Shown here piece after piece: positions 1 to 64,000 of a stretch of 64,000 nucleotides of DNA. Position numbers and translations under genes: made by a program. This stretch comes from Candidatus Sysuimicrobiota bacterium (GTDB lineage: Bacteria > Sysuimicrobiota > Sysuimicrobiia > Sysuimicrobiales > Sysuimicrobiaceae). How positions within the stretch are numbered: position 1 is the first letter of the stretch; each line of letters opens with the position of its first letter. Location: assembly GCA_040289515.1 (NCBI GenBank), contig PSLI01000001.1, positions 1 to 64,000 of the forward strand. Reading direction: 5' to 3'. Under the pieces are notes generated by a model. It was not told the origin of the DNA. It was given only the letters and a program-made list of their open reading frames with translations, and made no database searches.

Positions 1-2
1 CC

Positions 3-1055
3 GAGCCCCTGGCGCAGGCCCTGCGGCGGTGGACGGTCCTGCAGCCATACGCGGGTCCGCTGGCGGTAACGGTGGTGGTGGCCGCGGTCACCTTTGGATC
101 CCTGGTACTGGGCGAGCTGGTGCCCAAGCGGCTGGCGCTGGCGCGCTCGGAGGAGCTGGCTTCGCGCCTGGCCCCCGTCGCGGGTGCTTTCGCCCGCCTG
201 GTGGCACCGCTGGCGCTGGTGCTGGCGGCGGCGGTGAACGCGGCCCTGTGGCTGGCCGGCCAGCGGGGGCCGCAAGCCCGCAGGCTCACCGTGGAGGAGT
301 TCGGCAGCCTCGTGGAGGAAGGGCTGCGGGCCGGTCTCATCGAGGAAAAGGGCGCCCGGGTGTTGGAGGGGGTGCTGAAGGCCACGGGGCGCGTGGTGGC
401 CGAGGTCATGACGCCGCGCACGGAGCTGGTGGGGGTATCGGTAGAGGCCACCGCCGCAGAGGCCGTGGCCCGCATCCGCGCCACTAGGTACTCCCGCTTC
501 CCGGTGTACCGGGGCGACCTGGACCACATCGTGGGGGTCCTGTTCGCCCGCGACTTGGTGGGGGTGCAGCCCCACACGCCGGTTGCGCAACTGATGCGGC
601 CCGTGCCGGCCATCCCGGAGACGGTGCGGGTGCTGGAGGCCCTGCGCCGGTTCCAGGAACAGGGGCAGCACGCCGCGGTGGTCCTGGATGAGTATGGGGG
701 AACCGCGGGCTGGGTCACCCTCGAGGACCTCCTAGAGGAGCTGGTGGGCGAGATCCCTTCCGAGCACGGGGAGGAGGAGCCGGGGATCGTGGTGCGCGCC
801 GACGGCTCCCTGCTGGTGGACGGCCGGCTGCCGCTGCACCAGCTGCTGGACCGGTTGGGCCTGCGGGAAGAGGACGTGGACGCACAGGAGGCGGCCACGG
901 CCGCGGGCTTGGTGCTGCACCTGCTGGGCCGGATCCCCTCCGTGGGTGATCGGGTGGTGGTGCGGGGCTACGAGATCGAAGTGGTGGACCTAGACGGACC
1001 GCGCATCGACAAGCTCCTGGTGAGCCGGCGGCCGGCCGGCGGGCCCGGCATCTGA
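3..1055 (+). CDS. Hemolysin/CorC-HlyC family CNNM-CBS domain protein (5' truncated by window)
   Basis: Frame is open from base 3. Has GELVPKRLAL, VMTPR, SRFPVY, VLDEYGGTAG..TLEDLLEELVGEI and a C-terminal CorC_HlyC domain. Confidence 0.92.
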   Translation, partial: EPLAQALRRWTVLQPYAGPLAVTVVVAAVTFGSLVLGELVPKRLALARSEELASRLAPVAGAFARLVAPLALVLAAAVNAALWLAGQRGPQARRLTVEEFGSLVEEGLRAGLIEEKGARVLEGVLKATGRVVAEVMTPRTELVGVSVEATAAEAVARIRATRYSRFPVYRGDLDHIVGVLFARDLVGVQPHTPVAQLMRPVPAIPETVRVLEALRRFQEQGQHAAVVLDEYGGTAGWVTLEDLLEELVGEIPSEHGEEEPGIVVRADGSLLVDGRLPLHQLLDRLGLREEDVDAQEAATAAGLVLHLLGRIPSVGDRVVVRGYEIEVVDLDGPRIDKLLVSRRPAGGPGI

Positions 1056-1466
1056 GCTGGTGGGCGAGTTTGCCAGATGAAGCCTCATCTCCCGTGGCTC
1101 TTCCCGGGAAGGAGGTCCCGGGTGTAGGGGATGGGCATGTGACCCAGGCTCGTGCGGAGCTGTCGCTTTAAGCACGGACTTGCAGGGTGGCGCGCTCGCG
1201 CTGCGGAGCCAGCTTACCTTGGGTCCCCCAAGGGGTCCCCCAAGGCCGAACGTTGCCGCGGTTATACGCGTACTGCGCGTACCTCGCGCCGGCCACGCGG
1301 TCTGCTAGCTAGGGTTCGCAAACGCCCTGTCCCTACCCGTGAGGAATCGGGGCAGGCAGGTCTGGAGCGACTGGGGCCGGGCATCCAGGCACCCGTGGCG
1401 CGCTCCACGGGGCGAGGCGGCGCCGTGTGGGACGGATGCACCGTGGCGGCCAGCGCCACCACCTCC

Positions 1467-2690
1467 TCACGGGAACTGGAAAGCCACCTTGAAGGCGCGG
1501 TGCGCGGACTTGCCCAGGGCCGCGTGCAGGGCGTCGCGGAAGCGGTCCAGGGGGAACCGGTGGGTCACCAGGTCCGCCACCGCCAGCCTGCCCTCCGCCA
1601 TCCACCGGAGAACCAGCTCCATGGTGCGGACCCGCTCGCCGCGCCAGTCCTCCAGGGCGTAGGCGTAGCTCCCGACCACCCGCAGCTCCTTCAGCCACAC
1701 GGGTGTCCAGTCCACACCCCGGGGCAGGGAAGCCAGCCCCAGGACCACCACCGTGCCGCGGGGACCCGCCCATCGCAAAGCGTCATCCAGGCTGCGGCCG
1801 GACCCCACGCAGTCCACCACCAGCCGTGCGCCTCCCACGACCACCCTCTTACCGAGCATGGGTCTGCGCAGGCGGGCCCCCAAAAGGTCCGCCAGGGCCT
1901 CGTAGTGTCCGTCCCGGCCCTGCAAAAGCACCGTGTGGTCCGCGCCCTGCGCCCGAGCCCGCTCCGCCTGGTGCGGGTACTTGGTGAGGACGGTCACCGG
2001 TGCGGAGCTGCCCAGGGCTCTCAGGCACGCCACCACCAGCTGTCCGATCACCCCGCCTCCGATCACCAGCACGGCGTCGCGGTCAGAAGGCATCCAGCGC
2101 AAAAGAGCGTGAAGGGCGCAGGCGGCCGGCTCACTCAGCAGGGCCTCTTCGTCCCCCACGGAGTCCGGCACGGGCAAAACCTGGGAGCGGTGGGCCACGA
2201 AGTTCTCGCCCCAGCTGCCCCCCGTGTCCCGGCAGGCCCCCACCATCAGGCCCGGGCGGAGGTGACCCTCCGCGGTGCGCACGCAGAGGTGGTAGTCTCC
2301 CTCCCGGCACGGGCCGCACATCTCGGGAAACCCGCGGGTGCGGCACGGCAGCACCGGCTCCACCACCACCCGCTGGCCGGGTCGCACGCCCGGCTGGGAG
2401 CCAGCTTCCACCACTTCTCCCACGTTCTCGTGGCCGGGGACGAAGGGGAAGGAGGCGAAGGCAGAAGCCGAGGGGCTGGCCTGCAGCGTCACCAGGTGCA
2501 GGTCGCTGCCGCAGATGCCGCCCATGCGGACGCGAACCCGGACCCACTCGGGGCCCGGCAGGGCGGGGTCCTGCACGTCCCGTAGCCGCAGGGGCGAAAG
2601 GGGGCTCCAGTATGCGGACTCCCACACGGCACCCGCGGCCCTCGTGAGCAGGTAGCAGGCCACCGTGGGGTGGAAGACCAGGGCCCGCAT
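1467..2690 (-). CDS. Zinc-dependent medium-chain alcohol dehydrogenase
   Basis: GICGSDLH, PGHENVG, structural Zn Cys cluster (C..CGPC...C), Rossmann GGGVIG. Confidence 0.9.
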   Translation of the reverse strand: MRALVFHPTVACYLLTRAAGAVWESAYWSPLSPLRLRDVQDPALPGPEWVRVRVRMGGICGSDLHLVTLQASPSASAFASFPFVPGHENVGEVVEAGSQPGVRPGQRVVVEPVLPCRTRGFPEMCGPCREGDYHLCVRTAEGHLRPGLMVGACRDTGGSWGENFVAHRSQVLPVPDSVGDEEALLSEPAACALHALLRWMPSDRDAVLVIGGGVIGQLVVACLRALGSSAPVTVLTKYPHQAERARAQGADHTVLLQGRDGHYEALADLLGARLRRPMLGKRVVVGGARLVVDCVGSGRSLDDALRWAGPRGTVVVLGLASLPRGVDWTPVWLKELRVVGSYAYALEDWRGERVRTMELVLRWMAEGRLAVADLVTHRFPLDRFRDALHAALGKSAHRAFKVAFQFP

Positions 2691-2693
2691 GGG

Positions 2694-3839
2694 CTATTCC
2701 ATGGGCACCTGGCGGATGAAGCCCCGCTCCAGGCGGTCCAGGATGTCGTGCAGGCTCGGCCCGGTGATGGTAAGGCCGTGGTTTTTCAGCCCCACCACCG
2801 CCCGCCCGGGGTCGGGTGAGTGCCGGACCAGCTCCGCCACCGCCTGCGCCAGCTGCAAGGTGCCGCAGGGGTAGTTGACCAGGGTGGACCGGACCCCCTC
2901 CATCCACGCGTGCACGTGCACGATGGCACCCACTTGGGGGTGCTCCGTGTAGATCATCCAGTGCTCGATGGCGTCCACGGAGACCCGGCGCGGCTGCACG
3001 TGCGGTGGCACACTGAGGACCATGGCGGCCCGGTCCGGATCGAAACCCTTCACCAAGAGCATGTCGCGACCCACCACCCGCATGTGGGCTTTGTTCACCC
3101 CGCTGGCACTCATCCAGAAGCGGGTGGCGTCCTTGCGCACGCTCAAGTTCCCGTAGCTGAGGCCCCCGATGCCGTACAGCAGCTCGATGTGGCGCAGGTC
3201 GCGCGGCGAGAGGAGCTGGTCGATGGGAAACGGTGCCGGCAGCAGTCCCAGGGCGTCCAGGCGCCGGCCCGCCTCGCTCAGCTCCCGGGTGCGTTCGTCC
3301 CCCTCCCACAGCTCGGGAGGCAGATCCGGCTCGAACACGTTGTCGATCACCAGCTGGGAGCACGCGAGGGGTTGAAGCCGCTCGTACACCCCCTCGAAGT
3401 ACTCCGGCGAGCTGAACTCGCCCGCCACTGCGTACGCCCCCTGCTCCAGGGTGACGAAGTGCGTGCGCACCCCATCGGGGTGGCGGACCAGGTACACGCA
3501 CAGGTTCGCCAGGGAACGCACCAGCAGCGGGTAGCCAGACCGCAGTACGTCCTCCGGAGGCTGGGCTTCCAGGACCACGGCCACCACGAAGGTGGCCTTG
3601 GCTCGGCGCCGGTATGCCCGCGGTCGTGCAGGATTCACGAAGTTGAACACCAGGTGCAGCTCTCCGTCCCCTTCCGCACGGAAGCGGTGTCCGTGCCGCT
3701 CCAAAACCGCCCGCACCCCGCTGGCGAACGTGCGCAGGGCGGGGTCGTAGGGCTCGCCCGCGAAAGCGAACACCAGGGGTCGGCCCTCGCGGGCCTCCCG
3801 CATGGCTCGCAGCCGTTCACGCACCACGGTCACGTCCAT
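2694..3839 (-). CDS. Class II aldolase/adducin family protein with about 180-aa N-terminal extension
   Basis: GNLSVR, MSASG, EHWMIY, IVHVH and KNHG metal-binding motifs in the C-terminal half. Confidence 0.8.
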   Translation of the reverse strand: MDVTVVRERLRAMREAREGRPLVFAFAGEPYDPALRTFASGVRAVLERHGHRFRAEGDGELHLVFNFVNPARPRAYRRRAKATFVVAVVLEAQPPEDVLRSGYPLLVRSLANLCVYLVRHPDGVRTHFVTLEQGAYAVAGEFSSPEYFEGVYERLQPLACSQLVIDNVFEPDLPPELWEGDERTRELSEAGRRLDALGLLPAPFPIDQLLSPRDLRHIELLYGIGGLSYGNLSVRKDATRFWMSASGVNKAHMRVVGRDMLLVKGFDPDRAAMVLSVPPHVQPRRVSVDAIEHWMIYTEHPQVGAIVHVHAWMEGVRSTLVNYPCGTLQLAQAVAELVRHSPDPGRAVVGLKNHGLTITGPSLHDILDRLERGFIRQVPME

Positions 3840-3902
3840 GGCCGTTTCGTCCGTCTATGCTCAATTTCCTCACGAAGGATTTCGATGCATCCCTCGGAAT
3901 CC

Positions 3903-4637
3903 CTACCACGTCCTTTGGCCCCGCCGGAGGAAGATCACCGCCGCCACCATCACCACCGCGGCGGCCAGCTGGCCCAGGGCAAAAGGCCCCAGCACGCGGT
4001 ATTCGGACCGCAAAAAGTCCAGGCCGAACCGTACCGCGGACAGACCCCCCACCGTCTTCCAGAACACCTCTCCCTCGAAGCGCCGCCGCGAAAGCCACCG
4101 GTGCACCAGCCCGAACAGCGCCAGGGAGGTGATGATCTCGTACAGCTGCAGGGGGTGCCGGGGTGCGTCCGGCGCCGTGGGGAACACCACGCCCCAAGGC
4201 AGGCCGGTGGGGTCCCCGTACAGCTCGCCGTTCATGAAGTTGCCCCACCGCACCAGGGCGTTGGCGAGGGGGATCCACGTGGCGCAGGCATCCGTGAACG
4301 ACCACGGGGAGATACCCTCACGCCGGCCCAGCCACCAGGCATACAGCAGACCAGCCGCGATGGCTCCGTGGGACGACAGCCCGCCGCGGTCCACCCGCAC
4401 CACCTCCAGGGGGTTGGCCAGGTAAAAGGCGGGGTGCGAGATCACGTAGGCCAGGCGTGCACCCACGATCAGCGCTACCACGAACGGCAGCGCCACCCGG
4501 TCCGGCAGATCCTGCGGCAGGTCCACCGTCGCAGCCGCGCGGCGCGTGAGCCAGATGCCCGCCACGATGGACAGCGCCACCGTCAACCCGTACCACCGGA
4601 TGGCCACGGGGCCTAGCTGCACCAGAACGGGATCCAC
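3903..4637 (-). CDS. lgt: Prolipoprotein diacylglyceryl transferase
   Basis: IRWYG, GARLAYV, GGLSSHG, RWGNFMNGELYG, HPLQLYE. Confidence 0.95.
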   Translation of the reverse strand: MDPVLVQLGPVAIRWYGLTVALSIVAGIWLTRRAAATVDLPQDLPDRVALPFVVALIVGARLAYVISHPAFYLANPLEVVRVDRGGLSSHGAIAAGLLYAWWLGRREGISPWSFTDACATWIPLANALVRWGNFMNGELYGDPTGLPWGVVFPTAPDAPRHPLQLYEIITSLALFGLVHRWLSRRRFEGEVFWKTVGGLSAVRFGLDFLRSEYRVLGPFALGQLAAAVVMVAAVIFLRRGQRTW

Positions 4638-4672
4638 GGGCTCATTGTACGATGGAACGGGGAGCTTGGACG

Positions 4673-6421
4673 ATGGCGACGGTACAGCGGCTGGAGCTCA
4701 TGCGGGTAGCGCAGGGGCAGAAGCCCGCAGACCTCCTGGTGACCGGTGGCACCGTCCTGGACGTGTACACCGGCGAGCTGGTGCGGGACTGGGTGGTGGC
4801 GGCCAAGGGGGAGCGGGTGGCGTACGTGGGACCCTGGCAGAGGGGGCTGGAGGGTCCCGGTACCCTGGTGCTGGACGCCCAAGGGCAGGTGGTGGTGCCC
4901 GGGCTTGTGGACGCGCACACCCACCTGTTCGGCGCCCGCTACGCTCCGCACGCAGCGCTCCCCCACATCGTGGCGGGCGGGACCACGTGTCTGGTGACGG
5001 AGATCTCGGAGCTGGCCTACGTGACAGGAGAGCTGGGAATCCGTGCGGCTCTGGAAGCCCTGCGGGGCTTGCCGGTGAAGGTGTACGCCACCTTGCCGCC
5101 CCTTGCGGCCGCAGCGCCCCACCTGGAGCGCCACGCGCCGTCCGCGGAGGTTTACTGGGAACTGTTCCAGGATCCCCTGGTGGTGGGGCTGGGGGAGGTG
5201 TACTGGGGCAATTTGGTCTTCCGGGAGGATGCCCGGTTTGTGGAGCTGGTGGACCTCGCGCACCGGGCGGGAAAGGTGGTGGACGGCCACGCCGCGGGCG
5301 CCCGCGGGCCGCGCTTAGCGGCTTACGCCGCCGCGGGGGTTACCTCGTGTCACGAGTCCACCACCGAGGAAGAGGTGCTGGAGCGACTGCGGCTCGGCTA
5401 CCACACCCTCGTGCGGGAAGGGAAGATCCGCCAGGACCTGGAGGCGGTGGCACCCCTGTGGCGTCGCCGGGGCGGGACCGTGCACCGGCTCTCCCTGGTT
5501 ACGGACAGCGTGGGTGCCCTGGAGATTTTGGAGGAAGGCTACATGGACGCGGTGGTGCGCAAGGCCGTGCGGCGGGGGTTGCACCCCGTAGAGGCCGTGC
5601 GCGCCGCCACCTTGGCTCCTGCAGAACGCTTCCGGTTGGACGGTGAGGTGGGCGGGTTGGCCCCAGGCCGCTACGCGGACTTCAGTCTGGTCCCCGACCT
5701 GGGAGAGTTCCGCCCCACGGTGGTGGTCAGCAACGGGCAGGTGGTGGCCCGGGAGGGCAGGCCCTTGATCCGCATACCGGCGCACCGCTACCCGGAAGCC
5801 CTGCTGAATTCCGTGCGCACGGAGCTGCCGTCCGCGGAGGCATTCCGGGTCCGCGCCCCGGTGATGCGGGGCGTGGTTCGGGCCCGCGTGATAGACCTCG
5901 TGACCCACCTGGTCACGCGGGAGGGCGAGGCGGAACTATCCGTGCAGGACGGGGAAGCCCTGTGCGGCCCCGACCTGGCCCTGGTGGCGGCTCTGGACCG
6001 GCAGGGCGGAGCGCCCTTCGTGGGGTTCGTGCGGGGCTTCGGCCTGCGAGCCGGCGCGTGCGCTACCAGCATGGCGTGGGACAGCCCCCTGCTGATAGCG
6101 GTGGGAAGCTCACCGGAGGAGCTGCGCTTCGCGCTGGAGCGCCTGCGGGTTCTGGGCGGAGGGGTGGTGGTGTGCGCGGGCGGTCGGGTGTTGGCGGAGC
6201 TGGCGGCACCGGTGGCGGGTGTGGTGTCGCTGGACTCCCTGGAGGAGGTGGCCCGCCGGGAGACCGCCCTGGACGGGGCGCTGCGGGTCCTGGGGGCCAG
6301 GGGGCCGCGGCCGTCCCTGACCGTGGACGTGCTCACTGCCGGTGCCATCCCCCACTTCCGCGTGTGCGACCGCGGGTACGTGCGGGTGCGGGACGGAGCC
6401 GTGCTGGGCGTGTGGGCTTGA
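4673..6421 (+). CDS. ade: Adenine deaminase-like amidohydrolase (divergent active site)
   Basis: PGLVDAHTH, DGHA, SCHES, GLAPGRYAD and an Ade C-terminal domain. Start ATG 4673 follows GGAG (ORF track start 4652). Confidence 0.8.
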   Translation: MATVQRLELMRVAQGQKPADLLVTGGTVLDVYTGELVRDWVVAAKGERVAYVGPWQRGLEGPGTLVLDAQGQVVVPGLVDAHTHLFGARYAPHAALPHIVAGGTTCLVTEISELAYVTGELGIRAALEALRGLPVKVYATLPPLAAAAPHLERHAPSAEVYWELFQDPLVVGLGEVYWGNLVFREDARFVELVDLAHRAGKVVDGHAAGARGPRLAAYAAAGVTSCHESTTEEEVLERLRLGYHTLVREGKIRQDLEAVAPLWRRRGGTVHRLSLVTDSVGALEILEEGYMDAVVRKAVRRGLHPVEAVRAATLAPAERFRLDGEVGGLAPGRYADFSLVPDLGEFRPTVVVSNGQVVAREGRPLIRIPAHRYPEALLNSVRTELPSAEAFRVRAPVMRGVVRARVIDLVTHLVTREGEAELSVQDGEALCGPDLALVAALDRQGGAPFVGFVRGFGLRAGACATSMAWDSPLLIAVGSSPEELRFALERLRVLGGGVVVCAGGRVLAELAAPVAGVVSLDSLEEVARRETALDGALRVLGARGPRPSLTVDVLTAGAIPHFRVCDRGYVRVRDGAVLGVWA

Positions 6422-6477
6422 CACCCGCACGGGGGAGCTGGTAGGGTTGGCCGTAACGGGACAACTGAATAGCAACA

Positions 6478-6584
6478 CCCTTATCCAGAGTGGGCGAGGG
6501 ACGGGCCCGATGACCCCCGGCAACCTACCGGCGCAGCGCCGGCAAGGTGCCAACTCCCGCGGAAGGCATTCCGAGAGATAAGGG
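6478..6584 (+). ncRNA. SAM-I (S-box) riboswitch aptamer
   Basis: P1 CCCTTATC/GATAAGGG, CAGAG, GAGGGACGGGCCCGATGA kink-turn/pseudoknot, GGCAACC...GGTGCCAACTCC core. Confidence 0.95.
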
Positions 6585-6592
6585 CGATCGTT

Positions 6593-6633
6593 GCCCTCCG
6601 CGGCTGGATTCCGCTGCCGGAGGGTTTCGCTTT
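6593..6633 (+). terminator. Riboswitch expression-platform terminator
   Basis: CCCTCCG...CGGAGGG stem followed by TTTCGCTTT, directly 3' of the aptamer. Confidence 0.65.
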
Positions 6634-6646
6634 GTCTGGAGGGTGC

Positions 6647-7582
6647 ATGCGGGTGCGGGTAACGGTACCGGCTACCTCCGCCAACCTGGGCCCGGGGTTT
6701 GACTGCCTGGCCGTGGCCCTGGCCTTGCGCAACGAGGTGGAGGCCAGCCTGGCACAGACGCCGCGGGTGGAGGTCCGCGGGGAAGGGGAGGGCGCGTTGC
6801 CGCACGATCCCAGCAACCTGGTGTACCGGGCGGCCCAGGCGGTGGCGGAGCGGTGCGGAGCGTGGGGGGTAAGCTTCGCTTTCCGCTGCGCCAACCGGAT
6901 TCCCCTGGACCGCGGCCTGGGCAGCAGCGCCGCCGCCCGGGTGGCTGGGATCGCGGCCGCCAACCGGCTGCTGGGAAGCCCCTTGCCCTTCGAGGAGCTG
7001 GTTCGGCTGAGCGTGGAGCTGGAGGGCCACCCCGACAACGCGATGGCCGCCTGGGTGGGCGGGCTGGTGGTGTCCGTGCGGCGGTCCGATGGAGGCGTGT
7101 CCTGGCAGCGGGTGGTACCGGAGCGGTTCCCGTCGGTGGTGCTGTGTGTTCCGGAGCTGCGGGTTTCCACGCGAGAGGCGCGGGCCCGGCTGCCCGCCGC
7201 GGTGAGTTTGGAGGACGCGGTGTTCAACACGGGACGCGCGGCCCTGCTGGTGGCTGCGGTGTGTCGCGGGGACTTCGAAGCGCTGGCGGTGGCCACCCAG
7301 GACCGGCTGCACCAGCCCTATCGGCAGGCGCTGGTACCCGGGTTTCCGGACGCGGTGGCCGCCGCCCGCGAGGCGGGTGCGTGGGGAGCGGTGCTGAGCG
7401 GGGCCGGCAGCAGCCTGCTGGCCCTTTGCTCCAGAGAGCGGGTGGAGCTTGTGGGCGAGGCCATGCGGGCAGCCCTGGAGCGCCACGGAGTCCGCAGCCA
7501 CTGGATGTTGTCTTCCCTGGACGCGCAGGGAACGGTGGTGGAGGACCTCGACGACGGAGGAGGTGGAACGTGGGACGGGTAG
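6647..7582 (+). CDS. thrB: Homoserine kinase
   Basis: VPATSANLGPGFD, PLDRGLGSSAA, EGHPDN, DRLHQPYR, LSGAG. Confidence 0.96.
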   Translation: MRVRVTVPATSANLGPGFDCLAVALALRNEVEASLAQTPRVEVRGEGEGALPHDPSNLVYRAAQAVAERCGAWGVSFAFRCANRIPLDRGLGSSAAARVAGIAAANRLLGSPLPFEELVRLSVELEGHPDNAMAAWVGGLVVSVRRSDGGVSWQRVVPERFPSVVLCVPELRVSTREARARLPAAVSLEDAVFNTGRAALLVAAVCRGDFEALAVATQDRLHQPYRQALVPGFPDAVAAAREAGAWGAVLSGAGSSLLALCSRERVELVGEAMRAALERHGVRSHWMLSSLDAQGTVVEDLDDGGGGTWDG

Positions 7583-8793
7583 CGCACCTGCGGTGTCGGG
7601 CGTGCAGCACGGCGTACCCGGTGGGCCCCGAGTACGTGTGCGAGCGGTGTTTCGGTCCCCTGGAGGTGGAGTACGAGGCCGCCAGCCTGCGGGAGGCCAC
7701 GCGAGAACGGATCGCGTCCGGTCCCCGGTCCATCTGGCGCTACCGGGCCCTGCTGCCGGCAGAACCCGAGGAGGACGACCTGCAGCCCGGCTTCACGCCC
7801 CTGGTGCCAGCCCGGCGCCTGGCGGAGCGCCTGGGCCTTAAGCACCTGTACCTGAAGAACGACACCACCAACCCCACCTGGTCCTTCAAGGACCGCGTGG
7901 TGGCGGTGGCGGTGGCGGCGGCGCGTGCCTTCGGGTTCCGCGTGCTGGCCTGCGCGTCTACGGGCAACCTGGCTCACGCGGTGGCGGCCCACGCGGCCCG
8001 GGCGGGGATGCGGGCGGTGGTGTTCGTGCCCCAGGGGCTGGAAGCAGGCAAGGTGCTCGCTACCTCCGTGTACGACCCCACCGTGGTGGAGGTGGAGGGC
8101 AGCTACGACGACGTGAACCGGCTGTGCACGGAGATCGCGGGGGAGCACCCCTGGGCATTTGCCAACATCAACGTGCGGCCTTTCTACTCGGAGGGCTGCA
8201 AGACCATCGCCTTCGAGGTGGCCGAACAGCTGGGCTGGCGGTTGCCGCACCACGTGGTGATCCCCGTGGCCTCGGGGAACCTGTTCGTGAAGACGGAGAG
8301 GGCGTTCTCGGAACTGCTGCAGCTGGGTCTGGCGGAGGGCTCCCTGCCGCGGCTGCACGGGGCGCAGGCGGCCGGCTGTGCGCCCATCGCGGAAGCGCAC
8401 CGGCGCGGGGACGCCCAGGTCCTCCCCGTGCGGCCGAGGACGGTGGCCAAGTCCTTGGCCATCGGCAACCCCGCCGACGGTTCCTACGCGCTCCAGACCG
8501 TCCGCAGGACCGGAGGGGTGTTCGAGGTGGCCACAGACGACGAGATCGTGGAGGGGATGCGGCTGCTGGCCCAAACGGAGGGAATCTTCGCGGAGACCGC
8601 GGGCGGGGTCACCGTGGCCGTGCTCCGCAAGCTGGCGGAGGCCGGTGTGTTCGGCCCGGAGGAGGTGGTGGTGGCCCTCGTCACGGGTGCGGGGCTGAAA
8701 ACCCTGGAGGCCGTCCAAGATGGCAGCCGCCCCCCGATCCGCATCCGGCCGACCCTCAGGGACTTTGAACGGCAGGTCCTGGCGGCGGTGTAG
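7570..8793 (+). CDS. Threonine synthase-like PLP enzyme with N-terminal Zn ribbon (second paralogue, SAM-regulated)
   Basis: GTG start overlaps the thrB end. CRAC...CERC ribbon, NPTWSFKDR (PLP Lys), ASTGNLA, NVRPFYSEG, SLAIGNPADG, TGAGLK. Confidence 0.9.
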   Translation: MGRVAHLRCRACSTAYPVGPEYVCERCFGPLEVEYEAASLREATRERIASGPRSIWRYRALLPAEPEEDDLQPGFTPLVPARRLAERLGLKHLYLKNDTTNPTWSFKDRVVAVAVAAARAFGFRVLACASTGNLAHAVAAHAARAGMRAVVFVPQGLEAGKVLATSVYDPTVVEVEGSYDDVNRLCTEIAGEHPWAFANINVRPFYSEGCKTIAFEVAEQLGWRLPHHVVIPVASGNLFVKTERAFSELLQLGLAEGSLPRLHGAQAAGCAPIAEAHRRGDAQVLPVRPRTVAKSLAIGNPADGSYALQTVRRTGGVFEVATDDEIVEGMRLLAQTEGIFAETAGGVTVAVLRKLAEAGVFGPEEVVVALVTGAGLKTLEAVQDGSRPPIRIRPTLRDFERQVLAAV

Positions 8794-8852
8794 AAGGAGA
8801 ACGCTTCCTGCCGGCGAAGTGGGCCAGCCGGGCGCAAAGCCCGGGTGCAGGG

Positions 8853-9305
8853 ATGAGCCTGGTGGTGGAACCGGCCAAGCCGCAGGACGAGGCGGAGATC
8901 CGGCAGCTGGTGCAGTCGGTGCTGAGTGAGGTCGGCCTGCCGTACGATGCGGCGGTGGCTGAGGAGCTCACCAACCTGGAGGAGCACTTCCCCCAGCCCC
9001 GGTCGGTGTTCTTCGTGGCGCGGCTGGATGGCCGCATCGTGGGTACCATCGCGGCGAAGGAGGCGGGCAAGGGGCGGGCGGTGCTGAAGCACCAGTACGT
9101 GCACGCGGACTACCGCCGCCGCGGGATCGGGGCCAAGCTCCTGGACGCCGCCCTGGTGTACTGGCGGGTGTGCGGGTACGGGGAGGTGGAGCTGCAGACC
9201 GCTCCCTGGATGCAACAGGCCCAGCGCCTGTACCGCTCCCGCGGGTTCCGGGAAATCCACCGGGGCGAGCAGGCGGTACGCTACTGCCTGGTACTGGCTC
9301 CCTGA
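8853..9305 (+). CDS. GNAT family N-acetyltransferase
   Basis: YVHADYRRRGIGAKLL acetyl-CoA motif, AQRLYRSRGF. An in-frame CTG at 8808 after AAGGAG is an alternative start. Confidence 0.85.
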   Translation: MSLVVEPAKPQDEAEIRQLVQSVLSEVGLPYDAAVAEELTNLEEHFPQPRSVFFVARLDGRIVGTIAAKEAGKGRAVLKHQYVHADYRRRGIGAKLLDAALVYWRVCGYGEVELQTAPWMQQAQRLYRSRGFREIHRGEQAVRYCLVLAP

Positions 9306-9306
9306 C

Positions 9307-10230
9307 GTGGGGTGCTCTTCCGCCGACGCCTCCGAGGTTCTGGAGCGCATCGCTCAGGAGATCCGGTCCTGCACGCGCTGCCCCCTGCACGAGGGTCGCA
9401 CGCACGCGGTGCCGGGCGAGGGTCCACCGGGAGCGCCGCTGCTGTTTGTGGGGGAGGGGCCGGGGGCTGAGGAGGACCAGCAGGGCCGCCCCTTCGTGGG
9501 AGCTGCGGGGCGCCTGCTGGACCGGCTGCTGGCCAGCATCCGGATCCCGCGGGAGCGGGTATTCATCACCAACACGGTGCGCTGTCGGCCCCCCGGCAAC
9601 CGGGAACCGCACCCGGAGGAGATCGCCAGCTGCCTGCCGTACCTAGTGCGCCAGATGAGCGTTCTGCAGCCCCGGGTGGTGTGCCTGCTGGGTGCCACGG
9701 CCACCCGGGCGCTGCTGGGCACCCGCGAGAAGCTGAGCGAGGTACGGGGCCGGGCGCTGCGGGAGGCGGGTCGGTGGTGGTTCGCCACGTACCACCCCGC
9801 CGCGGCGCTGCGCAGCGCGTCCCTGGCGGGCACCCTGCAGGAGGACTTCCGGCGGCTGCGCTGGCTGGTGGACGTGGAGTGGGGCACCGTGGACCCGCAG
9901 GCCTGGAAGCCCGGCACCCTGAACAAGCTTTTCTCCGAGGGCTCGCCCACGGAGCCCGTGCTGCTGGAGGGAACGGAGGTGCTGCGGGTGAGCTGGGAGG
10001 TAAAAGGCGTGCACCCCGTCTTCCGCACAGAGTCGGCGCTGGGGGAGCTGGTGCGGCGGTTCGTACTGCGCAAGCGCTGGGCTGGTCCCGATGCTGTGGT
10101 GGAGGTGGTGCGCCTGCACACTACGGATGGCCAGGGCCGGCCCGTGGCCCCGGAGAGCCCCGGGTGCGCGCACCTGCACGCGGAGGTTCGTGTGCGAAAA
10201 ACCAGCTCTGGGGGTGCGCCGGGATTTTAA
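9307..10230 (+). CDS. udg: Family 4 uracil-DNA glycosylase (Fe-S) with extra C-terminal domain
   Basis: CTRCPL, VGEGPGAEED..GRPFVG, CRPPGNR, TYHPAAALR, then about 115 extra residues. Confidence 0.9.
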   Translation: MGCSSADASEVLERIAQEIRSCTRCPLHEGRTHAVPGEGPPGAPLLFVGEGPGAEEDQQGRPFVGAAGRLLDRLLASIRIPRERVFITNTVRCRPPGNREPHPEEIASCLPYLVRQMSVLQPRVVCLLGATATRALLGTREKLSEVRGRALREAGRWWFATYHPAAALRSASLAGTLQEDFRRLRWLVDVEWGTVDPQAWKPGTLNKLFSEGSPTEPVLLEGTEVLRVSWEVKGVHPVFRTESALGELVRRFVLRKRWAGPDAVVEVVRLHTTDGQGRPVAPESPGCAHLHAEVRVRKTSSGGAPGF

Positions 10231-10248
10231 GCCCAGCGCACCCCGGCC

Positions 10249-11115
10249 TCAGCCCGCCGCGCGCTCCAGCGCCCGCAGCAGCCCACGCCTGGTGTACACC
10301 ACCGCCAGATGGCGCTTGTACTCCGCGGACGCGTACAGGTCGTCCGTGGCCTCCAGGCCGTCACCGGCCAGCTTGCTGGCCTCGGCCACCGCGGCCTCGT
10401 CCAGCCGCTTGCCCGTCAGGGCCGCCTCCACCTTTGCCAGCCGCACGGCCTTGGGCCCCACCCCGGTGACCGCCACCCGTGCTTCCCGGCACACCCCGCC
10501 ATCTACGGTGACCAGGCACGCCACGCCCAGCAGGGAGTAGCCCGAAGCGGGGTGCGGCAGCTTGGTGTACGACCAGCCCTGGCCTTTGGCCTGCACCGGC
10601 ACCCGCACCCGGCACAGCACCTCGTCCGGCCCCAGGGCCGTGGTCAGCAGGTCCACAAACCACTGGGAGGCTGGGATGGTTCTGCGGCCGGCAGGCCCCT
10701 CCACCTCCATCTGTGCTTCCAGGGCCAGGACCGCGGCCGGGTAGTCCGCCGCAGGATCCGCGTGCGCCAGGTTGCCCCCAAAGGTGCCCCGGTTACGGAC
10801 CTGCACGTCTCCGATCTGCGCGGCGCAGTCCGCCAGCAAGGGCACCCGCTCCCGCACCAGGGGGCTCGTGGCCACCTCGTCGTGCGTGGTGAGGGCGCCG
10901 ATCACCAGGGCACCGTTCTCCTCCCGGATCCCCCGCAGCTCGTCTACGGGGCCGAGGTCGATGAGCAACTCAGGCTGGCTCAGGCGCAGCTTCATGAGGG
11001 GCAGGAGGCTGTGCCCGCCCGCCAGCAGCTTCGCCCGGCTCCCGTGCTGCTGCAGCAGGGAGATGGCTTCGCGGACACTGTGGACCCGCACGTACTCGAA
11101 GGGCGCGGGGATCAT
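10249..11115 (-). CDS. coxM: Molybdenum hydroxylase FAD-binding medium subunit (CoxM/CutM-like)
   Basis: MIPAPFEY, LAGGHSLLPLMKLR, QVRNRGTFGGNLAHADPAAD. ATGA overlap with the large subunit. Confidence 0.92.
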   Translation of the reverse strand: MIPAPFEYVRVHSVREAISLLQQHGSRAKLLAGGHSLLPLMKLRLSQPELLIDLGPVDELRGIREENGALVIGALTTHDEVATSPLVRERVPLLADCAAQIGDVQVRNRGTFGGNLAHADPAADYPAAVLALEAQMEVEGPAGRRTIPASQWFVDLLTTALGPDEVLCRVRVPVQAKGQGWSYTKLPHPASGYSLLGVACLVTVDGGVCREARVAVTGVGPKAVRLAKVEAALTGKRLDEAAVAEASKLAGDGLEATDDLYASAEYKRHLAVVYTRRGLLRALERAAG

Positions 11116-13472
11116 GCGGCACCTCCTTTCGCCTGTTGGATGCCCCGCCACACCCGTTCCGGCAGCAGGGGCATGTCCACGTGCCGGATCCCGAAGGGGC
11201 TGAGGGCGTCCAGGACCGCGTTCACCACGCACGGCGTGGCGGCGATGGTGCCCGTTTCGCCCACGCCCTTCACACCCAGGGGGTTCACGGGGGTGGGTGT
11301 CTCCGTGCGGTCGCACTCGAAGCGGGGCAACCACGCGGCCTTGGGCACCGCGTACTCCGCCATACTGCCCGTCAGCAGGTTGCCCGCCTCGTCGTACCGG
11401 GCGAACTCCCACAGGGCCTGGGCGATGCCCTGCACGATGCCCCCGTGGACCTGGCCGTCCACGATCAGGGGGTTGATCACCCGGCCGCAGTCGTCCACCG
11501 CCACGTAGCGGAGGAGCTTCACCTGACCGGTTTCAGGGTCCACCTCCACCACACACGCGTGCGTGCCGAAGGGAAACACGAAGTTGGAGGGGTCCCAGTT
11601 GGCCTGGCCCTCCAAGCCCGGCTCCATCCCCTCGGGCAGGTTCCAGGCGAGGTAGGCCTGCAGGGCCACCTCCTGGATGGTCATGCCGCGGTCCGGTGCG
11701 CCCCGCACGTGAAAGCGCCCGGCTTCAAACACCAGGTCGTCCACGCTCACCTCCAGCTGGTGCGCGGCGATGCGCTGCGCCTTCTCCTTCACCTTCTGGG
11801 CCGCCAGGTACACCGCGGTGCCGCCCACTGCCGTCGTGCGGCTGCCGTAGGTACCCCAGCCCATGAGGATGCTGTCCGTGTCCCCGTGCAGTACCTCCAC
11901 GTCGTCCAACGACACGCCCAGCTCCTGCGCCACGATCTGTGCGAACGTGGTCTCCTCCCCCTGGCCGTGAGGGCTGGTGCCCGTGAACACCGTCACCTTG
12001 CCGGTGGGGGAGAACCGCACCACCGCGCTCTCCCACAGGCCGCCCGCGAAGCCTGTGGAGCCCACTACCTTGGACGGACCTGCCCCGCAGATCTCCACGT
12101 ACGTGGAAAGCCCCACGCCCAGGTAGCGGCCCTGCTGCCGCGCCGCGGCCTGCTCCCCCCGCACCTTGGGATACTCCAGGATCTGCAGGGCCCGGTCCAA
12201 AGCCCGGGCGTAGTCCCCGCTGTCGTAGGTGATCCCCGTGGCCACGGTGGCCGGGAACTGTTCCCTGGGGATGAGGTTGCGTCGCCGGATCTCCGCGGGG
12301 TCCATGCCCAGCTCCCGCGCCGCCAGGTCCATCATCCGTTCCAGCACGTAGGTGGCCTCCGGCCGCCCGGCCCCGCGGTAGGCGTCCGTGGGCGTGGTGT
12401 TGGTGAACACACCCGTGACCTCGCACTCGATGTTGGGGATGCGGTAAGGGCCCGACAGGATCAGCCCGTACAGGATGGTGGGGATGGCGGGAGCCGCGGT
12501 AGACAGGTATGCGCCGAAGTTGGCCAGGGTGCGCACCCGAAGGCCCACCACGGTTCCGTCGGGACGGACGGCCATCTCCGCCTCCGTGAGGTGATCGCGG
12601 CCGTGGATGGTGCTCAGGTAGTTCTCCCGGCGGGTCTCCGCCCACTTTACGGGGCGGGCCAGGCGCACCGCGAGGTGCGCCACCACCGCCTCCTCCGGAT
12701 AGACGGGGATCTTGCTCCCGAACCCGCCTCCCACTTCCGGAGCGATCACCCGCAGCTTGTGCTCGGGGAACTTCAGGACCCCGGACAGGATCACCCGCGC
12801 GATGTGGGGGTTCTGGCTGGTAACCCACAGGGTGAGCTCCCCGGTGCCGGGGTTGTACTGCGCCACGGCGGCGCGTGCCTCCATGGCGTTGGGGATAAGG
12901 CGCTGGTTCACCAGGCGCTGCCGGATCACCCGCACCCCGGGCTCCCGGGCCGCGGCCTCGAAGTCTCCCCCCTTCACCGACCACAGGAGCACGCGGTTGT
13001 TGGGCACGTCCTCGTGGACCAAGGTGGCGGAGCCCAGGGCCTGCTGCATGTCCACCACCGCGGGCAGCACCTCGTAGTCCACCTCCACCAGGGAGGCGGC
13101 GTCGTACGCCTGGGCCCGGGTCTCGGCCACCACCACCGCCACCGCGTCCCCCACGTGCCGCACCTTGTCCCTGGCCAGGGCAGGGTGGGGCGGGATCTTC
13201 AGGTCGCAGTTGGGCACCTGCCAGCCGCACGGGATGGGGTTCACCCTGCCTTCCAGGTCCTGGGCGGTGAACACCCCCAGCACCCCCGGCGTGGATCGAG
13301 CCCGGCTGACATCGATGTGCCGGATCCGGGCGTGGGCGTGAGGGCTGCGCACGAACGCCGCATAGCACAGGCCGGGAAGGACGACGTCGTCCGTGTACAT
13401 GGCGGTCCCGCGGATCAGGCGGGGATCCTCCCGGCGCCGCACCCGTGCTCCGAACACCTGTGTCACCGCCAT
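11112..13472 (-). CDS. coxL: Molybdenum hydroxylase large subunit, form II CoxL/aldehyde oxidoreductase type
   Basis: RREDPRL, VGGGFGSK, AYRGAGRPEA (form II), GTYGSR, KGVGETG. Confidence 0.92.
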   Translation of the reverse strand: MAVTQVFGARVRRREDPRLIRGTAMYTDDVVLPGLCYAAFVRSPHAHARIRHIDVSRARSTPGVLGVFTAQDLEGRVNPIPCGWQVPNCDLKIPPHPALARDKVRHVGDAVAVVVAETRAQAYDAASLVEVDYEVLPAVVDMQQALGSATLVHEDVPNNRVLLWSVKGGDFEAAAREPGVRVIRQRLVNQRLIPNAMEARAAVAQYNPGTGELTLWVTSQNPHIARVILSGVLKFPEHKLRVIAPEVGGGFGSKIPVYPEEAVVAHLAVRLARPVKWAETRRENYLSTIHGRDHLTEAEMAVRPDGTVVGLRVRTLANFGAYLSTAAPAIPTILYGLILSGPYRIPNIECEVTGVFTNTTPTDAYRGAGRPEATYVLERMMDLAARELGMDPAEIRRRNLIPREQFPATVATGITYDSGDYARALDRALQILEYPKVRGEQAAARQQGRYLGVGLSTYVEICGAGPSKVVGSTGFAGGLWESAVVRFSPTGKVTVFTGTSPHGQGEETTFAQIVAQELGVSLDDVEVLHGDTDSILMGWGTYGSRTTAVGGTAVYLAAQKVKEKAQRIAAHQLEVSVDDLVFEAGRFHVRGAPDRGMTIQEVALQAYLAWNLPEGMEPGLEGQANWDPSNFVFPFGTHACVVEVDPETGQVKLLRYVAVDDCGRVINPLIVDGQVHGGIVQGIAQALWEFARYDEAGNLLTGSMAEYAVPKAAWLPRFECDRTETPTPVNPLGVKGVGETGTIAATPCVVNAVLDALSPFGIRHVDMPLLPERVWRGIQQAKGGAA

Positions 13473-13474
13473 GG

Positions 13475-13966
13475 CTAGTCACCTCCCGCAGGCGCGCCCA
13501 CCGCCGCACCCATGGCGCGGGCGGCGGCCTTGACCGCGTTTACGATGTGCTGGTAGCCGGTGCACCGGCACAGATTCCCCTCCAGGGCGTGCCGGATCTC
13601 CTCCTCCGTGGGGTTGGGTTTCCGCTGCAGCAGGTCCAGGGCCGCCAGCATCATGCCGGGGGTACAGAACCCGCACTGCAGTCCGTGTTCGTCCCAGAAG
13701 GCCTGCTGGATGGGGTGCAGCTCCCCATCCCGGGCCAGGCCCTCCACGGTGGTGATCTGAGCGCCCTCTGCCTGCACGGCCAGCACCGTGCAGGACTTGA
13801 CGGCCTTGCCGTTCAAAAGCACCGTGCACGCCCCGCAGCTGCTGGTGTCGCACCCCACGTGGGTCCCCGTGAGGCCCAGGTGTTCCCGCAGGAAGTACAC
13901 CAGCAGGGTCCGGGGCTCTACGTCGCGCGTGTACGACACGCTGTTCACGGTCATGGTCACCCTCAC
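13475..13966 (-). CDS. coxS: Molybdenum hydroxylase 2Fe-2S small subunit
   Basis: [28 protein letters not shown]. Confidence 0.94.
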
Positions 13967-14159
13967 GCCACTTCACCTCCTCCCGGAAGAAAGTCTTGCG
14001 TGCGCTGTGGGCTTGGCCTTCCCACCCCCTCCGGCGCGCGGAATGTGGCGCCACCTGCGTGAGACGGTAGGTGGACTTCTGTGGTGGGGAGGGGTTTCCC
14101 TTCCGGTCATGTGTTCGCACGGCAGGCGCGCGCCCCCCGCGGCGCGAAGCTAGCGAGGT

Positions 14160-14687
14160 GTGAGCGTGCGCAGGCGGACGTGGCTCCTGATCCTGCTCGG
14201 GGCGTGTACGGCCCTGATCGTATGGGCCCTATGGGCCTTCCGGCCCCGCGCGCAGCCGGCCCTGGTGTACTTCGTGCGGTGGGATCCGGCCACGAACGCG
14301 GGCCAGCTGGTTCCGGGTTTGCGGTGGGTCTACGGCCGGACTCGGTCGGACTGGGTGGCGGCAGCGGTGCGGGAGCTGTTGAGGGGCCCCAACCCAAAGG
14401 AGCGGGCGCTGGGCTATAGCTCGGAGATTCCACCGGGCACGCGGCTGCTCGGGGTGCGGATCCGGGGTCAGACCGCGTACGTCAATTTGTCCCGCCCGTT
14501 CGAGTCAGGCGGGGGAAGCGCGAGCATGCTGGCCCGCCTGTACCAGGTGGTGTACACCGTCACCCACTTCCCGGGCGTGCAGGAGGTGCGCATCGAGATC
14601 GAGGGCCAGCTGCGGGACTCCCTGGGTGGGGAGGGGCTCCTGGTGGACCTACCCGTGCGACGCCCACCCTCGGCGCCCCGCTTCTAG
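14160..14687 (+). CDS. GerMN domain membrane-anchored protein
   Basis: N-terminal TM helix, LLRGP, SEIPPGT, AYVNLS..FESGGGS, QVVYT. Confidence 0.85.
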
Positions 14688-14722
14688 CTGTCGTATCCTG
14701 GGAAAGCAGGCTGCAGGGGAGG

Positions 14723-16384
14723 ATGGACGTGGACCAGGAAGAGCTGGAGCGGATCCGAAGAGCCCGCAGGCAGTGGGAGCAGGAGCGGGTGGGCGCGGAG
14801 CGCAAGGCAGGTTTCCACACCCCGGGTGGGATCCCCCTGCAGCGGCTGTACACCCCGGAGCACATCGCGGGGTTGGACTACCTGCAGGATCTGGGCTTCC
14901 CCGGGGAGTTCCCGTACACCCGGGGCGTTTATCCCACCATGTATCGGGGCCGGCTGTGGACCATGCGGCAGTACGCGGGCTACGGCACCGCGGAGGAGAC
15001 CAACCGGCGTTTCCGGTTCCTCCTGGAACAGGGCCAGACTGGGCTCAGCGTGGCCTTCGACCTGCCCACCCAGATGGGCTACGACTCCGATCATCCGGCG
15101 GCCGAAGCCGAGGTGGGACGGGTGGGGGTGGCGGTGGACTCCCTAGCGGACATGGAGGTGCTGTTCGACGGGCTGCCCCTGGACCGGGTTTCGGTGTCCA
15201 TGACTATCAACGCCACCGCGCCCATCCTGCTGGCCATGCTGATGGCGGTGGCGGACCGGCAGGGAGTACCGTGGAACCTCCTCGACGGGACCACCCAGAA
15301 CGACATCCTGAAGGAGTACGTGGCGCGCGGCACCTACATTTTCCCCCCCGCGCCGTCCTTGCGCCTAGTGTGCGACCTGGTGGAGTTCTGCGTGCAACAG
15401 CTGCCCCGCTGGAACCCCATCTCCATCTCCGGCTACCACATCCGGGAGGCGGGTGCCACCGCGGTGCAGGAGGTGGCCTTCACCTTCGGCAACGCCCTGG
15501 CGTACGTCCAGGCCCTGCTGGCGCGCGGTCTGGCGGTGGACCAGTTCGCCCCGCGCCTGTCCTTCTTCTTCAACGCGCATTTGCACCTGTTTGAGGAGGT
15601 GGCCAAGTTCCGCGCAGCCCGCAGGCTGTGGGCCCGCCTGATGCGGGATCGCTTCGGCGCCCGGGACCCGCGGTCGTGGGCCCTGCGGTTCCACGCGCAG
15701 ACCGCGGGGGTGGCCCTGCAGGCGCGGGAGCCCGACAACAACGTGGTGCGGGTGACCGTGCAGGCCCTAGCCGCTATCCTGGGGGGTGCCCAGTCCTTGC
15801 ACACCAACGCCCGGGACGAGGCTTTGGCCCTGCCCACGGAGCAGGCGGCTTTGCTGGCCCTGCGCACCCAGCAGGTGCTGGCCTTCGAGACGGGAGTGGC
15901 GGACGTGGCCGATCCCCTCGGGGGCTCGTACCTGGTGGAGTGGCTCACGAACCATATCGAGTCCGCGGCGCGGGCGTACCTGGACCGGCTGGAGGCCATG
16001 GGCGGCATGCTGGAGGCCATCGAGACCGGCTGGGTACAGCGGGAGATTGCGGAGGCCGCGTACCGCGAGCAGCTGCGGATCGAGTCGGGGGAGCAGGTGA
16101 TCGTGGGGGTCAACCGGTTCGTGACGGAAAGCGCGCCCATTCCGGTCCTCAGGGTGGATCCGCACGTGGCGAAGCGGCAGAAGCAGCGCCTGCGGGAGGT
16201 GCGGGCTCGCCGCAACGGGCGCGAGGTCGCCGAAGCCCTGCGGGAGCTAAAAGGGGCGGCCGCAGGCGGCCGCAATCTGCTGCCCCACCTGTACCGCTGC
16301 GTGCGGGCGTACGCCACCGTGGGAGAGATCTGCGACGTCCTGCGGGAGGTATTCGGCGTTCACCGGCCCGCGGTGGCGGTCTAG
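14723..16384 (+). CDS. mcmA: Methylmalonyl-CoA mutase, substrate-binding (large) subunit
   Basis: [45 protein letters not shown]. No B12-binding domain. Confidence 0.93.
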
Positions 16385-16392
16385 GGGGAGCC

Positions 16393-17337
16393 TTGGACGT
16401 ACGGTCTTTGGCCCAGCGGGTGGTGGAGGGTGACCACGCGGCCACCGCTCGGGCCATCTCCCTGGTGGAGGACGGTCACCCGCTGGGCGCGGAGCTGCTG
16501 CGGGAGCTTCTGCCCCACACGGGAAACGCGTACGTGGTAGGGCTCACCGGACCCCCCGGCGCCGGCAAGTCCACCCTCGCGGACGAACTCACACGTGCCT
16601 GGCGGCGGCGGGGCGAGCGGGTGGGGATCCTCGCGGTGGACCCCACGAGCCCCTTCAGCGGGGGCGCGCTGCTGGGGGACCGCATCCGACTGGTGGAGCA
16701 CAGCTCGGACCCCCACGTGTTCGTGCGCTCCCTGGCCACCCGAGGCGCTCCGGGCGGGCTCAGCGCCGCCACGGGCGACGCGATCCGTATTCTGGACGCC
16801 ATGGGCTGCGGGGTGGTGCTGGTGGAGACGGTGGGCGCTGGGCAGGCGGAGGTGGACGTGATGACGGCCGCGGACACCGTGGTGGTGGTGGTGGTGCCGG
16901 GGCTGGGAGACACCGTCCAGACCCTGAAAGCGGGCATCCTGGAGATCGCGGACGTGTTCGCGGTGAACAAGGCAGACCACCCCCACGCACACCGCACCGT
17001 GGCAGAACTGCAGGCCATGCTACGCCTGGTCCCCGCGGTAGAGTGGGAGCCTCCCGTGGTGCGCACGGTGGCCACCACCGGCCAGGGCGTGGAGGACCTT
17101 CTGGCGGCTATCCAGCGCCACCGGGCACACCAGGAGTCGGCCGGCCGGCTGCAGCAGCGCCGGAGGGGCCGGGTGCGGGCGGAGGTGCTGAGGGCAGCAG
17201 AAGGCTGGGTGCGGGACCAGCTGCTCACCCGGGCATCCGGGGACCTGGAGGAGGTGGTCGCCCAGGTGCAGGCGGGGAGGCTCACTGCCCGGCAAGCAGC
17301 CCGCCTCCTGCTGGAGCGGGTGGGGGTGCGCTGGTGA
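16393..17337 (+). CDS. meaB: Methylmalonyl-CoA mutase-associated GTPase
   Basis: GPPGAGKST, AVDPTSPFSGGALLGDRIR, VETVGAGQ, NKAD. TTG start after GGGGAG. Confidence 0.94.
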   Translation: MDVRSLAQRVVEGDHAATARAISLVEDGHPLGAELLRELLPHTGNAYVVGLTGPPGAGKSTLADELTRAWRRRGERVGILAVDPTSPFSGGALLGDRIRLVEHSSDPHVFVRSLATRGAPGGLSAATGDAIRILDAMGCGVVLVETVGAGQAEVDVMTAADTVVVVVVPGLGDTVQTLKAGILEIADVFAVNKADHPHAHRTVAELQAMLRLVPAVEWEPPVVRTVATTGQGVEDLLAAIQRHRAHQESAGRLQQRRRGRVRAEVLRAAEGWVRDQLLTRASGDLEEVVAQVQAGRLTARQAARLLLERVGVRW

Positions 17338-17732
17338 GGGACGTGCGCTTGGACCACGTGGCGGTGGCCGTCCGGGACCTGGAGGCGGCGCTGAAGGCGC
17401 TGGAAGGCCTCGGTCTGCGCTGCACGCATGTGGAGGAGGTTTCCAGTGAACACGTGCGGACCGCCTTCCTGCCCGCGGGGGACGCTGCCGTCGAGCTGCT
17501 GCAGCCGACCTCGCAGGAGGGCGCGGTGGCCCGGTTTTTGGCATCGCGGGAGGGCGTGCACCACGTGGCTTTCCGCGTCGCGGACCTGGAGGACGCGTTG
17601 CGAAAGGCCACCCGCGCAGGTCTCGTGGTGATCCCTCCAGCGCCCCGACCGGGCGCCCGCAACTCCTGGGTAGCCTTCCTGCATCCCAAGTCCACCTTTG
17701 GCGTCCTCATCGAGCTGGTCGAGCGCCCCTAG
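17334..17732 (+). CDS. mce: Methylmalonyl-CoA epimerase
   Basis: LDHVAVAV, VELLQP, EGVHHVAF, FLHPKSTFGVLIEL. Operon context fits. Confidence 0.93.
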   Translation: MRDVRLDHVAVAVRDLEAALKALEGLGLRCTHVEEVSSEHVRTAFLPAGDAAVELLQPTSQEGAVARFLASREGVHHVAFRVADLEDALRKATRAGLVVIPPAPRPGARNSWVAFLHPKSTFGVLIELVERP

Positions 17733-17853
17733 CACAACCCGAGCGAGGGTTGCATTGACAGGGATTTATCCCGTAAACTCGCGGCGGGCGCATAAACCCA
17801 AATCAATAGACGCTTACCCGCTCCGTGCTACGCTGCTGCAGGAGGAGGCTGCA

Positions 17854-18861
17854 TTGAAGGTGGTGCGCGCGCGGCGGGTTACCATGGCCGCCGCGGCTGT
17901 GGTACTGGCAAGCCTCACGAGCGCCGTGGCCCAGCCCGGCTCGGCCGTGCAGGTGGAGCTGGTTTATGACGGCCGCAGCGAGACCGTGGCCACCGCTGCT
18001 CGTACTGTGGCCGAGCTGCTGGCCGAACGGGGGGTAACGCTGGGGCCCTTCGACCGGGTGGTACCTTCGCCGGACTCACCCCTGCAGGACGGTCTGCGGG
18101 TCACCGTCTTCCGTGCCGTTCCCGTGCGGGTCACCGCGGACGGCGCCACCCGGGAGGTGCGCGTGGTGGGCCGGACTGTGGCGGACGCGTTGGCACGCGC
18201 GGGGGTCACCCTGGGGCGTTTGGACCGAGTGTACCCGGACCTGTGGGAGGAGCTGACCCCAGGACAGGAGGTCCGGGTGGTACGGGTGCGGCAGGAGACC
18301 CAAACCCTCCAGGTGGCGGTGCCGCACCGCACGGTACAGCGCGTGGTGGCGGGCATCTGGTCGCAGCCTCCCAGGGTGTTGGTGCAGGGCCAGGACGGGC
18401 TGGTCGAACACATGATCCGCCTCACCTACGAGGACGGGAGGCTCGTACAGCAGGAGCGGGTTTCCACCCGGGTGATCCGGCAGGGCCGACCGCGCGTGGT
18501 GCGCGTGGTCCGCCCGTATGTGCCCTCCCGGGGCGAGCTGGCCCGGCGCCCGTCCCTGCTCGTGGTGGCCACTGCGTACGCGCCCTACCACGGCCGCGGG
18601 GTGGATGGGGTGACAGCTATGGGACTTCCCGCACGGCGGGGCGTGGTGGCCGTGGACCCTCGGCTGATCCCCCTCGGCTCGGTGCTGTACGTGGAGGGCT
18701 ACGGGGTGGCACTTTCCGCGGACACCGGCGGTGCCATTCGGGGGCGCCGTATCGATGTGTGCTTCGACACGCCCCGGGAGGCCTACCGGTGGGGCCGTCG
18801 GGTGGTGCGGGTCTACCTGCTGCGCAGGCCCGCTGAGCCGCTGGTGCCCACGTCTGAGTGA
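17854..18861 (+). CDS. YabE-like cell-wall protein (DUF348 repeats, G5, 3D domain)
   Basis: Signal peptide, two TVAELL/TVADAL ubiquitin-like repeats, G5, then ATAY...VAVDPRLIPLGS...ADTGGAIRG.RID. TTG start after GGAGGAGG. Confidence 0.9.
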   Translation: MKVVRARRVTMAAAAVVLASLTSAVAQPGSAVQVELVYDGRSETVATAARTVAELLAERGVTLGPFDRVVPSPDSPLQDGLRVTVFRAVPVRVTADGATREVRVVGRTVADALARAGVTLGRLDRVYPDLWEELTPGQEVRVVRVRQETQTLQVAVPHRTVQRVVAGIWSQPPRVLVQGQDGLVEHMIRLTYEDGRLVQQERVSTRVIRQGRPRVVRVVRPYVPSRGELARRPSLLVVATAYAPYHGRGVDGVTAMGLPARRGVVAVDPRLIPLGSVLYVEGYGVALSADTGGAIRGRRIDVCFDTPREAYRWGRRVVRVYLLRRPAEPLVPTSE

Positions 18862-18909
18862 GCTGCCCGCCACGCGCGCCAGCATCGCGGTCTGCGGTAC
18901 CCTTCAACC

Positions 18910-19800
18910 GTGACGGCTTCGGAGCTGGTTCGCCTCCTGAAGAGCCGGGGCATTCGACCCCGGCGGTCTTTGGGGCAGCACTTCCTTGCCAGCACCCCCC
19001 ACCTGGACCGCATCGTGCAGCTGGCAGAACTGGATGCCCTGGATGCGGTTCTGGAGGTGGGGGCCGGTACGGGTCTGCTGACCGTACGGCTGGCGGAGCG
19101 CGCCGGTACGGTGGCCGCGGTGGAATTGGATCCGAAGCTGGCAGACCTCCTGGAGGAGGTGGTGGGCCGGCACCCGCGGGTGCGGATCGTGCGGGGCGAC
19201 GCCATGAAGCTGGACCTGGCTGGGTTGTTCCCGCCCGGCATGAGGCGGAAGGTGGTGGCCAACCTTCCCTACGGGATCGCGTCAGCCCTGCTGGTGCGGT
19301 TGCTGCAGGAGGTCCCCGACCTCGCACGGCTGGTGGTGACCGTGCAGGAGGAAGTGGGCCGGCGGTTGGTGGCCCGGCCCGGAACCCCGGAGTACGGGCT
19401 GCTCACGGTGCTCGTGCGTTTTCACGCGGACGTGCAGCTGGCCTTCCGCATCGCGCCCCGAGCCTTCGTTCCCCCGCCGCAGGTGACCTCCGCGGTGGTG
19501 GTGCTCACGGCCCGTCCGCGCCCTGCGGGCGTGAACGAGGAGGCCTTCCGGTCCCTGGTCCGTGCGGCCTTCGCGCAGCGGCGTAAGCAGCTACGTCGGT
19601 CGTGGACGCACGTGGCGCCAGCTGCGCTTTTGGAGAAGGCCGCGCAGCGCGCCGCGGTGGATCTGCGCCGCCGAGGTGAGACCCTCACGGTGGAGGAGTT
19701 CGTGGCGGTGGCCCGTGCCCTTGTGGAGTACGGAGGGTGGAGCGCCTTTCACGGTGCGAACGCTGGCAGGCCCGACAAAGCCCGCAGCCGCCTCGCGTAG
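18910..19800 (+). CDS. rsmA: 16S rRNA m6,2A dimethyltransferase
   Basis: LGQHFL, VLEVGAGTG, VVANLPY, FAQRRKQL. Confidence 0.96.
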   Translation: MTASELVRLLKSRGIRPRRSLGQHFLASTPHLDRIVQLAELDALDAVLEVGAGTGLLTVRLAERAGTVAAVELDPKLADLLEEVVGRHPRVRIVRGDAMKLDLAGLFPPGMRRKVVANLPYGIASALLVRLLQEVPDLARLVVTVQEEVGRRLVARPGTPEYGLLTVLVRFHADVQLAFRIAPRAFVPPPQVTSAVVVLTARPRPAGVNEEAFRSLVRAAFAQRRKQLRRSWTHVAPAALLEKAAQRAAVDLRRRGETLTVEEFVAVARALVEYGGWSAFHGANAGRPDKARSRLA

Positions 19801-21020
19801 TCCGCCCCCACCCGCACCACCAGATCGGTCTGGGCCTCCGGCGCGGGGCGCGTGGCGATGGCACCGACGCCCAGCATGTCGCGCACCGCCCGCGCCAGGT
19901 CCGCGTCTCCCCGTGTGGAGGCGATGGCGGTGTCATGCTGCCCTTCCGCCTCCGCTTCCACCCGGACGACCTGGAAGCCCATCTGCCGCAGCCGCTCCGC
20001 GGCCCGCAACCCCGTGCCGGGGACGCCGCTGGCGTTGCGTACCTCCACCGTGGTACGCGTCACGCGCTGCGGGTCCAGACCGTAAAACAGCTGCAGCACC
20101 AGGGCGCGTGTCCGTTCCGGATCCGGCTCCCAGAACAGCGGGGCGAACCGGCCCGGTAGGGTCTCCGTGCGGATGTGGTCCGGCCCCAGGCGGCTGAGGA
20201 ACCATCCCAGGGTGGCGACCTCGTGAGGGGTCAGGGTGGTCTGGGTGTTCTCCGCCACCGCGCGGAGGATCTGGCCTGCCCGCAGCCACGTCTGCGGCTC
20301 TTTCAGGCGTTGGAACAGCGCCCGGATCACCTTCTGCTGGCGCTCCACGCGGGCGATGTCACCCAGGGGGTCGTGGCGGAACCGGGCGTACCCCATGGCC
20401 TGGTCCCCCGACAGGAGCTGGCGTCCCTTCTTCAGATCGATCCGGAGGCCTGCCCACCAGTCTTCGTAGTGCAGGTCCCGCTCCACCTCTACCCACACCC
20501 CGCCCACGGCGTCAATCAGGCGCGCGAAGGACCGCGGGCCCAGCTTCACGTAGCGGTGCACCGGTACCCCCACCAGCTGCTGCACGGTCCGCACGGTCAG
20601 GTCCGGCCCTCCGAAGGCATACGACGCGTTGATCTTCCACCAACCCGGGTGCCCGGGGATGGATGTCCGGGTATCCCGGGGGATGGACAGGAAGGCGGCA
20701 GTGCGGGTGTGGGGGTCGAAAGTGGCCAGCAGCAGGGCATCCGAGCGCGCCAGGTTCACCAGCTGTCGCCGGTTGTTCAGCGTCACGTCCACCCCGATCA
20801 CCAGCACGTTGACGCGATCCTGCAGGCGCAGAGGGAAGGCCACGCGGCCGTCCCGGGTGGCCCAGCCTGTGTGCAGCAGGATCCCTGCCACAGCTCCCAC
20901 CAGCCACGCCACCAGCAGCCCGAAAAGGACGGGGACCGCCCAGGTTAGCAGCCGGAGGGCCCACGGCCGGCGCTTCAGTACCCCTGCTGGCGGCAGCAAA
21001 ACCGGTGCGCGACTCTGCAC
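19749..21020 (-). CDS. LCP (LytR-CpsA-Psr) family protein with C-terminal LytR_C domain
   Basis: RSD, LSIPRDT, KINASY, YARFRHD..GDIARVERQQ, C-terminal VEVRNASGVPG. 3' end overlaps rsmA by 52 nt. Confidence 0.92.
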   Translation of the reverse strand: MQSRAPVLLPPAGVLKRRPWALRLLTWAVPVLFGLLVAWLVGAVAGILLHTGWATRDGRVAFPLRLQDRVNVLVIGVDVTLNNRRQLVNLARSDALLLATFDPHTRTAAFLSIPRDTRTSIPGHPGWWKINASYAFGGPDLTVRTVQQLVGVPVHRYVKLGPRSFARLIDAVGGVWVEVERDLHYEDWWAGLRIDLKKGRQLLSGDQAMGYARFRHDPLGDIARVERQQKVIRALFQRLKEPQTWLRAGQILRAVAENTQTTLTPHEVATLGWFLSRLGPDHIRTETLPGRFAPLFWEPDPERTRALVLQLFYGLDPQRVTRTTVEVRNASGVPGTGLRAAERLRQMGFQVVRVEAEAEGQHDTAIASTRGDADLARAVRDMLGVGAIATRPAPEAQTDLVVRVGADYARRLRALSGLPAFAP

Positions 21021-21237
21021 GGCTTTTCAGCATACCGCAAACGGCCCACATACGGAAGCATGCGAGCACCCGTTCGGTAGGAAACCAGCCTGCGGCGGGG
21101 AAAACCTCCAGGGTGTTCGGTCTGGTGGGGGATTTGGGTTGACCAACCAGCCACCGCGGGTGGTAGGCGGTGGGCACGGGACGGCTTCCGGCGTCCGAAA
21201 CGGCCGGGAGCCGTCCTCGTTCAAAAGGTAGGAGTGG

Positions 21238-22113
21238 GTGCCCGTGGAGGAGCTGAGGCTGAACGCGTACGCCAAGGTGAATCTGAGCCTGGATGTGCTG
21301 GGGCGGCGGCCGGACGGCTACCACGAGGTGGAGACGGTGCTGCACACCCTGGAGCTTCACGACACCGTGGTGCTGCGCGAGGCCGAGGGCGGCGTGCGGG
21401 TGGTGTGCGACCACCGGCGCGTGCCCACGGGCGAGCAGAACCTGGTGTTCCACACAGCCCAGCTGCTGCGGGAGGTATCGGGCGTGCCACGGGGCGTGGA
21501 GGTGGAGATCCACAAACGCATCCCGCCCGCCTCGGGGCTGGGCGGGGGTTCCTCGGACGCCGCGGTGACCCTGTTGGGGCTGGCGCAGATGTGGAAGCTA
21601 CGCCTGGACCATGCGCAGCTGGTGGAGCTGGCCTCGCAGGTGGGCTCGGATGTGCCCTTCTTCCTGGTGGGGGGAGCCGCCCTGGTCACGGGCCGCGGGG
21701 AGCGGTTGCGGTTTCTGCCCACCCTGCCCACCACCTGGGTGGTGCTGGCCTGCCCCACGGTGGAGATCTCCACCGCGTGGGCGTACGCACACCTAGACCT
21801 CCGCGCGGTGGCGCGGAGGCCCGACACCACGCGCCTGGTGGAGGCCCTGCGGGCGGAGGACGTGGCCGCGGTGGCCCGGGAGCTCTGCAATGTGTTCGAG
21901 CCCCTCGTGTCCAGTCGTTGTCCGCAGGTGCTGGAGCTGAAGGAGCGGTTGCAGGCCGCGGGAGCCTTGGGTGCCAGCATGACGGGAACTGGGCCCGCGG
22001 TGTTCGGTCTGTTCCCGGGTGAGCAGGAGGCGCACCGGGCTTGGGAGGTTCTGAAGGACACCGTGGACGGCGAGGTGATCCTCACCCGCACCTTCGCGGA
22101 GCTGGAGCGGTGA
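21238..22113 (+). CDS. ispE: 4-diphosphocytidyl-2-C-methyl-D-erythritol kinase
   Basis: AYAKVNLSL, RPDGYHE, KRIP..SGLGGGSSDAA, GSDVPFF. Confidence 0.96.
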   Translation: MPVEELRLNAYAKVNLSLDVLGRRPDGYHEVETVLHTLELHDTVVLREAEGGVRVVCDHRRVPTGEQNLVFHTAQLLREVSGVPRGVEVEIHKRIPPASGLGGGSSDAAVTLLGLAQMWKLRLDHAQLVELASQVGSDVPFFLVGGAALVTGRGERLRFLPTLPTTWVVLACPTVEISTAWAYAHLDLRAVARRPDTTRLVEALRAEDVAAVARELCNVFEPLVSSRCPQVLELKERLQAAGALGASMTGTGPAVFGLFPGEQEAHRAWEVLKDTVDGEVILTRTFAELER

Positions 22114-22883
22114 GCGCCGTGGCACTGGCGGAGGTGGACGCCGCGGTCCTCGCGGGCGGAGGTCGGGAAGCCGGCCTGCCTGCGGGAATCCCCAACAAGG
22201 CGTTTTTGCCTGTGGCCGGCAAGCCCCTGGTGGAGCGGGTGCTGGATGCTTTGCGGGACAGCTCGCGGGTGCGGCGCACGGTGCTGGTGGCGCCCATGCC
22301 CGTGCCGGAGGAGCTTGCGCGGCGATGCCACCGCGTACTGCCCGACCGGGGCCTCCTTCTGAGCAACGTGACCTCCGCCGTGGAGGCCTTGGCCGACGCT
22401 CCGTGGGTGCTCGCGTGTGCCGCGGACCTGCCCCTGCTGTCGGGAAAAGCGGTGCGCAACTTCCTGGAAGCGTGCGCGGCGCGTCCTGCGGACTTCTACT
22501 ACGGAATCGTGCGGGAGGAGGATCTAGAGGCCCGCTTCCCGGGAGCCCGGAAGACCTTCGTGCGGGTCCGGGAGGGTTCGTTTGCGGGCAGCAGCCTGGT
22601 GCTGTTGAAGCCGCAGGTGCTGGAGCGCGTGCAGCCGCTGCTGGCGCAGCTGGTGGAGGCGCGCAAGAACCCCGCACGGCTGGCTTCCCTGCTGGGAAGC
22701 GGCGTGGTGGTGAAGTACCTCACAGGCCGCCTCGCGGTGGCGGACGTGGAGCGCAGGGCCTGGGAGCTCACCGGGCTGCGGGGGGCCGCGGTGGTGTGCC
22801 CGGACCCGGAGGTGGCCCTGGACGTGGACGTGGGCAAGCCGGAGAACCTGGAGCTGGCGCAGCAGTGGCTGGGGGGCAGGTGA
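22110..22883 (+). CDS. MobA-like NTP transferase domain protein
   Basis: AVLAGG...NKAFLPVAGKPL, ADLPLL, LDVD. GTGA overlaps on both sides. Confidence 0.8.
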   Translation: MSAVALAEVDAAVLAGGGREAGLPAGIPNKAFLPVAGKPLVERVLDALRDSSRVRRTVLVAPMPVPEELARRCHRVLPDRGLLLSNVTSAVEALADAPWVLACAADLPLLSGKAVRNFLEACAARPADFYYGIVREEDLEARFPGARKTFVRVREGSFAGSSLVLLKPQVLERVQPLLAQLVEARKNPARLASLLGSGVVVKYLTGRLAVADVERRAWELTGLRGAAVVCPDPEVALDVDVGKPENLELAQQWLGGR

Positions 22884-23743
22884 ACGCGCAGCGCTCCTCG
22901 CGTTCGGGCAGGGCAGGGCAGGACCGCCTGCGGCGGGGGGAGCGCATGATCGCCATCGCCCACGCCCTGCAGGCGGAGCCGTACCGGGTGCACCGGCTAA
23001 GTGTTTTCGTGCAGGCCCTGGGGGTCGCCAAGAGCACCGTGAGCGAGGACGTGGCCAGCCTGCGTCGGGTGTTCGAGCGGTTCGGTCTGGGCCGCATTGA
23101 GACCCTCAGCGGCGCCGCAGGGGGCGTGCGGTTCGTGCCGCGCCGGGATCCCCGCCGCATCCGGAGGCTTGCGGAGGAGTTGTCCGCCAAGATGTCCCAC
23201 CCTGCCCGGCTGCTGCCCGGGGGGTTCCTGTACACCTCGGACCTGCTGAGTACGCCCTCCGTGGTGGAGCAAATTGGGGAGGCCTTCGCCACCTACTTCG
23301 CGGACCGCCGGCCGGACGTGGTCCTGGCCATGGAGGTGAAGGGAATTCCCGTGGCCTTCATGACCGCGCGGGCCTTCCACGTACCCATGATCACCATCCG
23401 CCGCGCGGGACGCGTCACGGAGGGGCCTGCGGTAACCGTCAACTACGTGTCGGGGTCCTCCCGCATACTGCAGCAGATGACCCTGCCCTTGCGGGCGGTG
23501 CGGGAGGGCCAGCGGGTCCTGTTCATCGACGACTTCGTCCGGGGCGGGGGCACCGCGCGGGGCGTGGTGGACCTCATGCGGGAGTTCCGGGCGGAGGTGG
23601 TGGGGGTGGGAGTGCTGGTGGCCTCCCGCGAGCCCCGCCACAAGCTGGTGGACGACTACTTCGCCCTTCTGGTGTTCGAGGGCACGGACCGCCGCGGCCA
23701 GCCCGTTGTGCGCCCCAGCGACCAGGTGCTGGCCATCCGCTGA
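22880..23743 (+). CDS. purR: Pur operon repressor (Bacillus-type wHTH-PRT)
   Basis: AKSTVSED, TLSGAAGGV, LPGGFLYTSD, KGIP, VTEG..VTVNYVSGS, FIDDFVRGGGT. Confidence 0.95.
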   Translation: MNAQRSSRSGRAGQDRLRRGERMIAIAHALQAEPYRVHRLSVFVQALGVAKSTVSEDVASLRRVFERFGLGRIETLSGAAGGVRFVPRRDPRRIRRLAEELSAKMSHPARLLPGGFLYTSDLLSTPSVVEQIGEAFATYFADRRPDVVLAMEVKGIPVAFMTARAFHVPMITIRRAGRVTEGPAVTVNYVSGSSRILQQMTLPLRAVREGQRVLFIDDFVRGGGTARGVVDLMREFRAEVVGVGVLVASREPRHKLVDDYFALLVFEGTDRRGQPVVRPSDQVLAIR

Positions 23744-23761
23744 GCCCATCCAGCAGATTCC

Positions 23762-23824
23762 TTGACAGTCCCGGCGGGCCCGATTAAGGTGAGCGTGCGT
23801 TCATTCAAACTGAACTGTGATTCA
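23762..23824 (+). promoter_or_regulatory. Sigma70 promoter with two TGA-N8-TCA operator palindromes
   Basis: TTGACA(23762)-17 nt-TAAGGT(23785). TGAGCGTGCGTTCA at 23790-23803 and TGAACTGTGATTCA at 23811-23824. Confidence 0.7.
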
Positions 23825-23826
23825 CA

Positions 23827-24489
23827 TTGGTCCGGCTCACCGCGCAGGCCCGCAGGGCCCTCACGCAGGAGCGGCGGCAGCAGATCGTGCGGGCCGCCCT
23901 GGAGGTGTTCTCCGTGCGCGGGTACGACAAGGCCACGGTGCGGTCCATCGCCCGGCGGGCGGGCCTGGCGGAGGGCACCGTGTACCTGTACTTCCGCAGC
24001 AAGCAGGACCTGTTGTTCGCTGTGTGGGAGCAGATGACGGTCTTGGAGGTTTTGCCGTCCCTGCGCCGGGTGGAGGTCGCCCCGCCGGGCACGGAGGAGG
24101 AGGTGCTGGCGGCGGTGCTGCGCGATCAGTTCCACACCCTCGTGCGCTATGGGTCCTTCTTTCGGCTGGTGATGCACCGCGCGGACGTGGATCCGGAGTT
24201 CCGCCGCCGCGTGCGGGCCCGCCTGCGGGAGTTCCTGGAGGAGGTGCTGCGGGTGGTGGAGCAGGGTGTGCGGCGTGGGGCGCTGGCGGACCTGAATCCC
24301 GAGGTGGTGGTGCGGGCCCTGGGAGCGCTGCTGCGGGGCATGGCGTTGTTCGACCGCTACGACCCCCGACCCCTGTTCCATCGTTACCCCGTGGAGGAGG
24401 TGGCCCGCCAGCTGGCGCGGCTGGTCCTGTACGGGCTACTGCCGCGCGCGCCCGCCGGCGCGGAGAGGGCTCCCGGAGGTGGGCGGTGA
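23827..24489 (+). CDS. TetR/AcrR family regulator
   Basis: IVRAALEVFSVRGY, IARRAGLAEGTVYLYFRSKQDL. Confidence 0.93.
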   Translation: MVRLTAQARRALTQERRQQIVRAALEVFSVRGYDKATVRSIARRAGLAEGTVYLYFRSKQDLLFAVWEQMTVLEVLPSLRRVEVAPPGTEEEVLAAVLRDQFHTLVRYGSFFRLVMHRADVDPEFRRRVRARLREFLEEVLRVVEQGVRRGALADLNPEVVVRALGALLRGMALFDRYDPRPLFHRYPVEEVARQLARLVLYGLLPRAPAGAERAPGGGR

Positions 24490-25799
24490 AGCGCCTGGCG
24501 GTGCTGGTGGCGGTACTGGGGTTTGCGGCGGGCCGGGGGGGTGCACAGCCGACCGCTTACCGGCTGTCCTTTGCAGAGGTGGCCAGCCTGGCCCTTCGGC
24601 AGAACGTGGGGCTGCAGGCCGCGGCCCTGGACGTGGCGGTGGCGGAAGCGCAGCTGGCGCAGGCGCGGGCAGCACGTGCGCCGCAGGTGAGCCTGACGGG
24701 CTCGTACACGTACCTGCAGCAGCCGAGTCAGACGCTCACTTTCCCAAACCCCTTCGCCCCCTCGCCTCCCACCCTGACCCTTCAGCTGCCGCCCCCGGAC
24801 CCCCACCAGGTGCTGCTGCGCCTCGCGGCCCAGTACCCCCTGTACACGGGCGGCCGGCTGGAAGCACAGGTGGCGCTGGCGGAGGCCAACGTGCGGGGCG
24901 CGCGCGCGGTGCTGGAGCGCACCAAGCAGCAGGTGGTGTTCCAGGTGCAGCAGACGTACCTGCAGCTGCTTTTGGCCCGGGAAAACGAAGCGGCTGCCCA
25001 GCGCGCGGTGGCCGCGGCGGAAGAGTCGGTGCGGGTGGCGCGGGCGAGGTTGGCCGCGGGGGTGGCAGCGCCGTTTGACGTGCTGCAGGCGGAGGTGAGC
25101 CTCGCAGGCGCCCGGCAGACCCTCGCGCGCGCCCAGGTCCAGGTGGGCAACACTCAGGCGGCCCTGGCGGCCCTGGTGAACCTGCCCCTGGACGCAGCCA
25201 TCGAGCCTACGGATGTCCTGCGGCCCCAGCCCGTGGAGGGGTCGCTGGCGGAGTTCGTGCAGCGGGCCCTCCGGCAGCGGCCGGAACTGGAGGAGCTGCG
25301 GGCCCGTGCGCAGGCCGCGCGGGCCAGCATCGAGCTGGCCCGCAGCGGCGGCCGGCCCAACGTGGCCCTGGCGGCGCAGTACGACTGGTCAGGACCCTCC
25401 TCCCACCTGGCCAACTCCTGGTCGGTGACCCTGGCCGTGACTCTTTCGCTGCACGACGGGGGGATCACCCAGCAGCGGGTGCGGGAGGCCGAGCTGCGCC
25501 TGGAGCAGCTGGCGCTGTTGGAGGCACAGACCCAGCAGCGGGTGGAGCTGGAGGTCCGGCAGGCGTGGTGGAGCCTGCAGCAGACCGGCCCGGAGCTGGC
25601 GGCCGCGGAGCGTGCCGTGGAGCAGGCGCGGGAGGCCCTCCGGATCGCCCGCGTACGGTTCGAGGCGGGTGTGGGAACTTCCCTGGAGCTGGTGAGCGCG
25701 CAGGCGCAGCTGGCGCAGGCGGAAGTGGGGCTGGCTACGGCCCGATTCAACCAGAACCTGGCGCGACTGCAGCTGTTGCTGGCCACGGGGGCGTTGTAG
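24486..25799 (+). CDS. TolC family outer-membrane efflux protein
   Basis: Signal peptide, two OEP repeats (YPLYTGG, LHDGG, RFEAGVGTSLE). Confidence 0.9.
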   Translation: MKRLAVLVAVLGFAAGRGGAQPTAYRLSFAEVASLALRQNVGLQAAALDVAVAEAQLAQARAARAPQVSLTGSYTYLQQPSQTLTFPNPFAPSPPTLTLQLPPPDPHQVLLRLAAQYPLYTGGRLEAQVALAEANVRGARAVLERTKQQVVFQVQQTYLQLLLARENEAAAQRAVAAAEESVRVARARLAAGVAAPFDVLQAEVSLAGARQTLARAQVQVGNTQAALAALVNLPLDAAIEPTDVLRPQPVEGSLAEFVQRALRQRPELEELRARAQAARASIELARSGGRPNVALAAQYDWSGPSSHLANSWSVTLAVTLSLHDGGITQQRVREAELRLEQLALLEAQTQQRVELEVRQAWWSLQQTGPELAAAERAVEQAREALRIARVRFEAGVGTSLELVSAQAQLAQAEVGLATARFNQNLARLQLLLATGAL

Positions 25800-25810
25800 G
25801 GAGGGCCGGG

Positions 25811-27151
25811 ATGCGGTACGGGAAGGCGTGGCTGTGGCTGCTGTTGCTGGCCGCGGGGTGTGCGCGCCCCGCACCCACTCAGCCCGTGGCCACCCCGCAG
25901 GCGGCGGCCGTGGAGGTGCAGACGGTTCAGCGCCGGACCCTGGAGGAGATGCTGGAGGCCTCGGGTTCCGTGCAGGCGGTGGCCGCAGCGGATGTGGCCG
26001 CCAGGTCCCCCGGCCGCGTGGCGGATGTTTTGGTAGAGGAGGGCCAGGGGGTGACCCGGGGCGAGGTGCTGGTGCGCCTGGATCCCTCCGACCTCGGCGA
26101 ACAGGTGCGCCAGGCGGAGGCGGCCTTGCAGGCGGCGCAGGCGAGGCTGGCTCAGGCCGTGCAGGCGAGGCAGCTGGCCGCGGACACGGCGCGGTATCAG
26201 GTGGCGCAGGCCCGCGCCGCGGTGGAAGCCGCCCGCGCCCAGCTATCTTCCGCGCGGGCACAGGTGGAGGTGATCCGCAGCCAGCGCGCCCGCGTGGAGG
26301 CGGACCTGCAGCGGGTGCTGCAGCTGTTCGCCCAGGGCGCCATCTCGGCCCAGCAGGTGGACGCGGCCCGCGCCGCGGCCGAGGCGGCTAGCGCGCACCA
26401 CGAGGCGGCTCAGGCGCAGGAACGAGCGGCCCTCGAACAGCTGCGGGCCGCTCAGGCCAGCCTGCACCTGGCCCAGGCGGGGTTCCAACAGGTGGACCTG
26501 CGCCAGCGCGACGTGGAGCAGGCGCAAGCTGCCCTCCGCCAGGCGGAAGCCGCCTTGCAGCTGGCGCGCTTGCAGCTGCAGCATACCGTGGTGCGTTCGC
26601 CCCTGGGCGGCGTGGTGGTGGAGCGCCGCGTGGACCCGGGGGAGGTGGTGTCCGCGGGCGTCCCGCTGCTGGTGGTGGCGGACACCTCCAGCGTGCGAAT
26701 ACAGCTGGCCGTTTCGGAGACGCAGATCCGCTGGGTACGGGTCGGCCAGCCGGTGCGGATCACGGTGGACGCCCTACCCGGCCGGGCCTTCACGGGACGC
26801 GTGGAGGGCTGGTCGCCGGCTGCGGACGCCAGGACCCGCAGCTTCCTCGTGAAGGTGCGCGTGCCCAACCCGGACCGCTCCCTCCGGCCGGGGATGTTCG
26901 CCCGGGGCCGGCTGACGCTGCTGGTCCGCGAGGAGGTGCCCTCGGTCCCCGACGCGGCTGTGGTTCGGGACCTGGCGGGGACGTATGTGTTCGTGGTGGA
27001 CCGCGCCGGGGTGGCGCGGCGCCGGCCCGTGACGGTGGGCCTCTCGTCCGGAGGCTGGATCGAGGTGCGGGGGCTGCCGGTAGGGACACCGGTCGTGGTG
27101 GCGGGCCAAAACCGCCTGCGGGACGGGGACCGCGTGACCGTGGCACGCTGA
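25811..27151 (+). CDS. RND efflux periplasmic adaptor (lipoprotein)
   Basis: Lipobox LAAGC, lipoyl halves, long coiled coil, SPLGGVV, LRPGMFA. Confidence 0.92.
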   Translation: MRYGKAWLWLLLLAAGCARPAPTQPVATPQAAAVEVQTVQRRTLEEMLEASGSVQAVAAADVAARSPGRVADVLVEEGQGVTRGEVLVRLDPSDLGEQVRQAEAALQAAQARLAQAVQARQLAADTARYQVAQARAAVEAARAQLSSARAQVEVIRSQRARVEADLQRVLQLFAQGAISAQQVDAARAAAEAASAHHEAAQAQERAALEQLRAAQASLHLAQAGFQQVDLRQRDVEQAQAALRQAEAALQLARLQLQHTVVRSPLGGVVVERRVDPGEVVSAGVPLLVVADTSSVRIQLAVSETQIRWVRVGQPVRITVDALPGRAFTGRVEGWSPAADARTRSFLVKVRVPNPDRSLRPGMFARGRLTLLVREEVPSVPDAAVVRDLAGTYVFVVDRAGVARRRPVTVGLSSGGWIEVRGLPVGTPVVVAGQNRLRDGDRVTVAR

Positions 27152-27161
27152 GGATTCCGCC

Positions 27162-30100
27162 GTGTGGCTGACGCGCCTGTCGATCCGGCGGCCCGTCCTG
27201 GTCCTCATGGGGTGGGTGGCCCTGGGCGTGATGGGCCTCCGGTTGCTGGCGGGCATGCCCGTGGAGCTGCTGCCCAACATCGAGTTCCCCGTGGTGTCCA
27301 TCGTGACCCTGTACCCCGGGGCGGGGCCCCAGGAGGTGGAGAGTTCGGTCACCAAGCCCATCGAGGACGCGGTGGGTACCGTCTCGGGAGTGCGGGAAAT
27401 CCAGGCCACGAGCCAGGAGGCCCTGTCCTTGGTGCTGGTCCGGTTCGTCCTGGGCACAAACCTGGACGCGGCCACGGGGGCGGTGCGGGAGAAGCTGGAG
27501 GCGGTGCGGGCGCAGCTGCCCCGGGACGCGCAGGCGCCCGTGGTGCAGCGTTTCAGCTTCTCCGCGTTCCCCATCCTGTCCCTGTCGGTTACCAGCGACC
27601 TTCGCACGCCCCAACAGCTACGGGACCTGGTGGATAACCGGTTCCGCAGCCGCCTGGAGCAGGTACCCGGGGTGGCCAACGTGGAGGTGATCGGCGGTCA
27701 GGTGCGGGAGGTGCAGGTGGAGGTGGATCGGGACCGGCTGCAGGCCTACGGCCTCGGGCTGGCCCAGTTCACCGCGGCGCTGGTGCAGGAGAACCTCAAC
27801 GTGCCCGCGGGGTCCCTGCGGGAGGGTGGCCGCCAGCTGTCCGTGCGGGTCCTCGGGGAGTTCCGGAATGTGGGGGAGCTGCTGAACTTGCGGGTGGGCC
27901 TGCCCGGGGGAGGGTCCGTGCGGGTGGCAGACGTGGCGCGGGTACGGGACGGGGTGGCCGACCGCACGCAGCTGAGCCGCCTGAACGGTCGAGAGAGCGT
28001 GACCCTGCTGGTGCGGAAGGCCGCGGACGCCAACACCATCGCGGTGGCGGACGCGGCGAAGCGGGAGCTGGAGCGCCTGCGGCGCGCCTACCCGGACCTT
28101 TACGTGACGGTGGGCAACGACGCCTCGACCTTCACCCGAGAGGCGGTGAACGACGTCTTTCTGGCCCTGCTGCTGGGCGTGGTGCTGGCCTCGGCCATCG
28201 TGTTCCTGTTCCTGCACGACGCGGTGAACACCTTCATTGTGTTCCTGGCCATCCCCACCTCCCTGCTGGCCTCCTTCGTGGTGATCGCCCCCCTGGGGTT
28301 CACCCTTAACTTCTTCACCCTGCTGGGCCTGTCCTTGGCCATCGGGATCCTGGTGGATGACTCCATCGTGGTGCTGGAGAACATCCACCGCCACCTGGAG
28401 GGCGGGGAGCCGCCCGCGGAGGCCGCCCTGAACGGGCGCAGCGAGATCGGGCTGGCGGCGGTGGCCATCACCCTGGTGGATGTGGTGGTGTTCGTCCCCC
28501 TGGGGCTGTCGGGGGGCGTGTTCGGGCAGCTGCTGCGGCCCTTCGGTCTCACGGTGGCCACCGTCACCCTGTTCAGCCTGGGCGCCGCCTTCACCCTAAC
28601 CCCCATGCTGGCCGCCCGGTGGCTGCAGCGGCGCACGGGGCACGAACCCGTGCGGGGATGGTGGGCCCGCCTGTTCGCGCCCGTAGACCGCTTCTACGGG
28701 TGGCTGGACGCTCGGTACGAGGCCCTCCTGCGGTGGGCCCTGCGCCGCCGTGGAATTGTGGTGCTGCTGGGCATGCTGTCGGTGGCCGTCGTGTTCCCCC
28801 TGGCCGGCCGTTTGGGCTTCGAGTTCGTGCCCACCGTGGACCAGGGCGTGCTGTCGGTGCGGGTGGAGCTGCCCGAAGGTACCAGCCTGTCCCGCACCGC
28901 GGAGGTGGCCGCCCGCCTGGAGGAGGGGCTGCGGAGGGTCCCGGAGGTGGAGGACGTGATTGCCAACGTGGGGACCGCGGGGCAGTTCGCGGAGCGGGGT
29001 CCCCAGTACGCGAGCATGATCGTCCGGCTGAAGGAAGGTCGGCGCCGCCGCGACGTGGACATCCTGCGGGAGCTGCAGAACACCCCGGAGGCGTCTCAAA
29101 TCCCCGGCGCCCGGGTGGTGTACGCTGCCGCGCAGGTGGCGGGGCCCACCCGCCCCGTGGAGGTGCGGGTGCTGGGTGACGACGTGCAGCTGCTGGCGCG
29201 CATCGCGGACCGGATCGCGCAGCGGGTGCAGGCCGTGCCTGGGACCCGGTACGTGGACGTGAGCGTGCGCCTGGGGCGACCCGAGCTGCAGGTGCGTGTG
29301 GACCGGGAGCGGGCCAGCCTTTTGGGCCTGCCCACGGCGGCCGTCGCCGCCACCCTGCGGAATGCGGTGGAGGGAAGCACGGAGGCGAAGCTGCGCCTGG
29401 ACGGGGACGAGATCCCCGTGCGGGTACGCATGGCCCGCGGCGGCCGGCCCCTGCGGCCCTCGGACCTGCCTGACGTGCTGGTGGCCACGGTGGCAGGCCG
29501 CCCCGTGTACGTGCGGGATGTGGCGTGGGTGGAGCCTGCTACCGGTCCCACCCGGATCGACCGGCGCAACCGGCAACGGGTGGTCACGGTCACCGCCAAC
29601 CTGCAGCCCGGGGCTTTCGCGGGCAACGTGAACCAGCTGGTGGCCCGGGCGCTGGCGGATCTCCAGGTCCCCGGGGTCACCGTGGAGCTGGGGGGGCAGG
29701 CGGAGCAGATCGCGGAGGCGGGCGGGACTTTCGTGTTCGCCCTCGCCCTGGGCGTGGTGCTGGTGTACATTCTCCTGGCGGCGCTGTTCGAAAGCACCTT
29801 CACGCCGCTGTCCATCATGCTGGCGCTGCCGCTGGCGTGGGTGGGCGGTATTTTGGCCCTGCTGGCCACCGGCAAGAGCCTGTCCATGGTGAGTGCCATC
29901 GGCTTCATCCTGCTCACCGGACTGGTGATGAAAAACTCCATCCTCTTGGTGGACTACACCAACACCCTGCGGGCTCGGGGGCTGGAACGCACGGAGGCGG
30001 TCCTGCGGGCGGGCCCCACGCGGCTGCGCCCGGTGATCATGACCACCCTGTCCGTGGTCCTCGGGAGCCTCCCAGTGGCCCTGGAGTTCGGAAAGGGCTC

Positions 30101-30281
30101 GGAGCTGCGGTCAGCCCTGGCCTGGGCCGTCATCGGAGGCCTTACCTGGTCCACCCTGCTGACCCTGGTGGTGATTCCGGTTACGTACACCCTCCTGGAC
30201 GACCTGCGGGCTTGGGTGGTGCGGGGGGCAAGGCCCCGGGCGGTACAGAAGGGGGCTGTGGCGGAGGAGGCCGGGCGGTGA
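27162..30281 (+). CDS. RND efflux permease (AcrB/MdtC/SwrC type)
   Basis: 1039 aa. SIRRPV, YPGAGP.EVE, LVDDSIVVLEN, KNSILLVD, RLRPVIMTT. Confidence 0.95.
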   Translation: MWLTRLSIRRPVLVLMGWVALGVMGLRLLAGMPVELLPNIEFPVVSIVTLYPGAGPQEVESSVTKPIEDAVGTVSGVREIQATSQEALSLVLVRFVLGTNLDAATGAVREKLEAVRAQLPRDAQAPVVQRFSFSAFPILSLSVTSDLRTPQQLRDLVDNRFRSRLEQVPGVANVEVIGGQVREVQVEVDRDRLQAYGLGLAQFTAALVQENLNVPAGSLREGGRQLSVRVLGEFRNVGELLNLRVGLPGGGSVRVADVARVRDGVADRTQLSRLNGRESVTLLVRKAADANTIAVADAAKRELERLRRAYPDLYVTVGNDASTFTREAVNDVFLALLLGVVLASAIVFLFLHDAVNTFIVFLAIPTSLLASFVVIAPLGFTLNFFTLLGLSLAIGILVDDSIVVLENIHRHLEGGEPPAEAALNGRSEIGLAAVAITLVDVVVFVPLGLSGGVFGQLLRPFGLTVATVTLFSLGAAFTLTPMLAARWLQRRTGHEPVRGWWARLFAPVDRFYGWLDARYEALLRWALRRRGIVVLLGMLSVAVVFPLAGRLGFEFVPTVDQGVLSVRVELPEGTSLSRTAEVAARLEEGLRRVPEVEDVIANVGTAGQFAERGPQYASMIVRLKEGRRRRDVDILRELQNTPEASQIPGARVVYAAAQVAGPTRPVEVRVLGDDVQLLARIADRIAQRVQAVPGTRYVDVSVRLGRPELQVRVDRERASLLGLPTAAVAATLRNAVEGSTEAKLRLDGDEIPVRVRMARGGRPLRPSDLPDVLVATVAGRPVYVRDVAWVEPATGPTRIDRRNRQRVVTVTANLQPGAFAGNVNQLVARALADLQVPGVTVELGGQAEQIAEAGGTFVFALALGVVLVYILLAALFESTFTPLSIMLALPLAWVGGILALLATGKSLSMVSAIGFILLTGLVMKNSILLVDYTNTLRARGLERTEAVLRAGPTRLRPVIMTTLSVVLGSLPVALEFGKGSELRSALAWAVIGGLTWSTLLTLVVIPVTYTLLDDLRAWVVRGARPRAVQKGAVAEEAGR

Positions 30282-30562
30282 AGCTGGTGCTGGTGGTGTA
30301 CGAGGCCGGCGTGGACGACTCCGTCACCGAGCTGCTGAAGCAGCTGGCGCTTCCGGGCTGGACGAAGCTGGAAGGCGCGGTGGGGTTCGGCCGCAAGGGG
30401 CTGCGCCTGGGCACCCCCATCTGGCCCGGCACCAACCACGTGCTGTTCGCGGCCCTGGAAGAGGAGGCGGTGGCCGGTTTCCTGCAGGCCTTGGACCGGC
30501 TGAAGCAGGGCTACCGGAAGCCCCCGGCCATCCACACCTTCGTGCTGCCCCTGGAGGGTTGA
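30278..30562 (+). CDS. PII-like transporter-associated protein (PG0541 family-like)
   Basis: 94 aa overlapping the RND stop. GWTK..GAVGFG..G.RLGTPIWPGTN. Confidence 0.7.
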   Translation: MKLVLVVYEAGVDDSVTELLKQLALPGWTKLEGAVGFGRKGLRLGTPIWPGTNHVLFAALEEEAVAGFLQALDRLKQGYRKPPAIHTFVLPLEG

Positions 30563-31050
30563 AGGGGGTGCGGCGCCTGCTGGTGGTCGCTTTCCTGGTG
30601 GCTGTAGGCGCGGGTGTTCTGTACGCCCTGCGTCGGCCTCAGGGCTCCTTTCAGGAAGTGGTGGAGGTCTCCGGCACCATGGACGAACCCACCACGGGCG
30701 TGGCCCCGGTCTCCCGGCGGCAGCTGTCGCGTACGCGGTACGACCTGAATCGTCAGGGGATCACGCTGATCCTCACCACACCGTACGTGGACGAGGCGGA
30801 ACGGGCTTCCCGGGTGGGGCGGTTGCACGGGGGCCGGCTGGTGGCCTGCGACGACCCGCCGCGGCTGCGGGCGGCCCTACCCGGGGTGGTGGTAGAGGTG
30901 CCCTCACACACTCCGTGACGGTCATCCGCGGCATCTACATCAAGGGGGCGGGGCTGGAGCACCTGTGGCCGACCGTGCTGGCCCTGCTGGGCCTGGGCAC
31001 CGTAGCGTTCGCGGCGGCGGTGGTCCCCTTCCAAAAGAAGCTGGACGAAC
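30559..31050 (+). pseudogene. Collapsed relic of a ybhG-ybhF-ybhR-type ABC exporter operon
   Basis: Adaptor N-terminus (TM...VEVSGT) fused to an ATPase second half (DEPTTGV, TTPYVDEAER), then an ABC-2 permease C-terminus (IRGIYIKGAGLEHLWP...FQKKLD). Confidence 0.75.
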
Positions 31051-31114
31051 CCCGTACTTCCCCGCAACCGCTACCCTTGTGGGTGGACACGCGGACATTT
31101 CGGGAGGTGTCAGG

Positions 31115-31498
31115 GTGGCGGACAAGGAGGTCGTGTTCACTGAGGAGGCGCCCCGGGCCATCGGTCCCTACTCGCAGGCGGTGAAGGCCGGGGGGTTCGT
31201 GTTCGTGTCGGGCCAGATCGCCCTCGACCCCAAGACGGGCCAGCTGATCCTGGGGGACGCGCGGCTGCAGGCGCGGCGGGCCCTGGAGAACCTGCGGGCG
31301 ATCCTGGAAGCGGCGGGTTCCTCCCTGGACAAGGTGGTGCGCACCACCGTGTACCTGAAGGATCTCAACGACTTCAACGCGGTCAACGAGGAGTACACCC
31401 TGTTCTTCCGGGACGCGCGGCCCGCCCGGGTCACGGTTCAGGTGGCCAAGCTACCCCAGGATGCCCTGGTGGAGATCGACGCCATCGCGCTCGCGTGA
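31115..31498 (+). CDS. ridA: RidA/YabJ reactive imine deaminase
   Basis: APRAIGPYSQAV, FVSGQIALDP, RPARVTV, VEIDAIA. Confidence 0.95.
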   Translation: MADKEVVFTEEAPRAIGPYSQAVKAGGFVFVSGQIALDPKTGQLILGDARLQARRALENLRAILEAAGSSLDKVVRTTVYLKDLNDFNAVNEEYTLFFRDARPARVTVQVAKLPQDALVEIDAIALA

Positions 31499-31584
31499 GG
31501 CCCACTGTCTGGCGTCCGCGCCACGGGCTCCGGCCGTCCGGCGCGGGGACGCACGCGGCGGACGGTGGTAGAATGGCCCGGGAC

Positions 31585-31658
31585 TGGGGGGTCGTCTAGC
31601 GGTAGGACTCCGGACTTTGGATCCGGCGACCCAGGTTCGAATCCTGGCCCCCCAGCCA
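31585..31658 (+). tRNA. tRNA-Gln(TTG)
   Basis: Acceptor TGGGGGG/CCCCCCA, anticodon arm CCGGA-CTTTGGA-TCCGG, TTCGAAT loop, encoded CCA. Extended -10 TGGTAGAAT at 31566. Confidence 0.96.
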
Positions 31659-31730
31659 GCAGGACTACCTTTCCTGTGTTGCGAATTCACTTTCCACCGG
31701 GGCGGAAGCACACAACCTCGGAGGTGTTCC

Positions 31731-32756
31731 ATGAAGCTCATCCGCGTGGCGGTGCTCGTTTTGCTGTTGAGCTGGGCCGCTGCGGGAACCGTCACGGCCC
31801 AGTATAAGCCGGAGTTCAAGCTGAGCGTGGTGGTGGGGCCTGCCGGCCCGTGGGGGGAGGCGGCCACCCGGTTCTCGGAGCTGCTGCGCCAGAGGACGCA
31901 GGGTCGCATCCAGGTGAAGCCCTACTTCGCGGGGCAGTTGTTCGCAGGCCGGCAGACCACGGAGTTCCTCCTCCTGGTGCAGGGGGTAGCGGACTTCGCC
32001 ATCGGGTCCACCATCAACTGGTCCCCCCAGGGGAAGGAGCTGAACCTGTTCTCTCTCCCCTTCCTGTTCCCCGGCGATCGGGCCTACCGGGCGCTGGACG
32101 CGGTTCAACAAAGCGAGGTGGGCGAGCGGCTGTTTCGCCTCATTGAGTCCAAGGGCGTGGTGCCCCTGGCCTGGGGGGAGAACGGATTCCGCCAGCTCAC
32201 CAACTCCGTCCGCCCCGTGCGCAAGCCGGCGGACCTACAGGGGCTCAAGATCCGGGTAGTGGGGTCGCCCATCTTCATCGACATCTTCCGGTTTCTGGGG
32301 GCGAACCCGGTCAGCATGAACTGGGCCGAGGCCCAGACGGCCTTCGCGCAGGGCACGGTGGACGGTCAGGAGAACCCCATCAACTCCGTGATCATCCCCT
32401 TCAAGCTGTGGACCACCCAGAAGTACGTGACCGTGTGGAACTACGTGGTGGACCCCCTCATCCTCGGCATGTCCAAGCAGGCGTGGGACATCCTGTCGCC
32501 GCAGGACCGGGAGATCGTGCGCAGCACGGCGCGGGATGTCATGGCCCGGCAGAAGCAGGAGGCCCGGGCGGGCCTGGTGGGCTCCGTGGAAGCCCTGGAG
32601 ACCCTGCGGAGGAACGGCATGGAGGTGGTGGTGCTGACCCCCGAGGAGGTGGAGGCCTTCCGACAGGCCACCCTGCCTGTGTACCGGAAGTGGAAGCAGG
32701 AGATCGGCCGGACTCTGGTGGAGGCTGCGGAGAAGGTCATCCAGAACACTCGCTGA
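31731..32756 (+). CDS. dctP: TRAP transporter substrate-binding protein
   Basis: Signal peptide, WGENGFRQ, GLKIRV, VDGQENP. Confidence 0.93.
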   Translation: MKLIRVAVLVLLLSWAAAGTVTAQYKPEFKLSVVVGPAGPWGEAATRFSELLRQRTQGRIQVKPYFAGQLFAGRQTTEFLLLVQGVADFAIGSTINWSPQGKELNLFSLPFLFPGDRAYRALDAVQQSEVGERLFRLIESKGVVPLAWGENGFRQLTNSVRPVRKPADLQGLKIRVVGSPIFIDIFRFLGANPVSMNWAEAQTAFAQGTVDGQENPINSVIIPFKLWTTQKYVTVWNYVVDPLILGMSKQAWDILSPQDREIVRSTARDVMARQKQEARAGLVGSVEALETLRRNGMEVVVLTPEEVEAFRQATLPVYRKWKQEIGRTLVEAAEKVIQNTR

Positions 32757-32767
32757 CCGCGGGCCTC

Positions 32768-33250
32768 ATGCCACCTGGGTTGATCCGCCGGCTGATGGAT
32801 CGGGCCGAGGAGCTGCTCCTGGTGGCTCTCTTTGTCCTCATGTTCGTCATCTCCTTCGCGAACGTGGTGGCGCGCTACTTTCTGCGGTTCGCCCTCGCGT
32901 TCACAGAGGAGATGGTGCTGGCGGCCTTCGTGTGGGCCACCCTGTTGGGTACTGCCACCGTCGTGCGCCGCGGCGCGCAGCTGGCCTTTACCTTTCTCGT
33001 GGATCGAGGAAGTCGGCCAACCCGGCGGCTGGCCCTGTGGCTGTCCTCCACCGCCACCGTGGTCGTCTTCGGGGCTCTGGCGTACTACGGGGTGCAGCAG
33101 GTAGAGCTGGAGCGCCGCCTGGGCTTCACCACGGAGGCGCTGGCGCTGCCGCAATGGTGGTACACGGCCGGGGTCCCCGCCTTCGCCGTGTGGGTGGTGT
33201 TCCGCGTCCTGCAGGCCGCGTGGGAGCTGGACCGAACCCTTCGCGCATGA
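32768..33250 (+). CDS. dctQ: TRAP transporter small permease
   Basis: NVVARY, FTEE, 4 TM segments. Confidence 0.9.
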   Translation: MPPGLIRRLMDRAEELLLVALFVLMFVISFANVVARYFLRFALAFTEEMVLAAFVWATLLGTATVVRRGAQLAFTFLVDRGSRPTRRLALWLSSTATVVVFGALAYYGVQQVELERRLGFTTEALALPQWWYTAGVPAFAVWVVFRVLQAAWELDRTLRA

Positions 33251-34527
33251 CCGCTGTCGCTTTCTTTGGCGCGTTCCTGGTCCTGCTTCTGGTGGGCGTC
33301 CCCATCGCAGCCGCCCTGGGCGTGGCCAGCCTGGCGTTCCTGTGGACGCACCCCTTGGGTGTGCAGGTGATGGCGGCCAACGTGTACTCCAACATCGCCA
33401 AGTTCCCCCTGCTGGCCATCCCGTTTTTCATCCTGGCGGGGTACGTGCTCGACCGGGTGGGGGTGTCGCGGCGGCTCGTGGACTTGCTCAGCCTGCTGGT
33501 GGGCCCGGTGCCGGGGGGGCTCGCCCTGGTGGCGATCGGTGGGTGCGTCCTGTTCGGCGCCATCTCAGGGACCGGGCCCGCGGACACCGCGGCGATCGGC
33601 ACCATCATGATCCCTGCCATGATCCGGCGTGGGTACGACCCCGCCTTTGCGGCCGCGGTGGTGGCCGCTGCGGCCACCACGGACGTCCTCATTCCGCCCA
33701 GCGTGGCCTTCGTGGTGTACGGGGTGATCACGGACACGTCCGTGCCGCGTCTGTTCGCCGCAGGCGTGGTGCCGGGGCTGCTCATGGGGTTGGCTTTGCT
33801 GGCTCCCGCGTACCTCATCAGCCGACAGAAAGGGTGGGGCGGGGCCCGGTGGGGGAACGTGCAGGAGATCCTGCGGGCCCTGTGGGACGCCAAGTGGGGC
33901 CTGCTGGCCCCGGTGGTGATCCTGGGCGGGATCTACAGCGGCATGTTCACGCCCACGGAAGCCGCGATGGTGGGAGTGGCCTACGGGCTGTTCCTGGGGT
34001 TGGTCGTGCTGCGCAACGTGACCCTGCACGACCTGTTCGAGACCTTCCGGGAGGCGGCGGTGGCCTCGGCGGTGGTGATGAGCGTGGTGGCGTTCGCCGG
34101 CCTGTACTCCTGGACGGGCGCCACTCTCGGTGTCCTGGACCAGGCGGCGCGCGCCGTGACCCGCTTCACCGACAGTGCGGTGGTCCTGCTGTTGCTGCTC
34201 AACGTGCTGTTCCTCCTTGCCGGAATGGTCCTGGACGCCATCTCCATCTTTTACGTGTTCGTCCCCATTCTGCTGCCCGTGATGGCCAAGTTCGGGTGGG
34301 ACCCCGTTTGGTTCGGGGTGGTCATGGCGGTCAACCTGTCCATCGGGACGCTCACCCCGCCAGTGGCTCTGAACCTGTACGTCGCTTCCCACATCGCCCG
34401 CGTGTCGGTGGGCCGAATCGCGCGCGCGGCCCTGCCCTTCGTGGCTTGCCTGGTGGCGGTGCTGCTGGTCCTCACCTACTGGCCGGGCCTGGTGCTGTGG
34501 TTTCCCAACGCGGTCGGGGTGCGCTAG
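33247..34527 (+). CDS. dctM: TRAP transporter large permease
   Basis: LLAIPFFILAG, ISGTGPADTAA, LIPPS, FTPTEAA, TPPV. Confidence 0.94.
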   Translation: MTAVAFFGAFLVLLLVGVPIAAALGVASLAFLWTHPLGVQVMAANVYSNIAKFPLLAIPFFILAGYVLDRVGVSRRLVDLLSLLVGPVPGGLALVAIGGCVLFGAISGTGPADTAAIGTIMIPAMIRRGYDPAFAAAVVAAAATTDVLIPPSVAFVVYGVITDTSVPRLFAAGVVPGLLMGLALLAPAYLISRQKGWGGARWGNVQEILRALWDAKWGLLAPVVILGGIYSGMFTPTEAAMVGVAYGLFLGLVVLRNVTLHDLFETFREAAVASAVVMSVVAFAGLYSWTGATLGVLDQAARAVTRFTDSAVVLLLLLNVLFLLAGMVLDAISIFYVFVPILLPVMAKFGWDPVWFGVVMAVNLSIGTLTPPVALNLYVASHIARVSVGRIARAALPFVACLVAVLLVLTYWPGLVLWFPNAVGVR

Positions 34528-34532
34528 CCGCC

Positions 34533-34561
34533 TTGACCGGAGGTGGTGGCGAACCTACAAT
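34533..34561 (+). promoter_or_regulatory. Sigma70 promoter of the tRNA-Tyr/Gly pair
   Basis: TTGACC-17 nt-TACAAT, 11 nt before the tRNA. Confidence 0.75.
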
Positions 34562-34572
34562 CGCAGGTGGTT

Positions 34573-34659
34573 GGGCGGGTGCCCGAGCGGACAAAGGGGG
34601 CTGACTGTAGATCAGCTGGCGGAATGCCTTCGGAGGTTCGAATCCTTCCCCGCCCACCA
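34573..34659 (+). tRNA. tRNA-Tyr(GTA)
   Basis: Acceptor GGGCGGG/CCCGCCC, arm GCTGA-CTGTAGA-TCAGC, long variable arm, discriminator A plus CCA. Confidence 0.95.
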
Positions 34660-34668
34660 CTTCCGTGG

Positions 34669-34742
34669 GCGGGAGTAGCTCAATGGTAGAGCCCCAGCCT
34701 TCCAAGCTGGTGGTGCGGGTTCGATTCCCGTCTCCCGCTCCA
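34669..34742 (+). tRNA. tRNA-Gly(TCC)
   Basis: GCGGGAG/CTCCCGC, CCAGC-CTTCCAA-GCTGG, TTCGATT, TCCA end. Confidence 0.97.
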
Positions 34743-34822
34743 CCTTCGCTTCCCAGACACCGGGAGGGCACCCGGTAACGCGGACACACGCCCTGGCGGA
34801 GCGGTTTTGGGGGGAGGCTGGG

Positions 34823-35548
34823 ATGCCACTTCGAACGTTTACGACCTGGACGTTGCTCGCCCTCGGGGGGCTCCTGGCAGCGGCTCCGGCCCCCGCGAAC
34901 GAAGCCCTGTTGCGGCAGGCCATCGCCAGCTTCTTCCGGGACGCCCGCGTCCTGCGGCTGGACGCGGTCCCGGACCTGTACGAGGGAGGGTACGCCCGGG
35001 TCAGCGTGTACGCTGCGGGGGCCACCCTGTCCGGGGGCTTTCGGGTGGATGAGGCGTGGGTGCGACTGGTGGGGGCCAGCTTCAACCCACAGGCCCTGCG
35101 CCGCGGACAGTTCCAGGTGGACAGCGTCCGCGACACAGCCCTGCATATGCGGGTGAGCTTCGACAGCCTGGAGCGGTACTTCTCGGAGCTGACGGCGGGC
35201 CAGCGGGTGCGCCTGTGGAGCGAGCGTGGGTACGTGCACGGTCGCGGCGTGGTGCCCCTGTGGGGTCCGGAGGTCCCCGTGGAGCTGCGGGGCGTGTTCG
35301 CGGTGGACGGAGGGCCGGAGCTATATTTCCGGCTGGACCGCCTGCGGGTGAGCGGCCTACCGGTCCCGGAGCCCGTGGTAAAGCAGCTGGAGCGACGCTT
35401 CAACCCCGTCCTCACCCAGAAGGACTGGCCGGTGCGGTTCAAGCTGCGGGCGGTCCTCACGCAGCCCGCAGACCTGGTGGTGACGAGCCAGCCCGGAGCC
35501 AGCTGCAGGATCTGCGCGGACTTCCCGTCCCCAACCTCCGGCCCCTGA
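34823..35548 (+). CDS. Secreted hypothetical protein, possibly DUF2993/LmeA-like
   Basis: SD GGAGG, signal peptide (APA-NE), beta-rich mature region. The family is a resemblance only. Confidence 0.6.
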   Translation: MPLRTFTTWTLLALGGLLAAAPAPANEALLRQAIASFFRDARVLRLDAVPDLYEGGYARVSVYAAGATLSGGFRVDEAWVRLVGASFNPQALRRGQFQVDSVRDTALHMRVSFDSLERYFSELTAGQRVRLWSERGYVHGRGVVPLWGPEVPVELRGVFAVDGGPELYFRLDRLRVSGLPVPEPVVKQLERRFNPVLTQKDWPVRFKLRAVLTQPADLVVTSQPGASCRICADFPSPTSGP

Positions 35549-35655
35549 GCACTCCGGCGTAGCGGGCGATGCCACGGTTCGTGTGCTAAGGTAGGGGCCG
35601 GTTGCCCGCGCAGGGTTCGCAACGCCTGAACACGGTATCGACGGAGGAACCCGCC

Positions 35656-36516
35656 ATGGGGGAGGTGCTGGACGGCCGCGCGCTGGCCGCGCGGATTCGC
35701 GAGGAGGTGCGCCGGGAGGTGGAAGCCTTTGCGGCCCGCCACGGCATCCGGCCGTCCCTCGCCGCCATCCTGGTGGGGGACGAGCCTGCCTGCGCCCTGT
35801 ACGTGCGCAACAAGGCCCGTGCCGCGGGACAAGCCGGCATCCGCTCGGAGACCTTCCACCTCCCCGCCCGCACTTCTCAGGTGGAGCTACTGGAGCTGGT
35901 GGACCAGCTGAACGAGCGGGAGGACGTGCACGGGATCCTCCCCCAGTTGCCCCTGCCGGAGCACCTGGACCCGCAGGCGGTGTTCGACCGCCTAGACCCC
36001 CGCAAGGACGTGGACGGGCTCAGCCCGTACAACGTGGGGCGCCTGGTCCTGGGCCGGCCCGCCCTGGTTCCCTGCACCCCCCTGGGGATCCTGGAGCTGG
36101 TGCGGGCCACAGGGGTCGAGTTGAAAGGCAAGCGGGCCGTGGTGGTGGGCCGCAGCAACCTGGTGGGCAAGCCTACGGCTCTGCTGCTGCTGGCCGAGCA
36201 CGCCACGGTGACCGTGTGCCACTCGCGCACCCGGGACCTGGCTACCCACACCCGGGAAGCGGACGTTCTGGTGGTGGCCGCGGGCAGGCCGCACCTGGTG
36301 ACCGCGGACATGGTGAAGCCGGGTGCCGTGGTGGTGGACGTGGGCATCACGCGGGAGGAGGGTGGGATCGTGGGCGACGTGGACTTCGCGGGGGTGCAGG
36401 CGGTGGCGGGCTGGATCACCCCTGTGCCGGGCGGGGTGGGGCCCATGACGGTGGCCATGCTCCTGCGAAACACCCTGCAGGCAGCCCGGCTGCAGCTGGA
36501 AGGAGGGGCGCCGTGA
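35656..36516 (+). CDS. folD: Methylene-THF dehydrogenase/cyclohydrolase
   Basis: [39 protein letters not shown]. Confidence 0.97.
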
Positions 36517-37859
36517 GCGGGGTGTGGTCGTACACGCAGGCCCTGGACTGGCTGGAGGGCCTGCTGAACTACGAGCGGTCTGCAGTACCGTATGCGCAGA
36601 TCAAGCTGCAGCGGATCCAGGCCCTCCTGCAGCGGCTGGGCAACCCGCAGGACCGGCTGCGCTCAGCGCTGGTGGCGGGGACGAAGGGGAAGGGCTCCAC
36701 CGCGGCCATACTGGTGTCCATCCTGCAGGCGCACGGACAACGGGTGGGCTTCTACTCCAAGCCGCACCTGGAGCACTACCGAGAGCGGATCCGCATCAAC
36801 GACGCCCTGGTGTCCCCGGACCAGCTGGCACGGCTGGTCCAGGACACAGTGCCCGCGGTGGAGGTGGGTGCGGAGGACCCGTGGGGCAAGCCTACTTACT
36901 TTGAGGTATCCGTGGCCCTGGCGCTGCGCCACTTTGTGGAGGAGCGGGTGCACCGCGCGGTGTTGGAGGTAGGGATCGGGGGTCGGCTGGACGCCACCAA
37001 TGCCTGCCACCCCGAGGTGTCCATCGTCACCCCCATCTCCTACGACCACACGGACGTCCTGGGCAGTACTTTGCAGGAGATCGCGCGGGAGAAAGCGGGG
37101 ATCCTCCGTCCGGGCAGGATTCTGGTGTCCGCACCGCAGCCGCCGGAGGCAGAACGGGTCCTGGAGCAGGCGTGCCGGGAGTTGGGCGTGCGCTGGGTGC
37201 GGGTGGGCCGCGAGGTGCGGTTCCAGGTGGAAGCCAGCGACCTAGGCGGGCTACACCTGTGGGTGCGCACGGACGCTGGGTGGTACGGGAAGCTGCGGCT
37301 GCCCCTTCTGGGACGTCATCAGGCCACCAACGCCGCGGTGGCCGTGGCCGCGGCGGAGGCGTGGCTGACACAGGATGGCGCCCGGCTGGACCCGCACGCG
37401 GTGCGGGAGGGCCTGTGGCGGGTCCGGTGGCCGGCCCGGCAGGAGCTGCTGGCCGAGCGGCCGTGGGTGCTGGTGGACGTGGCCCACAACCCCGCTTCCA
37501 TGGCGGCCCTGCGTGCCACGTTGGAGGAACTGTTCGGCGACCGGCGCGTGGTGGTGGTGGTGGGCATGGTGCGGGGCCACGAGGTCCGGCAGACCCTGTG
37601 GGAGCTGCTGCCCGTGGCGGACGAGCTGGTGGCCACGACGCCGGACCACGTGCGGGCAGTCCCCGCCAGCGAGCTGGCCGAGGTGGTGGCGGAGGCTCGG
37701 TCACAGGTCCACGTGGTGGAGCCCTGCGAGGAGGCCGTGGCGTGGGCCCTGGGCCGCTGCGGGGCGGAGGACGTGCTGGTGATCACCGGCTCCTTCTTCG
37801 TGGCCGGCCCCGCACGGCGTGCCTTGCTGGCGCGAGCGCAGCCCGCGCCGGTATCCTAG
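36513..37859 (+). CDS. folC: Folylpolyglutamate/dihydrofolate synthase
   Basis: [51 protein letters not shown]. Confidence 0.95.
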
Positions 37860-37881
37860 CGGCGGGTCTGGGGGAGCGCCC

Positions 37882-39486
37882 GTGTGGGCCGATCTCCTGG
37901 TGGAACGGATTTGTGAGCAGCGCACCGCACCCTACGTGGTGAACGACGCGTGGACACCCTCAGGGCCCGCCCACGTGGGGTCCCTGCGGGGCGTGATTCT
38001 GCACGACGCGATCGCCCGGGGGTTGCGGGAGCGCGGGCTTCCCGTGGAGTTCCTGTACGGGTTCGACGACTTCGACCCCCTCGATGGACTCCCTCCTTCC
38101 CTGCCCCGCGAGTTTTACGAACCGCACATGGGTCGTCCTTTGTGCCACGTCCCCTGGCACGGGGAGGACGCCTCCAGCTTCGCGCACCACTTCGCCCGGG
38201 AGTTCGAGTCCACCTTCCGCGCCACCGGATGCGACCCCCGCACCTACCGCACCAGTGAGCTGTACCGCAGCGGGGCCTTCGACCCCGCTCTGCGGCTGGC
38301 CCTGGACCGCGCCGCGGAGATTGTGGCCATCGAGCGGGAGATCACGGGCAGCCGGCGGGCGGAACGGCACCCCGTACAGGTGGTGTGCGAGCAGTGCGGC
38401 CGCATCGGCACCACCGTGGTGCTGGACTGGGACGGCGAACAGGTGACGTACGAGTGCCGGCCGGACAAGGTGACCTGGGCCAAGGGCTGCGGGCACCGGG
38501 GCCGCCGCTCGCCCTTTGGGGGCGGGGCCAAGCTCACGTACCGGACGGAGTGGGCTGCCAAGTGGGCGTTGTTCGGGGTGAAGGTGGAGGGGGCTGGGAA
38601 GGACCACATGACCCGGGGTGGCAGCCACGACACTGCCTCCGTGGTGGCCCGAAGGATCTTCGGGGTGGAGGTCCCCTTCCCCATCCCGTACGAGTTCTTT
38701 CTGGTGGGGGGCAAGAAGATGGCCAGCAGCCGCGGCGGCGTGTCCGCGCGGGAGCTGCTGGAGGTCCTGCGGCCCGAGCTGGTGCGGTTTTTGGTGGTGC
38801 GGGCGTACTACCGGACCGCCATCAACTTCGATCCGAGCGGGGAAACGGTCCCCCGCCTGTACGACGAGTACGACCGGGCCGCGGCGGCGTACTTCGGGGA
38901 GCTGCCCGCCCGGACCCCGGGGGAGGCGCAGGACGTGCGGGACCTGGCCCGCACCTTCCACTACGCGTGGGTGAAACCCACCCCGCCCCGTCCCTTCGTG
39001 CGGCCACGCTTTTCGAAGGTGGCCTTCTGGGTGCAGATGCCCCACGTTCGGGTCGAGGAGCAGGTGGCGAAGGAAAAAGGCGCTGCCCTCACGGAGGCGG
39101 ACCGGGAGGAGCTGCGGGCACGGGTGGAGGACGCCCGGCGGTGGTTGCAGCGGTGGGCGCCGCCACAGTACCGTATCGCGGTCCGGGAAAACCTGCCGCC
39201 GGAGGTCTCAAGGCTCACGCCCGCGCAGCGGGACCTGCTGGCGCACCTTGCGGATCGGTTGGAAGGCGGAGAGCTGGAGGCGGAAGCTATCCAGACCACC
39301 CTGCACGCCCTGAGGGCGGAGCTGGGGCTAAGCGCCCGGGAAGCGTTCGCAGCCGTGTACCTGGCGTTTCTGGGCAAGGAAAGCGGCCCGCAGGCCGGGG
39401 CGCTGCTGGCAGCCCTGGGGCGGGAGTTCGTGTTGCGCCGGCTGCGGGAGGCTTCGGGGCGGCAGCCCGTGCGTCATGTTCCCTAG
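37882..39486 (+). CDS. lysS: Lysine--tRNA ligase, class I
   Basis: TPSGPAHVGS, DDFDPLD, CEQCG Zn motif, EGAGKDH, KMASSRG, GKESGPQAG. Confidence 0.93.
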   Translation: MWADLLVERICEQRTAPYVVNDAWTPSGPAHVGSLRGVILHDAIARGLRERGLPVEFLYGFDDFDPLDGLPPSLPREFYEPHMGRPLCHVPWHGEDASSFAHHFAREFESTFRATGCDPRTYRTSELYRSGAFDPALRLALDRAAEIVAIEREITGSRRAERHPVQVVCEQCGRIGTTVVLDWDGEQVTYECRPDKVTWAKGCGHRGRRSPFGGGAKLTYRTEWAAKWALFGVKVEGAGKDHMTRGGSHDTASVVARRIFGVEVPFPIPYEFFLVGGKKMASSRGGVSARELLEVLRPELVRFLVVRAYYRTAINFDPSGETVPRLYDEYDRAAAAYFGELPARTPGEAQDVRDLARTFHYAWVKPTPPRPFVRPRFSKVAFWVQMPHVRVEEQVAKEKGAALTEADREELRARVEDARRWLQRWAPPQYRIAVRENLPPEVSRLTPAQRDLLAHLADRLEGGELEAEAIQTTLHALRAELGLSAREAFAAVYLAFLGKESGPQAGALLAALGREFVLRRLREASGRQPVRHVP

Positions 39487-40444
39487 CCGCAAGGACCGCG
39501 CTCGACCGGTGACGGTGGTGTGCACCGCCCGGGTACAGCTGCAGCACGTAGAGCAGATCCGCCGCTGCGGTCCGCAGGTGAACGTACGGGCCGTGCGGCG
39601 GGAGGAAGCGGAGCAGCACCTGCCGGACGCGGAGGTGCTGCTCACGTGGGCGGTGCCGGATCCGTGGGTAGAGCGGGCAGTACGCCTGCGGTGGGTGCAC
39701 GTGACCTCTGCGGGGGTGGACCACCTCCTGGGGGGCGCCCTGTGGCGGTCTTCGGTGTGGATCACCAACAGCCGGGGCGTGCACGCGGGCCCGCTGGCCG
39801 AGCACGTGCTGGGCTGGCTGCTGATGTTCGCGCGCAACCTCCACATGCACCTGGAGCACCAGCGCCACCGGCGGTGGCAGCGGGAGGAGGGAGGACAGCT
39901 GACCGGCAGCACGGTGGGCATCCTGGGGCTGGGTGCCGTGGGCCGGGAGGTGGCCAGGCTGTGCAAGGCGTTCGGGGCACGGGTGGTGGGGATGCGGCGG
40001 CGTCCTGACCCGGTGCCGCACGTGGACCGCGTGGTGGGCCCGGGCGGGCTGCGGGACGTACTGGAGGTCTCCGATTACGTGGTGCTGACCCTGCCCCTGG
40101 TTCCCTCTACCCGGGGCCTGCTGGGCCCACAGCAGCTAGGCTGGATGAAGCCCCAGGCGGTGTTGGTGAACGTCGGTCGTGGAGGTCTGGTGGACGAGGT
40201 GGCACTCGCGGCCGTCCTCCGGGAGGGCCGGCTGCGGGGAGCAGCCCTGGACACGTTCGCCTCCGAGCCCCTGCCGCCCGACAGCCCCCTGTGGGGTCTG
40301 CCCAACGTCCTCCTTAGCCCCCACGTGGCGGGCAGCTTCCACGGGTACATGGACCGGGTGGTGGAGCTGTTCTGCGACAACCTCCGGCGGTACCTGGAGG
40401 GAGAGTCCCTGCGCAACGTGGTAGATAGGGAGACGGGATACTGA
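39476..40444 (+). CDS. D-2-hydroxyacid dehydrogenase family protein
   Basis: SAGVDH, GLGAVG, NVGRG, ALDTF..EPLP, SPHVAG. Confidence 0.92.
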   Translation: MFPSRKDRARPVTVVCTARVQLQHVEQIRRCGPQVNVRAVRREEAEQHLPDAEVLLTWAVPDPWVERAVRLRWVHVTSAGVDHLLGGALWRSSVWITNSRGVHAGPLAEHVLGWLLMFARNLHMHLEHQRHRRWQREEGGQLTGSTVGILGLGAVGREVARLCKAFGARVVGMRRRPDPVPHVDRVVGPGGLRDVLEVSDYVVLTLPLVPSTRGLLGPQQLGWMKPQAVLVNVGRGGLVDEVALAAVLREGRLRGAALDTFASEPLPPDSPLWGLPNVLLSPHVAGSFHGYMDRVVELFCDNLRRYLEGESLRNVVDRETGY

Positions 40445-40460
40445 TGCGGGAGGGCCCGAG

Positions 40461-42533
40461 GTGAAAACCTACCCGGTAGAGCGCATCCGCAACGTGGCGG
40501 TGGTGGGGCACGGGGGCGTGGGCAAGACCAGCCTGGTGGAAGCGCTGCTGTTCTGCGCGGGTGCCACGGAGCGCCTGGGACGGGTGGAGGACGGCACGGC
40601 CACCACGGACTTCGACCCCGAGGAGGTGCGCCGCAAGATGACCATCAACGCGGCCACCGCGCCCCTGGAATGGAGGGACCACAAGATCAACCTCGTCGAC
40701 ACCCCGGGGTACCCCGACTTCGTGGGGGAGGCGTACGCGGCCCTGCGGGTGACGGACGTGGCCCTGTTCGTGGTGGACGCTCTGAGCGCGGTGCAGGTGC
40801 AGATGGAGAAGCTGTGGAAGGTGGCCGACCAGCGGGCCCTGCCGCGCCTGGTGGTGGTGAACCGGCTGGACCGCGAAAACGCCCAGTTCTCCCAGACAGT
40901 GGCGGCCCTGCAGGCGCGCTTCGGAACCCACCTGGTCCCCCTGCAGGTACCCCTGATCTCGGAGGGGGCCGTAAAGGGCGTGGTGGACCTGGTGTCCCTG
41001 CGGGCCTTCGCGTACCGGGATGCACGGGGCACGGAGGTGGCCCTCCCGGAGCAGGCACGGGAGGAGGCTCAACGATGGCAAGAGGCGCTGGCAGAACGGG
41101 CCGCGGAGTCCGACGATGCCCTGCTGGAGAAGTACCTGGAGTCGGGGGAGTTAGAAGAGGAGGACCTGCGGCGCGGGCTGCGGGCCGGGGTAACCTCGGG
41201 GAGGATCGTGCCGGTCCTGTGCGCGGTGGCCATACAGGCGTTGGGGGCGCGGGAAGTGCTGCAAGCGCTGGTGGACCTTGCCCCCGGCCCTGCGGAGCGT
41301 CCCCCGGAGGTGTCCCTGGAGGGGCAGTCCCTAGCGGCGGACCCTTCGGGTCCCCTTGCGGCCCTGGTGTTCAAGACCATGGCGGATCCGTACGTGGGTC
41401 GGCTGTCGTACTTCCGCGTGTACTCGGGCACCCTGCGGTCGGACTCGCAGGTGTACAACGCCACCAAGGAGCGCACGGAGCGGGTGGGCCAGCTGTATGT
41501 CCTGCGGGGTAAGCAGCAGATCCCCGTCCCGGAGGTCGTGGCGGGTGACCTGGGGGCGGTGGCGAAGCTCAGCGAGACCCAGACCAACAACACCCTGTGC
41601 ACCAAAGAGCACCCCCTCCGGCTGCGGCCCATCGAGTTCCCCAAGCCGGCCATCGCCATGACGGTGGAGCCCAAGAGCAAGCAGGACGAGGACAAACTGG
41701 GCCAGGCCCTGGCGCGGCTGGCGGAGGAGGATCCGACCCTGCACGTGGAGCACGACCCGGAATCCAAGAAGACGGTCCTGTCGGGGTTGGGGGAGTCGCA
41801 CCTGGAGATCGTGGCAGACCGCCTGCGGCGGAAGTTCCACGTAGAGGTACAGCTGGGCCAACCCCACGTGCCTTACCGGGAGACCATCCGCCGGAAGGCT
41901 ACCGCGGAGGGACGGTACGTGAAGCAGACAGGCGGCCGCGGACAGTACGGGGTGTGCACCATTGAGATTGAGCCCCTTCCCCGGGGAGCGGGCTACGAGT
42001 TCGTGGACAAGATCTTCGGGGGTGCCATCCCCCAGCAGTTCCGCCCCTCCGTGGACAAGGGTGTCCGTAAGGCCATGGAGGAAGGGGTGCTGGCGGGCTA
42101 CCCGGTGGTGGACGTGCGGGTCACCCTTCTCGACGGCAAAACGCACCCCGTGGATTCTTCCGACATCGCCTTCCAGATCGCGGGTTCTTTGGCCTTCAAG
42201 AAGGCCGCGGAGCAGGCGGGCATGGTGCTGTTGGAACCCATCATGAACGTGTCGGTGACGGTTCCCGACGATCTGGTGGGCGACGTGATGGGCGACCTCA
42301 ACGGCAAGCGGGGGCGGATCCAGGGGATGGAGTCCAACGGGGACGGCACCACCACCGTGCGGGCCCAGGTGCCGATGGCGGAGATGCTGCGGTATGCTAG
42401 CGACCTGCGGTCCATCACCGGGGGGCGCGGCTTTTTCGAGATGAGCTTCTCCCACTACGAAGAGGTACCCGCCCACATCGCGCAGAAGGTGACCGAGGAG
42501 GCTGCCCAACGGCGGCAGGCGGCCGAGGCCTAG
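40461..42533 (+). CDS. fusA2: Elongation factor G paralogue (EF-G2)
   Basis: Full EF-G domain set with non-canonical motifs GHGGVGKT, RKMTI, DTPGY, NRLD. Not in a str operon. Confidence 0.9.
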   Translation: MKTYPVERIRNVAVVGHGGVGKTSLVEALLFCAGATERLGRVEDGTATTDFDPEEVRRKMTINAATAPLEWRDHKINLVDTPGYPDFVGEAYAALRVTDVALFVVDALSAVQVQMEKLWKVADQRALPRLVVVNRLDRENAQFSQTVAALQARFGTHLVPLQVPLISEGAVKGVVDLVSLRAFAYRDARGTEVALPEQAREEAQRWQEALAERAAESDDALLEKYLESGELEEEDLRRGLRAGVTSGRIVPVLCAVAIQALGAREVLQALVDLAPGPAERPPEVSLEGQSLAADPSGPLAALVFKTMADPYVGRLSYFRVYSGTLRSDSQVYNATKERTERVGQLYVLRGKQQIPVPEVVAGDLGAVAKLSETQTNNTLCTKEHPLRLRPIEFPKPAIAMTVEPKSKQDEDKLGQALARLAEEDPTLHVEHDPESKKTVLSGLGESHLEIVADRLRRKFHVEVQLGQPHVPYRETIRRKATAEGRYVKQTGGRGQYGVCTIEIEPLPRGAGYEFVDKIFGGAIPQQFRPSVDKGVRKAMEEGVLAGYPVVDVRVTLLDGKTHPVDSSDIAFQIAGSLAFKKAAEQAGMVLLEPIMNVSVTVPDDLVGDVMGDLNGKRGRIQGMESNGDGTTTVRAQVPMAEMLRYASDLRSITGGRGFFEMSFSHYEEVPAHIAQKVTEEAAQRRQAAEA

Positions 42534-42749
42534 CTAGCCGGCCCCTACGGGCTGGGGAAGTGCGTGCGGGATGGGCACCTCCCCATCGTGGGCAGCTGGT
42601 TCGAACAGGGGGATTACGGGCAGCTGGTCCAGGAGTTGCTCCGCCGCCTGTGTGCCCGCGGTCCGCTCGAATCCCTCGATGAAGGCCACGCGAAAGCAGT
42701 CCGGCACCGCCAGGGGAGCCAGGCGGGGGGCACGAAGCGTGCCACCTGA
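42534..42749 (+). pseudogene. Probable degraded DUF4406/nucleoside-deoxyribosyltransferase-like gene relic
   Basis: One frame reads LAGPYG...VRDGHLPIVGSWF...LLRRLCAR, resembling the IAGPY / GHLPVIGEW motifs with deletions. Confidence 0.4.
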
Positions 42750-42768
42750 GGCGGACGGAAACGTCGAG

Positions 42769-42798
42769 TTGCCCAGGCCGGGGGCTCCCTGGTAGAAT
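42769..42798 (+). promoter_or_regulatory. Promoter of rplU-rpmA
   Basis: TTGCCC-18 nt-TAGAAT with extended TG. Confidence 0.6.
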
Positions 42799-42826
42799 CC
42801 GGTGGGTTTCAGCCGGGGGTGGACAC

Positions 42827-43153
42827 GTGTACGCGGTGGTGGAAGCCGGCGGCAAGCAGTTTCGTGTGTGGGAGGGCCAGACCGTACGGGTGGAGCGCAT
42901 CCCGGGCGAGCCAGGCCAGGCGGTGGTGCTGGACCGGGTGCTGCTGGTTTCGGGCGAGCGGACCCTGGTGGGTAGCCCCTGGGTCTCAGGGGCCCGGGTC
43001 GTGGCCCGCATCGTGCAGCAGGGCCGGGGTCGGAAGGTGGTGGTGTTCAAGTACAAGCCCAAGGTGCGCTACCGCCGGAAGCGCGGTCACCGGCAGCCCT
43101 ACACGGAGCTGCGCATCGAGCGTATCGAAGCACCGGTTTTGGGAGGGAGCTGA
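42827..43153 (+). CDS. rplU: 50S ribosomal protein L21
   Basis: [26 protein letters not shown]. Confidence 0.97.
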
Positions 43154-43155
43154 GC

Positions 43156-44530
<1,375 letters not shown>

Positions 44531-44532
44531 CC

Positions 44533-45159
44533 ATGGCTCGCATCGGGATCATGGGCGGCACCTTCGACCCCATCCACCTGGGGCACTTGGTCACCGCGGA
44601 GGAGGCGCGCTGGCAGCTGAGGCTGGATCGGGTGATTTTCGTGCCCAACCGCCACCCGCCCCACAAGGACTCCGGGGAGGTCACGGACCCGGAGCACCGC
44701 TTCCGCATGACCTTCCTGGCGACCGCCACGAACCCGTACTTCGACGTGTCCCGGGAGGAGATCGACCGGCCGGGGCCCAGCTACGCCGTGGACACCCTGC
44801 GAGCGTTCCGGGTTCGGTTACAGAGCGCCGAGCTATTTTATATCACGGGCGCGGATGCCATCCACCAGATCCTGCGGGGCGAGTGGCACCGTACGGAGGA
44901 GCTACTCCGGCTGTGCGAGTTCATCGCTGCCAGCCGGCCCGGCTACGTCCTGGACCACCAGGACTGGCAGAACAGCACCATCGGGCGGGAGTACCGACAC
45001 CGCATCCACCTGCTGGAGATCCCGGCCCTCGCCATCTCGTCCACGGACATCCGGCGTCGGGTGCGCCAGGGCAAGCCCGTCCGGTACCTGGTGCCGGAGG
45101 CGGTGGAGCAGTACATCGTCAAGCACGGCCTGTACCGCGAGGCGGGAGGCGCCGGGTAG
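44533..45159 (+). CDS. nadD: Nicotinate-nucleotide adenylyltransferase
   Basis: GGTFDPIHLGH, PPHK, FYITGAD, ISSTDIR. Confidence 0.96.
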   Translation: MARIGIMGGTFDPIHLGHLVTAEEARWQLRLDRVIFVPNRHPPHKDSGEVTDPEHRFRMTFLATATNPYFDVSREEIDRPGPSYAVDTLRAFRVRLQSAELFYITGADAIHQILRGEWHRTEELLRLCEFIAASRPGYVLDHQDWQNSTIGREYRHRIHLLEIPALAISSTDIRRRVRQGKPVRYLVPEAVEQYIVKHGLYREAGGAG

Positions 45160-45162
45160 GGC

Positions 45163-45528
45163 ATGGACGGGTACGACAAGGCCCTGGTGGCGGCCCGGGC
45201 CGCGGAGAAGAAGAAGGCCGCGGACGTGGTGGTGCTGGACCTGCGGGCGTACACCCTGGTGGCGGACTACTTCGTCATCGCCACGGGGCAAAGCGTGGTG
45301 CAGCTGCGGGCCATCGCGGAGGCTGTGGAGGAGGCCATGGACGCCGCGGGCGCGCGCCTGCTGGGGCAGGAGGGAACGCCCCAGAGCCGCTGGGTCCTCA
45401 TGGATTACGGGGACGTGGTGGTGCACCTGCTGGGGCCCGAGGAGCGCGCGTACTACCGGCTGGAGCGGCTATGGGGTCCGGAGCGGTTTCAGCCCGCCAC
45501 CCCGCGCCGGGTGCGCAGCCGTCCTTAG
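45163..45528 (+). CDS. rsfS: Ribosome silencing factor
   Basis: KKAADVVVLD, DYFVIATG, WVLMDYGDVVVH, YYRLERLW. Confidence 0.96.
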   Translation: MDGYDKALVAARAAEKKKAADVVVLDLRAYTLVADYFVIATGQSVVQLRAIAEAVEEAMDAAGARLLGQEGTPQSRWVLMDYGDVVVHLLGPEERAYYRLERLWGPERFQPATPRRVRSRP

Positions 45529-45543
45529 CGGCGGGGGAAACCG

Positions 45544-46407
45544 TTGCGGGTGGAGTTCCGGCCGGCTACCGCGGAGGACACACACCGCCTGGTGGAGCTG
45601 TACGAGCCGGTGCACGCCGGCGGCTACTCTGCGTGCTTCGACAAGTACGGACCCATCGGCCCCCAGGACTTCTGGTGGGTGCAGTCGGAGAAGGACGTGC
45701 ACCTCATGCTGGTCAATGGGCAGCCCGCGGGCTTCGTGGTGCTGGGCCGGGAGGGGCGCCGGCTCCTGGTGGAGGAGGTGGTGGGGGCCGCGGGCCTTGC
45801 GGATGCCGCCCGGGCGGCGGTGCTGCGGCGCATCTGGCAGTTCCTGGCGGACTGTCACCGCGCCGCACGCCAGGAGTCGGTGCTGCTGCGCACGCACGAG
45901 GCGAACCCCCTGGCTCTGGCCCTGGCCCGGCGCGAGGGGTTCACCGTGGTGAACCTTCTGCGCACCGTGGTGCGGCGGGAGCGGGTCCGTACTGCCGACC
46001 CCCCGCCCGGGTACGTGGTCCGGCGCGCCGAGCCCCGGGATGCCGGAGAGATCGCCCGCGTGCACCAGGAGGCGTACGGGGAGCGGATCTCCGAAGCGGA
46101 GCTGAGCCAGCGCATGGCAAAGCCGCACACCCGCACCTTCGTGTGCGAGCGGCAGGGCGTGCGGGTGGGCTACGCCCACGCCGCCTCCCGGGGAGGGATC
46201 GCAGACCTGTGGGTGGCGGTGCGGGAGAACCATCGGCGCAGGGGCGTGGGCACGGCCCTGGCCTCCGCCGCGATGGCCTTCCTGCACACACGGGAGCAGC
46301 CCGCACGACTGAACCACTGGGGCCTGGACGCGGCTGCGGGGGCCCTGGTGCGGCGTCTGGGATTCGTCACGGAACGCGTGCACCTGTACTTCGAGCGCCC
46401 TCTGTAG
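45544..46407 (+). CDS. Tandem GNAT family acetyltransferase
   Basis: Two GNAT-like halves. The second has VRENHRRRGVG and RLGF. Confidence 0.8.
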   Translation: MRVEFRPATAEDTHRLVELYEPVHAGGYSACFDKYGPIGPQDFWWVQSEKDVHLMLVNGQPAGFVVLGREGRRLLVEEVVGAAGLADAARAAVLRRIWQFLADCHRAARQESVLLRTHEANPLALALARREGFTVVNLLRTVVRRERVRTADPPPGYVVRRAEPRDAGEIARVHQEAYGERISEAELSQRMAKPHTRTFVCERQGVRVGYAHAASRGGIADLWVAVRENHRRRGVGTALASAAMAFLHTREQPARLNHWGLDAAAGALVRRLGFVTERVHLYFERPL

Positions 46408-46416
46408 CCGGGCGCG

Positions 46417-46696
46417 TTGACGGAAGTAGGGTCGCTGTGCTACAAACGGTGCGAACTCGGCGAGGAAGGGGCCGGACGGGACTGGCGACCGAAAGCGAGC
46501 CGGCGGCGGGTGCGAAGCCGGCGGGGAGCCGCCCGGACACCCACCCTGGAGCCGCGGGTGCAAGGCCAAAATCGGCCGGAAGCCCGCCGGGGACGCCCGT
46601 TGCCGCGTAGAGAGTGCCGGCGGTCCGGCAACCGGACTGCCGGAAGCAGGGTGGTACCGCGGAGTGCGCCTTCGCCCTTGCGGGCGGAGGCGCTTT
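46417..46696 (+). ncRNA. T-box riboswitch with promoter and terminator; probable Pro (CCC) specifier
   Basis: TTGACG-18-TACAAA promoter. Stem I with GCGAGGAAGGG...CCCTGGAGC base, AG box AGCGAG, GGTGCGA. T-box AAGCAGGGTGGTACCGCG at 46644-46661. Terminator GCGCCTTCGCCC/GGGCGGAGGCGC-TTT. Confidence 0.9.
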
Positions 46697-46714
46697 GCGT
46701 TGAGGTGGACAACG

Positions 46715-47530
46715 GTGGACGGCAGCACGTTTGCCACAGTGGGGTTCGTGGGCGCCGGCAACATGGCGGAGGCCCTCCTCAGCGGCATGCGCGCCGCAGG
46801 CTGGCCTGCGGACCGGATCTGGGCCACGAACCGCTCCAACCGGGCAAGGCTGGACTGGCTGCGGGCCCGGTACGGGGTCCGCACCACCCACAGCAAGGAC
46901 GAGCTGTGCGGGGCCAGCCAGGTGCTAGTGCTGGCGGTCAAACCCAAAGACGTCCCGGAGGCCACCGAGCAGCTGCGCCCCCACGTGCGGCCTGGCCATC
47001 GGCTGGTGTCGGTGGTGGCGGGACTTACCCTGCACTCCCTCGAACGGGCGTTCCCTGGCATCCCTGCGGTGCGGGCCATGCCCAACACTCCCTCCGCGGT
47101 GCGCGAGGGGGTCACTGCCTTCTCCCTGGGCCGGTGGGCCCGGGAGGAGGACGCGCGCCTGGCACGTCAGATGTTCGGTTCGGTGGGTGCGGTGGTGGAG
47201 GTGCCGGAGGAGCGCCTGGACCTCGTGACCGGGCTTTCCGGCAGCGGGCCCGCGTACGTGTTCTTCGTGGTGGAGAGCCTCATCGAGGCGGGCGTGCGGG
47301 CCGGGCTGCCGCCCCAGGTGGCGCGGGACCTGGTGGTGCAGACGGTATTCGGGGCCGCCCGCATGTTGCGGGACACAGGGGAGGATCCGGCGGAGCTGCG
47401 CCGGCGGGTCACCTCGCCCGGCGGGACCACTATAGCGGGGCTGGGGGTCCTGGAGGAGCACGGCGTCCGGGGAGCCCTGGTGGAGGCGGTGCAGCGAGCC
47501 GCGCAGAGGGCCCGCGAACTGGCTTCGTGA
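46715..47530 (+). CDS. proC: Pyrroline-5-carboxylate reductase
   Basis: GFVGAGNMA, LAVKP, RAMPNTP, GLSGSGPAY, VTSPGGTT. Confidence 0.96.
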   Translation: MDGSTFATVGFVGAGNMAEALLSGMRAAGWPADRIWATNRSNRARLDWLRARYGVRTTHSKDELCGASQVLVLAVKPKDVPEATEQLRPHVRPGHRLVSVVAGLTLHSLERAFPGIPAVRAMPNTPSAVREGVTAFSLGRWAREEDARLARQMFGSVGAVVEVPEERLDLVTGLSGSGPAYVFFVVESLIEAGVRAGLPPQVARDLVVQTVFGAARMLRDTGEDPAELRRRVTSPGGTTIAGLGVLEEHGVRGALVEAVQRAAQRARELAS

Positions 47531-48360
47531 GCACCCCGCGGGTGGCCTTTCAGGGTGAGCGGGGCGCCTTCAGTGAGGAGGCGGCTCTGCAGCAATTCGG
47601 GCAGGTGGAGGTCCTGCCCCGGCGCACCCTGCGCGAGGTGTTCGAGACGATAGCGCGCGAAGAGGCGGACGCGGGCATTGTGCCGGTGGAGAACTCCGAG
47701 GCTGGCAGCATCAACGAGACGTACGACCTGCTGCTGCAGTTTCATCACGCTCTGCGCATCACGGGGGAGGTGACCCTGCGGGTCTCCCACTGCCTGCTGG
47801 GGATTCCGGGCACCACCCTAGACCGCGTGCGTCGCGTGTACTCCCACCCCCAGGCCCTGGCGCAGTGCGAGGCGTTCCTGCGGCAGCTGAAAGCGGAGGT
47901 GATCCCGTACTACGACACCGCGGGCTCCGCGCAGATGCTGGCCCGGAGCCCTGCCCCCGACGCCGCGGCTATCGCCAGCCGGCGCGCCGCGGAGCTGTAT
48001 GGGCTGGTGGTGCTGGCGGAGGAGATCCAGACCAACCCCCTGAACTACACGCGGTTTTTGTCCGTGGCCAAAAGCCCCGCGCCGCGCCGGGACCCCAGCA
48101 AGACCTCCGTGGTGTTCGCGACCGCCCACCGGCCCGGGGCCCTGTACCGCGCCCTGGGCGCTTTGGCCCAGGAGGGGCTGAACCTAACCAAGTTGGAGAG
48201 CCGGCCCGCACGCCAAGCGGTTTGGGAGTACGTGTTCTACGTGGACTTTGAGGGTCACGAGGAGGAGGCGCGTGTGCAGCGCGCCCTGGAAGCGCTCCGG
48301 GCGCAGTGCCTGTGGGTCATCCGGCTGGGCTCGTACCCCGCCGCGGGATTGCCCCCATGA
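47527..48360 (+). CDS. pheA: Prephenate dehydratase (monofunctional, ACT domain)
   Basis: FQGERGAFSE, PVENS..GSI, SHPQALAQC, NYTRF, NLTKLESRP, LGSY. Confidence 0.95.
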   Translation: MSTPRVAFQGERGAFSEEAALQQFGQVEVLPRRTLREVFETIAREEADAGIVPVENSEAGSINETYDLLLQFHHALRITGEVTLRVSHCLLGIPGTTLDRVRRVYSHPQALAQCEAFLRQLKAEVIPYYDTAGSAQMLARSPAPDAAAIASRRAAELYGLVVLAEEIQTNPLNYTRFLSVAKSPAPRRDPSKTSVVFATAHRPGALYRALGALAQEGLNLTKLESRPARQAVWEYVFYVDFEGHEEEARVQRALEALRAQCLWVIRLGSYPAAGLPP

Positions 48361-49421
48361 GGCCGTGGCCCGGAGTTCTGCAGGCGTTCGCCGACCGCCT
48401 GCCCGTGACGGACCGCACCCCGATGCTGTCCCTGCAGGAGGGCAACACCCCCCTGGTGCCCTCCGTGTCCATCGGACGCGAACTAGCGGAAGCGGAGCTG
48501 TACTTCAAATGGGAGGGCGCCAACCCCACGGGCTCCTTCAAGGACCGGGGCATGGTGGTGGCCGTGGCCAAAGCCGTGGAATCCGGCGCTTGCGCGGTGG
48601 TGTGCGCGTCCACAGGAAACACCGCGGCGTCTGCGGCGGCGTACGCGGCCCGGGCGGGGCTCCGCTGCCTGGTGGTACTGCCAGAGGGATCCGTGGCCAC
48701 GGGCAAGCTGGCTCAGGCCCGGGTGCACGGGGCGGTGGTGGCCAGCGTCCCGTGCTCCTTCGACCGGGCCCTGCAGCTGGTACGGGAGGCCAGCGAGCGG
48801 TTGTCGGTCGCCCTGGTCAACTCCGTAAACCCCTACCGCCTGGAGGGACAGAAAACCGCGGCCTTCGAGATCCTGGAGCAGCTGGGACGCCCGCCCAACG
48901 CGGTGGTGCTCCCGGTGGGCAATGCGGGCAACATCACCGCCTACTGGCGCGGGTTCTGCGAGGGGTTGGAGCCCGCTTCCCGGCCGCGCCTGTGGGGGGT
49001 ACAGGCCGCGGGCGCGGCGCCTCTGGTTTTGGGCAGCCCGGTGGACCACCCGCAAACCGTGGCCAGTGCCATCCGGATCGGCCGGCCCGCCTCGTGGGAG
49101 GGCGCGTTGCAGGCCGCTGCGGAGTCCGGGGGCCGAATCCTGGCGGTTACCGACGAGGAGATCCTGGAGGCGCAGGCGCGGCTGGCTCGGGAGGAAGGCT
49201 TGTTCGTGGAACCTGCCTCCGCGGCCTCGGTGGCAGGGTTGCTGCGTCTGGTTCGGGAGGGGGTGCAGATCCGCGGCACCGTGGTGGCCGTGCTAACCGG
49301 CCATGGGCTCAAGGACCCCACCAGCGCCGACCGCGCGCCGCCCCCGGTGCAGGTGGAGCCCACCGTGGAGGCCCTGGACGACCTGCTGGCAAGGCGTTCT
49401 CGGTCACCCGCGGGCCGGTAA
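48357..49421 (+). CDS. thrC: Threonine synthase (canonical short type)
   Basis: EGNTPL, NPTGSFKDRGM, CASTGNT, NSVNPYRLEGQKT, TVASAIRIG, TGHGLKDP. Next to hom and lysC. Confidence 0.95.
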   Translation: MRPWPGVLQAFADRLPVTDRTPMLSLQEGNTPLVPSVSIGRELAEAELYFKWEGANPTGSFKDRGMVVAVAKAVESGACAVVCASTGNTAASAAAYAARAGLRCLVVLPEGSVATGKLAQARVHGAVVASVPCSFDRALQLVREASERLSVALVNSVNPYRLEGQKTAAFEILEQLGRPPNAVVLPVGNAGNITAYWRGFCEGLEPASRPRLWGVQAAGAAPLVLGSPVDHPQTVASAIRIGRPASWEGALQAAAESGGRILAVTDEEILEAQARLAREEGLFVEPASAASVAGLLRLVREGVQIRGTVVAVLTGHGLKDPTSADRAPPPVQVEPTVEALDDLLARRSRSPAGR

Positions 49422-49432
49422 AATCAAGCGAG

Positions 49433-50707
49433 ATGCTGCGCGTGGGCCTATTAGGGCTGGGAACGGTCGGGAGCGCCGTGGTGCGCGGGCTGCAGCACAC
49501 CTCCGCGGAGCTGCAGCACCGGGCTGGGATGCCCATTGTTCTCCGCCGGGTGGCTGTGGCGCACCTTGACAAGCCCCGCCCCGTGACACTGGACAGGGAC
49601 CTCCTCACGGACGACGCCTGGGCGGTGGTGCGCGACCCTGAGGTGGACGTGGTGGTGGAGCTTATCGGGGGCCTGGAGCCGGCCCGCAGCTACGTGCACG
49701 AGGCGCTCCGCCTGGGCAAGTCCGTGGTCACCGCCAACAAGCAGCTTATGGCCGGCCGCGGCCGGGAGCTGCTGCAGGCCGCGGAGGCCTCCGAAGTGGA
49801 CCTGCTCTTCGAGGCCAGCGTGGCAGGGGGGATCCCCATCATCCGCACCCTCAAGGAGTCCCTGGCGGGCGACCGGGTGCGGGAGATCGCCGCCATCCTA
49901 AACGGCACGACCAACTACATCCTCACCCGCATGGAGGAGGAAGGGCTGTCGTTTGCGGAAGCCCTGAGCGAGGCGCAGCGGTTGGGCTTCGCGGAGAGCG
50001 ACCCGACGGAGGACATCGAGGGGCACGACGCCGCGGCGAAGCTGGCCATCCTGGCCAGCGTGGCCTTCAACAGCCGGGTGGTGCGCAGCGATGTGTCCTG
50101 CGAGGGGATCGCGCAGCTCACCCAGCGGGAGGTCACCTACGCCCGGCAGCTGGGGTTCACCCTGAAGCTGGTGGCCCACGCGCGGGACCTGGGGGAGGAG
50201 GTGGAGGTGGCGGTGTATCCGGCCCTGCTGCCCAGCTCCCACCCCCTGGCCTCCGTGCGGCGGGAGTTCAACGCGGTGTGGATGCGGGCGGAGTCCTCAG
50301 GGGAGCTGCTCCTATACGGCCGCGGGGCCGGGGGACAGCCCACCGCCTCCGCAGTGCTGTCGGACCTGGTGGCGGTGGCCCGGAACCGACGCCGCAATGC
50401 TCACGGCCGGGTGAGCTGCACCTGTTACCACCGCAAGGCGATCCGCAGAGCGGGCGACCGGGAGGTGAGCGCGTGCCTCGTGCTGCGGGTGGTGGACCGG
50501 CCCGGGGTGTTTGCGCAGGTGGCCTCGGCCTTCGCGGACGAACAGGTGAGCCTGCACTCCATCGTGCAGCAGAGCCGGGGACAGGAGGCGGACGTCCTCC
50601 TGCGTACCCACCCCGCTCCGGAGCGCGCCCTGCGGGCGGTTTTGCACAGGCTGTCGGGCATGCCCGTGGTGCGGGGCTGCAGCCCCCTGCTGCGGGTGAT
50701 TGAATGA
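49433..50707 (+). CDS. hom: Homoserine dehydrogenase (with ACT domain)
   Basis: GLGTVG, VVTANK, FEASVAGGIP, NGTTNYIL, GRGAGG.PTASAV. Confidence 0.96.
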   Translation: MLRVGLLGLGTVGSAVVRGLQHTSAELQHRAGMPIVLRRVAVAHLDKPRPVTLDRDLLTDDAWAVVRDPEVDVVVELIGGLEPARSYVHEALRLGKSVVTANKQLMAGRGRELLQAAEASEVDLLFEASVAGGIPIIRTLKESLAGDRVREIAAILNGTTNYILTRMEEEGLSFAEALSEAQRLGFAESDPTEDIEGHDAAAKLAILASVAFNSRVVRSDVSCEGIAQLTQREVTYARQLGFTLKLVAHARDLGEEVEVAVYPALLPSSHPLASVRREFNAVWMRAESSGELLLYGRGAGGQPTASAVLSDLVAVARNRRRNAHGRVSCTCYHRKAIRRAGDREVSACLVLRVVDRPGVFAQVASAFADEQVSLHSIVQQSRGQEADVLLRTHPAPERALRAVLHRLSGMPVVRGCSPLLRVIE

Positions 50708-50735
50708 CCCCAAGAAAGCGAGGACACGAGCGGCC

Positions 50736-51950
50736 ATGAGCCTCATTGTGCAGAAGTTCGGCGGCACCTCGGTGGCGACGCCGGAGCGGATGTTCCACGT
50801 GGCCCGCCGGGTGGCCCGCACGCGGCGGGCAGGCCACCAGGTGGTGGTGGTGGTCTCGGCCCCGGGGGACACGACCGACGAGCTCATCCAGCGCGCCCAC
50901 CAGATCACGGAGCGGCCCTCGCCGCGGGAGCTGGACATGCTCCTGGCGGTGGGCGAGCAGATGTCCGTGGCCTTGTTGGCCATGGCCCTGCAGGAGGAGG
51001 GGGAGCGGGCCACCGCACTGACGGGCTGGCAGGTGCGCATCCTCACCGAACCCGTGCACACCAAGGCCCGCATCCTGGAGGTGGAACGGGGCCGGCTGCT
51101 GGACGAGCTGGCGCGCGGCCGCATCCCGGTGGTGGCGGGGTTCCAAGGGGTGACGGCCTTCGGGGAAGTCACCACGCTTGGGCGGGGCGGGTCCGACACC
51201 ACCGCGGTGGCGGTGGCTGCGGCCCTGGAAGCGGACGTGTGTGAAATCTACACCGACGTGCCGGGGGTGTTCACCGCGGACCCTCGCCTGGTGCCCACGG
51301 CCCGGAAGCTGCCGTACCTCACGTACGACGAGATGCTGGAGATGGCGTCCTCGGGGGCGGTGGTGGTGCAGACCCGGGCCGCGGAGTACGCCAAGCTGCA
51401 CCGGGTGCGGCTGCACGTGCGGAGCACCTTCGAGGAGGAGGAGGGAACCCTGATCGGGGAGGAGCCCATGGAGCCGGTGCGGTCCGTGAACGCGGTGACG
51501 CACGACGTGGACGTGTGCAAGATCACGGTGCAGGACCTGCCCGACGTGCCGGGCGTGGCCCACCGGCTGTTCGGGGTGCTGGCGGAGGCCCACGTGAACG
51601 TGGACATGATCGTGCAGACCGCCAGCCGGGGCGGGCGGGCGGACATCTCCTTCACCGTGAGCCGCGCAGACGCCCGGGCAGCCCTGGAGGGTGCGGAACG
51701 GGTGGCCCGGGAGCTGGGGGCTGGGAAGGTGGAAAGCGAGGAGGGAGTGGCCAAGGTGTCCGTAGTCGGGGCGGGGATGGTGAGCAACCCCGGGGTGGCC
51801 GCCACCATGTTCGGCGCTTTGGCCGCGGAGCAGATCAACATCCAGATGATCAGCACCTCCGAGATCAAGATCTCCTGCGTCATCGACGCCGCCTCCGTGC
51901 CCCGGGCGGTGCGGGCCCTGCACCGGGCCTTCAACCTCGAGGAGGACTGA
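50736..51950 (+). CDS. lysC: Aspartate kinase (alpha subunit)
   Basis: VQKFGGTS, TTLGRGGSDTTA, YTDVPG, two ACT domains, ISTSEIKIS. Confidence 0.96.
   Translation: MSLIVQKFGGTSVATPERMFHVARRVARTRRAGHQVVVVVSAPGDTTDELIQRAHQITERPSPRELDMLLAVGEQMSVALLAMALQEEGERATALTGWQVRILTEPVHTKARILEVERGRLLDELARGRIPVVAGFQGVTAFGEVTTLGRGGSDTTAVAVAAALEADVCEIYTDVPGVFTADPRLVPTARKLPYLTYDEMLEMASSGAVVVQTRAAEYAKLHRVRLHVRSTFEEEEGTLIGEEPMEPVRSVNAVTHDVDVCKITVQDLPDVPGVAHRLFGVLAEAHVNVDMIVQTASRGGRADISFTVSRADARAALEGAERVARELGAGKVESEEGVAKVSVVGAGMVSNPGVAATMFGALAAEQINIQMISTSEIKISCVIDAASVPRAVRALHRAFNLEED
51468..51950 (+). CDS. Putative nested aspartate kinase beta subunit (in-frame internal start)
   Basis: GGGGAGGAG SD directly before an in-frame ATG (EEP-MEPV) at the kinase/ACT boundary. 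Confidence 0.65.
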   Translation: MEPVRSVNAVTHDVDVCKITVQDLPDVPGVAHRLFGVLAEAHVNVDMIVQTASRGGRADISFTVSRADARAALEGAERVARELGAGKVESEEGVAKVSVVGAGMVSNPGVAATMFGALAAEQINIQMISTSEIKISCVIDAASVPRAVRALHRAFNLEED

Positions 51951-52060
51951 AACCCGAACGCTTCTCGCAAACTGTCTTGGACGGCTGCCAACTTCCCGGT
52001 AGCATAGGGCCGGCGGCCGGCACGTACCGGACGGCCCGTTCGTCATTTCCGAACTGGAGG
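51950..52060 (+). promoter_or_regulatory. Promoter with PurBox-like sites upstream of purine permease
   Basis: AAACCCGAACGCTT (51950-51963), TTGGAC-17-TAGCAT (51977-52005), GTTCG (52038) and ATTTCCGAAC (52045-52054) next to the SD. Confidence 0.6.
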
Positions 52061-52068
52061 TGGTGGCG

Positions 52069-53469
52069 TTGGCGCATGCGCGCGCCCTCCCGGTGGAGGC
52101 AGGCTGGCTGGAGCGCACCTTTCAGCTGCGGGAGCGTAACACCACGGTGGGCACCGAGGTGCGGGCGGGGCTGACCACCTTCATGGTCATGGCCTACATC
52201 ATTTTTGTGAACCCCAGCATCCTAGGCCAGGTGGCAGACCCCACGGGGGCCAAGATGCCCTTCCCGGCTGCGCTCACGGTCACGTGCCTGACTGCGGGCG
52301 TGCTCAGCATCCTCATGGGCCTTGCGTCTAACTACCCCTTTGCCCTGGCGCCGGGCATGGGGCTGAACGCGGTGGTGACCTTCCAGCTGGTGGGAGCCCT
52401 GAAGTTGACCTGGCCGCAGGCCATGTCCGTGATCCTGCTGGAAGGCCTGGTGATCCTGGTCCTGGTGCTCACCCGGTTCCGGGAGGCGGTCATGGATGCC
52501 ATCCCCATGTCCCTGAAGCGGGCCATCGGGGTGGGCATCGGCCTGTTCATCGCCCTGATCGGGTTCGTGAACGGCGGCTTCGTCTCCAAGGGCGAGGCCA
52601 CCGCTCTGACCCTAGGCCGGCTGCACGCCCTGCCCATGGCGGTGTTCGTGCTGGGGTTTTTGATCACGGGCTACCTGCTGGCTCGGCGGGTGCGGGGGGC
52701 TCTGCTGTCCGGCATCCTGCTGACCACGGCCGTGGCGGTGGTGGCCAACGCCCTGTGGGGTGGTGGCCGGGCCTTCGGTCCATCCGCGGTGCTGCCGGAG
52801 CGCTGGGTAGCGGCTCCCGCGGGCCTGTGGGGCCCGGACCGCGTGTTCGGCCGCGTGGACTTCGGCTTTTTCACCACCTTGGGGGTGGCCACGGCAGTTC
52901 TGGTCACCTTCTCCATCATGCTGGCGGACTTCTTCGACACCATGGGCACTGTGGTGGGCATCGCGGGAGAGGCGGGCTTCCTAGACCCGCAGGGCCGGCT
53001 GCCGCGGATCCGGCAGGTCCTGCTGGTGGACTCCCTGGGCGCTGCCCTGGGCGGGTTTGCCAACAGCAGCAGCAACACCACCTACATCGAAAGCGCCGCG
53101 GGGGTGGCGGAGGGCGGCCGCACGGGCGTGGTGTCCGTGGTGGTGGGCGTGCTGTTTTTGCTGGCCATGTTCTTGAACCCTATCGCGGGGATGGTGCCCA
53201 AGGAGGCCACGGCCCCCGCCCTGATCCTGGTGGGGTTCTTCATGATGACGGTGGCCAAGGACATCCCTTGGACGGACTACGAGGAGGCCATTCCCGCCTT
53301 CGTGACCATGCTGGTGATGCCCTTCACCTGGAACATCACCAACGGGATCGGGGCGGGGTTCATCACGTACACCGCTTTGAAACTTCTGGGCGGCAAAGCG
53401 CGCGAGGTGCGGCCCCTCATGTGGTTAGCGTCGGCCGCCTTCGTGGTGTACTTCCTGTTCCCCGCGTAG
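52069..53469 (+). CDS. NCS2/AzgA-type purine (adenine/guanine/hypoxanthine) permease
   Basis: AGLTTFMVMAYIIFVNP, APGMGLNA, DFFDTMGT, TTYIESAAGVAEGGRTG. TTG start after GGAGG. Confidence 0.94.
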   Translation: MAHARALPVEAGWLERTFQLRERNTTVGTEVRAGLTTFMVMAYIIFVNPSILGQVADPTGAKMPFPAALTVTCLTAGVLSILMGLASNYPFALAPGMGLNAVVTFQLVGALKLTWPQAMSVILLEGLVILVLVLTRFREAVMDAIPMSLKRAIGVGIGLFIALIGFVNGGFVSKGEATALTLGRLHALPMAVFVLGFLITGYLLARRVRGALLSGILLTTAVAVVANALWGGGRAFGPSAVLPERWVAAPAGLWGPDRVFGRVDFGFFTTLGVATAVLVTFSIMLADFFDTMGTVVGIAGEAGFLDPQGRLPRIRQVLLVDSLGAALGGFANSSSNTTYIESAAGVAEGGRTGVVSVVVGVLFLLAMFLNPIAGMVPKEATAPALILVGFFMMTVAKDIPWTDYEEAIPAFVTMLVMPFTWNITNGIGAGFITYTALKLLGGKAREVRPLMWLASAAFVVYFLFPA

Positions 53470-53473
53470 CGGT

Positions 53474-54265
53474 TTGCGCGTTGGTCTGGTAAGCCTGCTC
53501 ACGGACTTCGGGCCCCACGGCCGCTACGTGGCGGAGGTCCGGGCGGTGCTGCTAGCACCAGCTCCCGGCGCGCGCGTGGAGGTGGTAGACATCAGCCACG
53601 CGGTACGCCCGCACCACGTGCGGGAGGCCGCGTACCTGCTGCGTTCCGCGGTGCGCAGCTTCCCGCCGGGAACGGTACACGTGGCCGTGGTGGACCCCAC
53701 CGTGGGCACCGCGCGCCGGGCCGTGGTGGTAAGCTCCGGAGGCCACCTCCTGGTGGGGCCCGACAACGGCCTCCTGCTGCCCGCCGCCAGGTCTCTGGGC
53801 TCGCCCCAGGTGCGGGAGCTCGTGCACCCCGACCTGCGCAGACCGTGCGTGTACCCCACCTTCTGGGGACGGGACGTGTTTGCCCCGGCCGCCCGCTGGC
53901 TGGCCCTGGGCTTCCCCTTTGAGGAGGTGGGGCCAGAGGTCCGCGACCCTGTGGTGCTGGAGGAACGCGCCCCCCAGCGAGCGCCGGGACTACTGGTGGG
54001 AGAGGTGGTGACCTGCGACGCCTTCGGCAACCTCGGCACCAACATCCCCGGCAGCTGGCTGGACTCCCTGCCGGAGGCCGTCTGGGTCCGGCTGGAAAAT
54101 CGAGCTGAGCCCGCCCGGCGGGTGCGCACCTACGCAGATGCGGCTCCCGGCACTTTGGTGGTGCTGGTGGGTAGCGACGGGCTCGTGGAGGTGGCAGTAC
54201 GGGAGGGCAACGCCGCCTCCCGGCTTGGCGGGAGGCCGGGGGACCCCGTGGAGCTTCGAGCCTGA
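53474..54265 (+). CDS. SAM hydroxide adenosyltransferase/chlorinase-fluorinase family (DUF62) protein
   Basis: LLTDFG, DISH, VAVVDPTVGTARR, GPDNG, TFWGRDVFAP, DAFGNL, VEVAVREGNA. Confidence 0.92.
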   Translation: MRVGLVSLLTDFGPHGRYVAEVRAVLLAPAPGARVEVVDISHAVRPHHVREAAYLLRSAVRSFPPGTVHVAVVDPTVGTARRAVVVSSGGHLLVGPDNGLLLPAARSLGSPQVRELVHPDLRRPCVYPTFWGRDVFAPAARWLALGFPFEEVGPEVRDPVVLEERAPQRAPGLLVGEVVTCDAFGNLGTNIPGSWLDSLPEAVWVRLENRAEPARRVRTYADAAPGTLVVLVGSDGLVEVAVREGNAASRLGGRPGDPVELRA

Positions 54266-54327
54266 CTCCGGGGCTAGATGGGGCGTTACAATGACCGGAA
54301 AGAGTTTTCCTGCGGGGAGGCGTCGAC

Positions 54328-55659
54328 ATGTGCGGCGTGTCGTGGAGGCAGGCGGCGGTTGTGGCGTGTCTAGCGGCCGCGCTGGTGGGCGCGTGGGTAC
54401 TGCCCCTGCAGGCGGCGGATGCGTCGTTGGTGTTCCGGGTGGTGGAGCTCCTGCGGGACGAGCACGTATCCCGTCCGGACCCCGTGCAGCTGTACCGCGC
54501 GGCCATAGGCGGGCTGCGGGAGACGCTGCAGCGCGCGGGCATATCCGCGCCCCTTCCGGACGTGTTCGCCCGGGACGAGCAACACGCCCGGGAGCAGTTT
54601 CAGCTCCGGTTCGACCAGGCCTTGCGGCTTGGTGCGGGCCGCTTGGGAGAGCGGGAGCTTCAGTTCGCGGCCGCGCGGGCCGCGGCGGCCAGCCTGCGGG
54701 ACTCCCACACCAGCTTCATCACCCCGGAGCGGCTGGCGGAGCTGCGACGCCAGCAGCAGAACGAGGCGGCCTTCACGGGCATCGGCATCCTCCTGCTGGC
54801 CAAGGAGGGCAGATTCTACGCGCGCCTGGTGTTCCCCGGCGGGCCCGCACAGCGCGCTGGGCTTCGGCCCTTCGACCGCATCCTGGCCATCGACGGGGTG
54901 AGCACGGAGGGGATGACCACCGACCAGGTATCCAGCCGCATCCGCGGGCCCCAGGGGACCCAGGTCAGCCTCACCATCCAGCGCCCGGGCCAGTCCGCCC
55001 CCGTGGTGGTCACCACGGTGCGGGAGCCCATCGTGGTGCCCTCCGTGGAGTGGGCCTTGTTGGAGGGGGACGTGGGGTACGTGCGCTTCGGGCAGTTCAA
55101 CCAGGGCTCCAGCGCCCGTCTGGCCCGGGCGGTAGCGGAGCTTCAGCAGCAGGGTGTGCGGGGCCTGGTGTTGGATCTGCGGGGTAACCGGGGGGGGCTC
55201 GTGTCCGAGCTGAACCGGGTGGCGGAGCTGTTTTTGCCGCCGGGCGCGCTAGTGTATACCCTGGAGAGCCGGGAGGAAGGCCGCGGCAGCTACGTGACGC
55301 GCTCCGGCCCTCTTCTGGCCTCCTCAGTGCCCATGGTGGTGCTGGTGGACGACGACACCGCCAGCGCGGCGGAGCTTTTGAGTGCTGCGCTGCGCGACCA
55401 CGGTCGGGCACCCCTTGTGGGCGTTCGCACCGCGGGTGCGGTCCTGTTGAGCGTGACGTTTCCCCTGCCCGGGGGCGCAGGCCTGAGCGTGGCCATCGCC
55501 CGCATGCGAACCCCTCGCGGGGAGGAATTGGAAGGGCGCGGCCTGGTCCCAGACGTGCAGGTGGATCTCACCACCGCGGACCTGGAAGCTGGGTTCGATA
55601 GCCAGCTGGTGCGCGGCCGGGAGGTACTGGGCCGCAGCGCGGCCACCTGGGCCCGCTGA
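54328..55659 (+). CDS. S41 family peptidase with PDZ domain
   Basis: Signal peptide, [29 protein letters not shown]. Confidence 0.9.
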
Positions 55660-55738
55660 GCTTTCCCCGGGTCGTGGCGGCAGGGACCGGCTCGGGTGGT
55701 GTGGAAGTCACCGCCTCAAAGCCAGTCAGGAGGGGACC

Positions 55739-57103
55739 ATGAAGGACCTCACAAAGGTGGTACTGCCGGAAACCGAGCTGCCCAAGGCCTGGTACAACAT
55801 CCTGGCGGACCTGCCGACCCCTCCCCCACCCCCCCTCCATCCGGGGACCAAGCAGCCCGTGAGCCCCGGGGACCTTGAACCCCTGTTTCCCCGGGAGATC
55901 ATCCTGCAGGAGGTCGCTACGGAGCGGTGGATCGACATCCCCGAGCCCGTGCGGGAGGTGTACCGCCTGTGGAGGCCCACGCCCCTCATCCGGGCACGCC
56001 GGCTGGAGGCGGCGTTGCAAACCCCCGCCCGCATCTACTACAAGTACGAGGGTGTAAGCCCCGCGGGCAGCCACAAGCCCAACACCGCGGTGGCGCAAGC
56101 CTTCTACAACTGGCAGGCGGGCGTGCGGCGCCTCACCACGGAGACCGGGGCGGGACAGTGGGGGTCGGCCCTGGCCATGGCCTGCCGCATGTTCGGACTG
56201 GACTGCACCGTGTACATGGTGCGGGTCAGCTACCAGCAGAAGCCCTACCGCCGCATCCTGATGGAAACGTGGGGGGCGGAGGTGGTGCCCAGCCCCAGCG
56301 ACCGCACCCAGGCGGGACGGACCATCCGCCAGCAGCATCCGGACTCCCCCGGCAGCTTGGGCATCGCCATCAGCGAGGCGGTGGAGGACGCGGCCACCCA
56401 CGAGGACACCAAGTACTCCCTGGGCAGCGTGCTGAACCACGTCCTTTTGCACCAGACGGTCCTCGGCCTGGAGGCCAAGCGGCAGATGGAGGTGTTCGAC
56501 GACTACCCGGACGTGGTCATCGGGTGCATCGGTGGCGGGAGCAACTTCGCGGGGCTGGCGTTCCCCTTTCTGCAGGATAAGCTGCGGGGCCGGAACCTAC
56601 GGGTGGTGGCCGTGGAGCCCACCGCCTGCCCCACCCTCACCAAGGGGCGCTATCTGTACGACTTCGGGGACACCGCGCGCACGACCCCGCTCCTTAAGAT
56701 GTACACCCTGGGGCACACCTTCATCCCGCCGGGCATCCACGCGGGTGGCCTCCGCTACCACGGGGACGCGCCCACCGTGTGCCTGCTGGTGCACCAGGGC
56801 TACATCGAGGCGGTGGCGTACCCGCAGAATGCCGTGTTCGAGGCCGCGGTGACCTTTGCCCGCACGGAGGGCATCCCCCCGGCCCCGGAGAGCGCCCACG
56901 CGGTGCGGCGCGCCATCGACGAGGCCATCGCGTGCCGGGAGTCGGGGGAGTCGCGGGCCATCCTGTTCAACCTGTCGGGTCACGGGCACTTCGACCTGGC
57001 GGCGTACGAGGAGTACCTGAGCGGGAGGTTGCCGGACTTCGAGTACCCGGAGGAGGAGGTTCGCAGGGCCCTGGAGGGGCTGGGGGCGCTGCAGCCCGCC
57101 TGA
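55739..57103 (+). CDS. trpB2: Tryptophan synthase beta chain, type 2 (stand-alone)
   Basis: [47 protein letters not shown]. Confidence 0.95.
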
Positions 57104-57106
57104 GGA

Positions 57107-57508
57107 TCACGCGCCCGCCAGGGGGAAGCCCAGCACGCGGTCGGCCCGGAGCCCCAGCTCCAGCAGGAGCTGCAGGGCTTGCGGGCGGCACTCCTCCGGC
57201 ACCACCAGGTGGAACTCCCCACCGCAGGCGTCCGCGTACGCGCGAAACAGCCGCCACTGCTGCGCGGTCTCCTCCAGGTGCAGGGTGTCGCACGTCTCCA
57301 CCTCCACCACCACCAGGCGGTTGGCGGGATCACGGCAGGTGAGATCGGGCCGGGAGGGCGAAAACCCTGCCAGGTGGAGGGAGCGGGGCGGCCGCTGCCC
57401 GGGCAGGTCCGCGAAGATGCGCTGGAATCCGGAAGCTGCGTACGCGCCGCAGGCGGCCCGGACTAGCCGCACGTGCCACTGAAAGGACGCCAGCTTGCGG
57501 TGCGCCAC
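57107..57508 (-). CDS. Small hypothetical protein with PD-(D/E)xK-like pattern
   Basis: Fills the gap between trpB2 and the regulator. Coding-like codon use. RPDL...VVVEVET...QQWRLF. Confidence 0.65.
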   Translation of the reverse strand: MAHRKLASFQWHVRLVRAACGAYAASGFQRIFADLPGQRPPRSLHLAGFSPSRPDLTCRDPANRLVVVEVETCDTLHLEETAQQWRLFRAYADACGGEFHLVVPEECRPQALQLLLELGLRADRVLGFPLAGA

Positions 57509-57582
57509 GGCCCCAGCTTGCCACGGCAGCGCCTACGGGCCAAGGTGCCCCCGCCGTGCTATGGTTTCCTCAAGAGGGAGTC

Positions 57583-58275
57583 GTGTCCACCCACGACATC
57601 GCCAAGACCGAGCGGACGGAGATGTACCTCAAGGCGGTGTTTGCCTTGCAGCACACCGCTCCCCCGGCCACCGTGTCGAAGGTGGCGGACTTTATGGGCG
57701 TTTCGGTGCCCTCCGCCTCAGAGATGCTGAAGCGGCTGGAGCAGCAGGGGTACGTCCAGGGCACCGGGGAGGGCGTGGGCCTGACGCCTGCAGGGTGGGA
57801 GGTGGCGGTGCGGGTGGTGCGCAGGCTGAGGCTGGCCGAGCGCCTGCTCACCGACGTCCTGGGATTGGATCTGGAGCGGGTGTACGAGGAGGCGTGCAAG
57901 CTGGAGCACGTCATCAGCCCGGAGGTGGAAGCCAGGTTGGAGCACGTGCTGGGCTCGCCCGCTCGTTGCCCCCACGGCCTGCCCATTCCGGGTCCGGATG
58001 GCTCCGTGGACCCCGTGCCCGGTTGCACCCTCGCGGACCTAGCGGAGGGCGACGCAGGATACGTGTGGGCCATCCCCGAGGAAGATCCGCAACTGGTCGC
58101 CTACCTGCGTTCCCTGCACCTGGTGCCGAACACGCGTGTGCAGGTGTTGGAGGTGGCGCCCTTCAACGGGCCCATCTTCTTCGACGCAGGGGGGCTCCGA
58201 CACGCCATTGGACGGGAGGCGGCTAGCCGCGTTTGGGTGCAGCGGGAGATAGGTAACTCTGTACAGGATCGTTAG
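57583..58275 (+). CDS. DtxR/IdeR/MntR family metal-dependent repressor with FeoA-like domain
   Basis: EMYLKAV, VSVPSASEMLKRL, RLAERLL, EACKLEH, CPHG.PIP, C-terminal SH3/FeoA. Confidence 0.93.
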   Translation: MSTHDIAKTERTEMYLKAVFALQHTAPPATVSKVADFMGVSVPSASEMLKRLEQQGYVQGTGEGVGLTPAGWEVAVRVVRRLRLAERLLTDVLGLDLERVYEEACKLEHVISPEVEARLEHVLGSPARCPHGLPIPGPDGSVDPVPGCTLADLAEGDAGYVWAIPEEDPQLVAYLRSLHLVPNTRVQVLEVAPFNGPIFFDAGGLRHAIGREAASRVWVQREIGNSVQDR

Positions 58276-58277
58276 GG

Positions 58278-58310
58278 TTGACAAGCCAGTCTGGTTAGAC
58301 TAGCCTAAAA
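58278..58310 (+). promoter_or_regulatory. Sigma70 promoter overlapped by a DtxR-type operator
   Basis: TTGACA(58278)-17-TAGCCT(58301). Near-palindrome TTAGACTAGCCTAA at 58295-58308. Confidence 0.8.
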
Positions 58311-58358
58311 GTCACAAATCCTGAGTTCTTCGATTCACACAAAGGAGGTGTTGGCGGC

Positions 58359-59396
58359 GTGCGATCCCGCCTGTTGTCTACTCTAGCGGTCCTGGTGGTT
58401 TTCGTGGTACTGCCCAGGTCGGGCGCCTTCGGCCAAGCTAGAGAGCTTAACCTGTACAACGGACGCCACTACGACACCGACGAGGCCATCTACCGGGAGT
58501 TCACCCGCAGGACCGGGGTACGGGTGAACCTGATCCAGGGGGACGCGGACCAGCTCATCGAGCGCATCCGGGCGGAGGGGGCCACGAGCCCCGCGGACGT
58601 GCTGATCACCGTAGACGCCGGGCGCCTGTACCGGGCCCAGCAGCTGGGGTTGTGTCAGCGGGTGGACTCGCCGGTGCTGCACACCCGGATCCCCGCGCAC
58701 CTGCGGGACCCGCAGGGCCACTGGTTCGGGTTCACGAAGCGCTATCGGGTCATCGCGTACGCCCGGGCGCGCGTGCCGCGATCGATGCTGTCCACGTACG
58801 AGGACCTGAGTTCCTCCCGCTGGAAGGGCAGGCTGCTGGTGCGCAGCTCCAGCCACGTGTACAACCAGTCCCTGGTGGGAGCCCTGCTGGCGTGGCACGG
58901 GGAGTCCTTCGTGGCTCGCTGGGCCCGGGGCGTGGTGGCCAACCTAGGGCGTCCCCCGCAGGGAGGCGACCTGGACCAGCTGCGCGCTGTGGCGGCAGGG
59001 GAGGGCGACGTGGCCCTGGTGAACCATTACTATTACCTGCGCCTGCTGAACTCGCCTCACCCCGTCGACCGCGCGGTGGCCCAGCAGGTGGGGTTGTTCT
59101 TCCCTAACCAGGAGCCCGAGGAACGGGGCGTGCACGTGAACCTGAGCGGTGCGTGCGTGACCAGCACCTCCCGCAACCGCCAGGCCGCGGTGGCCTTCCT
59201 GGAGTTCTTAAGCTCCGATTTCGCCCAGGAGGTGTTCGCCAGAGGCAACTTCGAGTTCCCGGCGGTCCGCGGCATTGCCAACCCCATGGCCGCAGTCGCA
59301 CCCGCCACGCTGCGGGAGGACACGCTGAACGCGGCTGTCTACGCCGCAAACGGTGGGAAGGCCCTGCAGCTGATGGTGGCAGCGGGCTGGAGGTGA
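58359..59396 (+). CDS. Fe(3+) ABC transporter substrate-binding protein (FutA/FbpA-like)
   Basis: YNGRHYDTD, SPADVLITVDAG, YNQSL, VNHYYY, HVNLSG. Confidence 0.92.
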   Translation: MRSRLLSTLAVLVVFVVLPRSGAFGQARELNLYNGRHYDTDEAIYREFTRRTGVRVNLIQGDADQLIERIRAEGATSPADVLITVDAGRLYRAQQLGLCQRVDSPVLHTRIPAHLRDPQGHWFGFTKRYRVIAYARARVPRSMLSTYEDLSSSRWKGRLLVRSSSHVYNQSLVGALLAWHGESFVARWARGVVANLGRPPQGGDLDQLRAVAAGEGDVALVNHYYYLRLLNSPHPVDRAVAQQVGLFFPNQEPEERGVHVNLSGACVTSTSRNRQAAVAFLEFLSSDFAQEVFARGNFEFPAVRGIANPMAAVAPATLREDTLNAAVYAANGGKALQLMVAAGWR

Positions 59397-59408
59397 GCTC
59401 CTATCCCC

Positions 59409-61142
59409 GTGACCGCACCGGGGGCGGGTAGGGGAGCCGGCTCGGGTGTCTGGTTTTCGGCTCGGCAGGGCCTGCTACCCGCCTGCGGTGCCGCGCTGGC
59501 CGTGGCGTTGTCCCTGCCCGTCCTCACAGTGGCGGCCACCGTCCTCAGCCCCGCGCACGGAGAGTGGGTGGAGTTTGTGCGGTTGGTGCTCCCCCGCTAC
59601 GTGCAGAACACCGTGTGGCTGCTGGGAGGGGTTGGCGTGGGGACCCTGGTGGTGGGGGTCACCGCCGCGTGGGTGGTGACCGCCTACCGGTTCCCCGGCC
59701 GGCGGCTGGCCCAGGTCGTTTTGCTGCTGCCCCTGGCGGTACCCGCGTACCTCGTGGCGTACGCGTACGCGGACCTGCTGCAGTACTCGGGGCCGGTGCA
59801 GTCCGCCCTGCGGGCGTGGCTGGGGTTGGCCCGAGGCTACCCGTTCCCGGAGATTCGCTCCCTGGGCGGGGCGGTGTTCGTGCTCACCTTTGTCCTGTAC
59901 CCCTACGTGTATCTTCTGACGCGGGCCGCGCTCTTGGAGCAGTCGCCCCTCACGTGGGAGGTAAGCCGGACCCTCGGGTATGGGGCGTGGGGGACGTTCT
60001 TGCGGGTGGCCCTGCCCGTGGCCCGACCGGGAATCGCGGCCGGGCTCGGCCTCGTGGGGATGGAGGTGCTGGCGGACTTCGGCACGGTAAAGTACTTCGA
60101 GCTGGACACCTTCGCTACCGGGGTGTACCTGGTGTGGTTCAGCTACGGGTCCGTGGCGGGAGCTGCCCGGCTGGCAGCTTGGCTGGTGGGGTTCGTGCTG
60201 GCCGTGGTGGCGGTGGAGCGCCTGTCGCGGGGCCGCCGCAGGTACCACAGGCCTCCAGGCCCGCTCCGCGAGGCGCGCCCCATGCACCTTTCCGGCGTGC
60301 AGGCAGCGGTGGCGCTGGTCGCCTGCCTTCTGCCGCCCGCGGTGGGCTTTGGGATCCCGGGGACCTACCTCGCGTGGATGGCATGGGTGGGGGGGGACCC
60401 CCTGTGGAGTAGGGCTTTCCTGGAGCTGGCGGGCAACACCTTCGCTCTGGCCGCCGCCACCGCGGCCGTGGCAGTGCTCCTGGCGGCGGTGCTGGCGTAC
60501 GGCGTACGCCTTGCCCCCAGCCCCGTGATGCATCTGGCCGCTCGGGTGGTCTCCCTGGGTTACGCGGTGCCAGGTGTGGTGGTGGCCGTTGGGATCCTGG
60601 TGCCCTTCGGCTGGCTCGCAAATCTGCTGGACCCGTACCTGCGGCGTTTGGGCCTTTCGGGCGCGGCCCTCACCGGCTCCACCTTCACCCTGGTCTACGC
60701 CTACCTGGTCCGGTTCCTCGCCGCAGCCCTGAGCACCGTGGAGGCGGGCCTGAGCCGCATCGGCCCCACCCTGGAGGGTGCCGCCAGGACCCTGGGCCAC
60801 GGGCCCTCAAGCGTCCTGGTGCGGGTTCACGCCCCCCTCATGCGGGGGAGCGTGTTCACGGCAGCCCTGTTGGTGTTCGTGGACGCCCTCAAGGAGCTGC
60901 CGGCCACCCTGGTCCTCAGACCCCTCAACTTCGACACCCTGGCGGTTCGGGTGTACCAGCTGGCCAGTGACGAGCGCTTGATGCAGGCGTCCACCGCGGG
61001 GCTGTGCATCGTAGCCGTGGGGCTGTTGCCGGTTCTGCTGCTGGACCGGGCGGTGCACCGCTCCCGGGTTGAAGCCCCCGTCGAGATTTCGGGCGCCCAT
61101 CGGGCGGAGGTCCGATTGACCCCACCTGTGCGCTTCGCCTAG
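59409..61142 (+). CDS. Fe(3+) ABC transporter permease (FbpB-like)
   Basis: Duplicated permease, YPYVYL, DFGTV, KELPATL.LRP.NFDTLA. Confidence 0.92.
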   Translation: MTAPGAGRGAGSGVWFSARQGLLPACGAALAVALSLPVLTVAATVLSPAHGEWVEFVRLVLPRYVQNTVWLLGGVGVGTLVVGVTAAWVVTAYRFPGRRLAQVVLLLPLAVPAYLVAYAYADLLQYSGPVQSALRAWLGLARGYPFPEIRSLGGAVFVLTFVLYPYVYLLTRAALLEQSPLTWEVSRTLGYGAWGTFLRVALPVARPGIAAGLGLVGMEVLADFGTVKYFELDTFATGVYLVWFSYGSVAGAARLAAWLVGFVLAVVAVERLSRGRRRYHRPPGPLREARPMHLSGVQAAVALVACLLPPAVGFGIPGTYLAWMAWVGGDPLWSRAFLELAGNTFALAAATAAVAVLLAAVLAYGVRLAPSPVMHLAARVVSLGYAVPGVVVAVGILVPFGWLANLLDPYLRRLGLSGAALTGSTFTLVYAYLVRFLAAALSTVEAGLSRIGPTLEGAARTLGHGPSSVLVRVHAPLMRGSVFTAALLVFVDALKELPATLVLRPLNFDTLAVRVYQLASDERLMQASTAGLCIVAVGLLPVLLLDRAVHRSRVEAPVEISGAHRAEVRLTPPVRFA

Positions 61143-61151
61143 CCTAACCCG

Positions 61152-62246
61152 ATGGAGGATCCCGTGGTGGTGCGGGCAGCACAGACAGAACGGGCTAGCG
61201 AGCCCCGGGTACGCCTGCTGGGGGTGTCGAAGCACTTCGGGAGCGTGCAGGCCCTCCGGCAGCTGACGCTGTCCGTGTACCCGGGGGAGATCCTGGTTCT
61301 GCTGGGTCCCAGCGGCTGCGGGAAGACCACAGCCCTGAGAATCGTGGCGGGGCTAGAGCAGCCGGACGAGGGGTGGGTGGAGCTAGCGGGCCGGGTGGTG
61401 GCGGGCCCGCGGTGGGTACCCCCGGAGGCCCGGGGGGTGGGCATGGTGTTTCAGGAGCCCTCCCTGTTCCCGCACCTGACCGTGCTGGAAAACGTGGCCT
61501 TCGGGCTGCGCAACGCCTCCCGCGCGGAGAGGCTGCGAAGGGCTTCCGAGGTGCTGGAGCGGGTGGGCGCCGGGGACCTGGCAAGTCGGTTCCCCCACGA
61601 GCTGTCCGGGGGCGAGCAGCAGCGGGTGGCCCTGGCCAGGGCCCTGGCCCCCAGGCCCTCCGTGGTGCTTCTGGACGAGCCCCTCAGTAGCCTCGACCCG
61701 GAGTTGCGGCGCCGCATGCGGGAGGAGCTGCGACGGCTCCTTAAAACGGAGGGCAGTACCGCTATCCTGGTCACCCATGACCAGGAGGAGGCGTTCGCGG
61801 TGGCGGACCGCATCGGGGTGCTGAGCCGCGGGCGGCTGTGGCAGGTGGGGCCGCCGGAGGAAATTTACCACGCTCCTGCCTGCCGGTTCGTGGCGGACTT
61901 CGTGGGCGAGGCGGAGTTTTTACCTGGACAGGTACAGCGGCACGTGGCGCGCACCGAGCTGGGGGAGTTCCCCTGCAACGGCTTGCCGGACGGCACCCCC
62001 GTGGAGGTGATGGTGCGGCCCGCGGACTTGAGCCTGAAACCGAGTCCGGACGGGCCCGCGGTGGTGGTGGGGCGCCGGTTCCTGGGACCGGACACGGTGT
62101 ACGAGGTACGGTTGGCTTCGGGACGCGTGGTACGGTGTCGTTTCACCGGGGACGCAGGCCTCAGGCCGGGAACCCGGGTGCAGGTGTGGGCCACCTCACC
62201 CCGCACCGTGGTATTTCCCGCAGAGGATCCCAGCCCTCCTGCGTGA
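61152..62246 (+). CDS. Fe(3+) ABC transporter ATPase (FbpC-like)
   Basis: GPSGCGKT, LSGGEQQR, LLDEP, VTHD, TOBE domain. Confidence 0.93.
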   Translation: MEDPVVVRAAQTERASEPRVRLLGVSKHFGSVQALRQLTLSVYPGEILVLLGPSGCGKTTALRIVAGLEQPDEGWVELAGRVVAGPRWVPPEARGVGMVFQEPSLFPHLTVLENVAFGLRNASRAERLRRASEVLERVGAGDLASRFPHELSGGEQQRVALARALAPRPSVVLLDEPLSSLDPELRRRMREELRRLLKTEGSTAILVTHDQEEAFAVADRIGVLSRGRLWQVGPPEEIYHAPACRFVADFVGEAEFLPGQVQRHVARTELGEFPCNGLPDGTPVEVMVRPADLSLKPSPDGPAVVVGRRFLGPDTVYEVRLASGRVVRCRFTGDAGLRPGTRVQVWATSPRTVVFPAEDPSPPA

Positions 62247-62252
62247 TCGGCT

Positions 62253-63944
62253 TCAGGCCTCCTCGGTCACGAACACCACCCGCAGGATCTCCTCGATGGT
62301 GGTGATGCCCTCCAGCACCTTCCGGATTCCGTCCTCCCGCATGGTCCGGAAGCCCTCCTGTCGAGCCACCTCGCGGATCTCCGAGGCCGAGGCCCGCTGG
62401 ACCACCCGCTCCCGGATGCGATCGGTCACCCCCAACAGCTCGTACACCCCGGTGCGCCCCCTGTAGCCCGTCTGGCGGCAGGCATCGCAGCCCGCGCCCC
62501 GGTACAGCACCAGGTCCTGTTCGTCCGCCAGCTCCTCCGACAGCCTGCGGACCGCTTCGCGCGGTGGCCGGTACGCCTCCTTGCACTTGGGACAGATGGT
62601 GCGGCACAGTCGCTGGGCCAGCACCCCGATGACCGAGGAGGTGATGAGGAAGGGCTCGATGCCCATGTCCACCAGGCGCGTGAAGGCGCTGGGGGCGTCG
62701 TTGGTGTGCAGGGTGCTCAGCACCAGGTGACCCGTGAGAGCTGCCTGGACCGCGATCTCCGCGGTCTCCCGGTCCCGGATCTCCCCCACCATGATCACGT
62801 CGGGGTCCTGCCGGAGAATGGACCGCAGTCCGGTGGCGAAGGTGAGCCCCGCCTTGGGGTTCACCTGCACCTGGTTGATGCGGGGGAGCTGGTACTCCAC
62901 GGGGTCCTCCACCGTGATGATGTTCTTGTCCAGGGTGTTGATCTTGCTCAGGGTGGCGTACAGGGTGGTGGTCTTCCCGCTCCCCGTGGGGCCGGTCACC
63001 AGGATCATGCCGTAGGGCTTGCTGGATAGCTCCTCCCACCGCGCCTGCACGTCGCTGGCCATCCCTAGCCGGTTGAGGCGGATGAGGGCGTTGGACTGGT
63101 CCAGGATCCGCATCACGACCTTCTCCCCGAACAGGGTGGGGAGGGTGGACACCCGCAGGTCGATGTCCCGACCGTTCACCTTCAGGTGGATGCGGCCGTC
63201 CTGGGGCCGCCGCCGTTCCGCGATGTCCAGGTTGGCCACGATCTTAATGCGGGAGACCAGGGCCGCCTTGAGGTTCTTGGGCGGGGACATCACGTCGTGC
63301 AGCACCCCGTCGATCCGGTACCGGACGTGCAGGCCGTTCCGGTGGGGCTCGATGTGGATGTCGGAGGCCCCCTCCCGGATGGCTTGGTCCAGAATCACGT
63401 TGACCAGCTTCACCACAGGGGCCTCGTCCACCATCTCCCGGAGGCGGTCGATGCTGACCTCCTCCTCCGCTGCGGCCTCCTCCTCCGGGACCACCGCCTG
63501 CTCCAAGATCGACCCCACGTGGTAGTACCTGTTGATGGCCTGCATCAGCTCGTCTTCCGTTGTGATGCGGGCCTCCACGTCCATCCCGGTGACCAGGCGC
63601 ACGTCGTCCAGGGCCAGCAGGTTCAGGGGGTCCACCAGGGCCACCACCAGCCGATCCCCGTTGCGGGCGAAGGCCAGGACCTTGTGGCGGGCGGCGATGT
63701 GCTGGGGAACGAGCCGCACCACGTCCCGATCCACGGGGGTGCTGGACAGGCTCACGTACGGGCAACCCCACTGTACGCCGATGACCTTGGCCAGGTCCTC
63801 CTCGGTCAGGAGGCCCATGCGGACCAGGATGCGGCCCAGCCGCTCGCCCGTGCGGGCTTGCACCTCCAAAGCTTGCTGCAGCTGGAGCTCGTTCAGCAGC
63901 CCCATACGGACCAGGATGCCGCCCAACGCCTCCCGGCGGACCAA
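62253..63944 (-). CDS. pilB: Type IV pilus/T2SS assembly ATPase (PilB/GspE); true start may lie beyond the window
   Basis: MshEN-like RLGRILV, ASDIHIEP, GPTGSGKTTT, LRQDPD, TLHTN, CPKC/CDAC. Frame stays open to the window end. Confidence 0.93.
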   Translation of the reverse strand: MVRREALGGILVRMGLLNELQLQQALEVQARTGERLGRILVRMGLLTEEDLAKVIGVQWGCPYVSLSSTPVDRDVVRLVPQHIAARHKVLAFARNGDRLVVALVDPLNLLALDDVRLVTGMDVEARITTEDELMQAINRYYHVGSILEQAVVPEEEAAAEEEVSIDRLREMVDEAPVVKLVNVILDQAIREGASDIHIEPHRNGLHVRYRIDGVLHDVMSPPKNLKAALVSRIKIVANLDIAERRRPQDGRIHLKVNGRDIDLRVSTLPTLFGEKVVMRILDQSNALIRLNRLGMASDVQARWEELSSKPYGMILVTGPTGSGKTTTLYATLSKINTLDKNIITVEDPVEYQLPRINQVQVNPKAGLTFATGLRSILRQDPDVIMVGEIRDRETAEIAVQAALTGHLVLSTLHTNDAPSAFTRLVDMGIEPFLITSSVIGVLAQRLCRTICPKCKEAYRPPREAVRRLSEELADEQDLVLYRGAGCDACRQTGYRGRTGVYELLGVTDRIRERVVQRASASEIREVARQEGFRTMREDGIRKVLEGITTIEEILRVVFVTEEA

Positions 63945-64000
63945 ACCGGGGCCCGCCGGCCGGGCCGCAGCCTTGGGACCGGACGGGGGCGCGGGGGGAC

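Follow-up and report, generated by a model that had tools for sequence, protein, structure and literature searches.

A SAM-I riboswitch precedes thrB and a putative MetM-type homocysteine synthase gene in a Sysuimicrobiota-like bacterium

Our analysis of a 64,000-nt stretch of DNA (the window) from a Sysuimicrobiota-like genome revealed a SAM-I riboswitch aptamer (6478..6584, plus strand) directly upstream of thrB, encoding homoserine kinase (6647..7582, plus strand), and of an overlapping gene for a 407-aa fold-type II PLP enzyme (7570..8793, plus strand). The latter is labelled threonine synthase in databases; judged by its sequence and genomic context, however, its product is very probably a MetM-type homocysteine synthase that would use O-phospho-L-homoserine. 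This reading is supported by the phylogeny of the enzyme, the carrier gene metO beside its orthologues, the lack of any detected metA, metX, or metY, and an exchange of the unit for metY-metA in relatives. The proposed chemistry is not new: the carrier-dependent route that the original prediction had mentioned for actinomycetes is real and was published for Streptomyces albulus as MetM/MetO (Hasebe et al. 2024, Appl Environ Microbiol 90:e0124724; accessible parts of PMC13759103, Table 2 and S1D Text, and of PMC12172450). The unit studied here differs from it in that the sole thrB found is SAM controlled within the unit and no separate metO was detected. Our literature search, which left most subscription journals outside, found no description of a SAM-controlled thrB-metM unit, of MetM using CysO, or of a free serine kinase working with CysO.

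Results

The aptamer scored 82.1 bits over the full length (positions 1-108) of the Rfam model RF00162, for which the gathering cut-off is 44.4 bits, and it is the only SAM-I copy in the source genome. Upstream of it, we identified by reading the sequence a plausible sigma-70-type promoter (6418..6447, plus strand), consisting of TTGACA (6418-6423), 18 nt, and TG-G-TAGGGT with the −10-like TAGGGT at 6442-6447. A consensus scan did not call this promoter; TTGAC was found 49 to 60 nt 5′ of the aptamer in all 26 SAM-I loci compared. Downstream, a predicted antiterminator (6581..6597, plus strand; AGGGCGA/UUGCCCU, 7 bp, −9.1 kcal/mol) uses the 3′ strand of P1 together with the 5′ arm of a predicted intrinsic terminator (6593..6635, plus strand) and thereby excludes the latter, and an equivalent antiterminator helix folds in 23 of 23 loci compared. 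In this predicted expression platform, the two structures cannot form together. The scan of region 6300-9400 yielded 2 terminator-like sites against 0.7 expected, one of them within the thrB-leader hairpin. The minimum-energy fold of the whole leader, computed without ligand or pseudoknot, gave non-native pairings.

The leader had been described as a clean aptamer and terminator, which holds for the aptamer and for the strong terminator stem (6594-6624; hairpin 6592-6626, −22.3 kcal/mol) but not for the U-tract, TTTCGCTTTGT, which has only 5 T of 8 and a longest run of 3. Such weak tracts (5 T of 8, runs of 2 to 3) are confined to the six loci of the window's genus. The idea that terminators of thrB leaders are generally leakier than those of metM-only leaders was rejected, since thrB loci of other genera have 6 to 7 T of 8, like the metM-only loci, in a comparison in which the stem ends were set by eye in 4 of 26 rows.

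The 311-aa ThrB protein, preceded by a Shine-Dalgarno-like GGAGGG (6638-6643), scored 246 bits against the TIGR00191 equivalog (cut-off, 168.25). The metM-type gene starts with GTG and overlaps thrB by 13 nt, and this order directly behind the riboswitch agrees with the original prediction. All the motifs named in that prediction are located in 7570-8793: the N-terminal Zn ribbon CxxC-x11-CxxC (CRAC-x11-CERC), NPTWSFKDR at 7870, and the NVRPFYSEG-type motif NINVRPFYSEGCK; the PLP lysine is K107. A canonical thrC was likewise confirmed approximately 41 kb from thrB (48357..49421, plus strand), in a cluster with hom (49433-50707) and lysC (50700-51950; together 49433..51950, plus strand), which would supply homoserine. 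This cluster contains no thrB, and no Rfam elements were found upstream of it. The canonical protein has 354 aa, NSVNPYRLEGQK, and no Zn ribbon, and it matched PDB 2zsj with 394 bits, versus 194 bits for the metM-type protein.

The metM-type protein is 52% identical to a Nonomuraea protein encoded in a SAM-I-metM-metO locus and 41% identical to the canonical ThrC of its own genome. In a quick IQ-TREE phylogeny of 57 of 126 rows, built without Streptomyces, cyanobacterial, or cysteate synthase rows, it fell into a clade of actinomycete SAM-I-metM-metO proteins to which none of 15 canonical ThrC proteins belonged (SH-aLRT 100); the relation to S. albulus MetM (UniProt A0A059WBP2) was judged via proxies from Nonomuraea, Streptosporangium, Micromonospora, and others. 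The protein has a different motif where canonical enzymes have NSxNPxRxEGQK, and its Tyr206 aligns with Arg160 of the Thermus threonine synthase, a residue that we take to bind phosphate. By both motif and clade, the protein falls outside the canonical threonine synthases of the 1uim/2zsj type. In families f1 and f3, each of the 13 proteins has EGCK where the others have EG[GAS]K; this may only reflect common ancestry.

We found metM in 37 of the 41 genomes of the order. All 17 loci of the order's other families have a carrier gene (metO) directly 3′ of the orthologue, as do 48 of 75 wider loci, and SAM-I lies upstream in 13 of 20 wider loci, which were picked by hand. In families f1 and f3, none of the 13 loci showed metO downstream of metM; it was not found adjoining metM in genomes G013 and G029 either, and the 12 genomes of the window's family yielded no separate MetO-type gene. 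The metO position is occupied in the window by a gene for a 150-aa GNAT acetyltransferase (8853..9305, plus strand; Pfam PF00583). The gene is directly 3′ of metM in 12 of 12 related loci lacking metO and in none of the 17 with metO; possibly, it is only a neighbor. A homologue search for the GNAT protein found 15. Only 2 of the 41 genomes have metA and metY; these genomes are among the 4 without metM, and in them the two genes form a SAM-I-metY-metA unit with the leader layout of SAM-I-thrB-metM. As both swaps occurred in one genus, they count as one event. Against the MetM reading, MetX-like matches were obtained in 3 of the 41 genomes that also have metM. No cysE was found in the 41 genomes.

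The original prediction had considered that thrB might be single, and no second copy was found. Two GHMP-kinase N-domains are encoded in the source genome, one by thrB and the other by an open reading frame at 21439 that appears to be IspE, and the alternative homoserine kinases TIGR00938 and TIGR02137 gave 0 matches. The gene at 6647-7582 is the only homoserine kinase gene found in this 96.66% complete assembly, and a sole thrB is under SAM-I control in 23 of 38 genomes. Canonical ThrC would depend on phosphohomoserine from the SAM-controlled ThrB, and threonine supply would therefore be tied to SAM.

Searching the same 96.66% complete assembly for metA, metX, metY, and metB, we found no acylation route, neither a full metX/metY pathway nor any other combination of MetA/MetX with MetY/MetB/MetZ. 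The genome has two methionine synthase systems, a split MetE (contig C71) and a homocysteine methyltransferase/MTHFR fusion (contig C50). It also contains a GG-ended carrier, MoeZ, and Mec. The single moeZ lies on contig C71 (18466-19743). The CysO-type carrier (contig C13, 67223-67519) ends with ..PAMAGG plus an 8-residue tail, has CysO (3dwg_C) as its best PDB profile match, and is clustered with cysM, mec, whose product has an intact JAMM motif, and a SerK/SbnI-like kinase gene.

Because no separate metO was found in the window's family, the MetM-type enzyme is likely to draw on the cysteine pathway's carrier. The sulfur donor is probably the contig C13 carrier, trimmed by the adjacent Mec, charged by the single MoeZ, and shared with CysM. 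I[IV]PAMAGG is the C-terminal tail of CysO- and MetO-type carriers alike, and in the tree the two types branch as sister groups (SH-aLRT 90); in most families, however, they form two separate conserved clades (100/100), a sign of possible partner specificity and a point against easy sharing. A variant of the homocysteine synthase explanation, possible but rather unlikely in our judgment, is that metO was lost as unneeded and that sulfur comes from free sulfide or persulfide or, in relatives, from a ubiquitin-like domain fused to sulfite reductase. The missing MetO-type genes fit this variant, as would EGCK if it is more than ancestry, and Na2S is described in the accessible text of PMC12172450 as a sulfur source mimicking MetM activity. 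Moreover, a third ubiquitin-like match is present in 8 of the 12 family genomes and is fused to sulfite reductase in 6, that is, in all those whose context was checked. The fused domain forms its own long branch in the tree and was not supported as a displaced metO, and it cannot serve in the source genome, where sulfite reductase, sat, and cysH gave no match. The retained MoeZ, Mec, and CysO-type carrier speak against another donor, as does the thiocarboxylate dependence of Streptomyces MetM given in the accessible part of PMC13759103.

It is highly improbable, in our view, that the metM-type protein is a second threonine synthase or a bifunctional enzyme, with thrB-thrC2 a threonine module placed by chance under SAM-I. 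Such a role would fit the adjoining thrB, the TIGR00260 thrC score (270 bits; cut-off, 167), and the structure matches, the top ones of which are all threonine synthases (best whole-length match, Arabidopsis 2c2b, TM 0.90); ESM Atlas clusters were labelled only "putative threonine synthase." Two thrB-metM genomes, G006 (83% complete) and G038 (92%), showed no second thrC, and the available text of PMC12172450 reports a threonine synthase/deaminase role for a Microcystis protein that shares 51.6% identity with MetM, so that approximately 50% identity to MetM does not fix function. Nevertheless, canonical thrC is present in the source genome and in 20 of the 24 thrB-metM genomes, with contig-end fragments in 2 more, the canonical motif is replaced as described above, and a second threonine synthase would leave the source genome without any homocysteine route.

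The original prediction had proposed homocysteine or cystathionine as the product, and only the former is borne out by the tree, the metO neighbors, the missing acylation genes, and the metY-metA swap. Plant-like transsulfuration, in which the MetM-type or a contig C14 enzyme would condense phosphohomoserine with cysteine to cystathionine, to be cleaved afterwards to homocysteine, as plants do (bioRxiv 10.64898/2026.09.15.751699, as far as accessible), has a very slim chance of being correct: the genome does encode one Cys/Met-metabolism PLP enzyme (PF01053, contig C14), a point against the MetM reading, but its best match, below cut-off, is methionine gamma-lyase, it is not under SAM-I, and metM orthologues travel with a GG-ended carrier that such a route does not need.

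Discussion

Based on the SAM-I class and on the predicted folding, low SAM would allow the antiterminator to form and both thrB and metM to be transcribed, whereas high SAM would fix P1 and let the terminator form; in the window's genus, the weak U-tract would permit read-through. ThrB would then phosphorylate homoserine in place of acylation by MetA or MetX, as expected from its family, and the MetM-type enzyme would eliminate phosphate on PLP (K107) and direct sulfur to the gamma carbon instead of water to the beta carbon. The resulting homocysteine would be methylated by the split MetE or by the homocysteine methyltransferase/MTHFR fusion. Tentatively, and with slightly less than even confidence, we propose that sulfur amino acids are made here by phosphorylation only: a SerK/SbnI-type kinase would provide phosphoserine for CysM and ThrB phosphohomoserine for MetM, with no acylation step and, in this family, with metO lost and one ubiquitin-like carrier serving both enzymes. 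SAM would throttle the only homoserine kinase and so tie in threonine and isoleucine supply, and in relatives the carrier-fused sulfite reductase could pass sulfur straight in.

The MetM reading would correct a likely misannotation throughout an uncultured order, in 37 of 41 genomes, and close the order's apparent methionine gap. The metY-metA pair behind the same riboswitch amounts to a naturally occurring genetic control for the function of MetM in bacteria other than Streptomyces, and the metO-less family allows a direct test of whether one carrier serves both cysteine and homocysteine synthases. With the only homoserine kinase found under a SAM switch, a small, testable question is how threonine is made at high SAM.

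Compared with known systems, the unit most resembles MetM/MetO of S. albulus as described in the accessible text of the two papers: a ThrC-like enzyme mislabelled as threonine synthase, a SAM riboswitch upstream of metM (PMC12172450), no acyltransferase route, MoeZ and Mec, and, judged via proxies, the clade of actinomycete SAM-I-metM-metO genes. In contrast to that description, thrB lies inside the SAM-controlled unit as the only homoserine kinase gene found, a GNAT gene takes the metO position, metO was found neither beside metM nor elsewhere in the genome, which has only the CysO-type carrier of the cysteine cluster, and, instead of an actinomycete, the host is a Sysuimicrobiota-like bacterium that NCBI labels Armatimonadota. 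With the Mycobacterium CysO/CysM/Mec/MoeZR system (PMC3227635, in part; PDB 3dwg), it shares the pairing of a phospho-amino acid with a protein thiocarboxylate and the clustering of carrier, cysM, and mec. Unlike the cluster presented in the available portion of that paper, the one found here includes a SerK/SbnI-like free serine kinase and a carrier whose C-terminal tail needs trimming, and its CysM is nearer in sequence to enterobacterial CysM/OASS-B and 1ve1 than to 3dwg. The metM-type protein has the ThrC fold and an N-terminal extension in common with cysteate synthase, but the identity with that enzyme raised earlier was rejected, as the protein scores 73.2 bits against a TIGR03844 cut-off of 324.9 and is not a member. 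Finally, it shares the fold, the PLP lysine motif, and the presumed substrate with Bacillus/Thermus-type ThrC (PDB 1uim, 2zsj, 6cgq, and 2d1f) and differs by approximately 55 extra N-terminal residues that include four conserved cysteines, by the motif NxNxRP[YF]Y[SA]EGxK where that type has NSxNPxRxEGQK, and by its separate clade; the true member of that type in the window is the other gene, at 48357-49421.

Anatomy of the SAM-I leader and its operon

The window carries a full-length SAM-I aptamer (positions 6478-6584, 82.1 bits), the only copy found in the 1.99-Mb, 96.66% complete assembly. Judging from the sequence, a putative promoter lies upstream, with TTGACA 60 bases 5′ of the aptamer and, at an 18-nt spacing, TAGGGT preceded by TG. 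A consensus scan called no promoter at these hexamers; TTGAC is present 49 to 60 nt 5′ of the aptamer in all 26 SAM-I loci examined. A predicted terminator stem (6594-6624, −22.3 kcal/mol) competes with a predicted antiterminator (6581-6597, −9.1 kcal/mol) that uses the P1 3′ strand and the terminator 5′ arm, and this predicted arrangement is typical of transcriptional off-switches. The thrB gene (6647-7582) passes TIGR00191 and is overlapped by the metM-type gene (7570-8793, 407 amino acids), which passes the broad thrC model. The original prediction of a clean SAM-I element with a terminator before thrB and an overlapping ThrC-like gene was therefore real in its parts, but the U-tract of the terminator, with 5 T of 8, is weak. 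The weak tract is common to all six loci of the window's genus and would allow read-through there; in other genera that share the gene order the tract is ordinary, so this is not a general adaptation.

Downstream of metM (8853-10230) come genes for a GNAT protein and a C-terminally extended uracil-DNA glycosylase of family 4; the scan called no terminator-like site in the gap separating metM from the GNAT gene. The separate canonical thrC was located, as predicted, with hom and lysC (48357-51950). Directly 3′ of lysC (52060-54265) are genes for an NCS2-type permease and a SAM hydroxide adenosyltransferase (DUF62-type).

The 407-amino-acid protein groups with MetM-type proteins

The protein scored below the PRK08197 cut-off (275 versus 303), and far below that of cysteate synthase (73 versus 325). 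PMC13759103 describes conversion of O-phosphohomoserine to homocysteine in Streptomyces albulus via MetM, the carrier MetO, Mec, and MoeZ, and states that MetM is often misannotated as threonine synthase. PMC12172450 places a SAM riboswitch upstream of metM and reports that a cyanobacterial protein of similar relatedness to MetM works as a threonine synthase/deaminase, which counts against reading the function from such identity. A Nonomuraea locus, our proxy for Streptomyces MetM, contains SAM-I, a ThrC-like gene, and a GG-ended carrier, in that order; the window enzyme is 52% identical to the Nonomuraea enzyme versus 41% to the window's own ThrC. Of the 126 proteins collected, 57 entered a tree, with just one further long ThrC-like row among them; in it, 41 MetM-type proteins (Actinomycetota, Chloroflexota, Nitrospinota, Aquificota, and others) separated from 15 canonical ThrC proteins (SH-aLRT 100). 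Proteins of the MetM type bear CxxC...CxxC near the N terminus, and in most of them NxNxRP[YF]Y[SA]EGxK replaces the canonical NSxNPxRxEGQK; about one-quarter of rows, mainly Acidimicrobiia, do not match this pattern. Tyr206 of the window enzyme aligns with Thermus ThrC Arg160, which we take to be a phosphate-binding residue. The top fold matches of its structure model (pLDDT 91.6) were threonine synthases, the best whole-length match being the Arabidopsis enzyme (TM 0.90), and no MetM entry was among the PDB matches of the sequence and fold searches.

A wider survey covered 81 loci: that of Nonomuraea and the best 80 of 600 candidates. A carrier gene lies within 400 nt 3′ of the MetM-type gene in 48 of the 75 whose flanks were long enough, and 2 of 71 have thrB. 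SAM-I stands upstream in 13 of 20 loci hand-picked for spread, and a T-box in one more. Gaps of about 300 to 400 nt between metM and the carrier occur in several of the wider loci, mostly of Dehalococcoidia (L108, L111, L113, L115, L117, L122, L142, L147, and L157). Close homologues of the window enzyme carry the NCBI label Armatimonadota; the tree placed a Candidatus Sysuimicrobiota record among relatives of the same order, which makes this phylum (CSP1-3) the most likely affiliation of the host. The main text of PMC11604079, in the part available, mentions methionine once, unrelated to the MetM route, and neither threonine nor riboswitches.

Methionine, cysteine, and sulfur genes

In keeping with the original prediction, neither metA, metX, nor metY was found in the assembly. 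Together with the tree grouping, this supports the predicted homocysteine synthesis from phosphohomoserine, which we judge largely right, and we consider it very likely that the enzyme swaps the γ-phosphate for sulfur; the route itself is not new, having been known since 2024. No cysE, sulfite reductase, sat, cysH, APH-type thrB, or thrH was found in this genome either. Its one Cys/Met-metabolism enzyme is closest to methionine γ-lyase, below that model's cut-off, and homocysteine methylation is represented by a split MetE and a homocysteine methyltransferase/MTHFR fusion. The split MetE comprises two adjacent genes (G000:C71:9974-11901, L043), of which the second alone passes the methionine synthase cut-off. 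On the same contig, an RtcB-like gene of about 1,000 codons appears to contain an intein (G000:C71:13069-16074).

The sole ThiF-family gene is a ThiF-rhodanese fusion of the MoeZ type, and a thiosulfate sulfurtransferase-like gene is present. The three ThiS-family domains belong to thiS, a moaD-moaE fusion, and a carrier on contig C13. The fusion has an internal GG (G000:C50:9465-10277, L001) and would have to be cleaved, a step that the Mec encoded on C13 may perform. The C13 carrier ends in PAMAGG-GPRRWLCR, its best profile match is CysO of 3dwg, and it is clustered with genes for a putative free serine kinase (SerK/SbnI-like) and a putative Rrf2-like regulator, and with cysM and mec (G000:C13:67223-70307; L194, L003; relatives L045-L074, L092-L094). 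In several relatives, the carrier is flanked by cystathionine β-synthase and a cystathionine γ-synthase/lyase-family gene. No cysE was found in any of 41 genomes of the order, and a serine-kinase-like gene occurs in 37 of them (all 34 of high quality). This cluster and the failure to find cysE suggest that cysteine is made from free serine via phosphoserine.

Gene order and gene replacement among relatives

The 41 genomes are kin and not independent. A MetM-type gene is present in 37 and exactly one thrB in 38. This single thrB adjoins metM in 24 genomes and thrC in 11, and lies elsewhere in 3. By hand comparison of the thrB and SAM-I listings, the sole thrB stands behind SAM-I in 23 of 38 genomes: directly 3′ of SAM-I in 21, within SAM-I-hom-thrB-metM-metO in G039 (L208), and within SAM-I-hom-thrC-thrB-lysC-metM-metO in G017. 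G016 shares the latter gene order, its operon start falling at a contig end (L090, L091, and L192 for both). The long operon alongside the SAM-I-thrB and thrC-thrB arrangements suggests one ancestral aspartate-pathway operon, split two ways. In two incomplete genomes, metM is present and thrC was not seen, a point against the homocysteine reading.

Both metA and metY occur in 2 of the 41 genomes, G015 and G020, neither with metM. In each, the one SAM-I element keeps the same leader layout and is followed by metY-metA in place of thrB-metM-metO (L190:4299-6850 and L191:3050-5535). This replacement is a single event, which tempers its weight. In the remaining genomes without metM (G023 and G032), neither metA nor metY was found; MetX-like matches occur in three genomes retaining metM. 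The genus without metM encodes further long paralogues that are ThrC-like and share about 35% identity with MetM and with ThrC alike (L202, L204, L205, and L207; G015, G020, and G032). G020 also has a 711-codon frame with a thrB-like start and a lysC-like end (L084:3246-5378), a possible fusion or overlap.

All 17 loci from five other families have a carrier gene after metM. None of the 13 in families f1 and f3 does; the GNAT and uracil-DNA glycosylase genes stand there instead (12 of 12 relatives; 13 genomes including the window's). The GNAT is lineage-restricted. No metO was found in G029, and a MetO-type query of the 12 family genomes found no separate MetO; it recovered the CysO type in 10 and a third hit in 8. 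In the 6 whose surroundings were inspected, this third hit is fused to sulfite reductase. The fused ubiquitin-like domain is C-terminal and ends in GG (L075:3234-5159, L076, L077, L078, L079, L193:4184-6106). The fusion sits in a sat-sir-cysH-siroheme operon, among the families searched in f1 only, and is missing from the window's genome; PMC1779556 (2006) notes similar fusions in actinobacteria.

Proposed mechanism and comparison with known systems

The anatomy, grouping, inventory, and co-occurrence are observed directly; the steps that follow are our inference. High SAM would cause termination and switch off the thrB-metM unit; otherwise, ThrB would activate homoserine and the MetM-type enzyme would replace the γ-phosphate by sulfur. 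Because the same ThrB must also supply ThrC, high SAM would lower the threonine supply. By analogy with the mycobacterial CysO/CysM/Mec/MoeZR pathway (PMC3227635), the sulfur donor is probably the C13 carrier, once Mec has matured it and MoeZ has charged it. The main alternative is that free sulfide or persulfide donates the sulfur directly. The two free carrier types, CysO and MetO, form distinct clades (100/100), yet are sisters with the same tail; their long retention suggests partner specificity, which weakens the shared-carrier step. Since no sulfate assimilation was detected in this genome, its sulfur would have to be taken up as sulfide, thiosulfate, or an organic compound. To the known systems, our analysis adds the metY-metA replacement as a natural control, the predicted regulation by SAM of the sole thrB, the general absence across the order of acylation routes to cysteine and methionine alike, and a family in which metO has been lost throughout.
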